Shown one piece after another: positions 1-64,000 of a stretch of DNA of 64,000 nt (positions are counted from its first letter, which is position 1; each line of letters opens with the position of its first letter). A model generated the notes under the pieces. That model had not been told where the DNA came from. It worked only from the letters and a program-made list of their open reading frames with translations, and ran no database searches. Position numbers and translations under genes: made by a program. This DNA is from Deltaproteobacteria bacterium. Its GTDB lineage: Bacteria > Desulfobacterota > Binatia > UBA9968 > JAJDTQ01. The stretch is from assembly GCA_028818755.1 (NCBI GenBank), contig JAPPNF010000148.1, forward strand, positions 5,514 through 69,513, read 5' to 3'.

Positions 1-561
1 GAGCAGCTCGATCTCTTCCTCCGGAAAGTCGATGGCGGCCTCCACTTGCACCAGGGTGTCCACAAGCTGTTCCCGCAACTCCTGGACCTCTTGCGACAAG
101 CCGCCTTCCATCTGGCCCAGCGCCACACCAGCGGCCTTGTCCGTGCGTGACCGGATCAGATCCAGTACCGCTTCGGCTTGCGCCAAATCCAACCGTCCAT
201 TCAAAAATGCTCTCTTGGTGAACTCCCCGGGTTCCGCGTGCCGGGCGCCACACGAAAGCGCCAGACCGAGCACCCGACGCACGACGACGGGGCCGCCGTG
301 GCAGTGGATCTCCACGGTATCCTCACCCGTGTAGCTCCTGGGCTCCCGCAGGAAGGCGAACATGACCTCGTCGACCACCGACCCGCCATCCGGATCGCAA
401 ACTTTCCCGTAGTACAACCGGTGCGATTCCCAGTCGACCTCCCCGCCGGAGAGGATCTCCGTACCGATTCGCTTGGCGTCAGGGCCGCTCAATCGCACCA
501 CGGCCACACCCCCTTCACCCGGGGGCGTCGCGACCGCCGCTATCGTGTCCGCCTTGTACAT
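1..561 (-). CDS. mnmE: tRNA modification GTPase MnmE (5' part; runs off the window edge)
   Basis: Minus strand from ATG 561 reads MYKADTIAAVATPPGEGGVAVVRLSG...PGEFTKRAFLNGRLDLAQAEAV, which are MnmE motifs. Absent from the ORF track because there is no stop in the window. Confidence 0.95.
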   Translation of the reverse strand, partial: MYKADTIAAVATPPGEGGVAVVRLSGPDAKRIGTEILSGGEVDWESHRLYYGKVCDPDGGSVVDEVMFAFLREPRSYTGEDTVEIHCHGGPVVVRRVLGLALSCGARHAEPGEFTKRAFLNGRLDLAQAEAVLDLIRSRTDKAAGVALGQMEGGLSQEVQELREQLVDTLVQVEAAIDFPEEEIELL

Positions 562-720
562 AAAGTATTCGGCCTCAACCCGTGTCACCGGCTTTGACGG
601 CCATTATATCCTATCCGCCTGCGTGTTGCGTCCGCTCCAGGCAACCTCGAACAGCCGTCGCGCGGCGTATTCGCCTCCTGTGGAAAACTGTGTTAAATAC
701 CCGATTCGGATAGGAATGCC

Positions 721-1779
721 ATGAGCCAAACCACCGACGACCTGAGAATCGAAACCTTGCGCCCGCTGTTGCCGCCGATGATCCTGGTGAACGAGGAATT
801 GCCGATTACCGAGCAGGCGACTGCCACGGTCACCAAGGCCCGCCAAGAGATCGAGGCGATCCTTGAAGGCCGTGACCAGCGGCTGCTGGTGATCTCCGGC
901 CCGTGCTCCATTCATGATTCGGACGCGGCGCTCGAGTACGCCGACCGCTTTAAAAAGGAAGCCGGTCGCCTGGCCGACGACCTGCTGATCATCATGCGCG
1001 TCTACTTCGAGAAGCCGCGCACGACCGTGGGCTGGAAGGGCCTGATCAACGACCCGGACCTCGACGGCGGGTTCAACATCAACAAGGGGCTGCGGCTTGC
1101 CCGGGGCCTGCTGCTGGAGCTGGCCAACATGGGCCTGCCCGCGGGGTCCGAGTTCCTGGACACCATCACGCCGCAGTTCACCGCCGACCTGGTTTCATGG
1201 GGCGCCATCGGCGCGCGCACGACCGAGAGCCAGGTGCACCGGGAGCTGGCCTCCGGACTGTCCATGCCCGTCGGGTTCAAGAACGGCACCGGCGGCTCGA
1301 TCCAAATCGCCATCGACGGGGTGCGCGCCGCGCGACACCCGCACCATTTCCTCGGCGTCACCCATCAGGGTATCGCCGCGGTGATCTCAACCTCGGGGAA
1401 CGAGAGCTGCCACGTCATCCTGAGAGGTTCCAACGGCGGCTGCAACTTCGACCGCGCCGTGGTGGACGAAACCGCGCGGACGCTCCGCGACGCCAACCTT
1501 CCGCATCGCGTGCTCGTCGACTGCAGCCACGGCAACAGCCAGAAAGACTACACGCGCCAACCCGAAGTCTGCGTCGATGTCTGCGAACAGGTAGCTTCCG
1601 GTTCCGACAACATCTGCGGCGTCATGATGGAGAGCCACCTGGTGGCGGGTCGCCAGGACATCAAGCCCGACACGCCTCTCACCTACGGGCAGAGCGTCAC
1701 CGACGCCTGCATCGACTGGGAAACCACCGTCCCCATGCTCGAAGACCTCGCCCGGGCCTCGGCGCAGCGGCGCTCCTGA
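721..1779 (+). CDS. aroG: 3-deoxy-7-phosphoheptulonate (DAHP) synthase, class I
   Basis: GPCSIHD, RVYFEKPRTTVGWKG, GAIGARTTESQVHR and YGQSVTDAC motifs. Confidence 0.95.
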   Translation: MSQTTDDLRIETLRPLLPPMILVNEELPITEQATATVTKARQEIEAILEGRDQRLLVISGPCSIHDSDAALEYADRFKKEAGRLADDLLIIMRVYFEKPRTTVGWKGLINDPDLDGGFNINKGLRLARGLLLELANMGLPAGSEFLDTITPQFTADLVSWGAIGARTTESQVHRELASGLSMPVGFKNGTGGSIQIAIDGVRAARHPHHFLGVTHQGIAAVISTSGNESCHVILRGSNGGCNFDRAVVDETARTLRDANLPHRVLVDCSHGNSQKDYTRQPEVCVDVCEQVASGSDNICGVMMESHLVAGRQDIKPDTPLTYGQSVTDACIDWETTVPMLEDLARASAQRRS

Positions 1780-1824
1780 ACGGGCCGAACCTGGGGTCGT
1801 GTCCCACCTGATTCCTGACCAATC

Positions 1825-4014
1825 TCAGGAGTTTTCTGCGCTATCAGGGGCCGCGTCACCGAAGCCCAGCGATTCGAGCACGGGACCGAAGTACCCCGCG
1901 AAGGTGCCCGTCACGGAACCGTCGACGATCAGACGCTGGTCGTCACCGCAATGGATGACAAGGGCATCCGCCAGGGGGCGTGACAACCGGCTGAAACGAA
2001 CCTCGTCTTTCAGGTAGGTTCTCGACTCGCCGTCGTCGAGTGAGAGATCCTCCTTCGGAACATCCCCCACAACGACGCGGTCGGCAAACAGGAGCACCCA
2101 GCACGCCCGCGCGTTGCCGGACGACGCCTCGAACACCGCGACGGCCTCGTTCTGACCGTCGGAAAAGACGGCTCCGCCTGCCGGCGCAGGGAGTTCCTGG
2201 TCGCCGATCTGCCGCAGGACAGCCGGCGCCGACCCTGGCGGGACGGTGGACAGCGTCCCGTACTTCAGGCGATCACGCAGCCGCGACTCCACCGCATTCA
2301 GATATCGCGACCAGAGCGCAGTGACCTGCTTACGCTCCGGGAGCAACACCGAAGCATTGAACAGCACCATATGGTCGTGTTCGACCGGCCAGTCCGCCGC
2401 AGCCTTCTTCGCCAGCAGATCGACGAAGGACGCGATCAATGGTTCAGCCAGGGGGTCTCCGACCAGATCCCGCGGGGGCTCGATCGAGTATTGCTCACTT
2501 TCCGCAACGCGGCCGGAATCGAGGCCGCCATCGTCGAAGGCGATCGGCATCGCCTTCTCCAGCAGCACGCGGTTCACGCCGACATCCCCGATTCGCTTGC
2601 GCGCCGCCACCGCGAACGCGCTGCCTTCGATCACCTGCCGCGCTTCCCCGATGTCGAGCCGGCACCAGTCGCGGGCAAGCATCGCGAGATGGATGAATCC
2701 CTCCTCGATGCGTATCTCCTCGCGGCTGCCGGCGTCGATCAGATCGATCTGCAGACCCATCGACAGCCCCTTCTCCATTTCCTCTATCGCCTTGCTGGCG
2801 TTCGGCTCATTCAATCCGCGCAGGTCCCGCAGGATCGCCCCGAGACACTCGGCAATCGCCTGGCGTTGCGCGAGGGGCAAGGACGCGAAGTCGATCGGGG
2901 GCGTCAGCGCGGGGTCCGGTTCACCGTCGTCGGCAAGTGTGCGCAGCAGCGCCAACTTGGCGAACTCGTCCGGAATCCGTGCGCGCAGAATGCGGTCCAG
3001 CAGGAGCTTGCGGTTGTGGTCGATGCCCGGAACCAGCTTGTGAATGCGAAGCGCCTCGACGAGCCCCAGCCAGTCAGCCGTCCGAGTCGTGCGGCTTGGA
3101 TCGTACGTGCGCGCCACCTGCAGATAGACCAGCGCTACGGAACCTTCCAGCAGTTCCTTCAGCCAGCCTTCGGCGTACCTCTGGATCACGTGTTTGCCGA
3201 CCCTCGTTAGTGCCTCTCCGGCGAGAGTCGACGCTACCAGCGTGACCGGGTTCGCACCGAGGGCAATGCGAGCGGCCAGCGTCGCGCCACGCACATAGTG
3301 TTGCCAAGGCGTGTACATCCGGTACAGGTGGCGAACCTGCTGCACCCGTTCTAGCCACACCACGACTTCCCTCACGGTCCAACCTGTGACATTGACGACC
3401 GGCGCCTGCCGTGCCGCTTGCAGGAGGTCGCCGATCGCAGACCGTGCAGCAAACGCGATGTCACCGATGCGCGCATCGAGCTCCGCTTTCTCGGTCTCCT
3501 TCCCGTACAGGCGGGCGACTTCCTTCACTACATCGCGGATTTCGTCGAAAATGGCGCGGCCATCCAGGCCGGCGATCTCCCAGCGCTCCTGCTTCACGTA
3601 GCGCCGGTCACGGATACCATCCCAGACGCGGTCGCATCGGTCCTGGATCATTCTCCCGAGCCGCACGTCCAGTTCCGACGGCGTGCCGGCCGTTTCGGAG
3701 CCGTGAGACCGCTGGAGCGCGCTCCAGGCCTGCTCCACCGGCGACACGCCCTCGGCGAGCCAGCGCTCCTCAACCTCTCTTCGATCGCGCTCACGCAGTT
3801 CGTCGATGTGCCGCTCGACCTCCGCGACGAGTCCTCGGTCAGCGGCGGCGGATCGCGCGAGGCCCGCCGCGAAACCGAGCGCGCCGGCGCCGAGCAGGAT
3901 GAGAGCAATCCCCACCTCTACCGAGAGCAGGAAAAAGAGAGAAACCCCGGAAACCGTGACACCGCATCCTGCGAGCAACCAGCCGACGGACGCGCTTATT
4001 CGGATCAGTCGCAT
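1825..4014 (-). CDS. Large membrane-anchored hypothetical protein (~729 aa)
   Basis: Long ORF with two N-terminal hydrophobic helices, a helical body and a beta-rich C-terminus. Start moved to ATG 4014 (AAGGA upstream). Confidence 0.8.
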   Translation of the reverse strand: MRLIRISASVGWLLAGCGVTVSGVSLFFLLSVEVGIALILLGAGALGFAAGLARSAAADRGLVAEVERHIDELRERDRREVEERWLAEGVSPVEQAWSALQRSHGSETAGTPSELDVRLGRMIQDRCDRVWDGIRDRRYVKQERWEIAGLDGRAIFDEIRDVVKEVARLYGKETEKAELDARIGDIAFAARSAIGDLLQAARQAPVVNVTGWTVREVVVWLERVQQVRHLYRMYTPWQHYVRGATLAARIALGANPVTLVASTLAGEALTRVGKHVIQRYAEGWLKELLEGSVALVYLQVARTYDPSRTTRTADWLGLVEALRIHKLVPGIDHNRKLLLDRILRARIPDEFAKLALLRTLADDGEPDPALTPPIDFASLPLAQRQAIAECLGAILRDLRGLNEPNASKAIEEMEKGLSMGLQIDLIDAGSREEIRIEEGFIHLAMLARDWCRLDIGEARQVIEGSAFAVAARKRIGDVGVNRVLLEKAMPIAFDDGGLDSGRVAESEQYSIEPPRDLVGDPLAEPLIASFVDLLAKKAAADWPVEHDHMVLFNASVLLPERKQVTALWSRYLNAVESRLRDRLKYGTLSTVPPGSAPAVLRQIGDQELPAPAGGAVFSDGQNEAVAVFEASSGNARACWVLLFADRVVVGDVPKEDLSLDDGESRTYLKDEVRFSRLSRPLADALVIHCGDDQRLIVDGSVTGTFAGYFGPVLESLGFGDAAPDSAENS

Positions 4015-4064
4015 GTCACCATCCTTATGAGCCTGTCCGGGTATTCCCAAGGGCAGCGGAAGGG

Positions 4065-4188
4065 GTCCTTCGACTTCGCGACGCTGCGCGTCGCTACGCT
4101 CAGGACGAACGGTTTCTCCGTTCGTCCTGAGCCCTTCGACAAGCTCAAGACAGGCGTAGCGACATGAAGCGTCGCGAAGTCGAAGGAC
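4065..4188. repeat. Palindromic repeat family A, paired arms with a nested 23-bp insert
   Basis: GTCCTTCGACTTCGC...GCTACGCTCAGGACGAACGG and its reverse complement, 5-nt loop. Confidence 0.9.
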
Positions 4189-4211
4189 AGTTCGATTGCT
4201 CGGGCGGGCTC

Positions 4212-5306
4212 CTAAAGGTCCACGGCCCGCCCCTGCTCCGACGACTCCGCGATGGCGTCGACGAGTCGGTGCAGGTCCACGGCCGTGTTGAAGTCGGGTT
4301 CACAGTGCGTGCCGTTGCGGATGGCCTCGGCGAACCTCACGTACATTTCGCCGACGTTCCTCGGCTCCTTCTCCGGGGTCTCCGCCGGCGCCTTTGTGTA
4401 CTCGGGCGGTACCGGAAGGTCCTGGAGACCGGAATCTCCCGCCTTGGCTCCCCGAAGACGGACGACCTCAAGCTGCGGCGTGTTGTCGGACGTGGCCACG
4501 AGGGTACCCTCGCGACCGTAGATCTCCATGCCGTATCCGTACGCCTTCCAGGGTATGGCTGCCACATAGACCGAAGCCACCGCGCCGCTCGCCAGCCGCC
4601 CGCTCACCAGCACGTTGTCCGGAGAAGTGACGTCCACGTAGCGCTGCGTATCGGTCTCCAGCCACTGTCGTGCCTGAGTGCTCACCACGGCGGACACGGA
4701 ACTGAAATCTCCCACGATGAAACGTAGCGCGTCGATGGTGTGGCCGTGGGCGATGGTCAAGGCGTTGGCACCCAAAGACGCGTCCTTTTGCCAGCTCCGG
4801 TCCGAGGGCCAGCTCAGTATGCCGCCTCGGGCCACGCTCACGTGGCAGGCCATGACCTCGCCCACGTAGCCGTCCACCACTAGGTCCCGGGCGTAGACGA
4901 TGGCCGGGTTGGCCCTAGCCTGGAGCCCCACCATGTGCGTGAGCCCCCGGGCCTCGGCAAGGTCACGCATCTCCACGGCCTCGGCCCGGGTCTTTCCCAG
5001 CGGCCACTCGGTGAACACGTGCTTGCCCGCGTTGAGCGCATCCATGGTGACCTGGTAGTGGGCCGGCACCCGCAGCAACACCGCGACCGCTTCGACGTCG
5101 GGGCAGGCCAGCATCTCGCGGTAGTCGTCGAACGCCATCTTCGCGCCGTACTTCGCGGCCGACTCCTCGGCGCTCTCCTTGCGGGTGGTGCACACCGCCG
5201 TCAACTCGACGTCGCGGCTCGGCACGATAGCGGGCAAGTGGCCCCTCGGACCCCATCCGCGCGTGGGATTGGCGCCGATAACACCCAGTTTGATCTTTTC
5301 TGCCAT
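4212..5306 (-). CDS. Gfo/Idh/MocA family oxidoreductase
   Basis: N-terminal Rossmann fold KLGVIGA; AGKHVFTEWP. Confidence 0.9.
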   Translation of the reverse strand: MAEKIKLGVIGANPTRGWGPRGHLPAIVPSRDVELTAVCTTRKESAEESAAKYGAKMAFDDYREMLACPDVEAVAVLLRVPAHYQVTMDALNAGKHVFTEWPLGKTRAEAVEMRDLAEARGLTHMVGLQARANPAIVYARDLVVDGYVGEVMACHVSVARGGILSWPSDRSWQKDASLGANALTIAHGHTIDALRFIVGDFSSVSAVVSTQARQWLETDTQRYVDVTSPDNVLVSGRLASGAVASVYVAAIPWKAYGYGMEIYGREGTLVATSDNTPQLEVVRLRGAKAGDSGLQDLPVPPEYTKAPAETPEKEPRNVGEMYVRFAEAIRNGTHCEPDFNTAVDLHRLVDAIAESSEQGRAVDL

Positions 5307-5367
5307 ATTGCTTCTTTCTGGCTAAGTCATTTGGCTACATATGGAAACTACAGTCCAAGATCCGACC

Positions 5368-7410
5368 CTATGCTTCAAGCAGCGGCTTGAGCCCCTCCCA
5401 GTCGGTCACCGGCGGCGCGCAGGTAAAATTCCGGCAGACGTACACCGTGGGCTTGCCGCCGACCTGCGATTTCCCCTCCAGCAGCGGGGAGATTTCCTCC
5501 AGCTTTGCATCCGGACTGACCCACTGGAGCGTCTTGTTGGGCAGGTAGCTGTCCTGTACCTGTTGCACGATGCCGCGCGCATCCGGGTCATCCCTTCCCG
5601 CCACCATCACAATCTCCGCGGGCTTCGACAGGTGGAAGTCCAGGGCCCCCAGCATGGTGGCCAGACCGAACGGTTCCCTCGCCATGTTGTCGTAGTGAAG
5701 GCGCAGCACTTTCTCCGCGCGCTCCAGCAGGTCCTGCTCCCCGGTGTAGTGGTGGAGCCGCACGAGCACCAGCGCCGCCACCGAGTTGCCCGACGGGATG
5801 GAGTGGTCGAACCCGGGCTTGGTGCGGCTGATGAGCTGCTCGTGGGACTTGCCGGTGTAGAAGAACCCGCCGTTCGTCTCGTCCCAGAACTCCTCCACCA
5901 TGGTCCGCGCCAGGGCCTTGGCCCGCTCCAGCAACTCGCCCTCGTGGGTCGCCTCGAACAGGTCCAGCAGGCCGGCGATCAGGAAGGCGTAGTCGTCCAG
6001 ATAACCGAGCAGCTTGGCCTGCCCGTCCTTGTAGGTGTGCAGCAGCAGCCCCTTGTCGAACATCCGCGTGAAGATGAAGTCCACGGTGCGGGCGCCGGCG
6101 TCGCGGATGCGCGCGTCGCCGGTGATGGCGTAGGCCGCGGCCACGCCCGACAGCATCAGGCCGTTCCAGGAGACGATGACCTTCTCGTCGCGAAAGGGCT
6201 TGATCCGCTTCTCACGCTCCTCGAAGAGGCGCGCCCGGGCGCCGGCCAGCACGCTCTCGATCTCCTCCTCGTCCCTCTTGAAATACTTGGCCGCCTGCTC
6301 GACCGTCAGGATGGGGTGCAGGATGTTCTTGCCCTCGAAGTTGCCGAGATCCGAGACATCGTAGAAACGGCAGAAGATCTCACCGTGCTCCTTGCCCAGG
6401 AGTTCCAGGACCTGCTCGCGGGTCCACACGAAGAACTTGCCTTCCTCCCCCTCGCTGTCCGCGTCCTGGGCGGAGTAGAAGCCGCCTTCGGCTTGGCACA
6501 TCTCGCGCAGCACGTACTCCAGGGTTTCCTCGACGATGCGCTTGAAGAATCCGTCCTTGGTGATCCGGTATGCCTCGGCGTAAACCTGCGCGAGCTGCCC
6601 GTTGTCGTAGAGCATCTTCTCGAAGTGGGGCACGAGCCACTTGTCGTCCACGGAGTACCGGTGGAAGCCGCCGCCGAGCTGGTCGTACATGCCTCCCTCG
6701 GCCATCTTCCGCAGCGTCTCGGTGATCATCTCCAGGTAGCGCCGGTTCCCCGACAGCCGGTAGGCGCGCAGGAACATGTTGAACACCCCGGCGTTGGGAA
6801 ACTTGGGCGCTCGGCCGAAGCCGCCGTGGGTTGCGTCGTAGGCCGGTGTCAGACCCTCCGCGCCGCGGGTGACGAGCTCCACGCTCAGCTCGCCGCCGGT
6901 CAGGTTCAGCACGCTCATGCGGTCCAGCGCCGCCACGATCTGGTCGACGTTCCTGGCGACGTCCTGCGGCTTGTTGCGGTAGGCCTCCACCACCGCCTTG
7001 AGCACACGCGGAAAGCCCGGCATGCCGTGCCGGTCCTCGGGCGGGTAGTAGGTGCCGCCGAAGAACGGCTTCCCCTCCGGGGTCAGGAACACGGTCATGG
7101 GCCACCCGCCCCGCTTGGTGAGCAACTGGACGGCGTTCATGTAGATCTCGTCCAGGTCCGGCCGCTCTTCCCGGTCCACCTTGATGCTGACGAAGTTCTC
7201 GTTCATCAGCGCGGCGATGGCCTCGTCCTCGAAGGACTCGTGCTCCATCACGTGGCACCAGTGGCAGGCGGAGTAGCCGATGCTCAGCAGGACCGGCTTG
7301 TCTTCCGCCCGGGCCTTGGCGAAGGCCTCCTCTCCCCAAGGATACCAGTCCACGGGGTTGCCGGCGTGCTGCAGCAGGTACGGGCTCGTCTCGTTAGCCA
7401 GGCGGTTCAT
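5368..7410 (-). CDS. yyaL: Thioredoxin-domain protein YyaL/DUF255 (SPATA20-like)
   Basis: [42 protein letters not shown]. Confidence 0.93.
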
Positions 7411-7437
7411 CGAAATATCTCCTATCCATCACGAACA

Positions 7438-7797
7438 CTAGTACTTCCGCACCACCGCGACCACCACGCCGCGGATCTCCACCTCTTCTTCCGCGGCCAC
7501 GATGGGGGCGAGCTCCTCGTCAGCGGAACGCAGCACGACTTTCCCGTCCCGGCGGTGGTATTGCCTGACCGAGGGCTCGCCCCTGACCAGCGCCACCACC
7601 GTGTCGCCATCTCGCGCCGCGGGCGTTGACCGCGCCAGGACGAGGTCGCCGTCGCGGAGTTGCTCCGCGGCCATGGAATCGCCACGGACTCGCAGGGCGA
7701 ACGTGCCGGGGCTTCGCAGCAGCTCCCTGGGAGCGCCGGGCGCGTCGTCCGGCTCCACCGGCTCGAGCACCCGCCCCTGACGCTTGGCAACGGTCAT
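7438..7797 (-). CDS. LexA/S24 peptidase-like C-terminal domain only (no DNA-binding domain, atypical active site)
   Basis: FALRVRGDSM..RDGD..DGDTVVAL..IRGVVVAVVRKY. An in-frame stop 9 codons upstream of the ATG rules out an N-terminal wHTH. Confidence 0.85.
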   Translation of the reverse strand: MTVAKRQGRVLEPVEPDDAPGAPRELLRSPGTFALRVRGDSMAAEQLRDGDLVLARSTPAARDGDTVVALVRGEPSVRQYHRRDGKVVLRSADEELAPIVAAEEEVEIRGVVVAVVRKY

Positions 7798-7824
7798 CGG
7801 ATCATCCCGGCGCCTTCCAGCCTA

Positions 7825-8127
7825 TCAGCCTTCGGAATCGATGGCACCCTTGGCGACGTCGACCATGCCCTGGGCCTTGACGGCGTTGGCGTCGCCGGCG
7901 CCGTAGAACTTCCCGAGGTAGGCCGCCACCTTGCGCAACACCTCGTGATGCGCCTCCGCACACGCGGCGCGCGCGTCCGACGACAGCTCGTTGAACTCCC
8001 GCTCGATGTTGCCCAGCCACCCCGGCAGGTACTCGGTCTCGATGTCCTCGCCGGTGTATAGGTAGCCTTCCAGCGAACCCACCCTGGCCGCCAGGCCGTA
8101 GACCTGTTTGATATCGGCTGCATCCAT
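7825..8127 (-). CDS. Hypothetical helical protein (100 aa)
   Basis: Good RBS (GGAGGA), normal composition, operonic spacing. Confidence 0.75.
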   Translation of the reverse strand: MDAADIKQVYGLAARVGSLEGYLYTGEDIETEYLPGWLGNIEREFNELSSDARAACAEAHHEVLRKVAAYLGKFYGAGDANAVKAQGMVDVAKGAIDSEG

Positions 8128-8184
8128 GATCGCGTCCTCCCTTTGGTCGTGAAACGAACGGCGGGGCAGGGGATTCCGGCTTCT

Positions 8185-9219
8185 CTACGGCCTTTCCGTA
8201 AACCCCGCGCGACGGTTCTTCTGATACTTCCTCACCGCCGAATTGTGCTCCCGGAGGCTCTCGGAGAAGTAGTGGCTGCCGTCATTCCTGGACACGAAGT
8301 ACAGGTAGCCGACGTCCGCCGGGAACAGGGCCGCCTTCATCGCGGCCAGTCCGGGATTGGCGATGGGCCCCGTGGGCAGGCCGTTGATCCTGTAGGTATT
8401 GTAGGGGCCGGGCGTTCGGAGATCCTCCCGCGTCAGGTCGCCGTTGAAGTCCTCCAGACCGTAGATGACCGTCGGATCGCTCTGAAGCCGCATGCCTCGC
8501 TTCAGGCGGTTGTGGAAGACGGCGGAGACAATCGGCATCTCGTCCAGGGGCCCGCCTTCCTTCTCGATGATCGACGCCAGGGTTACCAACTGGTGCCGGG
8601 TCAAGCCGAGCTGCCTGGCGCGCACCTCCATTTCGGCGGTGAAGGTGTCCTTGAACTCGGTGAACATGGTCTTGACGATTTCTTCTTCCGTGGCCAGCGC
8701 ACGGAAGAAATAGGTGGTGGGGAACAGATAGCCTTCCATGCTGCCGGTCCCGAGGGAGGCAAGGACCGCCGGCTCACTCACGGCCGCGGCAAACCTCTCT
8801 GGCGTTGCCAGTCCCTTTCGTTCCAGCAGTCGGCCGATCTGGCGGACCGTGAAGCCCTCGGGAATCGTGACCTTGTGGACCACGGTCCTGCCACGGACGA
8901 GACCGTCGAGCACCGAGCGGGGCGACGCCGCCCCCTCGAAGCGGTAGAGGCCGCGATGAACCCTGGTATCGAGTCCGTGAAGCCGCGTCCAGAACACGAA
9001 CAGACGGGGGTGGGAGACGACGCCCTTGTCGGCGAGCTCGCGCGCCACCGCCGAGAACGTGTCACCGCGCCGGACCTCGATTTCCGCAACCGATGAACGG
9101 CCGTGATAGGGGGTCAGGAGAAACGCGGCAAGGTAACCGAGGACGAAGAAGGCGGCAAGAAGGACGAGGCCGCCGGCAACCAGGAAGCCTCTACGACTGG
9201 TGGGCGGGGACTCCGGCAC
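8185..9219 (-). CDS. mltG: Endolytic transglycosylase MltG
   Basis: N-terminal TM helix, TIPEG, EGYLFP, LASIIEKE, LQSDPT, YNTY..GLP.GPI.NPG. GTG start chosen. Confidence 0.95.
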   Translation of the reverse strand: MPESPPTSRRGFLVAGGLVLLAAFFVLGYLAAFLLTPYHGRSSVAEIEVRRGDTFSAVARELADKGVVSHPRLFVFWTRLHGLDTRVHRGLYRFEGAASPRSVLDGLVRGRTVVHKVTIPEGFTVRQIGRLLERKGLATPERFAAAVSEPAVLASLGTGSMEGYLFPTTYFFRALATEEEIVKTMFTEFKDTFTAEMEVRARQLGLTRHQLVTLASIIEKEGGPLDEMPIVSAVFHNRLKRGMRLQSDPTVIYGLEDFNGDLTREDLRTPGPYNTYRINGLPTGPIANPGLAAMKAALFPADVGYLYFVSRNDGSHYFSESLREHNSAVRKYQKNRRAGFTERP

Positions 9220-9221
9220 TG

Positions 9222-9794
9222 TCAGTTGTCGGTTACGTTCACCTTCATCCATCCTTCGATCTGCTTCAGGAAACCGGCGAATGGATCATCCTTCTTCGGC
9301 GCAGCCGCGAAGTAGGCCTTGTGCATGTAGTCGAGCGCTCCGGACAGGTACTCGAACTTCTCCGAGAGCTCCTGGAAAAGCAGGAACCCGGTCCGGTAGA
9401 GCGACAGGTCCACTTCGGAGACCTTCCGGTAGGACCGGCGGCCCTCCTGCAGGTAGTAGTCCAGGTAGCCGCCGCGCTCCACGTAGGAACGGAAGATCCC
9501 GCTCATGAAGAGCGTGTAGTCACCGAGATACTTCCGCATCCGCCGTTCCTGCATGAGCGGGTTTTCGCGGAAGACCGCCTCGTCGTCCGCCACCAGCATC
9601 TCCACCACGCTGTCCAGCCTCTGGTTCCTGCGCGAGCGCACGCGATACAGCCGGTCGCTGCGGGCGAATTCCGTCAGCACGTCCGCCACATAGCCGGTCA
9701 CCTCGGCATCGCGGATCCCCAACTCGCCGAAGCATCGCTGCGTCATGTTGAGGAAAAACCCCTGCAACCGGTCTTTCGAAAGGATCTTTGTCAT
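9222..9794 (-). CDS. Conserved-looking hypothetical protein (LGDYTLFMSGIF motif)
   Basis: Clean ORF ending 2 bp upstream of mltG. Confidence 0.8.
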   Translation of the reverse strand: MTKILSKDRLQGFFLNMTQRCFGELGIRDAEVTGYVADVLTEFARSDRLYRVRSRRNQRLDSVVEMLVADDEAVFRENPLMQERRMRKYLGDYTLFMSGIFRSYVERGGYLDYYLQEGRRSYRKVSEVDLSLYRTGFLLFQELSEKFEYLSGALDYMHKAYFAAAPKKDDPFAGFLKQIEGWMKVNVTDN

Positions 9795-9999
9795 GGCGTC
9801 ACCCGTGGCAGGGTATGCCAACAGGAAACGGCGGGGATGTCAACTGAATTCGCGGGGTGGTTGACCGCGGTCGTGGCGGCAGCGGCCGCTTCGCGGGAGC
9901 GTCGACACAGCAGATCCGCCCGCGGGCACCATTGCGTCCAGTCTCGACGCCGCGTAGGGTAGAGGTACGCTCCCCGAGGTATCTTTCGAAGGCGCTTCC

Positions 10000-10782
10000 G
10001 TGACGATCTACAAGGCACTCACCATCGCGGGCTCGGACTCCGGGGCCGGGGCCGGCCTTCAGGCGGACCTCAAGACCTTCGCGGCGCTGGGGGTCTATGG
10101 CACGTCCGTGGTGACCGCCATCACCGCCCAGAACACCCACGGCGTCACGCGGGTCCTCGAAACTCCGGCGCCGGTGGTGGCCGCGCAGATCGACGCCGTC
10201 ATGGAAGACATCGGCGCCGACGCGGTCAAGACCGGCATGCTCGCCAACGCCCGCATCATCCGCACCGTCGCCGACAAGGTCCGACAGCACGGCATCCAGC
10301 GCCTGGTGGTGGATCCGGTGATGGTGGCCAAGGGCGGCCACGCGCTGCTGCGCCCGGACGCCATCCGGACGCTGCGGATCCGCCTGTTCCCGCTGGCCGC
10401 CGTAGTCACGCCAAACCTGCCCGAGGCACAGGCGCTGACGGGCGTTGAGGGGACCGGAGTACGGGCAATCAAGGAAATGGCGCGACGGATCGTCGGGATG
10501 GGAGCCGGAAGCGTCGTGGTAAAGGGCGGCCATCGGAAAGGCGACGCCACCGACATCCTCTACGACGGCGCTGACTTCCAAGAATATCCGGCTCCGCGGA
10601 TACGGACCCGGAACACCCACGGTACCGGCTGCACGTACTCGGCGGCCCTGGCCTGCGGCCTGGCCTGCAACAACACGCTGGAAACCGCGGTGGCCGAGGC
10701 CAAGGAGTTCATCACCGAGGCGATCCGCCGGGCGTACTCCATCGGAGCGGGGCACAGCCCGGTGAATCATTTCCACAAGTGA
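10000..10782 (+). CDS. thiD: Hydroxymethylpyrimidine/phosphomethylpyrimidine kinase
   Basis: IAGSDSGAGAGLQADLKT, AVKTGML, VDPVMVAKGG, HGTGCT. Confidence 0.95.
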   Translation: MTIYKALTIAGSDSGAGAGLQADLKTFAALGVYGTSVVTAITAQNTHGVTRVLETPAPVVAAQIDAVMEDIGADAVKTGMLANARIIRTVADKVRQHGIQRLVVDPVMVAKGGHALLRPDAIRTLRIRLFPLAAVVTPNLPEAQALTGVEGTGVRAIKEMARRIVGMGAGSVVVKGGHRKGDATDILYDGADFQEYPAPRIRTRNTHGTGCTYSAALACGLACNNTLETAVAEAKEFITEAIRRAYSIGAGHSPVNHFHK

Positions 10783-10839
10783 TGCAGGCACACCGACCTC
10801 TCGCGCCGAGTGTCGGTCTCGTAGAATGTGGTTACATCG

Positions 10840-11217
10840 TCAGAAAGCGACGCGGTTCACGCCATCGACCGCGTCGAAATGGCTGTCGTTGCTCAAAATT
10901 GCGAGAGAGTGCTGGCGGGCCAGCGCAGCGATCCAGACGTCATTCGACGGGATGGGACTGCCAAGCTGCTTCAATTCCAATCGAATGCGCGCGTAGGCAT
11001 CGGCTGTCACGGAGGTGACCGCCGCGATCTCCGTCATCGGCACGTAACGGGTTAGCCAATCCTGATACCGCTTCCGGTGACGCGATTGGCGGATGCCGTA
11101 GTAGTACTCACCGAGAACGACACTGGGTATCACCAGCCGGGTGGCGGAGCGTAGAGGCGCTTCGACTGCGTCATTTCCCTCCGCCCACGCGGACAAGGCG
11201 TTGGTGTCGAGGATCAT
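10840..11217 (-). CDS. vapC: VapC PIN-domain toxin
   Basis: MILDTN, GE, NDVWIAA, SNDSHF acidic tetrad; ATGA overlap with the antitoxin. Confidence 0.92.
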   Translation of the reverse strand: MILDTNALSAWAEGNDAVEAPLRSATRLVIPSVVLGEYYYGIRQSRHRKRYQDWLTRYVPMTEIAAVTSVTADAYARIRLELKQLGSPIPSNDVWIAALARQHSLAILSNDSHFDAVDGVNRVAF

Positions 11218-11474
11218 TCGAGGTCTTCGGCGGTGAGCCTTTCGAACTCCTCCTCGATTGCATCGAGAACGCGGCGATTCTCCTCGGAAAGATCGGATAG
11301 CGCACCGAAACCGGCCATCCAGGGCGGCTCCGAATCGTGTGTCTCGGTGCCGCAACGCCGGAGTTGTGCTTCAAGCGCTTCGGTAAAGAAACGCCTCAAG
11401 GTGACGCCGCGGGCAGCAGCGAGGGCCTTTGCATGCCGGAACATGCCGTCCGGAAGCTCGATCGTCGTCTTCAT
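11214..11474 (-). CDS. vapB: RHH antitoxin (VapB-like)
   Basis: MKTTIELPD...AKALAAARGVTLRRFFTEAL is RHH-like; acidic tail; lies upstream of the PIN gene. Confidence 0.88.
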   Translation of the reverse strand: MKTTIELPDGMFRHAKALAAARGVTLRRFFTEALEAQLRRCGTETHDSEPPWMAGFGALSDLSEENRRVLDAIEEEFERLTAEDLE

Positions 11475-11509
11475 GGACCCATAATCCCATAAAAATGGGT
11501 ATCGCTCAA
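11475..11509 (-). promoter_or_regulatory. vapBC promoter (probably leaderless) with operator palindrome
   Basis: TTGAGC-17 bp-GATTAT-6 bp-ATG on the minus strand; perfect inverted repeat CCCAT-AAAA-ATGGG at 11486-11499. Confidence 0.6.
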
Positions 11510-11573
11510 GCAACTTGGGGTCAGCGCGTCTCACCTTCTGCCCGGTGGACCCCGTCGGTAGCCGGATGCATGC

Positions 11574-12929
11574 CTACGCTGCAAGCCGCGCAATGCACCT
11601 GCGGGCCGTCTCGGTGACCGCGACCGTATCCACCGTCGTCAGCATGCAATCGCGCACCACCGGGCGTCCCTCCACCAGAAGGTCGCGAACAGTGAGTGGC
11701 CCGCAGAGCACGAGAGCGGCCACCGGGTCCCATGCGCCGGCGGCGCCCAGGCCGGAAACGTCCCAGATCGCCAGGTCGGCACGCTTGCCCGGCTCGATGG
11801 TTCCGAGCTCGCCGGCACGTCCGAGAACAGTCGCCCCGCCCAGGGTCGCGATCTCGATGGCTTCGCGGGCGCTCATGGCGGCGGCGCCGTGACGGACCCG
11901 CTGCAGCATCATGGCCTGCCGCGCTTCGGGCAGGAGGCTTCCGGAATCGTTGCTGGCCGATCCGTCGACACCCAGGCCGACGGCGACGCCGGCGTCGCGC
12001 ATGGCGCGGACCGGTGCGATGCCCGACCCCAACCGGCAGTTGGACGACGGGCAGTGCGCGACGCCGGTCCGGGTGCGGGCAAAGAGGGCGATCTCTCTCG
12101 GCTCCAGCTGAACGCAGTGCGCGTGCCACACGTGCTCTCCGACCCAGCCCAGCGATTCGGCATACTCGCCGGGGCGGCAGCCGATGTTTTCGAGCGACCA
12201 GGCGACGTCTTCGGCGTTCTCGGCCAGGTGCGTGTGCAGGCGGACGTCCTTGTCGGCCGCCAGCGCGACGGCATCGCACATCAACTCCCGGGAGACGGAA
12301 AAGGGCGAGCAGGGAGCGATGCCGACGCGGACCATGGCGCCCTCGGATGGATCGTGAAAGGCGTCGATCACGCGGATACAGTCTTCGATGATGTCGGCCT
12401 CGCGCTCGGTCATGTTGTCAGGAGGCAAACCGCCGGAGCTTTCGCCCACGCTCATTGCGCCGCGGGTGGGGTGGAAGCGCAGTCCGACGGCGCTCGCTGC
12501 CTCAATCGTGTCCTCCAACCGCACGCCGTCCGGATAGAGGTAGAGGTGATCCGAGCTCGTGCCGCAGCCGGAAAGGGCCAGTTCCGCCAGCCCGAGTTGC
12601 GCCGACACCAACATGTCCTCGGGTCGCATTCGAGCCCAGACAGGGTAGAGCGACCTGAGCCAGCCAAACAGCGATGCATCCTGACCCGCCGGCACAGCGC
12701 GGGTCAAGGTCTGGAAAAGGTGATGATGGGTATTGACGAGCGCCGGCGTCACCACGCAGCCACGGGCATCAATCACCTCCCACCCGGCAGGGTCCTCCGG
12801 GCCTCCGGCTCCCACGTTCTCGATCTTGCCGTCCACTACGAGGATGTCCGCGCCCACCAGCTCGCTTCGGCCCACGTCCATCGTGACGACGACATCGGCG
12901 TTACGGATCCAGCGTCCATGGTCCGTCAA
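11574..12929 (-). CDS. 8-oxoguanine deaminase-like amidohydrolase
   Basis: NTHHHLFQTLTR, PCSPFSVS, HTHLAE, GVDGSASND; TTG start with AGGAG. Confidence 0.88.
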   Translation of the reverse strand: MTDHGRWIRNADVVVTMDVGRSELVGADILVVDGKIENVGAGGPEDPAGWEVIDARGCVVTPALVNTHHHLFQTLTRAVPAGQDASLFGWLRSLYPVWARMRPEDMLVSAQLGLAELALSGCGTSSDHLYLYPDGVRLEDTIEAASAVGLRFHPTRGAMSVGESSGGLPPDNMTEREADIIEDCIRVIDAFHDPSEGAMVRVGIAPCSPFSVSRELMCDAVALAADKDVRLHTHLAENAEDVAWSLENIGCRPGEYAESLGWVGEHVWHAHCVQLEPREIALFARTRTGVAHCPSSNCRLGSGIAPVRAMRDAGVAVGLGVDGSASNDSGSLLPEARQAMMLQRVRHGAAAMSAREAIEIATLGGATVLGRAGELGTIEPGKRADLAIWDVSGLGAAGAWDPVAALVLCGPLTVRDLLVEGRPVVRDCMLTTVDTVAVTETARRCIARLAA

Positions 12930-13131
12930 ATGACTTCTCCTGTCTTGCGCTCCCAGTGACCTCGGTCGATGATTTTGTCTAATCGGGTGGTAGCATCTTG
13001 CAGGGCTCAAATGATTTGTCTAAACATATCTTTTAGGATAATAAATCTGCTTATACATATCATATACTTGAGCTTCGTCTCATGGATTGATCTGTTATAG
13101 TAGATTAATTTAGGCTAATGATATAGAATAA

Positions 13132-13449
13132 ATGATCGCAATGATTTATACAACTGAACATATCGCCTCTATCCTCAAGAGCGCTCGCAAGGCCCGGGGT
13201 TTGAGCCAGCGCGCGCTCAGCGCCAAGGTCGGCGTGCCACAAAGCCATCTCTCGAAAGTAGAGAAAGGCGCGGTCGATCTAAGGGTGTCCAGCCTCGTGG
13301 AACTCGCCCGTGCCCTTGATCTGGAGCTTATGCTCGTTCCGCGCAAATCTGCCCCCGCCGTAAACGCGCTTGTCCACGCCCTGCCCATAAGTCGGGAAAC
13401 CGAAACTTCACGACCAGCTTATGCCCTGGATGAGGAAGACGATGGCTGA
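13132..13449 (+). CDS. hipB: XRE-family HTH antitoxin (HipB-like)
   Basis: RKARGLSQRALSAKVGVPQSHLSKVEKG HTH; overlaps the hipA start. Confidence 0.85.
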   Translation: MIAMIYTTEHIASILKSARKARGLSQRALSAKVGVPQSHLSKVEKGAVDLRVSSLVELARALDLELMLVPRKSAPAVNALVHALPISRETETSRPAYALDEEDDG

Positions 13450-14656
13450 CGTTGCCGTCCTCAACGTCCTCCTTTACGGTGCGCCCATCGGTACACTGAC
13501 GCGCGTGGCCGGTGACCGCACGCTCTTCTCATTCAACGAGGACTACATCGCCGACAAAGACCGCCCCGTCCTCGGCCTCGGCTTCAAGGACCGTCTCGGG
13601 GAGCTGATCACCGACTTCAGGCCCACGCAGACCAAGTTGTTGCCTTTCTTCTCCAACATGCTGCCCGAAGGACACATGCGAAGCTATCTCGCTGAGCGCG
13701 CCGGCGTGAATCCCGCACGTGAATTCTTCCTGCTGTGGGTACTGGGCAGCGACCTTCCGGGAGCTGTCACCATCACGCCCGCGGAGGGAGAGGCTTGGCC
13801 GTCCGACGCGGCTGATGCTGGGCGTGGTCGTGACCGATACGACCATGCCCTGCGGTTTTCGCTCGCCGGCGTGCAACTAAAGTTTTCGGCCATTGAAGCG
13901 GCAAGAGGCGGGCTGACCATTCCAGCCAAGGGCGTAGGTGGATCCTGGATCGTCAAGTTGCCCTCCCGGGCGTTCGAGGGCGTGTCCGAAAACGAATACG
14001 CGATGATGACGCTCGCCCGAATGATCGGGATGGACGTGCCAGCACTTCGCCTCGTCAGTATAGATGCCATCGGGAACCTCCCGGAAGGGATCGGTGCGTT
14101 GAAAGGACAGGCGCTCGCCGTCCACCGCTTCGACCGGCTCTCGGACGGCACCCCCGTGCACATCGAGGATTTCGCCCAGATCTTCGGCGTCTATCCCGAC
14201 GACAAATACAAAAGAGGCAATGCGCGCAGTATCGCCAACGTTATCGCCGCCGAAGGCAGCGAGGCGGACATTGCCGAATTCATCCGCCGGCTCACCTTCA
14301 ACACCCTGATCGGCAATGCCGACATGCACCTCAAGAACTGGTCGATGATCTATCCCGACGGCCGTCGTGCGGCGCTCGCGCCGGCCTATGATCTGGTCTC
14401 GACGATTCCGTACATCCCGGACCAATTGGCCGCACTCAACGTCAGCCGCACCAAGCGCTTTGATGAGTTCTCCGAAGACGAGCTTTCCCACCTTGCCGCC
14501 AAGGCGCGCCTGCCGTCAAAGCTGGTATTGGACACGGCTCGCGAAACCGTAGCGCTCTTCCATCAGTACTGGGGTGTCGCAAAGGCTGACCTGCCACTTG
14601 CCGAAGAAGTCATCGAGGCCGTCGAAAGGCGCCTGAAGACGATACCGATTGCTTGA
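13442..14656 (+). CDS. hipA: HipA-family Ser/Thr kinase toxin
   Basis: FFSNMLPEG, SLAGVQLK, NADMHLKNWS, LAPAYDL. Confidence 0.93.
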   Translation: MADVAVLNVLLYGAPIGTLTRVAGDRTLFSFNEDYIADKDRPVLGLGFKDRLGELITDFRPTQTKLLPFFSNMLPEGHMRSYLAERAGVNPAREFFLLWVLGSDLPGAVTITPAEGEAWPSDAADAGRGRDRYDHALRFSLAGVQLKFSAIEAARGGLTIPAKGVGGSWIVKLPSRAFEGVSENEYAMMTLARMIGMDVPALRLVSIDAIGNLPEGIGALKGQALAVHRFDRLSDGTPVHIEDFAQIFGVYPDDKYKRGNARSIANVIAAEGSEADIAEFIRRLTFNTLIGNADMHLKNWSMIYPDGRRAALAPAYDLVSTIPYIPDQLAALNVSRTKRFDEFSEDELSHLAAKARLPSKLVLDTARETVALFHQYWGVAKADLPLAEEVIEAVERRLKTIPIA

Positions 14657-14704
14657 CTCAACTGCTACGCCCGATGGCGCTACCGAGCGCAATCCAGAAA
14701 TAGA

Positions 14705-16888
14705 TCATGTCGAGGAATCCGTGCCGTCACGACCTGCAAGCACCACGAGGGCATCGAGGGCGACGCCGCCCCGGCGTCGCAGCACGAAGGGATTGACGTC
14801 GATGGACTCGAGCCGGTCGCCCAGGTCACGGGCGAGCCGCGACACCGCCATCAACGCCTTGACTACGGCGCTACGGTCCAGCGCCGGCGCCCCGCGATAG
14901 CCGTCGATCAACCGGGCGGCCCCGGTGCGCGCGATCAACGCCTCGGCCGCGGCCTCATCGAGGGTCGGAGCGGCGAAGGCAACGTCGCGATAAAGCTCCA
15001 GCGCCACCCCGCCCGATCCGAACATCACTACGGGGCCCATCTCCGGATCGCGCGAGGCGCCGACCACCAGCTCCAGTTCCCCAGCCACCTGCTCGGCCAC
15101 CAGCACGCCGTCCACGGCGACTCCCCCGGCCTTGCGCGCGACATTGCGCAGGATGGCGTCGTAGCCCTGGCGCACGGCGCCGGCGGTCATGTTGTTCAGC
15201 AGAACGCCGCCCACGTCGGACTTGTGCGTCAGCTCGGCGCCCGCGGCTTTCAGCACCACCGGAAATCCCATGGCGCGGGCGATCCGCACCGCTTCGGCCG
15301 CGCTGCCGGCCAACCGCTCCCGAGGCGTCCGAAGGCCGTAGGCGCGGAGCAGCGCCTTGGAATCGACCTCCGACAGCGGGGTCGGACCGGCACCGTGGCC
15401 GGGCCTGCCGAGCACCCTCCGCACGGCCGCCGGCGCCCCTGGCGGATTGCGCCGTTTGGCCGCCGTCTTCCTCGACAACCGTTGCGCATGGGAGATGACC
15501 GAGCGCACCGTTCGCAACGATTTGTCCGCTTCCTGCAGGAACGCGACGTTGCGCAGCCCGTCGCGCAGCTCCCTGGCATAGTCGTTCAGGCCATGCGAGA
15601 TCATGGTGACGAAGGCGATGGGTTTCCTCGCCCGCGCCGCCAGTTCGTTGACCGCGCGCATGTTGGCTTCCTTGTTCCCGCCCTCGGGCGCCCGCAGCAG
15701 CTCCTCCTGCAGCAACAGCATGTCGATGCCGGGATCGTCCAGCAGCGTCTCGACGCAGCGGATGTAGGTCTCGTGGCTGGTGAGGGCGGCAAAGCCGGAA
15801 TCCAGGGGATTGCCGATGACGGTGCCTACGCCGAGCAGCTTCTCCAGGCGCTTGCGGGACCTGGCGGAGAGGGACGGAAAGGACAGGCCGTTGGCGTCCG
15901 CGTGGTCGAGCAGCACGCCCCGCAGGCCCCCGGAGAAGGTCATGGCGCCCAGCCTTTCGCCCTTGGGCAGCCGGACGTGCAGCAGATACTCGGCCATCTC
16001 CACCACGTCATCGAGGGTGGCGACGCGGACGGCGCCGTAATCACCGGCGATGGCGTCGAAGGCGGCGATGGATCCCGCCAGCGCGCCGGTATGGGCCAGG
16101 GCGGCCGCCCGGCCGTTGTCCGAAGTGCCGAGCTTGACCACGACCACCGGCTTTCCCGCCTTCCTTGCCGCGCCGCAGGCGGCCAGGAACCGTTCCGGCT
16201 CGCGCACCGCCTCCAGGTAGGAGACGATGAGCCGTGTCTGGGGATCGGCCGCGAAGTACTCGATGTAGTCGGCGGTCTTGAGCCCGGCCTCGTTGCCGCT
16301 GCTGACGATGTAGCCCACGTCCATGCCGCGTTCTTCGAGGGTGCGCTTGAGCGCCATCACCAGCCCGCCCGACTGCCCGACGATGGCGATGGGACCCGGT
16401 TTGGTGCGTTGCGGGCGGTTGTCGGTCATGGTGACGAACCCGGCGCCGCCGTTGAAGTTGCCGATGCAGTTGGGGCCGGAAACGGCTATGCCCAACTCCG
16501 CGATGGCGGCGGAGAGCCGCCGGCCGCGCTCGACGGCCACCGGATCCGGCACTTCGCCGAAGCCGGACGATACCACCGTGGCGCTGCGCGCCCCGGCGGC
16601 CGCCCCTTCGCGCAGGGCCGCCTCCACGAACGGCGCCGGCACGTACACCGCCAAGTGGTCGGGCGGCTCGGGAAGCTCGGCGTAGCTCATGTAGCAGCGC
16701 GTACCCCACACTTCCTCGCGCCGCGGGTTGAACGGATAGACCGGACCCGCATAGCCGTAGCGATCGAGATTGCGCCAGCAGCGCTGGGGCCAGTTCCCGG
16801 GCTTGTCGGTGGCGCCGACGATGACGACGTTGCGCGGATTCAGCAGCGCCTCCACGTCGGGGCGCGGGTTCGGAGCCGGTCGTGGCAT
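14705..16888 (-). CDS. Acetate--CoA ligase family (ADP-forming acyl-CoA synthetase)
   Basis: CoA-binding domain, GPNCIG, GQSGG, AALAHTGALAG phospho-His, ATP-grasp HKSDVGGV. Confidence 0.9.
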   Translation of the reverse strand: MPRPAPNPRPDVEALLNPRNVVIVGATDKPGNWPQRCWRNLDRYGYAGPVYPFNPRREEVWGTRCYMSYAELPEPPDHLAVYVPAPFVEAALREGAAAGARSATVVSSGFGEVPDPVAVERGRRLSAAIAELGIAVSGPNCIGNFNGGAGFVTMTDNRPQRTKPGPIAIVGQSGGLVMALKRTLEERGMDVGYIVSSGNEAGLKTADYIEYFAADPQTRLIVSYLEAVREPERFLAACGAARKAGKPVVVVKLGTSDNGRAAALAHTGALAGSIAAFDAIAGDYGAVRVATLDDVVEMAEYLLHVRLPKGERLGAMTFSGGLRGVLLDHADANGLSFPSLSARSRKRLEKLLGVGTVIGNPLDSGFAALTSHETYIRCVETLLDDPGIDMLLLQEELLRAPEGGNKEANMRAVNELAARARKPIAFVTMISHGLNDYARELRDGLRNVAFLQEADKSLRTVRSVISHAQRLSRKTAAKRRNPPGAPAAVRRVLGRPGHGAGPTPLSEVDSKALLRAYGLRTPRERLAGSAAEAVRIARAMGFPVVLKAAGAELTHKSDVGGVLLNNMTAGAVRQGYDAILRNVARKAGGVAVDGVLVAEQVAGELELVVGASRDPEMGPVVMFGSGGVALELYRDVAFAAPTLDEAAAEALIARTGAARLIDGYRGAPALDRSAVVKALMAVSRLARDLGDRLESIDVNPFVLRRRGGVALDALVVLAGRDGTDSST

Positions 16889-17224
16889 TGGGGTTACCTG
16901 CGCGGGGCGGTCTGTCTCGATTGTCTGAAGACCCGACAATGGGTGCGTCAATACGCGGGTGGTGGGTGATTGTCAATGGGAGTTGCATCCAGTTCCCACG
17001 GCAGCGCACCTGGACTCCAGCTCGTGAACACAGTCCGACTTTCTTTCACTTTCCCGTCAACGACCAGAGAGTTTCCCAAGCCGAAGCGTGAAAAGGGGTG
17101 GCTCAGTCTAAAGAAGCCAGATATGATACCGATCAATAAAGTATGTGAGGAAATCGGGCCCGAGAACGTCCTCGCCGAGGCTATGACAAAGGCCGTTCGG
17201 GGGGCAGAAGGAGCTTGACAAGAA

Positions 17225-17590
17225 ATGAACGCAGAAACGATCAGCATCATCGTATCCGTGGTGGCAGTCGGCGCGGCAGTCGGAACCCTTGCGATGATGG
17301 GAACCAGGCAACTGCGCCAAGACATGGACCGACGCTTCACCGAAATGCGTGACGACATTCGTGACGTGCGACACGATGTGAGCGAAGTGCGACGTGACGT
17401 GAATGCCCTGCGCGAGGCAGTAGGGGTCCTGAAGGAGGGCGTAGCGTCTTTGAAAGAGGCAGTGAGTTTTTTGAAGAAGGACGTGGGGTTTCTGAAGGAG
17501 GACGTAGGGTTCTTAAAGAAGGACGTGGGGTTTCTGAAGGAGGATGTCGCCGCTCTAAAGGACCGTGGTGGGACTACGGGCGTGGAATGA
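17225..17590 (+). CDS. Membrane-anchored coiled-coil protein with heptad repeats
   Basis: N-terminal TM helix followed by LK(K/E)DVGF-type heptads; AAGGAG RBS. Confidence 0.8.
   Translation: MNAETISIIVSVVAVGAAVGTLAMMGTRQLRQDMDRRFTEMRDDIRDVRHDVSEVRRDVNALREAVGVLKEGVASLKEAVSFLKKDVGFLKEDVGFLKKDVGFLKEDVAALKDRGGTTGVE
17471..17554 (+). repeat. 21-bp tandem repeat x4 (two 42-bp units) inside the CDS
   Basis: ttgaagaaggacgtggggttt / ctgaaggaggacgtagggttc / ttaaagaaggacgtggggttt / ctgaaggaggatgtcgccgct. Confidence 0.85.
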
Positions 17591-17608
17591 ACTGCTGTGC
17601 GATTCGTT

Positions 17609-18418
17609 TCACTGACTCGCCGTAATTCCTCCATCCACATACATGATCTGCCCGGTCACGAAGGCGGAGGCGTCCGAGCAGAAGAACATCACTGGCCCGA
17701 CGACGTCCTTGGGGTCGGCGATCCTGCCCAGGGGGATGCGTTCCAGAAGCTGGTTGCGAAACTCGGGGTTCTCGATGACGTGGCGGATCATCTCGGTGTA
17801 GACGAAGGTGGGGGCTACACCGTTGACGGTGATGCCGTCTCTGGCCAGCTCCATGGCGTGCTGCTTGATGAGCATGACGAGAGCGCCCTTGGTGCTGCAA
17901 TAGGCGGAGTAGCCGCGGTCGCGGAGCCCGAGTTGAGCGCGCACGGACAGGAGGTGGACCTGCCGGCCTCCCCCGGCGGCGGTCTGGTGCTTGGCGGCCG
18001 CTTGGGCCAGGAACATGGCGCCCTTCAGATTCACGCGATAGACCTCGTCGTAGGCTTCCTCTGAGACTTTGAGCAGCGGCTCCTCGCGCTGAATGCCGAC
18101 GCAATTGACGAGCACGTCGATGCGTCCGTGGCGTTCGGCGACGCTGTCCACTGCCTCCCGGATGGACGAGACGGACTCCACGTCGAGCGGGATGCCGTCG
18201 GTCGCGAGGCCATGTTTTGTCAGAGCCAAGGCGAGCCCTTCCGCCTTGCCCGTATCGCGCCCGGCGACAGTGACGCGGGCGCCGGCCAGCGCCAGCGCCC
18301 AGGCGATGGCCTCGCCGATGCCGCCGTATCCTCCGGGCATGAACACGACCTTGTCGCGCATGTCGAAGAGGTTCGTGAGCTCGGTTGCGAAATCGATGGT
18401 AGGGGTAATGCGTTCCAT
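17609..18418 (-). CDS. SDR family oxidoreductase (gluconate 5-dehydrogenase-like)
   Basis: GGYGGIG, YCSTK, TGQIMYVDGG. Confidence 0.9.
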   Translation of the reverse strand: MERITPTIDFATELTNLFDMRDKVVFMPGGYGGIGEAIAWALALAGARVTVAGRDTGKAEGLALALTKHGLATDGIPLDVESVSSIREAVDSVAERHGRIDVLVNCVGIQREEPLLKVSEEAYDEVYRVNLKGAMFLAQAAAKHQTAAGGGRQVHLLSVRAQLGLRDRGYSAYCSTKGALVMLIKQHAMELARDGITVNGVAPTFVYTEMIRHVIENPEFRNQLLERIPLGRIADPKDVVGPVMFFCSDASAFVTGQIMYVDGGITASQ

Positions 18419-18438
18419 GGCTTGAATGCCTCCCTGAA

Positions 18439-18491
18439 ATGGCGTCCTTCGACTTCGCTCGGCTACACCTCGCTACGCTCAGGACGAACGG
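18439..18491. repeat. Repeat family A, single arm
   Basis: ATGGCGTCCTTCGACTTCGCTCGGCTACACCTCGCTACGCTCAGGACGAACGG. Confidence 0.9.
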
Positions 18492-18534
18492 GTATGTGGT
18501 TTCCACGATTCTTGAACCGAGACTCCTGCCACGG

Positions 18535-19278
18535 CTAGTCCATGTGCAGGCCGCCATTGATGTCGATGATCTCGCCGGTGATGAAGCCTGCGTGGGGCGA
18601 CACCAGGAACGCGATCAGGCGGGCGACCTCCTCGGGTTCGCAGAAACGCCCCACCGGGATCTGACGGAGCAGGGCCTCGCGCTGAACGTCGGTGAGTTGC
18701 TCGGTGACCATGGGCGTCCTTATGTAGGCGGGCGCGACGCCGTTGACGGTGATGCCCTCGGCGGCGACCTCACGCGCGAGGGAGAAGGTCAGGGCGCCCA
18801 GCCCGCCCTTGGAGGCAGTGTAGGCGGTTCCCGCGGTGAGGCCGCCGCTCTTCATGGCCAGCGAGCAGACGTTCACCACGCGGCCCCAGCGTTGCCGGCG
18901 CATGCCCGGCAGCAGGGCGCGCGTGAGATAGAAGGCGCCGTCCAGGTTGACCGCCATGAGCCGGCGCCACTCGTCCACGGACGTGCTCTCCGCCTTGTTG
19001 TTCGACAGGATTCCGGCGTTGTTGACCAGCGTGTCCACGGTGCCGTACTGGTTCCGGATGGTTTCGCAGACACGCTCCACGGCCGCCGGGTCGCCAACGT
19101 CCACCACCAGGGGCGAGGCGGCAGGGCCGATTTCTTGCGCCTTTTCCTCCAGCCGGTCGGCGGCGACATCCATCATGACGACGCGGTGCCCGTCGGCGGC
19201 CAGTTGCCGGGCCATGGCGGCGCCCAAGGCCCCGGCGGCGCCGGTGACGACACTCAGCCGTTGGCTACTCATCCGCAT
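18535..19278 (-). CDS. SDR family oxidoreductase (FabG-like)
   Basis: TGAAGALG, NNAG, YTASK, TGEIIDINGG. Confidence 0.9.
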   Translation of the reverse strand: MRMSSQRLSVVTGAAGALGAAMARQLAADGHRVVMMDVAADRLEEKAQEIGPAASPLVVDVGDPAAVERVCETIRNQYGTVDTLVNNAGILSNNKAESTSVDEWRRLMAVNLDGAFYLTRALLPGMRRQRWGRVVNVCSLAMKSGGLTAGTAYTASKGGLGALTFSLAREVAAEGITVNGVAPAYIRTPMVTEQLTDVQREALLRQIPVGRFCEPEEVARLIAFLVSPHAGFITGEIIDINGGLHMD

Positions 19279-19323
19279 CGCTCCGCGGCGGGTGGAATGA
19301 TTCGGCCGGGACAGGAACGACGT

Positions 19324-19959
19324 TCATCGCCGTAACTCCGCGGCCGGGGGAGCCAGCCGGCCAAGATAGGAACGGACGTCCGGCGCCGCGACCATGGCGC
19401 GGAAATCCGGATACTCCCGGACCCGCCCCGCCAACACGAAGACGAAGCGCTCGCACACCTCTTCCATCAGCTCGACATGGTAGGGCTCGTTGGGATGCAG
19501 GCAGACGAGGACCAGCCGGCCCTCGGATCGCAGCTTGCGAAAGAAATCCAGCATGAAGCCGATGTAGCCGTCCCGGGTATTGAACTGCGGCTCGTCGAAC
19601 AGGTGCACCATGGGGTAGTCGTGGCCCGCCGGCTGCATCAGGAACGCGGGCCGGGTCCTGCGGAAGCGCCGCACCTGATACGACTGGTGGTAGTGGATCG
19701 CCAGCCTGTCCCGCTCCTTGTACTTCACGTCGTGGATGTTCCGGCCCATGACCCGGACCGAACCGGCGCTGGGAGTGTTCGAACCGGTGATCAACTCGAA
19801 GAGCGTGGTCTTTCCCGACCCGTTGGGCCCCATGACGCCGACGATGGCGGAGTCCCGCATGGTCAGGTCTGCCTGCAGCCGGAACGTCTCTCGCGGCGGC
19901 AACATACCGCGGGTGTAACGCTTCACCAGGCCCCGGACTTCAAGGATCGGCGCCGTCAT
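19324..19959 (-). CDS. Atypical ABC ATP-binding protein lacking the signature motif
   Basis: Walker A GPNGSGKTT, Walker B HLFDEP, H-loop CLHP, no LSGGQ. Likely start ATG 19959. Confidence 0.85.
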   Translation of the reverse strand: MTAPILEVRGLVKRYTRGMLPPRETFRLQADLTMRDSAIVGVMGPNGSGKTTLFELITGSNTPSAGSVRVMGRNIHDVKYKERDRLAIHYHQSYQVRRFRRTRPAFLMQPAGHDYPMVHLFDEPQFNTRDGYIGFMLDFFRKLRSEGRLVLVCLHPNEPYHVELMEEVCERFVFVLAGRVREYPDFRAMVAAPDVRSYLGRLAPPAAELRR

Positions 19960-19961
19960 GG

Positions 19962-20660
19962 TCACACCCCCAACAACCCGACACGGAGGTCGTCGTCGGC
20001 CAGGAGGCCGGCGGCCGGGCCCTCGTGCACGATGCGGCCCCGGTCCATGACGTAGGCGCGGTCGCTGACCTGGAGCGCGGTGGAGGCGTTCTGCTCCACC
20101 ACCAGCGCGGATATTCCGGCTTCCTTGAGGCGCGACACCGTCGCCATCACGTCCTGAACGACCTTGGGCGCCAGCCCCTGGGACGGCTCGTCGAACAGCA
20201 CCAGCCCGGGCGCCCCCAGCAGCGCCCGGCTGATGGCGACCATCTGCATCTCGCCCCCGGACAAGTTCTCGCACTCCCGTTCCATCAGGTGCTCCAGCGC
20301 GGAGAAGATCCCGAACATCTCGCCCAGGGACCAGGACCGGAAGCGCGTGCGCTTGCGGGCGATGGACAGGTTTCGCGCCACCGTGAGGGTCGGGAAGATA
20401 CGGCGGTCGTCCGGCACCCAGCCGACCCCCAGGCGGGCGATCTCGTGGGTGGCCCGGGCCGTGATGTCGCCGCCGTCGAACCGGATGGTCCCCCGCCTTG
20501 CCGGGGTGAGGCCCAGGATCGACCGCAGGGTAGTGGTCTTGCCGGCGCCGCTGGGACCGAGCAAGGCCACCACCTCGCCCTGCGCAACGCTGAGCGATAC
20601 GCCGAACAGCGCCTGGGTCTCGCCGTAGAAGGTTTCTATGTCGGTCACATCAAGGATCAC
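19962..20660 (-). CDS. livF: Branched-chain amino acid ABC ATPase, LivF-like
   Basis: GPSGAGKTT, LSGGEMQM, FDEPSQGLAP, VEQN. Confidence 0.9.
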   Translation of the reverse strand: MILDVTDIETFYGETQALFGVSLSVAQGEVVALLGPSGAGKTTTLRSILGLTPARRGTIRFDGGDITARATHEIARLGVGWVPDDRRIFPTLTVARNLSIARKRTRFRSWSLGEMFGIFSALEHLMERECENLSGGEMQMVAISRALLGAPGLVLFDEPSQGLAPKVVQDVMATVSRLKEAGISALVVEQNASTALQVSDRAYVMDRGRIVHEGPAAGLLADDDLRVGLLGV

Positions 20661-20696
20661 GTCTGTCCTCCCGGGCCACCGGAGTGGACCGGACAC

Positions 20697-20722
20697 GGGC
20701 GGGTTTGAAGCCCGCCCCCTGC
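20697..20722 (-). repeat. GTAG-type REP-like palindrome (single copy)
   Basis: Minus strand GCAGGGGGCGGGCTTCAAACCCGCCC, between livG and livF. Confidence 0.55.
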
Positions 20723-20730
20723 ATCGGGAA

Positions 20731-21483
20731 TCACGGCGAGCCTCCAAGCTCAGCCAGCATCGACCGCTGGACCCATTTGTTCTCCCGCAACTCGTCGGGG
20801 GTGCCGCCGGCGATCACCTGGCCCCAATGGATGACCGAGATGGTATCGGCGAGGCCGAACAGGAAGCGCATGTCGTGCTCGATGACGACGATGGAGTAGT
20901 CGCGTTTCAGATCCAGCACGAGATCCGCGAGTCGCGCGGTGGCTTCGGCGCCCAGCCCTGACGTGGGCTCGTCGAGGAACAGGAGCCGCGGCTCCGCCGC
21001 CAGCGCTACGCCGATCTCCAGCGCGCGCCGCTCGCCGTAGGCCAGATCACCTGCGCGGCGCTGCTCGCGTCCGGACAGGCCCACCCGGGCGAGCACGACC
21101 GCGGCCCGGTCGGCCGCCTCGCCGTCCGTCGCGAGAAGGTCGATCACATTGAAGCCGCGCTCGCGCACCTCCGGCAACGCGATCAGCACATTCTCCAGCG
21201 CGGAGTACTCATCGAACAGGCTCATGGTCTGGAACGACCGCGAAATCCCCTTGCGGGCGATGGCGTCGGGAGACAGCCCGGTAATGTCCTCGCCGTCGAA
21301 GACCACGCGGCCCCGGTCGGGCTTGAACGCGCCGGTGAGCACGTTGAAGCAGGTGGTCTTGCCCGCGCCGTTGGGGCCCATGATGCCGCTCAGGCGGCCG
21401 ACCTCGAACGAGAGATCGATGTTCTCCAGCACCACCTGATGCCCGAACCGTTTGTGTATGCCGCGTGCTTCGAACAGGGCCAC
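20731..21483 (-). CDS. livG: Branched-chain amino acid ABC ATPase, LivG-like
   Basis: GPNGAGKTT, LAYGERR, LDEP, IEHDM. Confidence 0.9.
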   Translation of the reverse strand: MALFEARGIHKRFGHQVVLENIDLSFEVGRLSGIMGPNGAGKTTCFNVLTGAFKPDRGRVVFDGEDITGLSPDAIARKGISRSFQTMSLFDEYSALENVLIALPEVRERGFNVIDLLATDGEAADRAAVVLARVGLSGREQRRAGDLAYGERRALEIGVALAAEPRLLFLDEPTSGLGAEATARLADLVLDLKRDYSIVVIEHDMRFLFGLADTISVIHWGQVIAGGTPDELRENKWVQRSMLAELGGSP

Positions 21484-22620
21484 CTATGACCTCCCGGACA
21501 GACTTTGGTGAACCGCGTCCTTCGACTTCGCTTCGCTACGCTCAGGACGAACGGCGGACACGTCCTTCGTTTCCCCATGCTCGGGACCGACGGCGGACGC
21601 ATCTCCCGTTCGTCCTGAGCGTAGCGGAGCGCCAGCGAAGCGAAGTCGAAGGGCACCGCCGAAGCACTCCTGCCAGACCCCCGCGATGCCCTCGGGCTTG
21701 AACAGCACCGACACCACGAACACCAGCCCGAACCACAGCAGCCAAGTCTCGGTGACGGCGCCGAGGACGTCGCGGGCCAGGAAATAGACCGCGACGCCCA
21801 CCACCGGTCCCCAGAAGCTGACGAATCCGCCGCCGATCAGCGTCATCATGACGATCACGCCGGAGGCGTGCAGGCTCATGACGTCGGGGTAGGCGCTCTG
21901 CTGCGCCATGGAGAAGAGCGAGCCGGCCAGCCCCGCCACCGCCGCGGACAGCGAGAACACCGCCCATTTGAAACGCCACACGTTGTAGCCAACGAAGCGC
22001 GCCCGCTCCTCGTTCTGCCGAACCGCCTGCAACACCTTGCCGAACGGCGAATGGACGAGCCGCCAGAGCGCTACGACGACGACCGCGAGGACCAGGAGCA
22101 CGAAGTAGAAGAGGGCGACGTTGGAACCCAGCGGCACGGACGCCAGGCCGAGCTCCAGCGCCGGGCGCGGGATGTTCAGCAACCCGTCCTCGCCACCCGT
22201 TACGGTGTGCCACTTGATGGCGATGAACCAGAACACCTGGCCGAAGGCGATGGTCATCAGCGCGAAGTAGATACCGCGCCGGTGCGACAGGAAGCAGGCC
22301 ACCACCGCCCCGGCGGCGAACGCCGCCACGGTGGCGAAGGCGATGCCGAGCACGAGGTTCTCGAAAACCCACGCCTGGAACAGACCGAAGACGTAGGCGC
22401 CGATGCCGAAGAAGGCGCCGTGACCGAAGCTCGGCAGACCGGAGTAGCCGAGCAGCAGGTTGAAGCCCAGGCCGTAGATCATCCAGATGGCGATCTCGAT
22501 GCCCAGATACTGGTAGAGGCCGACGGCCCCGATCCACAGCGGCAGCGTCGCCATGACGGCGAACAGCAACACCATCTCCCGGGATATCCAGGCGCTCACG
22601 GCGGAAGGGCGCGCTGCCAT
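21484..22620 (-). CDS. livM: Branched-chain amino acid ABC permease, LivM-like, with repeat-derived C-tail
   Basis: GLPSFGHGAFFGIGAY, TGGEDG, SPFGKVLQAVRQNE, KPEGI. Confidence 0.9.
   Translation of the reverse strand: MAARPSAVSAWISREMVLLFAVMATLPLWIGAVGLYQYLGIEIAIWMIYGLGFNLLLGYSGLPSFGHGAFFGIGAYVFGLFQAWVFENLVLGIAFATVAAFAAGAVVACFLSHRRGIYFALMTIAFGQVFWFIAIKWHTVTGGEDGLLNIPRPALELGLASVPLGSNVALFYFVLLVLAVVVVALWRLVHSPFGKVLQAVRQNEERARFVGYNVWRFKWAVFSLSAAVAGLAGSLFSMAQQSAYPDVMSLHASGVIVMMTLIGGGFVSFWGPVVGVAVYFLARDVLGAVTETWLLWFGLVFVVSVLFKPEGIAGVWQECFGGALRLRFAGAPLRSGRTGDASAVGPEHGETKDVSAVRPERSEAKSKDAVHQSLSGRS
21515..21654. repeat. Repeat family A, paired arms with ~51-bp spacer, inside the livM CDS
   Basis: GCGTCCTTCGACTTCGCTTCGCTACGCTCAGGACGAACGG ... 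CCGTTCGTCCTGAGCGTAGC...GAAGTCGAAGGGC. Confidence 0.9.
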
Positions 22621-22623
22621 GGT

Positions 22624-23544
22624 TCACGCCTCCAGCACGCTCTTGCGCCCCAGCAGGCCACGGGCGCGCACGGTCACGACCGCGATCAGCAGCAGGTACA
22701 TCGACAGCAACGACCACTCCGAGGCGTAGGCCCCGGTGATGCCCACCGCCAGCCCCACCAGGATGCCCCCGAGCACGGCGCCCCAGAAGCTGCCGATGCC
22801 GCCGAGCACGATGATGAGAAACGCCGGAATCACGGCATCGATGCCCACGTGCGGCCTGAGCCCCCAGATGGGGGTCAGCACGATCCCGGCGAGGCCCGCC
22901 AGGCCGGCTCCGAGGCCGAACACCAGCAGGCGCAGCCGGGTCAGGTTGATGCCCAGGGCCCGCACCATCTCGCTGTCGTGGGCGCCGGCCTTGATGATGG
23001 CGCCGTACGGGGTACGCTCCAGGAAGAGCCACACCAGGAGGATGGCAAACACCGCGAACAGCGCGGCGAAGAGCTTGTACTTGGAGTAAATCAGGCCGGC
23101 GAAGAGAAACGCCCCCGATACGGCCTGGGGCACTTGCAGATATTGTTCGGAAGGCCCCCAGACCAGCCGGATGATCTCCTCGATGACGAGAGCCGCGCCG
23201 AAGGTCAGCAGCAGCCCGTATTCGGCCTTCTTGCCGTAGGTCCGGCGCATGCACAGCTCGAGGCCCATGCCCACCACCGCCACCAGCACCGGCGCCAGGA
23301 GGATCGCCAGCCCGTAGCGCATGGCCAGGGGGACAGTGTGGTAACCCTCTCCCACGGCGCCGAGCCAAGCGAGGTCCGGAGCGATGATGACCATGGCGAA
23401 GTAGGCGCCGAGGGCGAACAGCGAACCGTGGGCGAGGTTGATGAGCTCCATGACGCCCACGATGAGCATGAAGCCCAACGCGATCAGCGCGAACAGGAGA
23501 CCGAGGCTGAGACCGTTCAGCAGATGGGGGACCAGATTCGCCAT
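22624..23544 (-). CDS. livH: Branched-chain amino acid ABC permease, LivH-like
   Basis: LIALGFMLIVGVMELINLAHG, IVLGGIGS. Confidence 0.9.
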   Translation of the reverse strand: MANLVPHLLNGLSLGLLFALIALGFMLIVGVMELINLAHGSLFALGAYFAMVIIAPDLAWLGAVGEGYHTVPLAMRYGLAILLAPVLVAVVGMGLELCMRRTYGKKAEYGLLLTFGAALVIEEIIRLVWGPSEQYLQVPQAVSGAFLFAGLIYSKYKLFAALFAVFAILLVWLFLERTPYGAIIKAGAHDSEMVRALGINLTRLRLLVFGLGAGLAGLAGIVLTPIWGLRPHVGIDAVIPAFLIIVLGGIGSFWGAVLGGILVGLAVGITGAYASEWSLLSMYLLLIAVVTVRARGLLGRKSVLEA

Positions 23545-23609
23545 GGCGAATGTTGAGAATAGCATGCCGCCGGCTCCCCCATGGAAACCGGCGGCAGCCA
23601 AAGGGACCC

Positions 23610-24908
23610 TTACATCTCGTAGGTGGGCGTGGCGTCCAGCGACTCCATCTTGCAGGCCGCGTCCGCGCCCTTGTCTCGGATCTCCGCCGGACTCGACTGG
23701 CTCAGCACCTTGAACATGTCGTCGCGGTCCTTGGTGCCAGCGTTGGCGGTGGCCAGGTAGATGGTCTGCTGCATCTGATGGGTCCCGGGGTTCATGAACG
23801 CGTCGTGGTGCTGCATCCGGTCCCGGGCCGACACCTTCAGGCCCTCCAGTTGTTGGATGACCTTCCGGTTGTTGGTGGACCCCGCCCGCTCCACCGCGCT
23901 CATCAGCTCGCGGGTGGCCATGTAGCCGTTGTAGAAGACGTTGCCGGGGACCCGCATCTTGGTATCGGGGTAGGCCGCCTGATACCGCTTCACGAAGTCC
24001 GCGACCCCCGGCAGGTCCAGCTTCCAGTACCAGGTGGTGCCGAACACGCCGAACAGGTTCTTGATGGGCAGGCCGTACACGTCGGGCCAGTCCTGCTGGT
24101 TGTTGATCCACGCCATCTTCTGGCCGAGCCCGAGCTGGGATACCTGCTGGCGCATGGCCTTCTGGTCGTCGCCGCCCACCGCGGCAGCCACCACCTGGGG
24201 AGCCGCCTGCTGGACCTTCAACAGCATGGCGCTGAAGTCGCGCGTGCCCTGCGGCACCAGAATCTCATCGATGATCTCGCCGCCGAATTGGCCCACGAGC
24301 TTGCGGGTGGCCTTCGACGTGTTGTGGCCCCAGACGTAGTCGTTGGTCATCAGCAGCCACTTTTTGCCGTAGGCGCTGATGGCGTTCTTGACCGCGGCCT
24401 GCGCGAAGTTGGTGCCGTTGCCGTCCCACACGAACTTGACGCGGTGGCAGTTCTTACCCGATTCGGTGGGCGAACTCGAGTTCGTGTTCAGGTACACGGT
24501 GCCGTATTTCTGGGCCACCTGCGAGATGGCGTTGGCCACGCCCGAGCTGACGGCGCCGATGAGGAAGGCGCACTCGTGGCGCGTGATCAGGCGTTCCGCC
24601 ACCCTGCTGCCCGTGGCTGGCGTTGTCTCGGTGTCGATGTGGATGGTCTCCACCTTGCGACCGAGCACGCCGCCCTTCTTGTTGAACTCGGAGATGGCCA
24701 GTTGCATGCCCCGCCGGTCGGACGCGCCGGAGTTGGCGTACTGCCCGGATGCGTCGGACGTCAGGCCGATCAGGATGGGCTTGTCGGAGGCGGCGGCGTA
24801 CACGCGATTGTAGCGCCACGGCCCCATAAAGGGGATTGCCGCGACTCCTGCCGTCAGCACCCCGGCCTTCTTCAACAGTGAACGTCTTGTGAGGTTCCTG
24901 CGTGACAT
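23610..24908 (-). CDS. LivK-type ABC substrate-binding protein, Tat-exported
   Basis: TRRSLLK Tat motif, AGGAGG RBS before ATG 24908, periplasmic binding protein type 1 pattern. Confidence 0.9.
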   Translation of the reverse strand: MSRRNLTRRSLLKKAGVLTAGVAAIPFMGPWRYNRVYAAASDKPILIGLTSDASGQYANSGASDRRGMQLAISEFNKKGGVLGRKVETIHIDTETTPATGSRVAERLITRHECAFLIGAVSSGVANAISQVAQKYGTVYLNTNSSSPTESGKNCHRVKFVWDGNGTNFAQAAVKNAISAYGKKWLLMTNDYVWGHNTSKATRKLVGQFGGEIIDEILVPQGTRDFSAMLLKVQQAAPQVVAAAVGGDDQKAMRQQVSQLGLGQKMAWINNQQDWPDVYGLPIKNLFGVFGTTWYWKLDLPGVADFVKRYQAAYPDTKMRVPGNVFYNGYMATRELMSAVERAGSTNNRKVIQQLEGLKVSARDRMQHHDAFMNPGTHQMQQTIYLATANAGTKDRDDMFKVLSQSSPAEIRDKGADAACKMESLDATPTYEM

Positions 24909-24947
24909 CTTCTTGTCCTCCTTTCGTGACATACGTCTTTACTGAAC

Positions 24948-24988
24948 GGCGTCCTTCGACTTCGCTCCGCTACGCTCAGGACGAACGG
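24948..24988. repeat. Repeat family A, single arm (supplies the stop codon of the upstream gene)
   Basis: GGCGTCCTTCGACTTCGCTCCGCTACGCTCAGGACGAACGG. Confidence 0.9.
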
Positions 24989-25929
24989 TGCTGGAACTCG
25001 TCCTCGGGTGCCCGTGTGGTGCCCTGAATTCTCTTCAGGATGGCAAGCCCATTGAGCTTTTCCTGCACGTGCAGCAGATCCCCCACCAAGCCGTTGGCGT
25101 AGCCGAGGTTGAGCCCCTGTATGAGCGCATGCTGAACCGCTCGACCGAGATTGCCGGACAGGGGGACCGCGTCCGCCATCTGGTTGTAGTAGCGGAGGTC
25201 CTTCTCCGCGTTGGCGAGGCTGAAGTTGAGGCCGGAGCAGTCCCCCGACTCGATGGCCTTGGGTACGATCAACTGGAAGATACCGCTGTTGGCCCCGCCC
25301 GCGGAAACGACGTCGGAGAACCGCTTGAGATCGACGCCGGTGGCCGCGCAGGCACACATGGCCTCGGAAATGAGCGCGGCGTAGCCCATGGTGATGAAGT
25401 TGTAGATGAGCTTGGTCTTGTGGCCGGAGCCCACCGGCCCCATGTGGAAGATGTTCTCGCAGCAGGCGTCCAGCAAGGGGCGGACTCGGGCGAAGTCCTC
25501 GTCGTTGGCCCCCACCATGGTGTTGAGACGCCCGGCCTCGGCCTCCGCCGGGGTGCGGGCCAGCGGCGCGTCGACAAACGAGGCGCCCCGTTTGTCCAGG
25601 TCGGCGGCGATCCGCGCGCTCGAAGCAGGCTCGCTGGTGGAGCAGTCCACCACGGTGAGACCGTAGTGCGCTCCCTCCAGCAACCCGTCCCGTCCGTAGA
25701 CGATGCTCTCGACCTCGGGGGTTCCGGTTACGCAAAGGAACACGACGTCGGATTCCGCCGCCAACTCCCAATGGTTACGCAGCTCGGTTGCGCCCAGGCC
25801 CACAAGTTGCTCGATGGACTCCCGGCTCCGATGGGCCACCACGGCGAGGGGATATCCCGCGGAAAGGATGTTTTTCGCCATGCCCCGACCCATCAACCCC
25901 GTACCGGCAAATCCCACCTTCTCCGTCAT
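24976..25929 (-). CDS. NAD(P)-dependent beta-hydroxyacid dehydrogenase (3-hydroxyisobutyrate DH family)
   Basis: GFAGTGLMG, VDCST, FVDAP, GSGHKTKLIYN, KDL. Confidence 0.9.
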   Translation of the reverse strand: MTEKVGFAGTGLMGRGMAKNILSAGYPLAVVAHRSRESIEQLVGLGATELRNHWELAAESDVVFLCVTGTPEVESIVYGRDGLLEGAHYGLTVVDCSTSEPASSARIAADLDKRGASFVDAPLARTPAEAEAGRLNTMVGANDEDFARVRPLLDACCENIFHMGPVGSGHKTKLIYNFITMGYAALISEAMCACAATGVDLKRFSDVVSAGGANSGIFQLIVPKAIESGDCSGLNFSLANAEKDLRYYNQMADAVPLSGNLGRAVQHALIQGLNLGYANGLVGDLLHVQEKLNGLAILKRIQGTTRAPEDEFQHRSS

Positions 25930-25979
25930 GATCGTTCGCCTCCAGGTTCGCACAGATATTCGAAACAGTGGCAGACGTG

Positions 25980-26039
25980 GAATCTGCGTTCGATTGTAAT
26001 ACAGATTCGCTTTTGGATGTCAAGAGTGAATTTTCATTC
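25980..26039. promoter_or_regulatory. Divergent promoter region with candidate RpiR operators
   Basis: GAATCTG-N15-CAGATTC (25980-26008), imperfect palindrome GAGTGAATTTTCATTC (26024-26039), minus-strand TTGACA at 26018-26023. Confidence 0.45.
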
Positions 26040-26135
26040 TCTAAGACCTGGAGGCCCCGTGTTTGAATTTTTGCTCGAACTCTGGGAATGTCGCGGTATG
26101 GGAGCCGGCACCGAAGACGAGAGGCAGGGTAAGGC

Positions 26136-27032
26136 GTGGCGAGCGTAAGACCGCCCAAGGAATTCGACCGGCTGCGCGAGGCGTTTCAGCACCGCTTCGA
26201 GACGCTGAGCCCGCACTTGAAGCGGATCGCCCAATACGCTCTCGAAGATCCCAACCGGTTCGCGCTGCAGACGGTGGCCGAGACGGCGCAGGAGACCGGA
26301 GTCCAGCCCTCCACCCTCATCCGGTTCGCCAAGGTCTTCGGTTTCTCGGGTTTCTCCGAGATGCAGCGTATCTTCCGGTTGCGCCTGATCGAAGGCGCGG
26401 CGCCGTTCCGGGGCGAGATCCACGAGCACCGCGGCGAGCTGCAGGAAGCCGCAAAGGACGACCCCGCCGCAATCCTGAACGGGTTCGCCGACGCCTCAGC
26501 CCTTGCCCTGGATCACCTGAAGACGGACATCGACGGGAACACGTTGCGGCAGGCGGTGCGAATGATGGATGGCGCCAAGTCCATCTACGTCATCGGACAG
26601 CGGCGGGCCTTCCCGGTGGCAGCGTATCTCGCCTACGGCCTCATCAGGCTCGAGTACCGGTGCCACCTGCTGGACTCCGTCGGCGGCATGGTGCCGCAGC
26701 AGGTCGCGACCATGAGGACCGACGACCTGCTGGTCGCGGTCAGCTTCGCCGAATACTCTCCGCCGGTGGTGGACATCGTTTCCGACGCCCACATCCGCAA
26801 GGTCCCCGTGCTCGCCGTCACCGATTCCATGACGAGTCCGCTGGCCCGCAACTCCAGCCTGTATTTCGTGGTGCGGGATACGAGGATGCACCGCTTCCGG
26901 CCCCTGGCCGCGCCCATCGTGCTGGCGCAGTCCCTGATCATCGCCTTGGGCTACTACCGGGATGCGCGCATGGAGCAGGCGGCCGCGGGCGGTCGCAAAC
27001 CCGCTGGCCGGAGAACGCGGCGGCCGCGCTGA
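26136..27032 (+). CDS. MurR/RpiR family regulator (IolR-like)
   Basis: VQPSTLIRFAKVFGFSGFSEMQ HTH plus SIS domain. Confidence 0.9.
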   Translation: MASVRPPKEFDRLREAFQHRFETLSPHLKRIAQYALEDPNRFALQTVAETAQETGVQPSTLIRFAKVFGFSGFSEMQRIFRLRLIEGAAPFRGEIHEHRGELQEAAKDDPAAILNGFADASALALDHLKTDIDGNTLRQAVRMMDGAKSIYVIGQRRAFPVAAYLAYGLIRLEYRCHLLDSVGGMVPQQVATMRTDDLLVAVSFAEYSPPVVDIVSDAHIRKVPVLAVTDSMTSPLARNSSLYFVVRDTRMHRFRPLAAPIVLAQSLIIALGYYRDARMEQAAAGGRKPAGRRTRRPR

Positions 27033-27068
27033 GTCTCCGCACCATCCACACCCCTCACGAGGAACAAA

Positions 27069-27797
27069 TCAGCCTCGAAAGGCGATGATGTACCCTTGGG
27101 CGTGGTCGCCGATGACCTCGCAGCGCGTCTCTCCCCAGGTATGGAAATAGAATGCGGTGTAGGCGCACAGCAGTGCATCCAGCCGGTCCTCAAGGGACTT
27201 AAGGGCCGCGCCCCGCAGTGCCTTGGGGTCTTCGCGGAGCAGATGGGAGAGCGCGCGCGATGGCAGCAGGGGAGGATCCTGGCCGGTCAGGTAGGTTCCG
27301 ATAGCGGTCTGGAACTCGGACAGACCGGCCTGCCGGGCTGAAACCGGCCCTTTCTTGTACTTGATGATCCGCGGCCGCTCGAAGAACGCCACCTGCACGA
27401 GATGCGGAAAGATCTCGAGCTGGCGGCGGCCGCCTCGGCCGGGAAGGAACGGGTTGGACGAGAACCCCCGGCGCCGGAGCTTCCGGCACAGCCGGATCGG
27501 GCGCTCGCAGCGGACCCGGTTGGCCGGATAGACCCCCGCATGATAGCGGCCGAACCGGGCCGAGACCATCTTGTCCGCCGGCCGGGACGTCCCCGGCGGG
27601 TTCCTGGCGATGATGGGGGCGTCGATGCCCAGCCAGACGTCGTTCCCGCCACAGGCCTCCACCCACTCCAGGATCTCCCTATCCGTGGTCAGCCGGTCCG
27701 CTCGCACCAGGCGGCAGCCCGAGCCGTCCGACACGAGATGCGCCAGTCCGGTCGGGTTGCGGTTGCCCCAGGCGAGGTCGATGCCGATGAAATTCAT
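27069..27797 (-). CDS. DUF429 domain protein (RNase H-like predicted nuclease)
   Basis: FIGIDLAW, IDAP, EIFPH, EDRLDALLCA. Confidence 0.8.
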   Translation of the reverse strand: MNFIGIDLAWGNRNPTGLAHLVSDGSGCRLVRADRLTTDREILEWVEACGGNDVWLGIDAPIIARNPPGTSRPADKMVSARFGRYHAGVYPANRVRCERPIRLCRKLRRRGFSSNPFLPGRGGRRQLEIFPHLVQVAFFERPRIIKYKKGPVSARQAGLSEFQTAIGTYLTGQDPPLLPSRALSHLLREDPKALRGAALKSLEDRLDALLCAYTAFYFHTWGETRCEVIGDHAQGYIIAFRG

Positions 27798-27808
27798 GGC
27801 CGCTGTCT

Positions 27809-28402
27809 TCAGCGGCGGCGCAGCTCGAAGGGCGCCTCTTCCCCCGCCATCAGCCGGCGGATGTTCTCCCGGTGGCGGACCACCACCAGGAATCCGATGA
27901 CAAGGTTCAGCCAGACCGTTTCCACCGGATACGACAACGCCCACGCCGCGACCGGACCCGCTACCGCCGCGGCCATGGAGGCGGGGGACACCCGGCGGCT
28001 TGCCAGGATCACCAGCGCGAAGACCCCCAACAGTACCAGGAGGCCCAGCGGCATGACCCCCAGGTAGACGCCGGCGGCGGTGGCCACACCCTTGCCGCCC
28101 TTAAACTTCAGGAATACGGGGTAGAGGTGGCCCGCGAAGGCGGCCAGACCGGCCGCGGCGGCCGCGCCCGCGCCGAGGTCCAGCAGGTGGGCCGCCAGAA
28201 CCGGCAGAAAACCCTTGGCCACGTCGGCGAACAGAGTGACGAGGCCCTTCTTCCAGCCTAGCGTCCGCGCCACGTTGGTGGCGCCGATGTTGCCGCTGCC
28301 GGCGTCGCGGACGTCCACGCCCGAGGACGAGCCCACCAGGAAGCCGGAGGGCACGGATCCCAAGAGATAGGACAGTATCGTCAGTATGATCGGGGCAGCC
28401 AT
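27809..28402 (-). CDS. plsY: Glycerol-3-phosphate acyltransferase PlsY
   Basis: GSGNIGATN, GHLYP, GGKGVAT, HRENI. Confidence 0.95.
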   Translation of the reverse strand: MAAPIILTILSYLLGSVPSGFLVGSSSGVDVRDAGSGNIGATNVARTLGWKKGLVTLFADVAKGFLPVLAAHLLDLGAGAAAAAGLAAFAGHLYPVFLKFKGGKGVATAAGVYLGVMPLGLLVLLGVFALVILASRRVSPASMAAAVAGPVAAWALSYPVETVWLNLVIGFLVVVRHRENIRRLMAGEEAPFELRRR

Positions 28403-28446
28403 GGCGTCGACCCGGCTCGTCGGCCGGCATACTCCCATTCCGGGAC

Positions 28447-28479
28447 AAAAAAAGGGAGGAAGCACGGGGCCTCCTCCCT
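28447..28479 (-). terminator. Rho-independent terminator after the cupin gene
   Basis: Minus strand GGGAGGAGGC-cccgt-GCTTCCTCCC-TTTTTTT. Confidence 0.8.
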
Positions 28480-28498
28480 CTGCCGCAAGGCCCGTTTC

Positions 28499-29596
28499 TT
28501 ATGCCGCGGGCTTCACGTAAACGTTGGGATCCATCCGCGACTCGGCTCCCAGCCTGGTCATGTCGGACTCGAACATCTCGCGAATGTACTCCGGCTGGTC
28601 ATAGTACTCGATCTGGTTCCCGCCGGACTTCACGTCCTTGTCGACCTTGGAGATGTCTCCGTAGCCCTCGCCCATGCTGTGCTTGATGCCGCCGAAACGC
28701 AAGGGCAGATAGCGCGCGCCGGTGGGGCCGAGGTTGAAGTGCTGGTGGAACATCATCTCCGGCGGCACGAACACGCTGCCGTCCTGCCAGTCGTAGCGCT
28801 TGGGCTCCTCGCCTTCCCACCAGAACAACGAGAAACCCTGCCCCTTGATGATGATGACGTTGAAGCCCGGCCCGTGGCGGTGGGCCTTCTTGTAGGTCCC
28901 CACGGGGAACTCGGAGATGTGCGCCGCCATGGTGCCGTCGCACATTTCGAGAAAGACGTTCTTGCCGCCCGCGCCCCGCTCCTTCCACTCCTGGAGGTTG
29001 AAAGTGCGGGTGTCGGCGATGAAGTTGGTCTCCCAGATCCGGCCGGGATGCTGCGTGCCCTGGCTGGAGAAAAAGTCCGGCCGCCCGTCGAAGCGGTCCC
29101 GGAAGTCGTAGGGCGTGTTGAAGATAAAGTCGTCGTTGTGGAACAGGCTGAAGACGATGGGCATGTTGTTGACCGAGAACAGCCGCGCCGGCTTGTCGCC
29201 CTGGCCGTTGAAGTGCTGGTGATGCACGTTCAACGGGACCGAAATGAGGCTCCCTTCCTGCCACTCGAAGGTCTGCTTGGCGCCGTTGTCGTTCCAGATG
29301 GTGGTGGCGCCACGGCCCTGCACCACCAGGATCAGCTCCTCGTAGAGATGGCGCATGGGGTTGAGGCTCTTGCCCGGCGCGATCTCGACGATGTAGGCGC
29401 CCGTGGCATCGCCCGCTCCCTCCATGTTGAACAGGGTCCCGTCACCGCCCATGCGGTCCCACCATTTTAGTGGCACCTCCTTCAGGTCCTTGATGAAGAA
29501 AGTATCGACGACGTCGACTCCCTCGCCCTTCTGCCACTTGTAGAAATAGGGGATGTTGTCCATCGTGGTTTCGATCTCTTGCGCCGGCTTGGCCAT
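28499..29596 (-). CDS. Bicupin protein (gentisate dioxygenase-like cupin family)
   Basis: Two cupin motifs: RHLYEE...HHQHFN and AHRHGPG...FHQHFN. Confidence 0.85.
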   Translation of the reverse strand: MAKPAQEIETTMDNIPYFYKWQKGEGVDVVDTFFIKDLKEVPLKWWDRMGGDGTLFNMEGAGDATGAYIVEIAPGKSLNPMRHLYEELILVVQGRGATTIWNDNGAKQTFEWQEGSLISVPLNVHHQHFNGQGDKPARLFSVNNMPIVFSLFHNDDFIFNTPYDFRDRFDGRPDFFSSQGTQHPGRIWETNFIADTRTFNLQEWKERGAGGKNVFLEMCDGTMAAHISEFPVGTYKKAHRHGPGFNVIIIKGQGFSLFWWEGEEPKRYDWQDGSVFVPPEMMFHQHFNLGPTGARYLPLRFGGIKHSMGEGYGDISKVDKDVKSGGNQIEYYDQPEYIREMFESDMTRLGAESRMDPNVYVKPAA

Positions 29597-29711
29597 GGGC
29601 TCCTCCCAATCTCAATGAAATTCAAGGGGTATCTCTTACATGAGGCGTGTTGAAAATACAACCAACGTCGCGGCGAGGCCCACGGGCAAACACCCGCGAT
29701 CACAGACCGTC

Positions 29712-29750
29712 TTGACATACAATAACTACTAATTTATTTGTGAATTAGTA
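29712..29750 (+). promoter_or_regulatory. fic promoter (-35 TTGACA) overlapped by a 24-bp palindrome
   Basis: TTGACA at 29712-29717; TACTAATT-TATTTGTG-AATTAGTA at 29727-29750. Confidence 0.7.
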
Positions 29751-29767
29751 TTTGTTGGTTTCGGACG

Positions 29768-31102
29768 ATGAAGATCCCACGAACCGCCCCAAGTCTCGGC
29801 GAGATCCTCTCGAACTTGAAAGAGCCCGACCGGATGGCTGCGTTGCTCACGCGTGAGGGGATCGGTCCCTCGCAGGGGAAGAAGTACCGGCATTGGGAAA
29901 ACCTCAGTCGCATCCAGCCCCCGACCGGACTCTCATCCGAGGAATGGTGGGCGGCCGTGAAATTCGCCCGCCACCAGACGCGCAGGGCCATTCCGCTGAA
30001 GGACAAGGACGGTGCCTTCTTCACCTACTGCCTCGCGGATCCCGTTCTCGAATCCCTCTACGAAATCGACCGGGACGTAATCGGGAGAATCACGACAAAT
30101 GACCAACTCCTGAACCCACAAACCAGGGACCGCTATGTCGTGAGTTCACTGATCGAGGAGGCCATCACCTCAAGCCAGCTCGAAGGGGCGTCAACAACGC
30201 GCGACGCGGCAAAGCAAATGATTCGCTCCGGCCGGAACCCGGTGAATCGAAGCGAGAGGATGATCCTCAACAACTATCGGGCGATCCAACGGGTCAAGGA
30301 ACTCACGGCACAACCCCTAACCCCCGAGATCGTATTCACAATCCACGAAACGCTGGTCGAAGGAACCCTCGAGGAGGACCCGGTCGGCAACCATCTGCGG
30401 AAACCGGACGACGGTGTCGCCGTCTACCACGACAGGGACGGAACCCTGTTCCATACTCCCCCGCCCGCACGGGAAATCGCCCGTCGCATGGCCGCCATGT
30501 GTGACTTCGCGAACAAGACCCGGACGGACACCTTTCTGCATCCGATCCTGAAGGCGATTATCCTCCATTTCTGGCTTGCCTACGACCATCCGTTCGTCGA
30601 CGGCAACGGCAGGACCGCCAGGGCGTTGTTTTACTGGTCGGTACTCTCACGGGATTTCTGGATGTTCGAGTTTCTTTCGATTTCGGCCGTCATCCGGAGA
30701 TCGCCCACCAGGTATGCCAAGTCCTTCCTCTACACCGAGACCGACGAGAACGATCTGACCTACTTTCTCTTGGCTCAGCTTCAAGTCATCCGGCAGGCCA
30801 TCAAGGCCTTGTACGCATACCTCGACAAGAAAGCGCTGGAAATTCGAAGCATCGAGCAGATTCTTCAATCCCACGTCTCGATCAACCACCGGCAACTGGC
30901 GCTGCTCGGTCATGCCCTGCGACACCCAGGGGTGCGCTACACGATAGACACACACAAGAAAACTCACGGAATCACCTATCAGACGGCTCGGACCGACCTT
31001 CTCGACCTTGCATCACGGAAACTGCTCGTCAGGACGAAGACGGGGCGGTTTTTCTCCTTCACCGCGCCCGCGGACCTGGCGAAGCGGCTGAAGGTCTTGT
31101 GA
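29768..31102 (+). CDS. Fic-family protein (class II-like) with C-terminal winged HTH
   Basis: HPFVDGNGRTAR catalytic motif, SSQLEG inhibitory motif, HGITYQTARTDLLDL wHTH. Confidence 0.92.
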   Translation: MKIPRTAPSLGEILSNLKEPDRMAALLTREGIGPSQGKKYRHWENLSRIQPPTGLSSEEWWAAVKFARHQTRRAIPLKDKDGAFFTYCLADPVLESLYEIDRDVIGRITTNDQLLNPQTRDRYVVSSLIEEAITSSQLEGASTTRDAAKQMIRSGRNPVNRSERMILNNYRAIQRVKELTAQPLTPEIVFTIHETLVEGTLEEDPVGNHLRKPDDGVAVYHDRDGTLFHTPPPAREIARRMAAMCDFANKTRTDTFLHPILKAIILHFWLAYDHPFVDGNGRTARALFYWSVLSRDFWMFEFLSISAVIRRSPTRYAKSFLYTETDENDLTYFLLAQLQVIRQAIKALYAYLDKKALEIRSIEQILQSHVSINHRQLALLGHALRHPGVRYTIDTHKKTHGITYQTARTDLLDLASRKLLVRTKTGRFFSFTAPADLAKRLKVL

Positions 31103-31107
31103 TCAAT

Positions 31108-31131
31108 TACTAATTTATAAACAAATTAGTA
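31108..31131. repeat. Second copy of the 24-bp palindrome, 5 bp after the fic stop
   Basis: TACTAATTT-ATAAAC-AAATTAGTA. Confidence 0.85.
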
Positions 31132-31175
31132 GCAAGCTAGTATTTTGGAAGGCACGCGGCCCGGCACACCCTTGT

Positions 31176-31205
31176 TTGACACCCCGGATCACGCTTCCCT
31201 ATAGT
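31176..31205 (+). promoter_or_regulatory. Sigma70-like promoter of the M24 peptidase cluster
   Basis: TTGACA-18 bp-TATAGT. Confidence 0.6.
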
Positions 31206-31251
31206 CAGTGCCTTCACGGCATCGTAAACCTTATCCCCAGGGAGTTCACAC

Positions 31252-32439
31252 ATGTGGATCAACGAACCGCGGGCGAAGCGGGTTCTGGCCGAACGGGACC
31301 TGGACGGCTTGATGGCCGCCACCAACATTCCCAACGTCTTCTACCTGAGCGGCGTGTGGCGCCGGCAGGACATCGCCGCCATCGTCACCCGGGACGCCGT
31401 GACCGCGCCCTGGATCGTGATCCCCCGGGGCGAGGTGGACTACATGGTGGACACGGTGCCGCCGGCAGGGGTGGTCACCTACGGCACCTTCCATCGGGTG
31501 ATGGAGGACAACGGGCCGCTGACACCCCGCGAGCAGCGTATCCGCGAGATCGGCATCGACCTGGAGCCGATGAAGGATTTCTTCGAGGGCATCGTCCGGA
31601 CGCTGGAGAGCGCGGGCCTCGACCGCGGCCGGCTCGGCTACGACGAACGGGGCCTGGACCCGGCGCTGACGGAGCGGCTCAAGGAGCGGTTTCCGCACCT
31701 AGAACTGGTGCCGGCCATGTCTGCGTTCCGCGAGATCCGCATGGTCAAGAGCGCCGCCGAGATCGAGCGCATGACCGAGGCGGTGCGCATCACCGAGCAG
31801 TCCATCTACGAGGCCGCCCACGAGGCCCGGGAAGGCATGACCGAGGCGGAGATGTGCCTCGCCTTCGACCTGGGCCAGGTGCGGCGCGGCGCCGAGCCCA
31901 ACATGAACCACGTGGGCTTTGGCCGAAGCGCCGCCCTGGGCATGACCAACGTGCCCGAAGACACCCTCAAGGTCGGCGACATGATCCGCTTCGACGTCGG
32001 ATGCCTCTACAAGGGGTATCTCACCGACATGTCGCGGACCTTTTCGTTCGGCCCGCCGGACGACAAATTCTTCAGATATTACAACGCGATACTGAAAGGC
32101 CAAGATCTGGCCCTCGACCTCATCAAACCGGGCAAGGTCGCCTCGGAGATCTTCAACGAAACGGTGGCGGAAGTTCGCGATACAGGCATCCCGCACTACG
32201 CCCGCCAGCACGTGGGACACGGCATCGGCCTGGGCCTCGGCGGCTACGATCGCCCCACCATCTCCCCGGGAGACGACACGCCTCTCGAGGCCGACATGGT
32301 GCTGTGCATCGAGACCCCGTACTACGAGATGGGCTGGGGCAGCGTCCAGGTGGAAGACATGATCGTCGTCACCGAGGACGGCTACCGCCGCCTCACGTCC
32401 GTGCCCCGGCACCTCCAGGTGCTGGAGCCTCGCTCGTGA
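31252..32439 (+). CDS. Xaa-Pro aminopeptidase family (M24) peptidase
   Basis: Metal ligands D, D, H, E, E (FDVG, TDMSR, GHGIG, IETP, VED). Confidence 0.9.
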   Translation: MWINEPRAKRVLAERDLDGLMAATNIPNVFYLSGVWRRQDIAAIVTRDAVTAPWIVIPRGEVDYMVDTVPPAGVVTYGTFHRVMEDNGPLTPREQRIREIGIDLEPMKDFFEGIVRTLESAGLDRGRLGYDERGLDPALTERLKERFPHLELVPAMSAFREIRMVKSAAEIERMTEAVRITEQSIYEAAHEAREGMTEAEMCLAFDLGQVRRGAEPNMNHVGFGRSAALGMTNVPEDTLKVGDMIRFDVGCLYKGYLTDMSRTFSFGPPDDKFFRYYNAILKGQDLALDLIKPGKVASEIFNETVAEVRDTGIPHYARQHVGHGIGLGLGGYDRPTISPGDDTPLEADMVLCIETPYYEMGWGSVQVEDMIVVTEDGYRRLTSVPRHLQVLEPRS

Positions 32440-32568
32440 TGGCGCCCTTCGACTTCGCTTCGCTACGCTCAGGGCGAACGGGGTTATTCGAAAGGAGCCG
32501 TTGCACGGAAATCCTTACACTCAACCGTTCGCCCTGAGCGTAGCGAAGCGAAGTCGAAGGGCGCCATC
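32438..32568. repeat. Repeat family A, perfect 44-bp inverted arms, 43-bp spacer
   Basis: GATGGCGCCCTTCGACTTCGCTTCGCTACGCTCAGGGCGAACGG and its exact reverse complement. Confidence 0.95.
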
Positions 32569-32624
32569 CCCGAAGTCGAGGGATTACCGTCACGATTGAT
32601 CCGAATCCCGAAGCCAGTCCTCAC

Positions 32625-33893
32625 ATGAGCCACCTCACCGGTCTCTCCTGTATCCGCTGCAACGCGTCCTTCGGCATCGAGCCCCGCTTCGACGGGTGCC
32701 CGGAATGCCGGCGGGAAGCGCCCGCCAACCTGACGCCCCGGTACGACATCGACGCCGCGGCCGGGGGCTTCTCCGTCGAGTCGCTACGCGACCGGCCGCC
32801 CGGCATGCGCCGCTACCGCGAGTTGCTCCCCCCGGACATCCGGGACGCCGCGACCCTGGGTGAAGGGGAGACTCCGTTGCTCCACTGCGAGCGCTACGGC
32901 GGCCGGCTCGGGCTCGAGCGGCTGTTCCTGAAAGACGAATCACAGAACCCGTCGGGCTCCTTCAAGGATCGGCTGGCATTCGCCGCGATGGCGATGGCGA
33001 AGCGGTTCGAGGCCAGGGCGGTGGGGGTCAGCTCCACCGGCAACGCCGGCGCCGCGGCCGCGGCCTACGCCGCCCGCGCCGGGCTCCCGTGCATCGTCCT
33101 CACCGTCCAGGGGGCGGCGTCCGCCATCGTCACCCAGATGCAGGCCTACGGCGCCATGGTGGTGGCCACGCGCACCAAGGCCGACCGCTGGAAGCTGTTG
33201 CAGACTGGGGTCGCCGAGTGGGGCTGGTATCCGACGTCGCCCTATTTCGGGCCGCCGGTGGGCAGCAACCCCTACGGCGTGGACGGGTACAAGACCCTCG
33301 CCTACGAGGTATGCGAACAGATGGACTGGGAGGCGCCTGACTGGTGCGTGCTGCCGGTGGCCTACGGCGACGCGCTGTTCGGCATGTGGAAGGGCTTCGG
33401 CGAGCTGGCGCGACTGGGCGTGATCCGCAAGCGGCCCCGCATGGTGGCGGCGGAGATGGCCGGCTGCCTCGCCGCCGCGCTGGCTTCCGGCGAGGACGCA
33501 ATACCGGAGATCCCGGCGCCCACGCCCTACGTGGCCGGGTCCATCAGCGTCAACCAGAGCACCTATCAGGCTCTGCACGCGCTGCGCGCCTCCGGTGGGC
33601 CCGCGGTGTTGGCACGGAACGACGAGTTGCTGGGCCTGCAACGGGATCTGGCCGCGGACGAAGGCGTCTACGCCGAGCCGTCGTCCCTCGCCGCCCTTGC
33701 GGCAGTAGGCCGCCTGTGCCAGGAAGGGCGAATCGGCGGAAGCGACACTGTCGTCGTGGTGAACACCGCCAGCGGCCTCAAGGACACCGCCGCCACCGCC
33801 GGGGCCGCACCGGAGATCCCCATCGTGGACGGCCACACCGCACAATTCCTGGCAACCCTGCGAGATGCCTACGGCTATCGCGCGGAGACGTAA
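32625..33893 (+). CDS. Threonine synthase-like PLP-dependent enzyme
   Basis: N-terminal CxxC..CxxC, LGEGETPL, NPSGSFKDR, SSTGNAG, TASGLKD. Confidence 0.88.
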   Translation: MSHLTGLSCIRCNASFGIEPRFDGCPECRREAPANLTPRYDIDAAAGGFSVESLRDRPPGMRRYRELLPPDIRDAATLGEGETPLLHCERYGGRLGLERLFLKDESQNPSGSFKDRLAFAAMAMAKRFEARAVGVSSTGNAGAAAAAYAARAGLPCIVLTVQGAASAIVTQMQAYGAMVVATRTKADRWKLLQTGVAEWGWYPTSPYFGPPVGSNPYGVDGYKTLAYEVCEQMDWEAPDWCVLPVAYGDALFGMWKGFGELARLGVIRKRPRMVAAEMAGCLAAALASGEDAIPEIPAPTPYVAGSISVNQSTYQALHALRASGGPAVLARNDELLGLQRDLAADEGVYAEPSSLAALAAVGRLCQEGRIGGSDTVVVVNTASGLKDTAATAGAAPEIPIVDGHTAQFLATLRDAYGYRAET

Positions 33894-33904
33894 AGCCCCG
33901 AAAG

Positions 33905-33931
33905 CGTCATTCCCGCGAAAGCGGGAATCCA
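33905..33931. repeat. Repeat family B (dRS3-like ATTCCC-N8-GGGAAT)
   Basis: CGTCATTCCCGCGAAAGCGGGAATCCA. Confidence 0.9.
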
Positions 33932-33975
33932 CCGGCGGTATGGGGTGGAAATCGAAACGAGGCTGACGGAGATCC

Positions 33976-34980
33976 ATGAAATTCAGCATCCAGCTCCCCA
34001 CCTGCACCGAGGGCCTGGTCAACCCGGTGCCGTTCGTGGACCCGGAGGCGTTCATCCACATGGCCCAGGAGGCCGAACGGCTGGGGTACGACGCGGTGTG
34101 GGGCAACGACCACATCACCCCGGCGGCCTACGCCCGGCAGAAATGGCCCGAGCCGCCCAACTTCTACGAGGTCCTGGTGACCCTTGCCACGGTGGGAGCC
34201 CGCACCACGCGCATCCGGCTGGGCACGGCCGTGCTGGTGTTGCCGCTGCGCGACCCGGTGCTGCTGGCCAAGCAGGTGAGCACCCTGGACCGGTTCACCG
34301 GCGGGCGGGTGATCCTGGGCACCGGCATCGGCGCCTACCGGGAGGAGTTCGACGCCCAGTGGCCGCGGCGAAAGGCCGAGCGGCGCGGCGACCTGCTGGA
34401 CGAAAGCCTGGAGGCGCTGCAATCCCTGTTCCGGGACGCCGACGCCACCTACGAGGGCCGGCACATCGCCTTCCGGAACATCGCCATGCGCCCCAAGCCG
34501 GTGCAAGACCCGCTGCCCATCTTCGTGGGCGGCCACAACGAAGCCATGATCCGGCGCGCGGCCCAACGCGGAAAGGGGTGGCTGCCCGGCTGGCGTCCTT
34601 TCGAGCAGATCGTGGAGCGCGTGGCGCTGCTGCGCCGTCTCACCGAGGAGGCCGGGCGGGAAACCCGCGCCGTGGAGGCTTGCTCCCAGTTCACCCTGTG
34701 CATCGGCAAGACCGTGGAAGAGGCCCGGGCGCGCTACCGCAAGACCGGCATGGTCCAGCACCGGGTCTCCCTGGCCCACACCGGCCGGGACCCGGCCCTG
34801 GCCGAGACACACAACCTCATCGGCAGCCCGGCCAGCATCCTGGAGCAGGTGGACTTCCTGGAAAAGGCCGGAATTGACCACATCTGCGCCTTGCAGTTCC
34901 CATCGGACACGGGCGCGGAGATGCTGGAGCAGATCCAGTGGCTGGCCGAGGAGGTGATGAAGCCGTTCAACGGCGGCTAG
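33976..34980 (+). CDS. LLM-class (F420/flavin) oxidoreductase
   Basis: AERLGYDAVWGNDH, RLGTAVLVLP, PKPVQ. Confidence 0.9.
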   Translation: MKFSIQLPTCTEGLVNPVPFVDPEAFIHMAQEAERLGYDAVWGNDHITPAAYARQKWPEPPNFYEVLVTLATVGARTTRIRLGTAVLVLPLRDPVLLAKQVSTLDRFTGGRVILGTGIGAYREEFDAQWPRRKAERRGDLLDESLEALQSLFRDADATYEGRHIAFRNIAMRPKPVQDPLPIFVGGHNEAMIRRAAQRGKGWLPGWRPFEQIVERVALLRRLTEEAGRETRAVEACSQFTLCIGKTVEEARARYRKTGMVQHRVSLAHTGRDPALAETHNLIGSPASILEQVDFLEKAGIDHICALQFPSDTGAEMLEQIQWLAEEVMKPFNGG

Positions 34981-34987
34981 CGCCCCA

Positions 34988-35120
34988 ATGGCGTCCTTCG
35001 ACTTCGCTTCGCTACGCTCAGGACGAACGGTTTGGAAACTCTGTGGACTGGCGGGGTTGCTGCGGAACACAAAGGTTCCGTTCGTCCTGAGCGTAGCGAA
35101 GCGAAGTCGAAGGACGCCAT
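34988..35120. repeat. Repeat family A, perfect 43-bp inverted arms, 47-bp spacer
   Basis: ATGGCGTCCTTCGACTTCGCTTCGCTACGCTCAGGACGAACGG and its reverse complement. Confidence 0.95.
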
Positions 35121-35159
35121 GTAAATATCACTGGCAGTCGGTGACTGCAGCGCCCCTCA

Positions 35160-35189
35160 GTCATTTCCGGGCAAGCGGGAATACAGGGG
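35160..35189. repeat. Degenerate family B repeat
   Basis: GTCATTTCCGGGCAAGCGGGAATACAGGGG versus consensus GTCATTCCCGCGAAAGCGGGAATCCAGGGG. Confidence 0.65.
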
Positions 35190-35208
35190 CGGGGATGGAA
35201 AGTAGTTC

Positions 35209-36171
35209 ATGACACAACCAAAGACTGCGGTCGGCTACCTGCTGCCTACTCGGGAAATCGTGATGGCGCAAGCCGTGCCGGACCTGAGCCGCATCATGCG
35301 ACTGGCGGAACGGGCCGAGGAACTCGGTTTCGACTCCATCTGGGTGGGGGACAGCATCCTGGCGCGTCCGCGCCTGGAACCGCTGACCACGCTGGCCGCG
35401 GCGGCCGCGCGCACCAGCCGCGTGAAGCTGGGCACCGCCGTGCTTCTCCCGGCCTTGCGCCACCCCGTCGTCCTCGCCAACGAGCTGGCCAACCTCGACC
35501 TCGTCTGCAACGGCCGGCTGATCCTGGGCCTGGGCATCGCCGGCAACAACAACAGCATCGAGCGAGAGTTCACCGCCTGCGGCGTTGATTTCAAGCATCG
35601 CATCGGCATCTTCGAAGAGGGCGTGGCCCTCATGAGGAGGCTGTGGACGGAACCCGAGGTGACCTTTCACGGGCGCCACTTCCACCTTGACGGCGTGCGC
35701 CTGGGCCTTCGCCCGGCCCAGTCCTCGGGCATACCGCTGTGGCTCGCCGGCGGCGTGGACAACGCGCTGCGCCGGGTGCTGCGGCTGGCCGACGGCTGGT
35801 TCCCGCTGCCCAACTCCCCGGAAAGCTTCGCCCGCAACTGGGAGCGGATCGAATCCCTGGCCCAGGAGATGGGGCACGGCGCCGCCCGGCTCGCCCGCGC
35901 CGTCTACGTCACCGTGAACCTGAACGACGACACCGCCCAGGCCGAGCGCGAGATGCGGTCGTTTATGGAGAGCTACTACAAGGTGTCCTACGAAACGATG
36001 GTGGCCTTGCAGCCCCCGTGCAACGGTCCGGCCGCCCGATGCGTCGAATGGCTCCAGGCATTCGTCGAGCGGGGTGCCGAGACCATCGTCGTGCGCTTCG
36101 GCGCCCCGGACCAGACGGCCCAGCAGGAACGCTTCGCCGCCGAAGTGCTGCCCGCCCTCCGCGTTGCATAG
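35209..36171 (+). CDS. LLM-class flavin-dependent oxidoreductase
   Basis: AEELGFDSIWVGDS, KLGTAVLLPALRHP. Confidence 0.9.
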   Translation: MTQPKTAVGYLLPTREIVMAQAVPDLSRIMRLAERAEELGFDSIWVGDSILARPRLEPLTTLAAAAARTSRVKLGTAVLLPALRHPVVLANELANLDLVCNGRLILGLGIAGNNNSIEREFTACGVDFKHRIGIFEEGVALMRRLWTEPEVTFHGRHFHLDGVRLGLRPAQSSGIPLWLAGGVDNALRRVLRLADGWFPLPNSPESFARNWERIESLAQEMGHGAARLARAVYVTVNLNDDTAQAEREMRSFMESYYKVSYETMVALQPPCNGPAARCVEWLQAFVERGAETIVVRFGAPDQTAQQERFAAEVLPALRVA

Positions 36172-36330
36172 TACCTCTCCATACGTACAGTACGCGCTTG
36201 GCCACCCTGTCACCGAAGGGTTCATGAGGCTTCACCCGCGTGAGTGATGCGAGCCTCTTGCCACCCCGGAATCGCGTGTTATGCTTCTCGGATCGGTAGC
36301 TTGAGCTTCTGTCAAGACTGCGGAGTTCCT

Positions 36331-37815
36331 TTGGCTACGGCCCACCACGATGCCAAGACGCTCGGTGCATACTTCACCCCGGAGGTAGTGGCGGGTGCGT
36401 TGGTGCGATGGGCTGTTCGGGACCCTGGCGACCTCCTCCTCGATCCATCGAGCGGCGATGGCCGCTTTGTTGCACGTCATCCGAACAGCGTCGGCATCGA
36501 ACGGGATCCGGCGTCGGTCGCACAAGCGTCGGCGCGGGCGCCGAATGCCACACTCGTAAACAGCGATTTCTTCACGTGGGCGTCTGAAGACCACCGGCAG
36601 TTCGACTGCGCAGCGGGTAATCCCCCGTTCATTAGGTATCAACGGTTCAACGGCCCGACCCGCCAAGCCGCACTCGACTACTGTCGCCGCCTGGGTGTCA
36701 TCTTCAGCGGCTTGTCGTCATCATGGGCGCCGTTTATCGTGGCGGCGGCCAGCAAGCTTCGTTCGGGTGGTCGGATCGCATTCGTCGTACCGGCGGAGAT
36801 CGGTCATGCGCCTTACGCCACGCCGCTCATGGACTACCTTCTAGCCAACTTCGGTTCCGTGCACGTGGTCGCCATCAGAGAAAAGATCTTTCCACAGCTC
36901 TCGGAGGACTGCTGGCTGCTGTTCGCAGACAGAGCCGGTTGTCAGGCGGACGGTATTCGTTTGTCGAAGCTCGAACGATTCGACCCCAGTGGCCTACCGC
37001 CAGCGGTGTCGGAACTGATATCGGTCGAGGAGTGGCGTGTCAGATGGGGTGGCAGGCTGCGGCCGTTCCTATTGCCGGAGCGCATCCGGAGCCTCTATAA
37101 ACGCATTAAGACCGACTCCGGGGCCGTCCAGCTCGGCCGAATCGCGCAGATCGGTATCGGATACGTCAGCGGCGCGAACCACTTCTTTCATCTACGGCCT
37201 TCCGACGTGGAGCGATTCCGGATACCCGACAAGTTCCTTGTGCCGTCGATCAGGAACAGTCGGTATGTCACCGGCACCGAGATAAACGATGCCGACATCG
37301 AGCGGTGGACCGCGAAAGACGAGCCCGTGTTCCTTTTGCGAATCCCACCCCGCACACAGGTGCCCGCTACGGTCCAGGCGTATCTCGACACCGAGGAAGG
37401 ACATCGTGCAAGAGGCTCCTACAAGTGCCGCAACCGCAAACCATGGTACACCGTTCCCGACGTTCGGCGGCCTGCGTTTGTGCTCACGTACATGAGCGGC
37501 AGATCCCCGACGCTCGTCGCGAATCGGAGCAGATGCACCTGCACGAATGCACTCTTGGCAGTCGATCTCCGGCCCGAACTGTTCGACGGTGGTAGCGACT
37601 TCTGCGGCCAACGACTGTCAGCAGCGTGGGGTTCACTCGTCGGGCGGCTGAGTTGCGAGATCGAAGGACATCCACTGGGGGGCGGGATGCTCAAGCTCGA
37701 ACCGGGAGAAGCGCGCAATGTGCTCCTGGCTCCGGACGCGGTGATCGAAAAACCTGAGAGTGCCCTGCTCGACGAAGGGATCGAAGTGATGCGCCAATGG
37801 AGGCACGTCGCGTGA
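36331..37815 (+). CDS. N6-adenine DNA methyltransferase (gamma class)
   Basis: GAYFTP, motif I DPSSGDGRF, motif IV NPPF, C-terminal GGGMLKLEP; TTG start with GGAG. Confidence 0.9.
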   Translation: MATAHHDAKTLGAYFTPEVVAGALVRWAVRDPGDLLLDPSSGDGRFVARHPNSVGIERDPASVAQASARAPNATLVNSDFFTWASEDHRQFDCAAGNPPFIRYQRFNGPTRQAALDYCRRLGVIFSGLSSSWAPFIVAAASKLRSGGRIAFVVPAEIGHAPYATPLMDYLLANFGSVHVVAIREKIFPQLSEDCWLLFADRAGCQADGIRLSKLERFDPSGLPPAVSELISVEEWRVRWGGRLRPFLLPERIRSLYKRIKTDSGAVQLGRIAQIGIGYVSGANHFFHLRPSDVERFRIPDKFLVPSIRNSRYVTGTEINDADIERWTAKDEPVFLLRIPPRTQVPATVQAYLDTEEGHRARGSYKCRNRKPWYTVPDVRRPAFVLTYMSGRSPTLVANRSRCTCTNALLAVDLRPELFDGGSDFCGQRLSAAWGSLVGRLSCEIEGHPLGGGMLKLEPGEARNVLLAPDAVIEKPESALLDEGIEVMRQWRHVA

Positions 37816-38705
37816 GTGCCTGCGAGTGGATATCGCTCAGGTCGGCCCTTTCACACTTCGTCGCGTTCCGCGGGGCACCACAGAGCCAGCGACACATCAA
37901 GCCGCTTCATTGGTACGTCGCCTGCCGGCTCGTCGTAGAAGGTGGCTTCCACCCAGACGAGATCATGCCACGCCCGCCGTTCCGGGTGGACGGGAGCCCC
38001 AGACAGCCGGTGTTGATCCATGATCCGAGCCTCGGCGGTGCTGGTGAACGGACTGTCTACGGCGGTCTCAAGACCAAGGACGTCGACGTTGTCGTGACCA
38101 AGGAAGGGATCGGGCCGGTGCTCGCGGTTTCCTGCAAAGGGGCGATTGGTGCGTTCCGGAATCTCACGAATCGGATGGAAGAAGCGGTCGGCGACTGCAC
38201 CAATCTTCACATCGCCTATCCGCCGCTCGTGTGCGGTTACTTGTTCATCATGCGGGCAAACCGCGCTGAGGAAATCGGGTTGGTCCGCCAACAGGAGTCA
38301 TCGCAGCAGCCCGTTCGGCCAGTCGCGGAGAACGATGTGGCCCTTGACGAAAGCGGCCAGCCAGTCGCGGCAGTTCGACGATTCCATGCGGCGCTTCGCG
38401 AATTGGCCGACAGACGCGGCATTCGAGACGACGTTAGCCGTTACGAAGCGATCTCACTCGCGCTCGCTTCGACCCGGTCGGAGGAGGTCGGAGAGATCGT
38501 CAGCGAGTTCCCCGATCCAGGCAGTGCGCTGCGGTTCGAACGGTTCTTCGATACGGTATACCGGCAATACGACGAACGATTCGTCTACGCCGCTCCCGAC
38601 CTCAGGAAGGTGACGGCTCGCAAGGAGTGGGCGAAGGCGTCCGAAGCCTTCCGTACAACAACGCTGACCAAGATGGACTACGAACCGAGAAGCGACGAGT
38701 CTTGA
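37812..38705 (+). CDS. Putative type II restriction endonuclease (PD-(D/E)XK fold, XhoI/PaeR7I-like)
   Basis: GTGA overlap with the MTase; KDVDVVV...AVSCK...NLTNRMEEAVG. Confidence 0.7.
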   Translation: MSACEWISLRSALSHFVAFRGAPQSQRHIKPLHWYVACRLVVEGGFHPDEIMPRPPFRVDGSPRQPVLIHDPSLGGAGERTVYGGLKTKDVDVVVTKEGIGPVLAVSCKGAIGAFRNLTNRMEEAVGDCTNLHIAYPPLVCGYLFIMRANRAEEIGLVRQQESSQQPVRPVAENDVALDESGQPVAAVRRFHAALRELADRRGIRDDVSRYEAISLALASTRSEEVGEIVSEFPDPGSALRFERFFDTVYRQYDERFVYAAPDLRKVTARKEWAKASEAFRTTTLTKMDYEPRSDES

Positions 38706-38739
38706 TCACGACCCGGAACGGCACCTTCTAAGAGAACGA

Positions 38740-39789
38740 ATGAGCGACATCCAGTTCGACCTCGGCTTCAGCTCTCGGACGGTAGCCACCTACCCCCTAG
38801 CCCGGCGCATCGCCATCATCAAGAGCGCGGAGGCGTTGGGGTTCGACCGCCTGTGGCATTCCAACGAGAAGTTCGGCCGCGACATGGTGGCCAACATGAC
38901 CCTGAGCGCGGCCCAAACCGAACGCATCGGCATCGGCGCCGCGGTCACCGACCCCTACAGCGTCCATCCCGCCCTTACCGCGGCCGCCATGGCCACGGTG
39001 GACGACATCTCCTCCGGCCGCGTCATCGTCGGCATCGGCGCCGGCGGCTCCGGCTTTCCCGCCATGGGCATCCAGCGTAAGCAGCCCGTGGCGGCCACGG
39101 CCGACGCCATCGCCATCATGCGCGGCATGTGGGCAGGGAAGCCCGCGACCGTGGACGGCAAGGTCGTGAGCGTCCGCAGCGGCGTCCTGGGGTTCAAGGC
39201 CCGCCCCGACATCCGCATCGTCATCGCCACCCGCGGACCGGCGATGTTCCGCCTGGCCGGCCGGGTCGCCGACGGCGCCATGATCGCCACCATGGCTACT
39301 CCCGAGGGCGTCGGCATCGCCCGGGACTTCGTCCGGCAGGGTGCGCAACAGGCCGGCCGCGACCCCGACGACATCGAAGTCATCTCACGCGTCGACACCT
39401 GCGTCGACCGCGACCGCGACAAGGCCCGCGCCGGCGTCAAGCAGATGATCGCGTTCCTGTTGTGGAGCAGCTACCCCAACCGCGACTTCGTCACCCAGTT
39501 GGGCATGGAGGTCCCGGCCGAACTGGAGGCTCTGATCGCCAAGCGGGACTACGAACTCATGTTCGAGGCCGGCCCCCTGGTCCCCGAGGAATTCGTCGAC
39601 GCCTTCGCCTGGGCCGGCACCCCCGAGGAAGTCGCCGCCCAGATCACCCGCATCGCCGAAACGGGCATCCGCCGCTTCGGCACCTGGGTGCTAGCCCCGC
39701 CGGGAGGCGGGATCGAGTCGGTGATTCAGCTCATCGCCGATGAAGTGATGCCAAGAGTGCGGGCGGCAGCAAACCGTCTTCAACGATAG
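38740..39789 (+). CDS. LLM-class oxidoreductase (Mer-like)
   Basis: AEALGFDRLW, VTDPYSVHPALTA, GRVADG, AGTPEE. Confidence 0.9.
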   Translation: MSDIQFDLGFSSRTVATYPLARRIAIIKSAEALGFDRLWHSNEKFGRDMVANMTLSAAQTERIGIGAAVTDPYSVHPALTAAAMATVDDISSGRVIVGIGAGGSGFPAMGIQRKQPVAATADAIAIMRGMWAGKPATVDGKVVSVRSGVLGFKARPDIRIVIATRGPAMFRLAGRVADGAMIATMATPEGVGIARDFVRQGAQQAGRDPDDIEVISRVDTCVDRDRDKARAGVKQMIAFLLWSSYPNRDFVTQLGMEVPAELEALIAKRDYELMFEAGPLVPEEFVDAFAWAGTPEEVAAQITRIAETGIRRFGTWVLAPPGGGIESVIQLIADEVMPRVRAAANRLQR

Positions 39790-39802
39790 GCGAACGACCC
39801 GC

Positions 39803-39928
39803 TTAGCGCCGCCCTTGATCACGCAGTTTTTTCCGGTCCGGATGTCCGAGCTTCACACCTGACCGAAGGCTGCGAATCCCTTCGATCGCGCGTTCCGTCG
39901 CTCCGGAGCCACGCACGCCGGCCGTCAT
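39803..39928 (-). pseudogene. Relic of a Phd/VapB-type antitoxin C-terminus (41 aa)
   Basis: MTAGVRGSGATERAIEGIRSLRSGVKLGHPDRKKLRDQGRR*; no toxin gene follows. Confidence 0.5.
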
Positions 39929-39945
39929 GGTACCACCGCGGGCGG

Positions 39946-41043
39946 CTATCTCATCGTCCCCCCAAACGCTGAAAGGACCATCTCGATCAGAATCCGCGGC
40001 GGCCGGGTCAGCGGATCGGTGACGGGGATGCCGAGTTCGTCCTGGTGCCGCGCGATGGCGGCGGTTACATCGGCGTCGGACATGTTCTCGTGGTTGATCG
40101 TGAGGCCGATGACCTTAGTGTCGGAGAAGGTCTCGATGAGATGGATCTCGTCGGCGGGGTCCGGCATCGGCATGTGTTCAAAGTCGGCGCGATGGACTCG
40201 TGCGGGTGCGTGCTGCAGCACGACGCCGTCGGGGCAGGCGCCACGGAGGATCAAGGCCGAGGTCGGGTAGGCGGGGTGGCTGAGAGCGCCTTGCCCTTCG
40301 ACGATGATCACGTCGGGTTTCTCGGCTTCGAACGCTTCGATGATGGCCGCTTCGAGCTCGCCGGCGCAGAACTGCGAAGGAACAGCGTCGAGGGCGACGC
40401 CGTAGCGGGCTCCCTGGATCAGGCCGGTCTGGCCCGTGCCGATCATGACCGCCTTGAGGCCACAATCATTGAGTGCGCGGGTCAAGACGGTTGCGGTGGT
40501 CCGCTTGCCAACGGAGCAATCGGTGCCGAGGACGGCGATGCGCAGGCAGGCAACCTCCGCGATACGGCCGCTGAAGGTCCGGAGGCTCTCCTTGGCAGAG
40601 GGCTTTCGGACGTCGAGGATTTTCACGTTTCGTGCGGCGCTTGCCGCTACGAACTCCGGGTCGTCGCTCAAGAACTCGTGAAGCCCGTTCACGATGTTCA
40701 TTCCCAGGTCGATGGCCTCAAGCAGGACCTCCCGATCGCGTCTCGACAACATCCCGGTCGCGGGAGCCATTCCGAAGATAAAGTAGTCGGGCGTGGTTCC
40801 GGCGCGCGCCAGTGCATCGGCCAGGTCGCGGCAGATGGGAATACCGTTTGGCGGCTCACCAAGCACGACGCCGGCATCGAGACCGGCCTTCTTGCTGTCG
40901 ATGACCGAAAGGATTTCATAGAGCTCCGAGTGACGGACGAGGCCGTTCGCGGTTTTTCCGTCAATGGCGCCGAAGTTTGCCTCGCAATACACGATTGCCG
41001 TCGCGACTCCTGCCGGGGAATTTGCAATCCTATGAACAGCCAA
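39946..41043 (-). CDS. DUF1611 domain protein (DgcN-like P-loop)
   Basis: GKTANGLVRHS, NGLH, GTDCSVGKRTT, TGQTG, EGQGALSHPAY. Confidence 0.85.
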   Translation of the reverse strand: MAVHRIANSPAGVATAIVYCEANFGAIDGKTANGLVRHSELYEILSVIDSKKAGLDAGVVLGEPPNGIPICRDLADALARAGTTPDYFIFGMAPATGMLSRRDREVLLEAIDLGMNIVNGLHEFLSDDPEFVAASAARNVKILDVRKPSAKESLRTFSGRIAEVACLRIAVLGTDCSVGKRTTATVLTRALNDCGLKAVMIGTGQTGLIQGARYGVALDAVPSQFCAGELEAAIIEAFEAEKPDVIIVEGQGALSHPAYPTSALILRGACPDGVVLQHAPARVHRADFEHMPMPDPADEIHLIETFSDTKVIGLTINHENMSDADVTAAIARHQDELGIPVTDPLTRPPRILIEMVLSAFGGTMR

Positions 41044-41090
41044 AGCGATAATGTTTCCTTTCCGGGCCGCGGCGCGCGGTGTTGATCCGT

Positions 41091-41729
41091 TCAGCAGAAG
41101 TTCTGTGTGAAATATACCTTGCCGTCCTTCGCAATGGCGACGCCGACGCCTGTCCCGTCATAAGAAGTGTCCAGGATATTTTCACGGTGTCGTTTGTTTG
41201 CCATCCAGCCCTCCACTGCTTTCTTAGCCAATCCTTCCGGAGTAAGCCAGATATACGACACAATCCTGCCCTCGACCTTCGTAAACGCGTGGTACAGCGG
41301 CGCCGCGTAGATGTTTTCGCCGAGGCCCGTAGTGTAGTGCGAGCCGTAGTTCTTGCGGCAGTCGTGGCCTTCCCCGCGCCCTCTGTCCACCGGACCAAGA
41401 CCTTCGGGACTCTTGTGGCCGAAGTAGTCCCGAGCCGCCATGTCTTCGCTGTGTGAGCGGGCAATCAACCTGATCTGCTCCGTGTGTTCCAGCGGTTGCA
41501 ACCCACGTCTGGCGCGTTGGTCATTGACCAGCTCGTGCGTCCTTTGTTCCAGTTGGCGCGTGTCAACGGTGGGTTTGACAGTCGTGGTCAGGGGCGCGGT
41601 TCCAACTGCCAAGGATGAACCGGCTTGAGGAAGGATGGCCGCCGCTGGCGCGCTCCAACAACCGATGATCAGAACCGTTGCGAGGATCCGGAGAAGGCGG
41701 TTTCGATCGAGCCGTGGCGAACCTGTCAT
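41091..41729 (-). CDS. Secreted CAP/SCP domain protein
   Basis: Signal peptide, VNDQR, HSEDMA, GENI, GWMANKRHRENIL, YFTQNFC. Confidence 0.85.
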   Translation of the reverse strand: MTGSPRLDRNRLLRILATVLIIGCWSAPAAAILPQAGSSLAVGTAPLTTTVKPTVDTRQLEQRTHELVNDQRARRGLQPLEHTEQIRLIARSHSEDMAARDYFGHKSPEGLGPVDRGRGEGHDCRKNYGSHYTTGLGENIYAAPLYHAFTKVEGRIVSYIWLTPEGLAKKAVEGWMANKRHRENILDTSYDGTGVGVAIAKDGKVYFTQNFC

Positions 41730-43624
41730 CCAGACGCCATCCGCCCACGCGCCCGCATCCATTCCCACCCGGTCAAGGCCACGCCCACCGCCAGGCCGAC
41801 GATGTTCCACTGGAGCCACGGGGTGACCATGCCCAGGCTGGCGGCCAGGAAGAGAAGGCGGGTGACGGGATCGAGGTTCCTGAAGCAGTAGCCTTGCACG
41901 GCCATGCCCATGGCGATCATGCTCAACACCGCGAAGGCAATGGTCACGGTGACCTCCACGGCGCCTCCGATGGTGATGAGCGCGGAGTTGGCCACGAACG
42001 CGTAGGGGAGCACGAAGGCGGGCAGGGCCAGCTTCACGGCTTCGATGGACGTGGGCACCACCGGCGACTGGGCGATGGCCGCGGCGGCGTAGCTCGTGGG
42101 CGCGGTGGGCGGGGTGATGGCCGAGATGGCGCAGAAGAAGATCACGAACAGGTGCGCCTGGGGCACGATGGCGTCGGCGTCGAGACCCATGTTCCTGAGC
42201 ATGACGACCAGTGCCGGGATGGCGATGCCCACCTGCACGATGTAGGCCGACGACAGCGGCAGGCCCATTCCGAGGATGATGGCGGTGATCATGACGAAGA
42301 CCAGGGCCAGCAGGAGGTGCCCCCCCGCCAAATCCACGATGACCCCGGAGAACTTGATGGCGACGCCGGTGAGGTCGAAGATGCCCACCATGATGCCGGA
42401 CGTGATAATGGCCACGGCCACCACGGTGGACTGGATGCCGCCCTGCACCAGAGCGTCCCAGATGTCCTTGAGGCCCATGCGCGTGGCCTTGCGGAACCAG
42501 CTCACGATCACGATGCCGACGATGCAGCGCACCACCGCGTAGCCGGGGCTGAACCCGGCCACCAGGAGATAGATCAGGATAATGAGCGGCAGCGCCAAGT
42601 GGCCCCGTTGTATGATGGCATTCTTGAGGCTCGGCAGCTCCTCCCGCGGCACCGTGGGGATATTCTCCTTGACCGCGTAGATGTGCACCATGATGCCCAC
42701 GGCGAGGAAGTACAGCACCGCGGGGACCAGGATGTACTGCATCACGTTGACGTAGGGAATGCCGGTGTACTCCGACATGAGGAAGCCGGCGGACGCCATC
42801 ACCGGGGGCATGATGAGGCCGCCGGTGGAAGCCGACGCTTCCACCGCGCCGGCCATGTAGTCCCTGAAGCCGATTTTCTTCATCATCGGGATGCTGAAGG
42901 AGCCGGTGATGACGGCGTTGGCCGTGCTGCTGCCCGAGATGGAGCCCATGAGGCCGCTGGACACCACCGCGATCTTGGCCGGCCCGCCCCGGAACCGCCC
43001 CGCCAGCGCGGTGGCGAACTCAATGGTGAACTGGCCGAAGCCCGACTTCTCGAGGAAGGCGCCGAAGACGATGAACAGGAAGATGAAGTTGGCCGAGATG
43101 TGGGTAGGCAGGCCGAACAGCCCGTCGGTGAGGAAGTACTGGTTGTCCGCCACCTCCGACGCCGAGTAACCCAGGTGGTTGAGAAAACCGGGCAGGTAAG
43201 GCCCCAGGAACGCGAACAGGAAAATGATCAAGGCCAACGCCGCCAGCGGCCAGCCGACGGCCCGGCGGCACGCCTCCAGCGTCAGCCCCACTGCACCGAA
43301 CGCCAGCACGAACTGGAAGAAGGCGAAGTCCTCGGTGTAGCCGATGTGCTGGATGATCCACTCGTACTCGTAGAAGAGATAGCCCATGGAAACGAGCCAC
43401 AGGCCGATGATGACGACGTCGTACCAGGGAAGCTTGCCGTCATCCGGCCGGCGGAACGCCGGGAAGCTCAGGAAGGTAATCACGACCATCAGCGTGACGT
43501 GGAGCACGCGATGCAGGTACGCTTCCGGTTGCCCGAAGAAGCCGGTGTAGATGTGGTAGGCCGAGGTCGCGAAAGCCACCAGGGTCAGGATGATCCCGGC
43601 GGGGCCTGTCAGTTTGCGCTCCAT
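41726..43624 (-). CDS. TRAP transporter fused 4TM/12TM permease
   Basis: RGGPAK, ISGSSTAN, EASASTGGLIMPPVMAS, ITPP. Confidence 0.92.
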   Translation of the reverse strand: MERKLTGPAGIILTLVAFATSAYHIYTGFFGQPEAYLHRVLHVTLMVVITFLSFPAFRRPDDGKLPWYDVVIIGLWLVSMGYLFYEYEWIIQHIGYTEDFAFFQFVLAFGAVGLTLEACRRAVGWPLAALALIIFLFAFLGPYLPGFLNHLGYSASEVADNQYFLTDGLFGLPTHISANFIFLFIVFGAFLEKSGFGQFTIEFATALAGRFRGGPAKIAVVSSGLMGSISGSSTANAVITGSFSIPMMKKIGFRDYMAGAVEASASTGGLIMPPVMASAGFLMSEYTGIPYVNVMQYILVPAVLYFLAVGIMVHIYAVKENIPTVPREELPSLKNAIIQRGHLALPLIILIYLLVAGFSPGYAVVRCIVGIVIVSWFRKATRMGLKDIWDALVQGGIQSTVVAVAIITSGIMVGIFDLTGVAIKFSGVIVDLAGGHLLLALVFVMITAIILGMGLPLSSAYIVQVGIAIPALVVMLRNMGLDADAIVPQAHLFVIFFCAISAITPPTAPTSYAAAAIAQSPVVPTSIEAVKLALPAFVLPYAFVANSALITIGGAVEVTVTIAFAVLSMIAMGMAVQGYCFRNLDPVTRLLFLAASLGMVTPWLQWNIVGLAVGVALTGWEWMRARGRMASG

Positions 43625-43711
43625 AGGACCGTTCTCTGCCGCGTGTCCGATGCGGCGCGGACACTCGGGCGTGCGCTCACGTCAGGTTTGGTTGGAGGTT
43701 GTGGAGGCGGA

Positions 43712-43743
43712 AAGGAGGGCCGGCGTCCGGGCCGGCCCTCCTT
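43712..43743 (-). terminator. Strong stem-loop between the TAXI receptor and permease genes
   Basis: AAGGAGGGCCGGC-N6-GCCGGCCCTCCTT. Confidence 0.6.
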
Positions 43744-43756
43744 CGTGGGGGTCCGT

Positions 43757-44710
43757 CTAGTTGACGCCCTTCTCCTTCAGGTACTTGTCCAGGCCGGCGT
43801 GCCGCGGCGCGCCCACGTTGAGCGTGGCGTTGGACAGCTTGACCCGCTCGAAGGCCTTCACGGCTCCGGCGAAGTCGCCCAGGTTGTCGTAGACGTTCTT
43901 CACGAGCTTGTAGACGCGCTCCTCCGGAACGTCCTCGTTCGTGATGATGAGCAGGAAGGTCTGAACCGTGTTCACGTCGTTCTTCTGATCGTAGTTCTTC
44001 TTGTCCAGCGTGAACGGGACGACACCGGCATTGGCCGCGTTCATCTTCGCCACGTCCTCCTTGGAGAACGAGAGAATTCGGATCGGCGCGTGCGCCGCCA
44101 ACTGGACGATGGGCGCGTAGTTCTCCTCGCCGGGTCCGAGGTAGGCGTCGATGTGGTTGTCCTTCATCTGGGCCACGGCGTCGTTGAAGCCGAGGTAGTT
44201 GACCTTGGAGAAGTCATCGTAGGTTATGCCGAGGGCGCCGAGCATCTGCTGGTTCAACGCCTGAAACGAGAACCGCTTGGGCATGACGTTGACTCTCTTG
44301 CCCTTCAGCTGCTGGTACGACGTCACGTCGGACTTGGCCCACACCAGCCAGAACAGGTAGTTGGGGTAAAGCACCGCGGCCACGCGCACCTTCTTCGCCT
44401 GCGCCTCCTTCCCCTTGAACATCTTCGCCCCCTTGAGGGCTTCCTGGATGCTCGTTGCGCTGGAGAGGCCGAAGCTCATCTTGCCGGCCATGACGTTCAG
44501 CAGGTTGGACGTACCGCCGCCGATCTCGACGGTCACCTTGTCGCCATCGTTCTTTTCGGCCAACCGCTGCACCACGGTCCCGATGGGATACCAGGAGCCG
44601 CCCGGCTTCGAGGCGCCGAACTTGTAGCTCTCAGCCAGTGCCGCGGGCGCGAGCGTCGCGACAAAAACCGCGATCAACGAAACTACCAGAAACCTCTGCA
44701 ATCGACTCAT
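43757..44710 (-). CDS. TAXI family TRAP solute-binding protein
   Basis: Signal peptide, GGSWYPIG, GGTSNL, LYPN, VPEERVYKLVK, HAG..KY.KEKG. Confidence 0.9.
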   Translation of the reverse strand: MSRLQRFLVVSLIAVFVATLAPAALAESYKFGASKPGGSWYPIGTVVQRLAEKNDGDKVTVEIGGGTSNLLNVMAGKMSFGLSSATSIQEALKGAKMFKGKEAQAKKVRVAAVLYPNYLFWLVWAKSDVTSYQQLKGKRVNVMPKRFSFQALNQQMLGALGITYDDFSKVNYLGFNDAVAQMKDNHIDAYLGPGEENYAPIVQLAAHAPIRILSFSKEDVAKMNAANAGVVPFTLDKKNYDQKNDVNTVQTFLLIITNEDVPEERVYKLVKNVYDNLGDFAGAVKAFERVKLSNATLNVGAPRHAGLDKYLKEKGVN

Positions 44711-44839
44711 CGTGATCTCCTTTCGCTGCTCTCTCCCGCACCTCCGCGGGCGGGCTTGGACAATCGAAGTAGCTGAAGCTACTTGCGCTTTCCCCAAATG
44801 TCAAGAACGATGAAGACTGGAAAGGGGAGTGCAACGAAG

Positions 44840-46405
44840 ATGAGCATGACCAGACGAAACTTCATCCAGTCCCTCGGCGCGGTCGCCGGAGTGGAGGCCG
44901 TTCACCGGACCATGCAGGCGCTGGGACTGTCGGGGATGGGCGAGGCCCTCGCGGCGGCGCCCGATCTGCCCAGCGGCTCGGGGCAAGGAAAGAGCGTCGT
45001 CATTCTCGGCGCCGGCGTCTCCGGCATGACCGCCGCCTACGAGCTGGCGAAAGCCGGGTACCGCTGCACGATCCTGGAGGCCACCAGCCGCGCCGGCGGG
45101 CGCAACCTGACCGTGCGCGGCGGAGACGTGATCGAGGAATTCGGCGGCCGGCAGCGGGTGGAATTCGACCGCCGGGACCACCTCTACGCCAACCTCGGCC
45201 CGGCCCGCATTCCCTACCATCACCGGGCGATCCTCGGCTACTGCAGGGATTTCGGCGTCGAGCTGGAGGTCTTCACCAACGACAACCGCGCGGCGCTGTT
45301 CCACAACCGGGAGCGCTTCGGCGGCAAGCCCGTGGTGGCCCGCCAGGTCCTCACGGACACCCGCGGCTATATCGCCGAACTGCTCGCCAAGGCGGTCAAC
45401 CAAGGCGCCCTGGACGGCGAGCTGACGGGCGAGGACAGGGAGCGCATCGTCGACATGCTCGTCCGGTTCGGCGGCCTGAACCCGGACCACATCTACAAGG
45501 GCTCCAACCGGAGCGGCTACCAGGGCGAAAAGATCCATGAGGGCCTCAAGGCCGGGGACGTGAACTCCCCTCTGGACCTGAGCGAGCTTCTCAAGGCGGA
45601 CTTCTGGCACTACAAGCTTCACTACAGCCACTTTCTCAACGCGAACCCCACGCTGTTCCAGCCCATCGGCGGCATGGACGCCATCGTCAAGGCTTTCGAA
45701 GCGCGCGTCCGGCCGCTCATCCGATACCGCAGCGTCACAAAGGAAATTCGCAAGACGCCCGAAGGCGTTCGCATCGTCTACCGGCAGGCGGGACGGGACG
45801 CCGATGACGCCATCGACGCGGACTTTGCCGTCTGCACCATACCCGCCCCCGTTCTGAAGGACATCCCCAACGACTTCTCCCCGGAGACTCGCGCGGCCAT
45901 CGAATCGATCGAGTTCGTGAACGCGGTCAAGATCGCCTTCCAGACCCGCCGCCGCTTCTGGGAGGACGACCACGCCATCTACGGCGGAATCTCCTGGACC
46001 GACCAGGACATCACGCAGATCTGGTATCCACCGTACGGCTATCACCGCGACAAGGGTATCCTCATGGGCGCCTACATCTGGAGCCAGAAGCCCGGAACGC
46101 GCTTCGGCGACATGAACCCGGCCGAGCGGCTGAGGGCTGCCATCGCCGAGGGCGAACGCGTCCACCCCGGGTACGCGGCGGAGATCGAATCCGGGGTGAG
46201 CCGCGCCTGGGCCAGGACGCCCTTTCAGAAGGGCGGCTGGCCGCGAAGCGCTCACAAGTCGCCCGAGGCGCTGCAAAGGCCCGACGGACCCATCCACTTC
46301 GCCGGCGATCAGGTCACCGGCCTGCCCGGATGGCAGGAGGGCGCCGTGCTCGGAGCGCACCTGGCGGTCCGTGCCATCAACGAGCGGGTGATGGCGACAA
46401 AGTAG
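44840..46405 (+). CDS. Flavin monoamine / L-amino acid oxidase family, Tat-exported
   Basis: TRRNFI, GAGVSG, EATSRAGGR, GPARIP, WQEGA. Confidence 0.9.
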   Translation: MSMTRRNFIQSLGAVAGVEAVHRTMQALGLSGMGEALAAAPDLPSGSGQGKSVVILGAGVSGMTAAYELAKAGYRCTILEATSRAGGRNLTVRGGDVIEEFGGRQRVEFDRRDHLYANLGPARIPYHHRAILGYCRDFGVELEVFTNDNRAALFHNRERFGGKPVVARQVLTDTRGYIAELLAKAVNQGALDGELTGEDRERIVDMLVRFGGLNPDHIYKGSNRSGYQGEKIHEGLKAGDVNSPLDLSELLKADFWHYKLHYSHFLNANPTLFQPIGGMDAIVKAFEARVRPLIRYRSVTKEIRKTPEGVRIVYRQAGRDADDAIDADFAVCTIPAPVLKDIPNDFSPETRAAIESIEFVNAVKIAFQTRRRFWEDDHAIYGGISWTDQDITQIWYPPYGYHRDKGILMGAYIWSQKPGTRFGDMNPAERLRAAIAEGERVHPGYAAEIESGVSRAWARTPFQKGGWPRSAHKSPEALQRPDGPIHFAGDQVTGLPGWQEGAVLGAHLAVRAINERVMATK

Positions 46406-46414
46406 CGTCCTGAC

Positions 46415-46615
46415 CTACCCGGCACGTTTCGCGAGGAGTTGCCTGACGGAAGGTACCAACTCGTTGGGAATCTCCATCACTGTGTGCGCGTTGTCTTCAA
46501 AAGCGGCCTCATCTTCCGCCACTGCTTCTTCCTCCGTTTGAGATTCATAGTGGCCGAGCACACGTTGCACACGTTCTTCATCCCATCCGGGCGGAAAGTT
46601 GGTCTTGTTTTTCAT
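46415..46615 (-). CDS. Small acidic protein, putative antitoxin
   Basis: ATGA overlap with the upstream basic toxin-like gene. Confidence 0.65.
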   Translation of the reverse strand: MKNKTNFPPGWDEERVQRVLGHYESQTEEEAVAEDEAAFEDNAHTVMEIPNELVPSVRQLLAKRAG

Positions 46616-46890
46616 CTTCTTTTCCTTCTGATGCGCCGCCGATAGGCCGCGAGCGGTTTGCCCCTGAGTGGGTAAGCCGTAATGACAAACGTACCATCAG
46701 GATCGGGCACGTAAATCACGCGAAGATACCGGCCTCCACGGGTCCGGCCGATTGCACTACGCGAACCTTCTCGTGCAGATCGGTCTTCACCCGGTGACGA
46801 CAGAGCTTCTTCGACCTCATGTTCTTCAACTCCATGATTGTGGATATGGGGATAGCCGGTCTCTGGATCAATGTAGAATCGTATATTCAT
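46612..46890 (-). CDS. BrnT/DUF4258-like RelE-superfamily toxin
   Basis: HI..HGV..EVEEAL...GRTRGGRYLRVIY...FVITAY; start ATG 46890. Confidence 0.7.
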   Translation of the reverse strand: MNIRFYIDPETGYPHIHNHGVEEHEVEEALSSPGEDRSAREGSRSAIGRTRGGRYLRVIYVPDPDGTFVITAYPLRGKPLAAYRRRIRRKRR

Positions 46891-47056
46891 ACCGTGAAAC
46901 AACGACAGTGAACCTGTCAAGTCAAGGAAAGCGGCGCCACGAGGTAAAACAAGGGCTCGGCGACGGCCATCGCTACGAACAGAGGCTCGACTTGGCATGT
47001 TCTTGACAACACCGAGGTAATTGGCTACGCACCCCCGGAAAGCCGCGTGCACTCCA

Positions 47057-47938
47057 ATGAAACCCGCACCTTTCATCTACTATTGTCCGGCGACGCTCAA
47101 TGAGGCAGTGGGGCTCCTCGACGAGCACGGCGACGACGGCAAGATCCTCGCCGGCGGACAGAGCCTGATGCCGCTCATGAGCCTGCGTCTGGCCCGTCCG
47201 GCGGTGATCGTGGACATGAACCGGGTGCCCGGCCTGGACCGCATCGCCGCCAACGGCGACGGCAGCCTGAGCATCGGCGCCATGACGCGCCAGCGGGCGA
47301 TTGAACGGGACGCCGTTTTCGCCGAACGGAATCCGCTGCTGGCAGCGGCGGTGCCCCTCATCGGCCACTTCCAGATCCGCAACCGCGGCACGGTGGGCGG
47401 CAGCCTGGTCCATGCCGATCCTGCGTCCGAACTGCCGGCCGTGAGCGTAGCCCTGGGCGCCGACTTCGTGCTCACGAGCGCCGGCGGCGAACGGGTGGTG
47501 AGCGCCGACGACTTCTATCTGGGCTACATGGCCACGGCCTGCGAGGCCAACGAGGTGCTGACCGAGGTCCGCTTGCCGGCCTGGAAACCGGGCCGTATCT
47601 GGGCCATCGACGAGGTGGCCCGGCGCAAGGGTGACTTCGCCATGGTAGGCGTGGCGCTGTGGGCGGACATGGACGGGACGGCGTGCGCGGACGCCCGGAT
47701 CACGCTGTTCGGAGTGGGCGGCAGGCCCGTCCGGGTGGAGAAGGCGGAGCAGCGCCTCAAGGGGGCCGCCCTGGACGACGCCACCCTCAAGGACGTGGAA
47801 CGCATCGTCTTCGAGGAGCTGGACCCGGACTCCGACATCCACGCATCGGCGCTGTACCGCAAGGAGGTGGGCGGCGTGCTCACCCGGCGCGCACTCGGCG
47901 CGGCCGCGGCAAGAGCCACGGAGGGCAACGGCGCATGA
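47057..47938 (+). CDS. Molybdo-hydroxylase FAD-binding medium subunit (CoxM-like)
   Basis: MKPAPF, AGGQSL, IRNRGTVGGS, RRKGDFA. Confidence 0.92.
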   Translation: MKPAPFIYYCPATLNEAVGLLDEHGDDGKILAGGQSLMPLMSLRLARPAVIVDMNRVPGLDRIAANGDGSLSIGAMTRQRAIERDAVFAERNPLLAAAVPLIGHFQIRNRGTVGGSLVHADPASELPAVSVALGADFVLTSAGGERVVSADDFYLGYMATACEANEVLTEVRLPAWKPGRIWAIDEVARRKGDFAMVGVALWADMDGTACADARITLFGVGGRPVRVEKAEQRLKGAALDDATLKDVERIVFEELDPDSDIHASALYRKEVGGVLTRRALGAAAARATEGNGA

Positions 47939-48423
47939 GCACCAAGAGCATTCTCAACCTGACGGTCAACGGCAAGGCCTACGAGAAGCTCGTGGAAGTG
48001 CGCATGACGCTGGCGGACTTCCTCCGGAACGAGCTGGATCTCACGGGCACGCACCTGGGCTGCGAGCACGGCGTGTGCGGCGCCTGCACGGTGATCATGA
48101 ACGGCGAGGCGGTGCGCTCGTGCCTGCTGCTGGCGGTACAGGCGGAGGGGGCGACGCTGGAGACGGTCGAGGGGCTGGCGGACGGCGACAAATTGCATCC
48201 CTTGCAGGCGGCCTTCCAGGACCGGCACGCGCTCCAGTGCGGCTTCTGCACCCCCGGCTTCCTCATGACCGCGTCCGCCTTCCTGAAGGAAAACCCCAGC
48301 CCCAACGATGCCGAGATCCGCGAAGCCATCTCCGGCAACATCTGCCGGTGCACCGGCTACCAGCCCATCATCGAGGCCATCGCCCAGGCGGCGCCGGAAG
48401 TGAGCGGGTCCGACACGGACTGA
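47935..48423 (+). CDS. Molybdo-hydroxylase 2Fe-2S small subunit (CoxS-like)
   Basis: GCEHGVCGACT, QCGFCTPG, CRCTGY. Confidence 0.93.
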   Translation: MSTKSILNLTVNGKAYEKLVEVRMTLADFLRNELDLTGTHLGCEHGVCGACTVIMNGEAVRSCLLLAVQAEGATLETVEGLADGDKLHPLQAAFQDRHALQCGFCTPGFLMTASAFLKENPSPNDAEIREAISGNICRCTGYQPIIEAIAQAAPEVSGSDTD

Positions 48424-48524
48424 CGGCACGCGCTGGAGCCGGGAGCCCGTGCGCTCTCGCTCCGGACATGGTCCTGGCCTGAAATCAGCCATGACGCATT
48501 CCCCTGAACGAGAGGCTCCCTGAC

Positions 48525-50837
48525 ATGGCGGAAACATACATCGGCGCTCCCATCAGGCGGCGCGAGGACGTGCGGTTCATTACCGGGGCCGGCACCTACG
48601 TGGATGACATCAAGCTGCCCCACATGATGCATGCCGCCATCCTGCGCAGCCCCCACGCCCACGCCCGCATCCAGAACATCGACACCACCAGGGCCGAGTC
48701 CCTGCCCGGTGTGGTCTCGGTGTTCACCCTCAAGGACATAGGCGAGCTGGACGCCACCGTTCCCATCCGCATGTACAAGATCCCGGGCCTCGACAAGTAT
48801 CTCCAGCCGTCCCTGGCGCGGGACGTGGTGCGCTACGTGGGCGAGCCCGTGGCGGTGGCGGTGGCGGAGAGCCGCTATCTGGCCGAGGACGCCATCGACG
48901 CCATCGACGTCGACTACGAAGTGCTCCAGGAAGTGATGGACGTGCGCGAGGCGCTGGAGGACAAGGTGCTGGTGCACGAAGACAACGGCACCAACCTGGC
49001 AGGCGTCCACTACGTCAACATCGGCGACGTCGACAAGGCGTTCGAGGAGGCCGACTACACCCGCCGGGAGGAGTTCCGGGTCCACCGCTTCACCGGCAAC
49101 CCCATGGAGACTCGCGGCATCGTGGCCCACTTCGACCGCGGCAAGGGCGAATTGAGGGTCTACGGCGCCACCAAGCTGCCGCACCTGAACCGCCAGACCA
49201 TCGCCGCCTTCCTGCAACTGCCCGAGCACAAGTGCCACTTCGAGGAGAACGACGTCGGCGGCGGTTTCGGCATCCGCGGCGAGCTCTATCCCGAGGACTT
49301 CCTGATCCCGTTCGCCTCCGTGCGCCTCGGGGTGCCGGTCAAGTGGATCGAGGACAGGCGCGAGCACCTGCTGGCGGCCAACCACTCGCGCCAGGTGACC
49401 TGCGAACTGGAGATCGCCGCGCGCAAGGACGGCACCCTGCTGGCCGTGCGGGCGCAGATCTACGGCGACATGGGCGCCTACGTACGCACCCACGGCGGGC
49501 TGGTGCCCTGCTCCACGGCGGCGCTGCTGACCGGACCCTACCGGATCCCCAACTACGAGGCCAAGATCCACTGCATCATGACCAACAAGACCGGCCTGGG
49601 CACGCTGCGGGCGCCCGGCCGGGTGGAGTCGTGCTTCTACCGCGAGCGCATGCTGGACATGATGGCACGGGACCTGGACCTGGACCCGGTGGAGCTGCGG
49701 CGGAAAAACCTGGTCAAGCCGGAGGAGATCCCCTACGAGATCGGCTTCACCCGGCCCAGCAAGCACCCCACCATCCTCGACAGCGGCGACTACCCGAGCG
49801 CCCTCAGGCAGGCCCTGGAACGGTTCCGGTACGACGAGATGCTGGAGCACCAGGGGCTCCGGGAGGACGGCCGCTACTACGGCGTCGGCCTGTCGTACTT
49901 CGTCAAGAACACCGGCGGGCTGGAGCCTTACGAAGGCGCCCGCATGGTGGTGGGCGAGGGCGGCGGGGTCACCGTGTTCCTTAGCATCGCGCAGCTCGGC
50001 CAGGGCCACGAGACCGCCATGGCGCAGATCTGCGCGGACGCCCTGGGCGTTCCCATGGACGCCATCTCCGTGTTCCACGGCAACACCGACCTCTCGCCCT
50101 TCGGCTGGGGCACCTTCGCCAGCCGCGGCACGGTCATGGCCGGCAACGCCGTGCACATCACCGCGCTGCAGTTGAAGGACAAGATCCTTGCGGCGGCCGC
50201 CCGCCATCTCGACGCGGACGCGGCGAGCCTGTCGCTGGAGGACGGCAACATCATCCAGCCGGGCACCGAGGCGCCGGCGTTGCCGCTGGGCGAGCTGGTG
50301 GCCCACATGCGGGAGTCCATCACTCCCGAGCAGGGCGTCCCCGAGCTGGAGGCCACCGCCTACTACAACTCCGACAACATCACCCACACCTACGGCGTGC
50401 ACCTGGCCCAGGTGGCCGTGGACCCCGAGACCGGCATGCTGGAAGTGCTCAAGTACCTGGTGGTGGAGGACGTGGGCCGGATGGTCAACCCGCTGATGGT
50501 GCACGGCCAGACCGTGGGCGCCGCGGTGCAGGGCATCGGCGGCGTGGTGTTGGAAGAGCTCGTGTACGGCGAGGGCGGCCAGCTCCTCACCACCACGTTC
50601 CTGGACTACCTGCTGCCCACCAGCACCGACGTCCCCCCCATCGACGACCTCGTGCTGGAAGAGGCGCCTTCGCCCTACAACCCCTTGGGCGTCAAGGGCG
50701 CCGGGGAAGGCGGCATCGTCGGCACCGCCGGCGCCCTCGGCAACGCCGTCAGCAACGCCCTCGGCATCGAGGTCAAGGACCTCCCCCTCAGCCCCGACCG
50801 AATCCGCGCCTGGATCCGCGCCCGCGCGGACGGCTAG
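48525..50837 (+). CDS. Xanthine dehydrogenase family molybdopterin large subunit (CoxL-like, not form I CODH)
   Basis: VGGGFG, GQGHET, KGAGEGG; active-site loop TLRAPGR. Confidence 0.9.
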   Translation: MAETYIGAPIRRREDVRFITGAGTYVDDIKLPHMMHAAILRSPHAHARIQNIDTTRAESLPGVVSVFTLKDIGELDATVPIRMYKIPGLDKYLQPSLARDVVRYVGEPVAVAVAESRYLAEDAIDAIDVDYEVLQEVMDVREALEDKVLVHEDNGTNLAGVHYVNIGDVDKAFEEADYTRREEFRVHRFTGNPMETRGIVAHFDRGKGELRVYGATKLPHLNRQTIAAFLQLPEHKCHFEENDVGGGFGIRGELYPEDFLIPFASVRLGVPVKWIEDRREHLLAANHSRQVTCELEIAARKDGTLLAVRAQIYGDMGAYVRTHGGLVPCSTAALLTGPYRIPNYEAKIHCIMTNKTGLGTLRAPGRVESCFYRERMLDMMARDLDLDPVELRRKNLVKPEEIPYEIGFTRPSKHPTILDSGDYPSALRQALERFRYDEMLEHQGLREDGRYYGVGLSYFVKNTGGLEPYEGARMVVGEGGGVTVFLSIAQLGQGHETAMAQICADALGVPMDAISVFHGNTDLSPFGWGTFASRGTVMAGNAVHITALQLKDKILAAAARHLDADAASLSLEDGNIIQPGTEAPALPLGELVAHMRESITPEQGVPELEATAYYNSDNITHTYGVHLAQVAVDPETGMLEVLKYLVVEDVGRMVNPLMVHGQTVGAAVQGIGGVVLEELVYGEGGQLLTTTFLDYLLPTSTDVPPIDDLVLEEAPSPYNPLGVKGAGEGGIVGTAGALGNAVSNALGIEVKDLPLSPDRIRAWIRARADG

Positions 50838-50876
50838 TCAGCGCGCTTCCAGCACGCCGCGGAACGACGAACAGGT

Positions 50877-52034
50877 ATGGACGAGTTCTTGCCGGGATGG
50901 ACCGTGGCCAGGGAAATCCCCCCTGATGTGGTCGATGGTGTCAACCGGGGTGTCTATCAGGTGCACGGCGGTGTGATCCGCATGGCGCCGGGCGCGGCCG
51001 GCGCCGGCCGAATCGTCCGACACCTCATACCCGCTCGACAAGACCCGAACGTACCGTTTGGAGGGTTCCTGAACCTGCCGCTCGCCAGCACGGAACACCT
51101 GCTACAAATGGCGACGGGCGCCATGGTCCTGTCAAGTCTCAACCTGGCGGTCAGCGCCGTCGGATTCGCGGTCCTCTACAAGAAACTGACCGACCTCGAC
51201 AAGAGCCTGACGGCGATGGCAAAAAAGGTTGAGGGAATCGCACGACTGCTGGAGCTGGAAGAGAAAGCCAAGCTCGCGTCGGCTCTGAAAACCCTTTCCA
51301 TGGTCATGAAGGGGGGCGCCCTGGACTCGCGCAAGCAACAGTTGCTCAATGAGCGGTTGCTCAACGCGGTCTTGAACGTCTTCGGTCCGGTCAACATGAA
51401 GTACCGCGAACTACTGCCCGCCGCAGAGTCGGAGACGGCCATGGCGTGCCAAGGGTACTTCGCCTTGACCTCATTGGCGACCGCCGCGTGCCACGCCGAA
51501 CTGGGGATGGCGCGCATGGCGAAGGATTATCTGGATGATGATTGCGCGTTCTGGGCGCAGCAAGCGCGTCGAATCGCCGGGGACCTCCTGGGCGAGCACC
51601 CTGAACGATTCGTCGCCGGCGAGTTCGTGTCCGAGGTGTCGCTGCGTGAGGTGGCCGCGTGGCGCAACTTTGCCGCCGACGAGGACAGGAGCGAACCGGA
51701 GCGGATTGACGAATTGCGGAACCGCATCCGCTTGTCCACCAATAAGGGCGGGGGCTTAATCGCAATCCCGTTGCTCGGCAAAGATGATCCGGCAGCAGTC
51801 GCCAAGACTATCGAGGCAGACAAGCAAGGGACGATCCCCGCTCTCCGGGAGCTCGTGGCCCGGCACGGCGTGTTTCGGGGATATGCGGATCAATACGCGC
51901 TGCTCGACGAAAACGGAATGACGCCGTCGGAGTTCCAACGGCGGGTGGACGCGCTCGATCGGGAGATGTTGGTCGACGGTTACGTGATTCTTGAACCGAC
52001 ACAGGCCGACCTCGAAACTCGTCCAACCCGTTAG
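50877..52034 (+). CDS. Hypothetical protein with hydrophobic helix and coiled coil
   Basis: Clean 385-aa ORF at the left edge of the defence cluster. Confidence 0.75.
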   Translation: MDEFLPGWTVAREIPPDVVDGVNRGVYQVHGGVIRMAPGAAGAGRIVRHLIPARQDPNVPFGGFLNLPLASTEHLLQMATGAMVLSSLNLAVSAVGFAVLYKKLTDLDKSLTAMAKKVEGIARLLELEEKAKLASALKTLSMVMKGGALDSRKQQLLNERLLNAVLNVFGPVNMKYRELLPAAESETAMACQGYFALTSLATAACHAELGMARMAKDYLDDDCAFWAQQARRIAGDLLGEHPERFVAGEFVSEVSLREVAAWRNFAADEDRSEPERIDELRNRIRLSTNKGGGLIAIPLLGKDDPAAVAKTIEADKQGTIPALRELVARHGVFRGYADQYALLDENGMTPSEFQRRVDALDREMLVDGYVILEPTQADLETRPTR

Positions 52035-52114
52035 GGAGCTAGGTGATGGCGCCTTTCCTCAGCGCACTGCAACATTAGGGCTAGTCCACCCCTTCCCGAC
52101 AACGCATCCCGCTG

Positions 52115-52170
52115 TGTCAATTTCCATCAAGCTGGAACTTGACACCGTCGAGACGGGGCAGCATAGTTGA
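52115..52170 (+). promoter_or_regulatory. TA promoter with operator inverted repeat
   Basis: TGTCAATTTCCA-N6-TGGAACTTGACA (52115-52144) overlapping -35 TTGACA; CATAGT downstream. Confidence 0.6.
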
Positions 52171-52188
52171 CGAGGAATCGGAGCGAAC

Positions 52189-52416
52189 ATGCGTATACCG
52201 CGGGAAAAATTCTCTAGCCAAGCCTCGCCGGAACTGCTGGCGGCATTACGCGAGATCGCCCGGCAGGAAGGGCGTCAGTTCCAGGCTGTAATGGAAGATG
52301 CATTGCAGGAATACATCGAAAACCGCTCTCGGGAAAGACCTCGCTCGTCCGTCATGGCCCATTTCCAGGCCACCGTCGAGCGAAACCGTCGCCTAGGTGA
52401 GTTGCTGGCCAAATGA
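52189..52416 (+). CDS. RHH antitoxin
   Basis: KFSSQASPELLAALREIARQEGRQFQAVMEDAL; ATGA overlap with doc. Confidence 0.8.
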   Translation: MRIPREKFSSQASPELLAALREIARQEGRQFQAVMEDALQEYIENRSRERPRSSVMAHFQATVERNRRLGELLAK

Positions 52417-52802
52417 CTCATGACTTCCCCACCGTCCAGGAAGTCATTGCAATGCACGACGCCCTGATCGCCGCCTTCGGCGGGACCACTGGCATACGTG
52501 ATGAGGGCGCCCTGGCGGCTGCGCTCATGCGCCCACAGTTAGGATACTACGACGACCTCGTCCAGGAAGCGGCCGCGCTCATGGAAAGCTTGGCCAACAA
52601 CCACGCCTTCATCGACGGCAACAAACGAGTCGCATTCTTCGTCACCGACACCTTCCTCCGCATGAATGGCCGATTTCTAGACTGTGACAACGAAGATGCC
52701 TACGCATTCTTCATGCGGTTGTTCGAAACCCGCGCATTCCGGTTCACCGAATTGCACTCATGGCTCGAGGAGAAGGTGCGATCCCTCGCCTCTTATTCCT
52801 GA
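52413..52802 (+). CDS. doc: Doc-family toxin
   Basis: HAFIDGNKR, the Doc variant of the Fic motif. Confidence 0.88.
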   Translation: MTHDFPTVQEVIAMHDALIAAFGGTTGIRDEGALAAALMRPQLGYYDDLVQEAAALMESLANNHAFIDGNKRVAFFVTDTFLRMNGRFLDCDNEDAYAFFMRLFETRAFRFTELHSWLEEKVRSLASYS

Positions 52803-52847
52803 GCACCCACCCTATGCCGCTCACAAATCGCGGAACAGGAACCTTAA

Positions 52848-54791
52848 ATGAAGATCTCGACCATCCTCGACCACATCGACAGCGGGCATATGGCCCTTCC
52901 TGAGTTCCAGCGCGGCTACGTCTGGAACCGCGACCAAGTCCGTAGTTTGTTCGACTCGTTGTACCGGCATCATCCTGTGGGTGGTTTGCTGGTTTGGGCA
53001 ACAGAATCGAAAACTGCGGAACACCGTGGCAGTGCAGAACTGGCGCCGGGAGTCATCAAGTTGCTGCTCGACGGACAACAACGCATGACCTCATTGTACG
53101 GCATCGCCCGAGGACGACCGCCGGCGTTTTTCGACGGAAACGCCCAAGCTTTTTCAGGCTTATATTTTCACTTGGCGGACGAGAGTTTCTCATTCTACCA
53201 ACGGTCGCGGATGGCGGGCGACCCGTTGTGGGTAGACGTGTCCAACTTGATCAGCCAAGGCTTCAATGGGGTCGGCGCCTACATGACCCGCTTGTCGGAA
53301 GTTCCTGACCATGACCAATACCTAAGCCGTTTGATGCAACTTCTGTCGATTATGGACATCGATCTACACATCGACGAAGTAACCGGGGCGGACAAGTCTC
53401 TTGACATCGTTGTCGACATCTTCAATAGGGTCAACAGTGGCGGCACCACGTTGTCCAAGGGTGACCTTGCCCTCGCCAAAATCTGCGCTGAATGGCCCCA
53501 AGCGCGGGAAACGATGAAGTCCCAACTCAAGGTCTGGGAGGGACAGGGCTTCGACTTCTCCCTCGACTGGTTGCTACGGTCTGTCAACACGGTGCTGACG
53601 GGAGAAGCGCGGTTCAGCTACCTTCACGACCGGAGCGCCAAGGATATCCAAGACGGCCTGAAACGCGCTACCAAAGCAATTGACACTGCCTTGAACATGA
53701 TCAGCGGACGTTTTGGATTGGACCATGACCGTGTGTTGTTCGGCCGGTTTGCGGTCCCGGTGATCGCCCGCTACCTAGACCAGCACAATGGCCCTCTCGA
53801 CGAGCGAGAGCGAGACAAGCTGTTGTTCTGGTACATTCAGGCTGGAATGTGGGGCCGTTTCTCGGGCCAGACGGAAACATCTATCGATCAGGACCTCGCT
53901 TCCATTGAGGATGTATCTGGCGGCTTGGACCGGTTGATCGATCAGCTTCGACTTTGGCACGGAAGCCTTGGGGTGGAACCCGGCCACTTCTACGGCTGGA
54001 GTCTGGGCGCACGGTTCTATCCCGTTCTCTACATGTTGACCCGCATGGGAGAAGCCAAGGATTGGGGCAACGGGTTGCCCCTAAAGGCGGCCATGCTGGG
54101 TACGTTGAACCGCCTAGAGGTCCATCACATCTTTCCGAAGGCAAGGCTCTACGCGCACGGATATGAGAGATCGCAAGTCAACGCTTTGGCCAACTTCTGC
54201 TTCCTCACCCAGGGAACCAACCTATCCATCAGTGACCGGCTACCGAATGAGTACTTCCCCGAAGTCGAGGCCAAACATCCGGGTGCTTTGGCCTCGCAAT
54301 GGATCCCAACCGACACCGCCTTATGGCAAGTGGAGAACTACGGCGAGTTTCTTGAGGCCAGAAGGACATTGCTCGCAGCCGAGATGAACAGGAGACTGGC
54401 AGACCTTCTCCATGGGGACGAACGTTGGCTGCAACTCCCACCGTCCGCCGCTACCGATACTCCATCGCCTGCCCCCACAGAGGTCGTCGGTGGAATCACA
54501 AGCGAGGATGAAGAACAACTGCTTGATGACCTCAACAGGTGGGTTGCGGAGCAAGGTCTCCCCCGGGGCGTTTTGGGTTTTGATTTCGCGGATGCCGAAA
54601 CCGGGCACCAGAGAGCGATGTTCGATCTCGCTTGGCCCGAGGGTATTCAACAAGGACTGACCCAGCCCGTTGCTGTTCTTCTCAATGAGGGTACCGAGGT
54701 CATCGCTCTCGCAAGTGGCGCTGGTTATCGATGCTTCACGAGTCCAACGAATTTCCGGCGATATGTGGAAACTGAGGTACTGACGACGTAG
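52848..54791 (+). CDS. DUF262 + HNH protein (GmrSD-like type IV restriction) with extra C-terminal domain
   Basis: PEFQRGYVW, LDGQQR, FNRVNSGG, EVHHIFP...N...N. Confidence 0.85.
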   Translation: MKISTILDHIDSGHMALPEFQRGYVWNRDQVRSLFDSLYRHHPVGGLLVWATESKTAEHRGSAELAPGVIKLLLDGQQRMTSLYGIARGRPPAFFDGNAQAFSGLYFHLADESFSFYQRSRMAGDPLWVDVSNLISQGFNGVGAYMTRLSEVPDHDQYLSRLMQLLSIMDIDLHIDEVTGADKSLDIVVDIFNRVNSGGTTLSKGDLALAKICAEWPQARETMKSQLKVWEGQGFDFSLDWLLRSVNTVLTGEARFSYLHDRSAKDIQDGLKRATKAIDTALNMISGRFGLDHDRVLFGRFAVPVIARYLDQHNGPLDERERDKLLFWYIQAGMWGRFSGQTETSIDQDLASIEDVSGGLDRLIDQLRLWHGSLGVEPGHFYGWSLGARFYPVLYMLTRMGEAKDWGNGLPLKAAMLGTLNRLEVHHIFPKARLYAHGYERSQVNALANFCFLTQGTNLSISDRLPNEYFPEVEAKHPGALASQWIPTDTALWQVENYGEFLEARRTLLAAEMNRRLADLLHGDERWLQLPPSAATDTPSPAPTEVVGGITSEDEEQLLDDLNRWVAEQGLPRGVLGFDFADAETGHQRAMFDLAWPEGIQQGLTQPVAVLLNEGTEVIALASGAGYRCFTSPTNFRRYVETEVLTT

Positions 54792-54798
54792 TTTTCCT

Positions 54799-57018
54799 CT
54801 ACGGGACGCTGGTCCTGTCCCTCAAGGCCCGCCACACCCGCTCCGGTGTAAGCGGCAGGTCGCGGATGCGTACGCCGGTGGCCCGGGCCAGGGCGCTGAC
54901 CACGGAGGGGGCGACGGAGAAGATGCCGCCCTCGCCCATGCCGCGGCTGCCGTAGGGGCCGATGCCGTCCCGGTTCTCCACCAGGTACGTGTGATACTCC
55001 GCCGGCAGGTCTTCGAACTTCGGAACGCGGTAGTCGACTAGGTTGGGGTTCAGCAACTGGTGGTCGTCGTGCACCATCTGCTCCATGAAGGTGTGGCCGA
55101 TGCCCATCATCGCGGCGCCTTCCTCCTGTCCGATGCAGTGCTGGGGATGGATGGCCTTGCCGACGTCGGCCACCGACACGTAGCTCGCCAGGGCTACCGC
55201 GCCGGTGTCCCGGTCGATTTCCAGCTCGGCGACGCCCATGCCCACTTCCCAGAGCACCGGGGTCTTCCACCCGACCATCTCGGGGCCCATGGTGCCGCGC
55301 CCGACGATCTCGCCGGCGATGGTGCCGAAACGGCAGGCCAAGGCGTCGGTGAAGGACATCGCCTGCTCGCCGGCCTCGAGCCGCCCGTCGGACAGCTTCA
55401 CCTTTCCGGCCGCGACCCCGAACGACCTGGCCGCGATGGCGCGCAACTGCCGTTTGAGGTCCCGGGCCGCGGCCTGGACCGCCCGGCCCATGACCGTGGT
55501 GGAGCGGCTGGCTCCGGTGGAGTGGTCGTAGGGCGTCACCGTGGTGTCTACCGGCACCGCCTGCACCCGGTCACGCGGCAATGTCAGCTCCTCGGCGACG
55601 ATCTGGGTGAACGTCGTCTTGACGCCTTGCCCCATCTCGGTGCTGCCGGCCAGTATCGACACGTAGCCGTCCGGTCCCAACCGTACCAGCGCCACCGACA
55701 CCGGCAGCACGCCCCCGGCGTTGGTGGAGCCGCAGGCGACGCCCAGCGGCGCCTTGCGGTTCCGGGCACGCCGCCGCCAGCGTGACCCCGAGACGAGCCG
55801 CTTCAGACTCGAATGAAGGTTCACGTCCACCGGCCGTAGCCTGGGCTGGAGCCTCTCGCCCTTGGTGAGCAGGTTCCGGTCGCGCAGCTCCACGGGGTCC
55901 ATGCCCAGCTCCGTGGCGATCTCGTCCATCTGCGACTCGCAGGCGAAGATGGTCTGGGGAGCGGCGACGGAACGGAACGAGCCCGCGGAGCCGGCGTTGG
56001 TGTGCACGGAGTAGACGTCGCTCCTGAGATGGGGGATTCGGTAGGGCCCCAGCACCCGGGTGGCGGCGAGCTGCGCGACCATCCGGGTGTTCTCGGTAAA
56101 GGCGCCCGTGTCGAGGTGGATCTCCGCCTGCCGCGCCACCAGGGTGCCGTCGTTCATCACCCCGGTCCTGAGCTTTACCGTGGCGCCGTGCCGGCGCACC
56201 GTCACCATGGCCTCGGGGACCGACAGGCACAGCCGCACCGGCCGGCCCGCCTTGCGCGAGAGCAGCACTACCAGCGGCTCGAACTTGCTGTAGGACTTGC
56301 CGCCGAAGCCGCCTCCGAGGAAGGAGACCTGCAGGCGCACTTGGGAGCGGGTCAAACCGAAGATGCGCGCGATGTCCCCCTGCACCAGGAACGGGTGTTG
56401 CGCCGAGGACCACAGGTCGATGCGGTCGGCACCCCAGCGCGCCACGGCGCCGTGGGGCTCCATGCTGTAGTGGTAGACGGATGGGAACGTGTAACGGCCT
56501 TCGAAGACGCGGTCGGCGGCGGCAAAGCCCTCTTCCACGTTGCCCTGCTCTACCCGTTCATGGGCGCATACGTTGCCGGGCGCATCGTCGTGGATCAGCG
56601 GCGCGCCCGGCGCCAGGGCAGCATCCGTGCCCAGCGCCGCCGGCAGCTCCTCGTAGTCCACTTCGATCAGCGCCAGCGCCGCCTCCGCGGTGTGCTCGTC
56701 GTCCGCCGCCACCGCCGCCACCGGCTCGCCCACGTAGCGCACCTTCTCCATGGCCACCACCGGGCGGCCGTTGTAGAACGGGTCCAGGCCCTCCAGGTCC
56801 TTCGCCGTAACCACTGCGTGCACGCCGCGAAGCGCCGCCGCCCTCGTGGCGTCGATGCCCCGGATGTGCGCGTGCGGCAGCGGGCTCCGCAGGATCCGGC
56901 CTTCAAGCATTCCCGGCAGCACGAGGTCGCCCGTGTACTTGGCCCGCCCCGTCACCTTGTCGACGCCGTCGACCCGGGGAACGTCCCGGCCCACGTGCTG
57001 AAAACCCGATTGCGGCAT
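54799..57018 (-). CDS. Xanthine dehydrogenase family molybdopterin-binding subunit
   Basis: RVDGVDKVTG, LGGGFGGK, EMGQG, RGMGEGG. Confidence 0.9.
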   Translation of the reverse strand: MPQSGFQHVGRDVPRVDGVDKVTGRAKYTGDLVLPGMLEGRILRSPLPHAHIRGIDATRAAALRGVHAVVTAKDLEGLDPFYNGRPVVAMEKVRYVGEPVAAVAADDEHTAEAALALIEVDYEELPAALGTDAALAPGAPLIHDDAPGNVCAHERVEQGNVEEGFAAADRVFEGRYTFPSVYHYSMEPHGAVARWGADRIDLWSSAQHPFLVQGDIARIFGLTRSQVRLQVSFLGGGFGGKSYSKFEPLVVLLSRKAGRPVRLCLSVPEAMVTVRRHGATVKLRTGVMNDGTLVARQAEIHLDTGAFTENTRMVAQLAATRVLGPYRIPHLRSDVYSVHTNAGSAGSFRSVAAPQTIFACESQMDEIATELGMDPVELRDRNLLTKGERLQPRLRPVDVNLHSSLKRLVSGSRWRRRARNRKAPLGVACGSTNAGGVLPVSVALVRLGPDGYVSILAGSTEMGQGVKTTFTQIVAEELTLPRDRVQAVPVDTTVTPYDHSTGASRSTTVMGRAVQAAARDLKRQLRAIAARSFGVAAGKVKLSDGRLEAGEQAMSFTDALACRFGTIAGEIVGRGTMGPEMVGWKTPVLWEVGMGVAELEIDRDTGAVALASYVSVADVGKAIHPQHCIGQEEGAAMMGIGHTFMEQMVHDDHQLLNPNLVDYRVPKFEDLPAEYHTYLVENRDGIGPYGSRGMGEGGIFSVAPSVVSALARATGVRIRDLPLTPERVWRALRDRTSVP

Positions 57019-57294
57019 GGCTTCTCCTGGTGTCGTGTCTCGCAAATTCATCTACGGGACACGTCAACCATACCACAGTTCCGGTGCACGCCATCGTCGC
57101 CGGGGCCGACGACCCCGGTGGCCATGGCTGAATACGGCAGGGCTATCCGAAGCCGTTCCGTTGTTCTTCTTGAATCGCGGTTTGAGTTGCGGTAATTGCA
57201 GAGGCGTCACCTGACGGGCCCAGATCGAGTTGTCGGCAGAGGTGGAACGGTAGCCGCGCGGGCCGAATGATCTCAAAGACGATAGGAATGCGAG

Positions 57295-58458
57295 ATGGCA
57301 CAATCAACTGAGTCCGGCCGGCCCCAATGGCTCGGCATCGTTCAATTGGCCGCAATCCTCCTCGTAATCGTGATCGCCCTTTACTTCGCGCGTGCGCCCA
57401 GTCGCGTGGCTCTCGACGCGACGCCCGACCTGACCGCGGAGAAAGGCAAACCCACCGTCAGCGTGATCCAGCCCAAGCCGACCACACAAGCGCTGACCGT
57501 CCGGCTGACGGGTTCCGTCCGGATCGAAGAGCAGGCGCGGGTGATGTCCGAGGTGACGGGTCGAGTGGTGTGGATTTCACCGAAGTTCAGCAACGGGGGA
57601 TCGATACCGGCCAACGAGACGTTCATCAAGATCGATACCGCCGAACACGAGATCCGGGTGGAAAGGGCGGAGATGGCGGTGAAGGCAGCGGAAGCCCGGG
57701 TGTGGGTCGAGAAGGCCGGCGGCGAAGAGGACGCGAGGGAATTCTTGCGCGCGAACCCGGGCGCCGAGGTTTCCGACTCGGTGCGCCGCTTGCCGTCGAT
57801 AGCGGAAATGGAAGCCGAGCTGGCGCAGGCGCGGGCGGTGCTGAAGCTCGCGAAGCTGCGGCTGGAACAGACGAACATCTCCCTGCCGTACGACAGCCGC
57901 GTGCTGGCCACCGAGCTGGAGGTGGGCGAGTTCGTAGGGCCCGCCAGATCGGTGTCGGGCCGCGCGGGGAGGCTGGGCGCCGTGTACCGGACCGATGCGA
58001 TCCGGGTGAGAGTGCCGGTAGACCCGAAGGACCTGGCGTATCTCTACCCGGTGGTCGGGCGTTCGGCCCGCGTTCGGACCCAGTTGGGGGCGTACGACGC
58101 AACGGTGGAGCGCGTGTCGGCGGTCGTGGCCCCGAGCACGCGCCTCGCCGGATTGTTCCTCAAGTTCTCGGACGGTGTGCCGAAACGGACACTGCCGCTG
58201 CCGGGCATGTTCGCGGAAGTCCGGATCGAGGGGCCGTCGTATGAGAACGTCTTCGTGTTGCCGGAATCGGTTCTGCACGAAGGCGGCAGCGTCTGGGTGG
58301 TCGACAAGGGCGCGTTGAAGTCGATCGTGCCCAAGACCCTCGGACGCACGGACGCGGGCTGGGTCGTGGAGGCGTTCGACGCGGGCGAGGGCGTGGTGGT
58401 CGGCGCGCCGCCGGGAGCCAGAAAAGGTCTGGCGGTGGCGACGGCGACAGCGAAATAG
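57295..58458 (+). CDS. RND efflux periplasmic adaptor (MFP)
   Basis: N-terminal TM helix, SEVTGRV lipoyl half, ISLPYD, LPGMFAEV. Confidence 0.88.
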   Translation: MAQSTESGRPQWLGIVQLAAILLVIVIALYFARAPSRVALDATPDLTAEKGKPTVSVIQPKPTTQALTVRLTGSVRIEEQARVMSEVTGRVVWISPKFSNGGSIPANETFIKIDTAEHEIRVERAEMAVKAAEARVWVEKAGGEEDAREFLRANPGAEVSDSVRRLPSIAEMEAELAQARAVLKLAKLRLEQTNISLPYDSRVLATELEVGEFVGPARSVSGRAGRLGAVYRTDAIRVRVPVDPKDLAYLYPVVGRSARVRTQLGAYDATVERVSAVVAPSTRLAGLFLKFSDGVPKRTLPLPGMFAEVRIEGPSYENVFVLPESVLHEGGSVWVVDKGALKSIVPKTLGRTDAGWVVEAFDAGEGVVVGAPPGARKGLAVATATAK

Positions 58459-58470
58459 CGGAGTCCGGTC

Positions 58471-61400
58471 ATGAGCACCACCGACGCTGGAGCCGGGGCC
58501 GCCGCAAAGGGACCAATCGCCTGGTTCGCGCGCAATCCGGTCGCCGCCAACCTGCTGCTGTTGTTCCTCATCATCGGCGGCGTGATTGCCGGACGGCATC
58601 TCGCCGTTCAACTCTACCCCTACGTCGATCTTCGGACGATCACCGTCACGGTGCCCGCGCCGGGTTCGTCGCCCAAGGAGGTGGAGGAAGACATCAACCG
58701 CCGCATCGAGGAGGCGATCGTCGGGCTCAGAGGGGTGGAAAGAGTCGTGGGGACCGCCAACGAGGGGCGCGGCCGCCTCCGGGTCGAACTGGAGACTTTC
58801 GCCGATCCCCAAACCGTCCTGAACGATGTCCAGAACGCCGTGGACGGCATCGAGAACTTCCCGCCGCTGAACGCCGAGAAACCGGAAGTCGAGCTCCATC
58901 GGATCTCCATCGAGGTCCTGACGCTGGCGGTGTCGTCGTCCCACGCCTCCGAAGACGCGTTGCGCCTCGCCGCGGAGAACGTGCGCGACGAGCTGCTGGC
59001 GCTGCCGTCGGTTTCGCAGGTGACGCTGCAGGGCACCCGCGAACGGGAGATTACCATCGAGTTGAGCGAGGAAGAGTTGCGGCGGCACAATCTCTCCATC
59101 GCCCAGATCTCCCGTATCGTGAGGCGGGCGTCGCTCAACCTCACTTTCGGCGAACTGCGAACCGAGGCCGGCGGCGTGGTCCTGCAGACCATCACCAAAC
59201 GCCGCACCGGCGCCGAGTTCAAGGACATCCCCCTGATCACGCGGCTCAGCGGCGCCATCGTCACCCTCGGCGACGTCGCCACCATCCGCGACGGGTTCGT
59301 CGACGAGGACATCGTCTCCGAGGTCAACGGCCAACCCACCGTGTTCGTCCGGGTCGATGCCGTCGAGCAGGAGTCGGTGGTCGAGATCGGTGACGAAATC
59401 AAGATGTGGCTCGCCGGCCGCAAGGCTCCCGGGAACATTACGGTCGGCATCTGGAACGACCGGGCCGCCCCCGCCCTGGACCGGCTGCAGGAGATCATCC
59501 GCAACGGCATCCTCGGCGCGTTGCTGGTTTTCCTGACCCTCGTTCTGGTGTTCGACCTGCGCGTCGCCACCTGGATCACCATAGGGATTCCCTTGTCCTT
59601 CATCGGCTCGCTGATCTTCTTCGGCGCCGCCGACCTCACCCTGAACATCGGCACGATCTTCGCCTTCTTCCTGCTCATCGGCATCGTCGTGGACGACTCC
59701 GTGGTGGTCGGAGAAAGCATCGCGGCGGAACGCCAGAGCGGGAAGAGCCCGGCGGATGCGGCCATCTCGGGCGCCAGGGCGATGGTGGGTCCGATCACGG
59801 TGGGGGCGGCCACCACCTTGCTCGCCTTCGTGCCGCTTCTCTTCGTCACCTCGGGGGGCTACCAGCTCACCACCGTCTTTCCCTATGTGGCGCTCTTCGT
59901 CCTCTCGGTCTCGCTCATCGAGTCCTTCTTCGTCCTGCCGGCACATTTGTCGCACGACCGCCCGTGGAGCCTGCCGCCGTTGAGCGACATCCAGCGCCGG
60001 GTGGACGGCCTGATCGACCGGGCGCGGGACTCCATCGTGGCGCCGTCGGTGGCGCGCGCCGTGCAACATCCCTGGCTCACCCTGGGAATTGGAGCGGTGG
60101 TGGTGCTCATCGGGGTGCTGCTGCTGCGGTCCGACAACGTCCGGGTCATCATCTTCGACCAGGATGCGCTGGCCTCCGACAGCATTCAGGCGGATCTGCA
60201 TCTGCCCGCGGGGACGCCGTTCGAACAGACTCTCGCCGCCGCCGAGCGTTTCGCGGCAGCCGCCCGCTCCATCAACGATCAACTCGACGGAACGTCGATC
60301 CGATCCGTCGCGGTCACCGCCGGCAATCTCACGCAGATTCGGACAGCGGACATCGGGCGCAACCGCAGCAACGTGGCTTCGGTGCGGATTCATCTCAACC
60401 CGCGTCCCGTGCGCACCGCATCGCCCAGGGACATCGAGCGGGCATGGCGACGGAACGTGGGCGACACCTCGGAACTGGAGAGCGTCGAATTTCAGAGTGC
60501 ACGGGTAAAAAGCAATCCGCCTGTCTCGTATGCGCTGAAGCACCCCGACACGGACGTGCTGCGAAATGCCGCCGCGGAGTTGAAAGGCTCGCTGGCGACC
60601 GTGCCGGGGGTCTTCGGTGTCTCCGACAGCTTGTCCGCCGGCAAGCGGCACTTCGAGATCCAGCTCACGCGGGCCGGCAAGGCGGCGGGATTGACGCCGG
60701 CGGGCGTCGGCGCCCAGTTGCGCGCCAGTTTCCACGGCGTGGAAGTCCAGCGCATCCAGCGCGGCCGGGAGGAAGTCAGGGTCGTGGTCCGGTACCCGGC
60801 CGAGCGGCGGCAGAGCCTGGGAGACCTGGCCAGCGAGCGGATCCACCGGCCCGCGGGCAGGAACGGGCAACCGGGCAAGGACCGTGGCGCGGCCGGCGGC
60901 GGTGAGGTGCCGCTGTCCACGGTGGCAACGCTCACCGAGAAACGCGAGTTGACCACGCTGACGCGGATCGACGGCAAGCAGGCCGCATTTGTCGACGGGC
61001 GTGTCGACGCCGTCGTGACAACCCCTCGCAACGCCAGGCGGGAGATCCGGGAAGAGATCATCCCCAGCCTGCTCGCCAAGTATCCCGGCCTCAAGGTCGA
61101 ACCCGACGGGGCCGCCCGGGAAGAGAAGAAGCTGTTGGGAACGCTGGGGCTGCTGGTCCCCATCGTGCTGCTGGCCATGTACGCGCTGATGGCGGCGTTC
61201 CTGCGCAGCTACTGGAAACCCCTGGTGGCCGTGGTGGGAATACCGGTATCGTTCGCCGGAGCGGTGCTGACCCACTGGATACTCGGTTGGGATTTCGCCG
61301 CCATGTCACTGTTCGGAATCGTCGCGGTGGGCGGGATCATCGTGAACGACGCCCTCGTGCTGCTGGACCGCTACAACTATCTCCGCAGGGAAAACGAGAT

Positions 61401-61635
61401 GTTGCCGGCCATCGCGGCGGCGTCCGCCGCGACCCGCCATCGTTTCCGCGCGGTGCTGCTGACCAGCCTGACGACCGTCGTGGGATTGTCGCCATTGCTC
61501 TACGAACGCAGCGACGAACTTATCTTCCTGGTGCCGTTCGTGGTCAGCATGCTGGGCGGATTGGTGTTGTCGACGATCTTCATCCTGTTCCTCCTTCCGG
61601 CCCTCGTGATGCTCGTCGACGGGCGCTTTGATTAG
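58471..61635 (+). CDS. RND efflux permease (AcrB family)
   Basis: NPVAANLL, GIVVDDSVVVGE, RFRAVLLTSLTT. Confidence 0.93.
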   Translation: MSTTDAGAGAAAKGPIAWFARNPVAANLLLLFLIIGGVIAGRHLAVQLYPYVDLRTITVTVPAPGSSPKEVEEDINRRIEEAIVGLRGVERVVGTANEGRGRLRVELETFADPQTVLNDVQNAVDGIENFPPLNAEKPEVELHRISIEVLTLAVSSSHASEDALRLAAENVRDELLALPSVSQVTLQGTREREITIELSEEELRRHNLSIAQISRIVRRASLNLTFGELRTEAGGVVLQTITKRRTGAEFKDIPLITRLSGAIVTLGDVATIRDGFVDEDIVSEVNGQPTVFVRVDAVEQESVVEIGDEIKMWLAGRKAPGNITVGIWNDRAAPALDRLQEIIRNGILGALLVFLTLVLVFDLRVATWITIGIPLSFIGSLIFFGAADLTLNIGTIFAFFLLIGIVVDDSVVVGESIAAERQSGKSPADAAISGARAMVGPITVGAATTLLAFVPLLFVTSGGYQLTTVFPYVALFVLSVSLIESFFVLPAHLSHDRPWSLPPLSDIQRRVDGLIDRARDSIVAPSVARAVQHPWLTLGIGAVVVLIGVLLLRSDNVRVIIFDQDALASDSIQADLHLPAGTPFEQTLAAAERFAAAARSINDQLDGTSIRSVAVTAGNLTQIRTADIGRNRSNVASVRIHLNPRPVRTASPRDIERAWRRNVGDTSELESVEFQSARVKSNPPVSYALKHPDTDVLRNAAAELKGSLATVPGVFGVSDSLSAGKRHFEIQLTRAGKAAGLTPAGVGAQLRASFHGVEVQRIQRGREEVRVVVRYPAERRQSLGDLASERIHRPAGRNGQPGKDRGAAGGGEVPLSTVATLTEKRELTTLTRIDGKQAAFVDGRVDAVVTTPRNARREIREEIIPSLLAKYPGLKVEPDGAAREEKKLLGTLGLLVPIVLLAMYALMAAFLRSYWKPLVAVVGIPVSFAGAVLTHWILGWDFAAMSLFGIVAVGGIIVNDALVLLDRYNYLRRENEMLPAIAAASAATRHRFRAVLLTSLTTVVGLSPLLYERSDELIFLVPFVVSMLGGLVLSTIFILFLLPALVMLVDGRFD

Positions 61636-61642
61636 CCTTCGC

Positions 61643-61673
61643 CGTCGGGATCGGGCCAAGCCCGGTCCCGACG
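61643..61673 (+). terminator. Stem-loop after the RND permease
   Basis: CGTCGGGATCGGGC-CAA-GCCCGGTCCCGACG; weak U-tract. Confidence 0.45.
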
Positions 61674-61701
61674 ATGCGCGTTTGACCCTCCGGTCGCCGT
61701 C

Positions 61702-62601
61702 ATGACCCTCATCCGACTCATCCAGTTCCGCGCCGCCTACAACCTGCCGGTGCATGCGGCGTTGGAGAACGGCATCTTCGCCGACGGCGGGCTCGCCGTG
61801 GAGATCGAGTACACGCCGGGCTCGGCGTATCTGGTGGAGGCGGTGCGAACCGGGCGTTGCACCATCGGCCACGCGGCCGCGGACGACGTGGTCTGCGACG
61901 TGGAGAACCAGCCCGGCTCGGACGTGTTCGCGTTCATGGGGCTCCACAGCGGGCTTTTGAGCCTCGTCGGCGCGCCTGCGTGTCCCACCATGGAATCATT
62001 GCGGGGCAAGCCGCTGGCGGTGGACGCGCGCGACAGCGGCTTCGTCTTCATCCTGGAGAAGGCCTTGCGCGACCACGGCTTCGGGCCGGACGAGTACGAA
62101 CTCGTGGAAGTGGGGGGCTGGGAGAGCCGATACCACACCCTCATCGAGGGGAAGCTCTACGCCACGCTACTGACAACACCCTTTGTCGGAGCCGCCCTGG
62201 AACGCGGCTGCCACGTCATCGCCCGGGGCGAGGAGATGATGCCGGTCTACCAGGCGACCGTGGGCTTGGCCAAGCGCTCCTGGGCGGAGACGAACCGGAC
62301 CCGCCTCGTCGACTACATCCGTTGCTACGTGGCCGCCACCGGGTGGTGCTTCGCGCCGGAAAACCGGGGTAACTGCCTCGACATCCTGGAGCGGCACAAC
62401 GGGCTCACCGGCACGGCGGCCGAGGAGACCCTCGACTCGTTGCTGGACCCGGAGCACGGCCTCTACCCCAAGGCCGCGCTGAACATTCCCGGCATCGCCG
62501 CCGCCCTCGACCTCCGAGCCGGCATGGGCTACATGGCCTCCCCCCCGCCACCGCCGGAGACGTACATCGACGTTTCCTACTACGAGGCGGCCATCCGCTG
62601 A
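61702..62601 (+). CDS. SsuA/NMT1-like ABC substrate-binding protein (no signal peptide, no adjacent permease)
   Basis: GIFADGGLAVE, LRGKPLAVDARDSG, YIDVSYY. Confidence 0.8.
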   Translation: MTLIRLIQFRAAYNLPVHAALENGIFADGGLAVEIEYTPGSAYLVEAVRTGRCTIGHAAADDVVCDVENQPGSDVFAFMGLHSGLLSLVGAPACPTMESLRGKPLAVDARDSGFVFILEKALRDHGFGPDEYELVEVGGWESRYHTLIEGKLYATLLTTPFVGAALERGCHVIARGEEMMPVYQATVGLAKRSWAETNRTRLVDYIRCYVAATGWCFAPENRGNCLDILERHNGLTGTAAEETLDSLLDPEHGLYPKAALNIPGIAAALDLRAGMGYMASPPPPPETYIDVSYYEAAIR

Positions 62602-62623
62602 TCCGACCCCAAAGAGTTCACCT

Positions 62624-62790
62624 CCGTCATTCCCGCGAAACAGGCTGTGTCCAAAACGGCAACTTCAGGGCACGAAAGGCCGATCCCTCATTCCCGCGAA
62701 AGCGGGAATCCAGGGGTGGTGGTGGGGCATAACGGCTGTGCTTCCACCGCCCCAACCCCACCTGGATTCCCGCTTTCGCGGGAATGACGG
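62624..62790. repeat. Family B composite: truncated copy, 47-bp insert, then inverted dRS3-like pair around a 46-bp spacer
   Basis: TCATTCCCGCGAAA at 62627 and 62688; arms 62688-62714 and 62761-62787. Confidence 0.9.
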
Positions 62791-62797
62791 GTCTGCC

Positions 62798-63370
62798 TTA
62801 CAGCGACAGGGACAACTGCTCCGGCGCATCGGGCCGCGCCACGGGCGTGCGCTCCGGCAATTCCGCGATCCGCGTCTCCAGCCAGCGGATGTAGGTGCGG
62901 TGGCCCGGCCGTTGGCGGATAGCCTCCACGCACAACAAGCGCACGCGCCCGGCGTAGTGCCGCCAGCGCTCGCGCACCGTGCGCGGCATGCGAAGGTAGG
63001 TGGGAGCGTCGTCGCAGAAAAGCTCGCTGCGGGCGAGGGTCCAGATGTCGCACTGGGTCTCGCCGATGGGGATCGGCTCCCACGCGAAGGCTCCGTCGGG
63101 AGCGGGCAGCTTCGTCAGCCCCTGCACGAGATGGGTCAGCTCATGGCCGATGGTGTTGTAGGTCAGCCCCCGTACCCGAAGGCGGATGTACAACGGCGGC
63201 CGAAGGTGTCTTGGAATGAACGCCACCCCGAGCTTGGTCTTCGTGTGTCCAACGCGGACTTCCAGGTTCCGCAACTCCGGGAACTCGCGCAGCGACCGAT
63301 TGAGCATGCGCACGGCGCGTTGCGTCAGGCGCTTTTCCATCTGCGGCGTGAACGAGACGGTCACGCCCAT
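62798..63370 (-). CDS. Small zincin-type (HEXXH) metalloprotease-like protein
   Basis: TIGHELTHLVQ followed by GETQCD; C-terminus QLSLSL. Confidence 0.75.
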   Translation of the reverse strand: MGVTVSFTPQMEKRLTQRAVRMLNRSLREFPELRNLEVRVGHTKTKLGVAFIPRHLRPPLYIRLRVRGLTYNTIGHELTHLVQGLTKLPAPDGAFAWEPIPIGETQCDIWTLARSELFCDDAPTYLRMPRTVRERWRHYAGRVRLLCVEAIRQRPGHRTYIRWLETRIAELPERTPVARPDAPEQLSLSL

Positions 63371-63427
63371 TCCGGGTGACAGCACGATCATGGACAACCG
63401 TTTGGTGAGACTCTAAACTCTAACGCA

Positions 63428-64000
63428 GTGGTCGACCGATTTCACCCTCTGGTGCGCGACTGGTTCCGGGAGCGCTTCGGCAAGCCCACGCCGCCGCAGG
63501 CGGCGGGCTGGAAGGAGATCGCCCGGGGCCGGGACACGCTCATCGCCGCGCCTACCGGGTCGGGCAAGACCCTGGCTGCCTTCCTCTGGTCCATCAACCA
63601 GCTCATCGCGCCGCCGGAGCCGTCTCGCGACCACACCCACGTGGTCTACGTCTCGCCGCTCAAGGCGTTGGGCAACGACATCCAGAAGAACCTGCAGGAG
63701 CCGCTGGCGGAGATCACCCGTAGCGGAAGGCGGCAGGGGTTCCCGTTGCAGGACATCCGTACCGCCGTGCGTTCCGGCGACACCCCGGCCACGGAACGGC
63801 AGCGCATGATCTCCAACCCGCCCCACATCCTGATCACGACGCCGGAGTCGCTCTACATCCTGCTCACGGCCGAGCGCAGCCGGCAGGTGCTGAAACACGC
63901 GCACACGGTCATCGTCGACGAGATCCACGCGGTGGCCGGAGACAAGCGCGGCGCCCATCTGGCGCTTTCGCTGGAACGGCTGGACACGCTGGCGGAAAGC
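63428..64000 (+). CDS. lhr: Lhr-family DEAD/DEAH helicase (5' part; runs off the window edge)
   Basis: FHPLVRDWF..FGKPTPPQ..APTGSGKTLAAF..YVSPLKAL..RSGDTP..TTPESL..VDEIH..KRGAHL. Confidence 0.93.
   Translation, partial: MVDRFHPLVRDWFRERFGKPTPPQAAGWKEIARGRDTLIAAPTGSGKTLAAFLWSINQLIAPPEPSRDHTHVVYVSPLKALGNDIQKNLQEPLAEITRSGRRQGFPLQDIRTAVRSGDTPATERQRMISNPPHILITTPESLYILLTAERSRQVLKHAHTVIVDEIHAVAGDKRGAHLALSLERLDTLAES

Follow-up and report, generated by a model that had tools for sequence, protein, structure and literature searches.

What would bind a pair of palindromes that stand at the two ends of a single fic gene, and to what effect? The question is raised by a 64,000-nucleotide stretch of DNA (here called the window) from an uncultured Binatia bacterium, in which a gene for a SoFic-like Fic enzyme is bracketed in this way. 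Fic enzymes that carry a domain of the winged helix-turn-helix (wHTH) type, such as SoFic, CccR and CbFic2, have been studied as toxins, effectors and phage-defence proteins, and how they are silenced is only partly known. The original prediction for this locus offered two answers: the Fic protein binds both sites and loops its own gene, or the sites delimit a cassette that a recombinase mobilises or inverts.

The fic locus and its paired palindromes

The fic gene (29768-31102, + strand) starts with ATG at 29768, ends with a TGA stop codon at 31100-31102 and encodes a 444-aa class II Fic AMPylase. The −35-like hexamer of its promoter, TTGACA, is read directly at 29712-29717 (+ strand); a consensus scan of this promoter found no full −35/−10 pair. 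TTGACA stands 5′ of the palindrome in all 20 orthologs of the genus, with the variants TTGACC in L010 and TTGACG in L013. Between the hexamer and the ATG lies the upstream palindrome TACTAATTTATTTGTGAATTAGTA (29727-29750), the candidate primary operator O1, with arms TACTAAT and ATTAGTA and a 10-bp spacer. The downstream palindrome TACTAATTTATAAACAAATTAGTA (31108-31131), a candidate second Fic-binding site, begins 5 bp after the stop codon and has the same arms and the same spacer length. The two are identical at 19 of 24 positions in direct and 21 of 24 in inverted orientation. Every difference falls within the central spacers TTATTTGTGA and TTATAAACAA, which differ at five of ten positions when compared directly and at three when one is inverted. 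A third half-site follows the downstream palindrome in direct orientation, 11 bp on from the right arm (GCTAGTA, 31136-31142, + strand). Its upstream counterpart at about 29754-29760 (GTTGGTT, + strand) is degenerate and weak in the window itself; orthologs L012, L013, L020 and L022 have a clear ATTGGTA or ATTAGTA in that position. Re-reading of the DNA bears out the bracketing palindromes and their degree of match, the TTGACA, and the further half-site that had been placed at 31137-31148 and starts CTAGTA.

The sites are rare. The pattern TACTAATT-N8-AATTAGTA with up to two mismatches occurs twice in the window, compared with zero matches in 100 shuffled sequences, and these are the only two places in the whole assembly of 4,935,640 bases. 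Among 28 genomes of the genus the exact pattern ACTAAT-N9/10-ATTAGT has 32 matches, each of them beside fic or at one of two relic loci from which fic has been deleted. The reversed control pattern has no match in the same genomes.

Beyond the downstream palindrome is a gene for an M24 peptidase with a promoter-like site at 31176-31205 (+ strand; TTGACA-18-TATAGT, 11 of 12 consensus matches). A scan for terminators between fic and this gene found none; the sole + strand candidate is inside the fic ORF (31025-31044), and candidates are no more numerous than in shuffled sequences. ORFs wholly inside the two intergenic regions flanking fic are 21-34 aa long, and one more of 65 aa enters the M24 gene on the opposite strand; nothing comparable to the small inhibitor gene AS1 of Escherichia coli is evident there. 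The G+C content dips to about 0.54-0.63 in fic, against 0.65-0.73 in its flanks, and genes of toxin-antitoxin and restriction-modification systems lie nearby. The presence of fic varies across the genus, the gene being absent from 8 of the 27 other genomes. At 18 of 20 loci it has the same position; the exceptions are G020, where it follows the M24 gene, and G012, where it lies 11 kb off, next to AbiEi-like and PIN genes. G014 has a gene for a periplasmic binding protein, and not M24, 3′ of the downstream site. The phage collection yielded eight records with only remote Fic relatives, the best at 36% identity. Contigs from RNA libraries that cover parts of fic come from a relative (about 88-93% alike) and may reflect carry-over of DNA. 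A candidate for target-DNA direct repeats flanking fic (ACACCCGCGATCAC at 29690-29703 compared with 31179-31192, 12 of 14 identical) was rejected, as 53 of 1000 shuffles were as good and it was repeated at no other locus of the genus.

Comparison within the genus shows that the arms of both sites are maintained while the identity of the Fic protein falls to 70%. All 20 orthologs have the upstream site. In 19 it precedes the ATG by 39-42 bp, and in L015 it lies at −55. The downstream site is found in 16 of the 20, in positions ranging from overlap with the stop codon (L006) to 91 bp past it, so the expected pairing of palindromes around homologous fic genes is the usual arrangement in the genus. 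Since four of the orthologs are without it, the downstream site is dispensable. Its arms nonetheless keep 12-14 of 14 consensus positions in 16 lineages, while spacer and flanks diverge and the flanking non-coding DNA cannot be aligned. The distance between the two sites ranges from 1373 to 1476 bp. In one group (L014, L017, L019 and L021) the downstream site is nearer to the consensus than the upstream site. The third half-site is present at 15 of 17 downstream sites, at 42 of 70 proximal upstream sites and at 6 of 32 distal upstream sites. By eye, the 5′ flanks of the palindromes look alike (GTCTTG...CAAT in the window; CGTCTT...GAAGAC in L017 and L021 compared with L012), which hints weakly that the downstream site originated as a duplicate of the promoter/operator region.

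The Fic protein and its published relatives

The Pfam Fic family matches the 444-aa ORF with E = 5e-21. The catalytic motif HPFVDGNGRTAR occupies residues 274-285; P275, F276, G279, N280, G281 and R282 are invariant among 57 relatives, as H274 and D278 nearly are. By definition the inhibitory motif, (S/T)xxxE(G/N), lies on a helix that is N-terminal to the Fic core. Here it reads SSQLEG (135-140) at the end of a helix comprising residues 117-138, and is invariant in the same relatives except for the nearly invariant L138. Both features of a class II Fic AMPylase, the second being the catalytic motif HPFx[D/E]GN[G/K]R, are therefore present. In the AlphaFold2 model (pLDDT 85.6) the C-terminal wHTH (about 374-432) has helices at 374-385, 393-400 and 404-416 followed by a beta hairpin at 421-432, and its recognition helix carries Y404 and Q405. 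All three features that had been read from the translation, the Fic motif, the inhibitory helix and the wHTH, are thus found. Pfam gives only a faint match to HTH_64 in the wHTH region (E = 0.17). Foldseek aligns the model with SoFic (3zcn and 3eqx) over 355-359 columns with E = 3e-12 and a TM-score of 0.71 normalised to the target, and the wHTH is of the SoFic type. The CbFic2 structure 8cil is also a fold match. The PADLOC SoFic model matches residues 94-433 with E = 3.1e-39, but the score against the NCBIfam SoFic equivalog NF046030 is 56 bits, below its cut-off of 550. By sequence comparison the protein is a relative of the SoFic family and not an equivalog.

A homodimer is predicted, with a dimerisation helix at about 89-106 and an interface of residues 37-38, 67-71, 89-106 and 254-258. 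The prediction scores 0.52 against 0.00 for the best control. This passes the calibration mark, which was attained by 20 of the 30 proteins whose structures are of pairs and by one of the 23 whose structures are of a single chain. At least 90% of contacts recur between runs, and the pLDDT of the partner is 79 or more. Similar dimers have already been solved, so that the pass may reflect likeness to them. The first 90 or so residues form an additional, conserved domain. Comparison of residues 1-96 (pLDDT 81.9) with 48,161 chains returned nothing informative (best Z 3.6, rmsd 3.5, 54 residues aligned).

A published precedent is CccR of Yersinia pseudotuberculosis, likewise a class II Fic protein with inhibitory helix and C-terminal HTH. 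According to the accessible text of PMC9755527, which quotes the (S/T)xxxE(G/N) motif also for CccR, it represses its own promoter through a palindrome and requires dimerisation to do so. The dimer sits on the palindrome at its own −35/−10 region and the protein is toxic by AMPylation, making one gene both toxin and regulator (PMC9755527). The locus had been put forward as an undescribed system. This was an overstatement, given a published Fic-HTH autorepressor with a palindromic operator and a SoFic that binds its own promoter, and what we describe is not a new class of system. The differences from CccR are nevertheless clear. Its operator is AGATAATCAT-N26-ATGATAATCT, with 10-bp arms 26 bp apart (PMC9755527), whereas the arms here are 7 bp long and 9-10 bp apart, with a third direct half-site added, and the 10-N26-10 geometry is not seen. 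A second operator past the gene is not described for CccR in the accessible part of that paper. CccR is moreover an effector secreted by a type VI secretion system (T6SS) (PMC9755527). A Pfam scan of the 26 ORFs of at least 180 aa between 13.4 and 46.4 kb, 12 of which have no Pfam family, found no T6SS family. The sequence relation to CccR is remote, and the fold match to structure 7xux, which we take to be CccR from its title and date, has a TM-score of 0.60 normalised to the target.

SoFic of Shewanella oneidensis (SO_4266/MloA; a single-gene anti-phage system in PADLOC) shares the dimerisation helix, Fic core and wHTH with the window protein, which differs in having the extra N-terminal domain of about 90 aa and only about 20% identity. 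Dimeric SoFic is reported to bind DNA upstream of its own gene, namely the first 100 bp, and the operator sequence is not defined in the accessible text (bioRxiv 10.64898/2026.07.09.737422). SoFic-type proteins have been reported as abortive-infection toxins, and the E. coli Sofic gene is followed by a 47-aa inhibitor gene, as far as the accessible portion of PMC12249575 goes. The best sequence match among solved structures is CbFic2 of Coxiella burnetii (8cil, E = 1.4e-15), described in the available part of PMC10628234 as a Fic-wHTH dimer in which DNA binding alters the balance of AMPylase and deAMPylase activities. By analogy, the window Fic may also be catalytically restrained when bound to its operator. 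The comparison has its bounds, since what can be consulted of PMC10628234 describes CbFic2 as binding nonspecific DNA with high affinity and its studied target as host histone H3. CbFic2 is not known to have a cognate operator.

Half-sites, the recognition helix and a two-operator model

The palindrome is not peculiar to the genus. In family members of many phyla TACTAAT-N9/10-ATTAGTA precedes the start codon by about 40 bp, usually with a third direct half-site 11 bp further on, i.e. one helical turn. At least one such palindrome is near the gene at 54 of 62 loci from genomes outside the genus and at 70 of 80 metagenome loci, and 30 of the 62 have at least two. In many homologs the second site is 5′ of the −35, outside any transcript, and in the Planctomycetota-type homologs L107, L111, L103 and L101 the distal site abuts the −35 of fic itself. 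A site after the stop codon is rare outside the genus (3 of 62 genome loci and 2 of 80 metagenome loci), but it recurs in distant lineages (L083, L087, L110, L142 and L200).

Across phyla the half-site varies in step with residues 404-405 of the recognition helix. YQ, the pair in the window protein, goes with TACTAAT in 148 of 180 half-sites. YA or YG goes with TAT[T/C]AAT, including all seven YA loci in the metagenome set, and YD with TACCAAT or TACCAAA (four of four half-sites, and both loci in the metagenome set). YN is found with TCTCAAT, or with ACTCAAT in a Klebsiella plasmid homolog of 34% identity, HQ with T[C/G]CTAAT-type and FQ with TTC[T/C]AAT-type half-sites. The YE class is inconsistent, with TACCAAT in G005 and mostly TACTAAT or TACTATT at other YE loci. 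The counts take in related genomes that are not independent, and therefore overstate the number of evolutionary events. G005 provides the counterpart within the genus: Q405E in the helix is accompanied by an A to G change in all three downstream half-sites.

Because the half-sites change in step with two residues of the wHTH, Fic very probably binds its own sites. The predicted binding at both is further supported by the restriction of the genus matches to fic loci and by the downstream change in G005. Formally, a separate repressor encoded elsewhere could still read them. The explanation that we favour, and hold to be probable, is that the wHTH of Fic reads both palindromes, the upstream one as autorepression operator and the downstream one as a second operator. 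The autorepression function of the upstream site, which we consider probable, is inferred from its position and the precedent of CccR. Fic bound there, in the stretch from the −35 hexamer to the ATG, would silence the promoter of its own gene and keep the level of a potentially toxic protein low and self-limited.

The downstream copy is most likely a second full composite operator that is bound by Fic and kept by selection. It might act as an auxiliary operator that raises promoter occupancy through cooperative bridging or looping. Alternatively, the bound protein might act as a roadblock or insulator that separates fic from the M24 gene, a role suggested by the failure to find a terminator-like site there. 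Looping is therefore one of several possible roles. Auxiliary operators that act with DNA looping are known in lac (O2, inside lacZ) and gal (OI). As there, a second operator copy downstream of the promoter could raise the occupancy of the primary operator by the repressor. Unlike in lac and gal, the second site lies beyond the gene, at a distance of about 1.38 kb, and its strength equals or exceeds that of the promoter site. A loop would need higher-order assembly of Fic dimers, and we know of no tetramerisation of this repressor.

A more elaborate version, which we think quite unlikely, extends the analogy with CbFic2. One Fic dimer would occupy each palindrome and leave its third half-site lone; a further dimer, with one wHTH on each lone half-site, would then join the promoter to the gene end in a loop enclosing the toxin gene. 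The operator DNA would keep the enzyme harmless, much as DNA shifts CbFic2 toward deAMPylation, and the gene's flanks would stand in for an 'antitoxin' in a module of one gene. Release of Fic from the DNA, triggered for instance by phage infection, would bring derepression and activation together.

Other readings of the sites and their meaning for the family

The strongest competing view, still an unlikely one, is that the downstream site mainly controls the neighbouring promoter and that Fic is a transcription factor for the M24 peptidase and PALP genes. The site lies 45 bp 5′ of the strong promoter-like TTGACA-18-TATAGT. In L014, L017, L019 and L021 its third half-site abuts a −35 (TTAGTA-T-TTGACA type), resembling the distal sites that abut the fic −35 in the Planctomycetota-type homologs, and both fic deletions (in G025 and G010) retained the site ahead of M24. 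Inspection by eye of G003, G006 and G010, in which no TTGACA-type hexamer was seen from the site to the M24 start, was also counted in its favour. Against this, the same M24 promoter stands without a palindrome in the fic-less G013, and the distance from site to −35 is unconserved (about 1 bp compared with about 28 bp). In G014 the gene after the site is that of the periplasmic binding protein, and family members in other phyla have unrelated neighbours. Once fic was lost in G010 the site decayed, the relic having no third half-site and one arm base fewer. The two-operator explanation can in any case accommodate control of the neighbour, as one more function of that site.

Another reading, very unlikely, is that the fic promoter/operator region was once duplicated, for example along with a tandem fic since lost, and that the downstream copy is what is left of it and has no function. 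The downstream sites are of the proximal (O1) type, judged by the frequency of the third half-site (15/17 against 6/32 in distal sites). The sequence after them resembles the short leader after proximal sites in a sister group (TTAGTATTTTGAAAG type), and the loss from four orthologs would also be expected of a remnant. Yet such a sequence should not have kept its arms in 16 lineages amid unalignable non-coding DNA, nor changed at three half-sites along with a helix residue in G005, nor be closer to consensus than the upstream site in the L014 group. The recurrence of post-stop sites in distant lineages is also against it.

The second of the original answers, in which the palindromes are tyrosine recombinase, Xer or dif-like sites that mobilise or invert a single-gene cassette, is highly improbable. 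The lower G+C of fic, its absence from eight genomes, its displacement in G020 and G012, and the location of the sites near both ends of the segment missing in G013 could all be taken to favour it. Strand exchange by tyrosine recombinases, however, requires matching cores, while the spacers here are unlike each other and, from one ortholog to the next, change freely as the arms stay fixed. The deletions of fic in G025 and G010 are independent and end outside the palindromes; that in G025 kept the last 26 bases of fic including the stop codon, joined at a short GGACC microhomology. The original prediction proposed looking among relatives for an empty site with one palindrome; the empty site of G013 has no palindrome. 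The constant position of fic at 18 of 20 loci fits vertical descent, no recombinase family is matched by the 26 scanned ORFs, and covariation with the Fic helix is not expected of a recombination site. No joint between the two palindromes was found in contigs of runs X1, X2, X3 and X18, a search that is uninformative on rare excision or inversion since it covered contigs only, and these drop rare variants. The joints listed in those contigs fall within fic or within the cupin gene, and their short sides measure 21-37 bases. The differing spacers, the deletions that are not site-specific and the lack of a recombinase among the scanned ORFs together speak against a mobilised or invertible cassette.

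It is scarcely credible that the palindromes work as hairpins in RNA, one as a structure in the 5′ leader and the other terminating or stabilising the transcript at its 3′ end. The upstream stretch does fold at −12.3 kcal/mol (z −4.9) and the inverted repeats are preserved via symmetric changes, but the downstream fold is weak (−6.7 kcal/mol, z −1.25, with 17 of 200 shuffles as good) and lacks a T run preceded by a G+C-rich stem. Across phyla it is the sequence of the arms that is conserved, beyond their ability to pair. The third half-site is a direct repeat that a hairpin leaves unexplained, many homologs have the second site outside transcripts, 5′ of the −35, and the half-sites covary with protein residues.

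Our comparison of sequences thus indicates that the locus varies an already known design, the self-repressing toxin, and that it is no mobile cassette. It raises the questions of whether DNA binding couples transcriptional silencing to the control of enzyme activity, and whether the downstream site loops, blocks read-through or regulates the neighbouring gene. No cognate operator is defined for the SoFic group in the accessible parts of the SoFic literature (bioRxiv 10.64898/2026.07.09.737422, PMC12249575). The locus and its relatives now give an explicit candidate, 7-N9/10-7 plus a direct half-site, together with a simple recognition code of two residues, which is met with repeatedly in different phyla and can now be tested. 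A two-operator layout is common in the family, and the window holds a natural variant of it, in which the second operator follows the stop codon and the gene is bracketed.

The bracketed fic gene

The fic ORF (29768-31102, 444 aa) matches the Pfam Fic family (E 5e-21) and, over residues 94-433, the PADLOC SoFic model (E 3.1e-39), but scores 56 bits with the NCBIfam SoFic equivalog model, below its cut-off of 550. Both its inhibitory motif, SSQLEG (135-140), and its catalytic one, HPFVDGNGRTAR (274-285), show no or almost no variation across 57 relatives. The top solved relative by sequence is CbFic2 (8cil, E 1.4e-15). The AlphaFold2 model (pLDDT 85.6) matches SoFic (3zcn/3eqx, E about 1e-11, TM 0.71 normalised to target) as well as CbFic2 and other Fic-wHTH structures, and has a wHTH at approximately 374-432, with the recognition helix ITYQTAR containing Y404 and Q405. 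A homodimer formed via helix 89-106 was predicted with a score of 0.52 (best control 0.00), which may reflect likeness to similar dimers already solved; contact agreement between runs was at least 90%, and partner pLDDT at least 79. Ahead of the SoFic-like region, residues 1-90 (window 29768-30040) form an extra domain that the subfamily conserves: H42, K65, R68 and F85 are invariant, and W60 and W61 nearly so. Its confident model (pLDDT 81.9) had no informative structural match in a set of 48,161 chains (best Z 3.6). A role in sensing or in binding a partner is conceivable.

The window sequence bears out the positions in the original prediction. A −35-like hexamer TTGACA (29712-29717) precedes the upstream palindrome TACTAATTTATTTGTGAATTAGTA (29727-29750) and the ATG at 29768. 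The downstream palindrome TACTAATTTATAAACAAATTAGTA (31108-31131) follows the TGA stop (31100-31102), with an extra half-site CTAGTA from 31137. The predicted match counts, 19/24 direct and 21/24 inverted, were borne out, and the two palindromes differ solely in the central spacer. With up to two mismatches, TACTAATT-N8-AATTAGTA matches these two places in the window, against none in 100 shuffles, and nowhere else in the 4.94-Mb assembly. G+C dips to 0.48-0.52 at both palindromes, and is 0.54-0.63 over fic compared with 0.65-0.73 in neighboring genes.

Conservation of the sites and their covariation with the recognition helix

Full-length fic orthologs (70-94% identity) are present in 19 of the 27 other genomes of the genus. 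The upstream palindrome is found in all 20 loci (window included), 39-42 bp 5′ of the ATG except in L015 (−55). Sixteen also have the downstream one, which overlaps the stop codon at one extreme (L006) and lies 91 bp past it at the other; it is absent from L016, L018 and L022, and in L013 it survives only in decayed form. In those 16 loci the arms keep 12-14 of 14 consensus positions, whereas the spacers and flanking non-coding sequence have diverged; the two sites are 1373-1476 bp apart. Across the 28 genus genomes there are 32 exact copies of ACTAAT-N9/10-ATTAGT (reversed control pattern, 0), and by coordinates all 32 adjoin fic or two fic-deleted relics. Genome G021 carries two near-identical whole loci with both palindromes on separate contigs (C1:2762446-2763783 and C8:20105-21442). 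This may be strain redundancy of the MAG rather than duplication (contamination is listed at 9%).

An alignment-based scan gave 278 relatives in reference genomes, spread over many phyla, and at least 567 in metagenomes. In the 250 bp 5′ and the 200 bp 3′ of the gene, the palindrome TNNNAAT-N9/10-ATTNNNA is present at least once in 54 of 62 kept non-genus loci, typically some 40 bp ahead of the start, and at least twice in 30; 70 of 80 metagenome loci have at least one. Across phyla, the surroundings of these genes share no other conserved feature. A second site, where there is one, is usually 44-57 or 94-107 bp farther 5′. Several Planctomycetota-type loci have the core promoter between their two sites, with TTGACA directly next to the distal arm and TATACT overlapped by the proximal one. 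Most genus loci have a palindrome at each end of the gene, but a post-stop copy is rare outside the genus (L083, L087 and L110 among the 62; L142 and L200 among the 80). A third direct half-site accompanies 15/17 downstream sites, 42/70 proximal upstream sites and 6/32 distal ones; the downstream sites belong to the proximal type.

Half-site sequence covaries with recognition helix residues 404-405. YQ goes with TACTAAT (148 of 180 half-sites), YA and YG with TAT[T/C]AAT (YA in seven of seven metagenome loci), YN with TCTCAAT, YD with TACCAAT or TACCAAA, HQ with T[C/G]CTAAT-type, FQ with TTC[T/C]AAT-type and, in the metagenome set, FP with TTAAAAT. YE half-sites are inconsistent. These genomes are related and the counts therefore overstate separate events, although both data sets show several of the same classes. 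Klebsiella pneumoniae plasmid NZ_CP084826.1 (L124) encodes a Fic of 34% identity whose recognition helix reads VSYNTAR; some 32 bp ahead of its start stands a perfect ACTCAAT-N10-ATTGAGT (L124, ~1088-1120), so the operator design extends to Gammaproteobacterial plasmids. In G005, where Q405 is replaced by E, all three half-sites of the downstream composite (palindrome plus third half-site) change A to G, and the upstream site is partly changed. The simplest reading is that Fic's own wHTH reads the sites; that the palindromes act as RNA hairpins is a weak alternative. The proposal that Fic binds both sites thus gains support from the covariation and the G005 co-change, while looping is one of several candidate effects.

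Possible roles of the two sites

Set between the −35 hexamer and the ATG, the upstream site would allow Fic to repress its own promoter. We infer negative autoregulation from this position and by analogy. CccR has a similar arrangement, shown experimentally, repressing its own promoter via AGATAATCAT-N26-ATGATAATCT with dimerization required (PMC9755527), and the SoFic dimer binds the first 100 bp 5′ of its own gene (bioRxiv 10.64898/2026.07.09.737422). The balance of AMPylation and deAMPylation in CbFic2 changes when the protein binds DNA (PMC10628234), so operator occupancy could also restrain the window enzyme; this is speculation.

The conserved arms, the G005 co-change and recurrence in distant lineages argue for the downstream site as a maintained Fic-binding site. 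It might be an auxiliary operator that works through cooperative bridging or looping. It might also be a roadblock against read-through into the M24 peptidase gene (31252-32439), since no terminator-like site was found between fic and M24. Another candidate role is control of the M24 promoter: the third half-site abuts the next −35 in four orthologs, but the fit is poorer in the window, where 28 bp separate them (promoter-like site, 31176-31205). By eye, L011, L013 and L025 (in G003, G006 and G010) lack a TTGACA-type hexamer before M24, which starts ~35-70 bp past the composite; in these genomes M24 transcription may start at the fic promoter or inside the site.

Mobility and the surrounding locus

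The original prediction also offered a recombinase-mobilized or invertible cassette. The alleles speak against this. In fic-less G013, the 162 bp cupin-M24 intergenic region has the M24 promoter and no palindrome, rather than the single one expected of an empty site. The G025 deletion, with its junction at GGACC microhomology, retains the last 26 ORF bases (including the stop codon) and the downstream site; G010 without fic keeps TTGACA, the post-stop spacer and a decaying downstream site; and G019 has the upstream site with fic internally deleted. None is a product of recombination between the palindromes. Contigs of four runs contained no inverted, circular or other joint between the two sites, though rare forms can escape contigs. 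No recombinase or transposase family was found by Pfam in 26 ORFs of at least 180 aa (13.4-46.4 kb), 12 of which have no Pfam family. A suspected direct repeat of target DNA flanking the segment was not significant.

Gene order is strongly conserved: the cupin gene (28499-29596, minus strand) lies 5′ of fic in 18/20 loci and M24 within 1.5 kb 3′ in 13/20; these neighbors are 87-99% identical, compared with 70-94% for Fic. In G020 fic lies after M24. In G012 it has AbiEi-like and PIN genes as neighbors at a distance of 11 kb, and a different Fic gene stands next to the cupin gene. The region therefore behaves as a variable spot of defense and toxin-antitoxin genes. Beyond the PLP-dependent enzyme (PALP) gene (32625-33893), the stretch to DUF1611 (33900-41050), including an Eco57I-like methyltransferase gene (36244-37812), varies within the genus, and its G012 counterpart (L121, 7000-17200) holds the fic ortholog with the AbiEi-like and PIN genes. 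A HipA-like kinase toxin gene lies at 13421-14653 (HipA_C, E 2.3e-48, plus a HipA N-terminal domain). Several genomes have paralogs of the cupin protein (365 aa) with one in-frame TGA, including G025:C3:1252136-1253182, G004:C1:2241102-2242103, G018:C193:43417-44463 and G020:C1:391442-392443; selenocysteine or a shared break could explain this. Listed holders of window 28800-32000 are mostly labeled as sponge metagenomes (21 listed runs, 13 studies). Contig depth over the flanking genes in run X3 is ~4-6 times that over fic, which fits several strains that share the flanks but not this fic allele.

The relevant literature found on Fic-HTH regulation and defense comprises CccR, SoFic, CbFic2 and E. 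coli Sofic/AS1. A single-gene Fic toxin repressing itself through its own HTH is already known from CccR (PMC9755527), so the system is not undescribed in principle. We found no published description of this operator, its recognition code or a post-fic operator; the CccR and SoFic supplements may hold more binding-site detail. The bracketed fic is a real, well-supported feature, and what is new in it is the geometry of the operator, the code shared across the family, the frequency of a second operator and, in this genus, a layout that brackets the gene.
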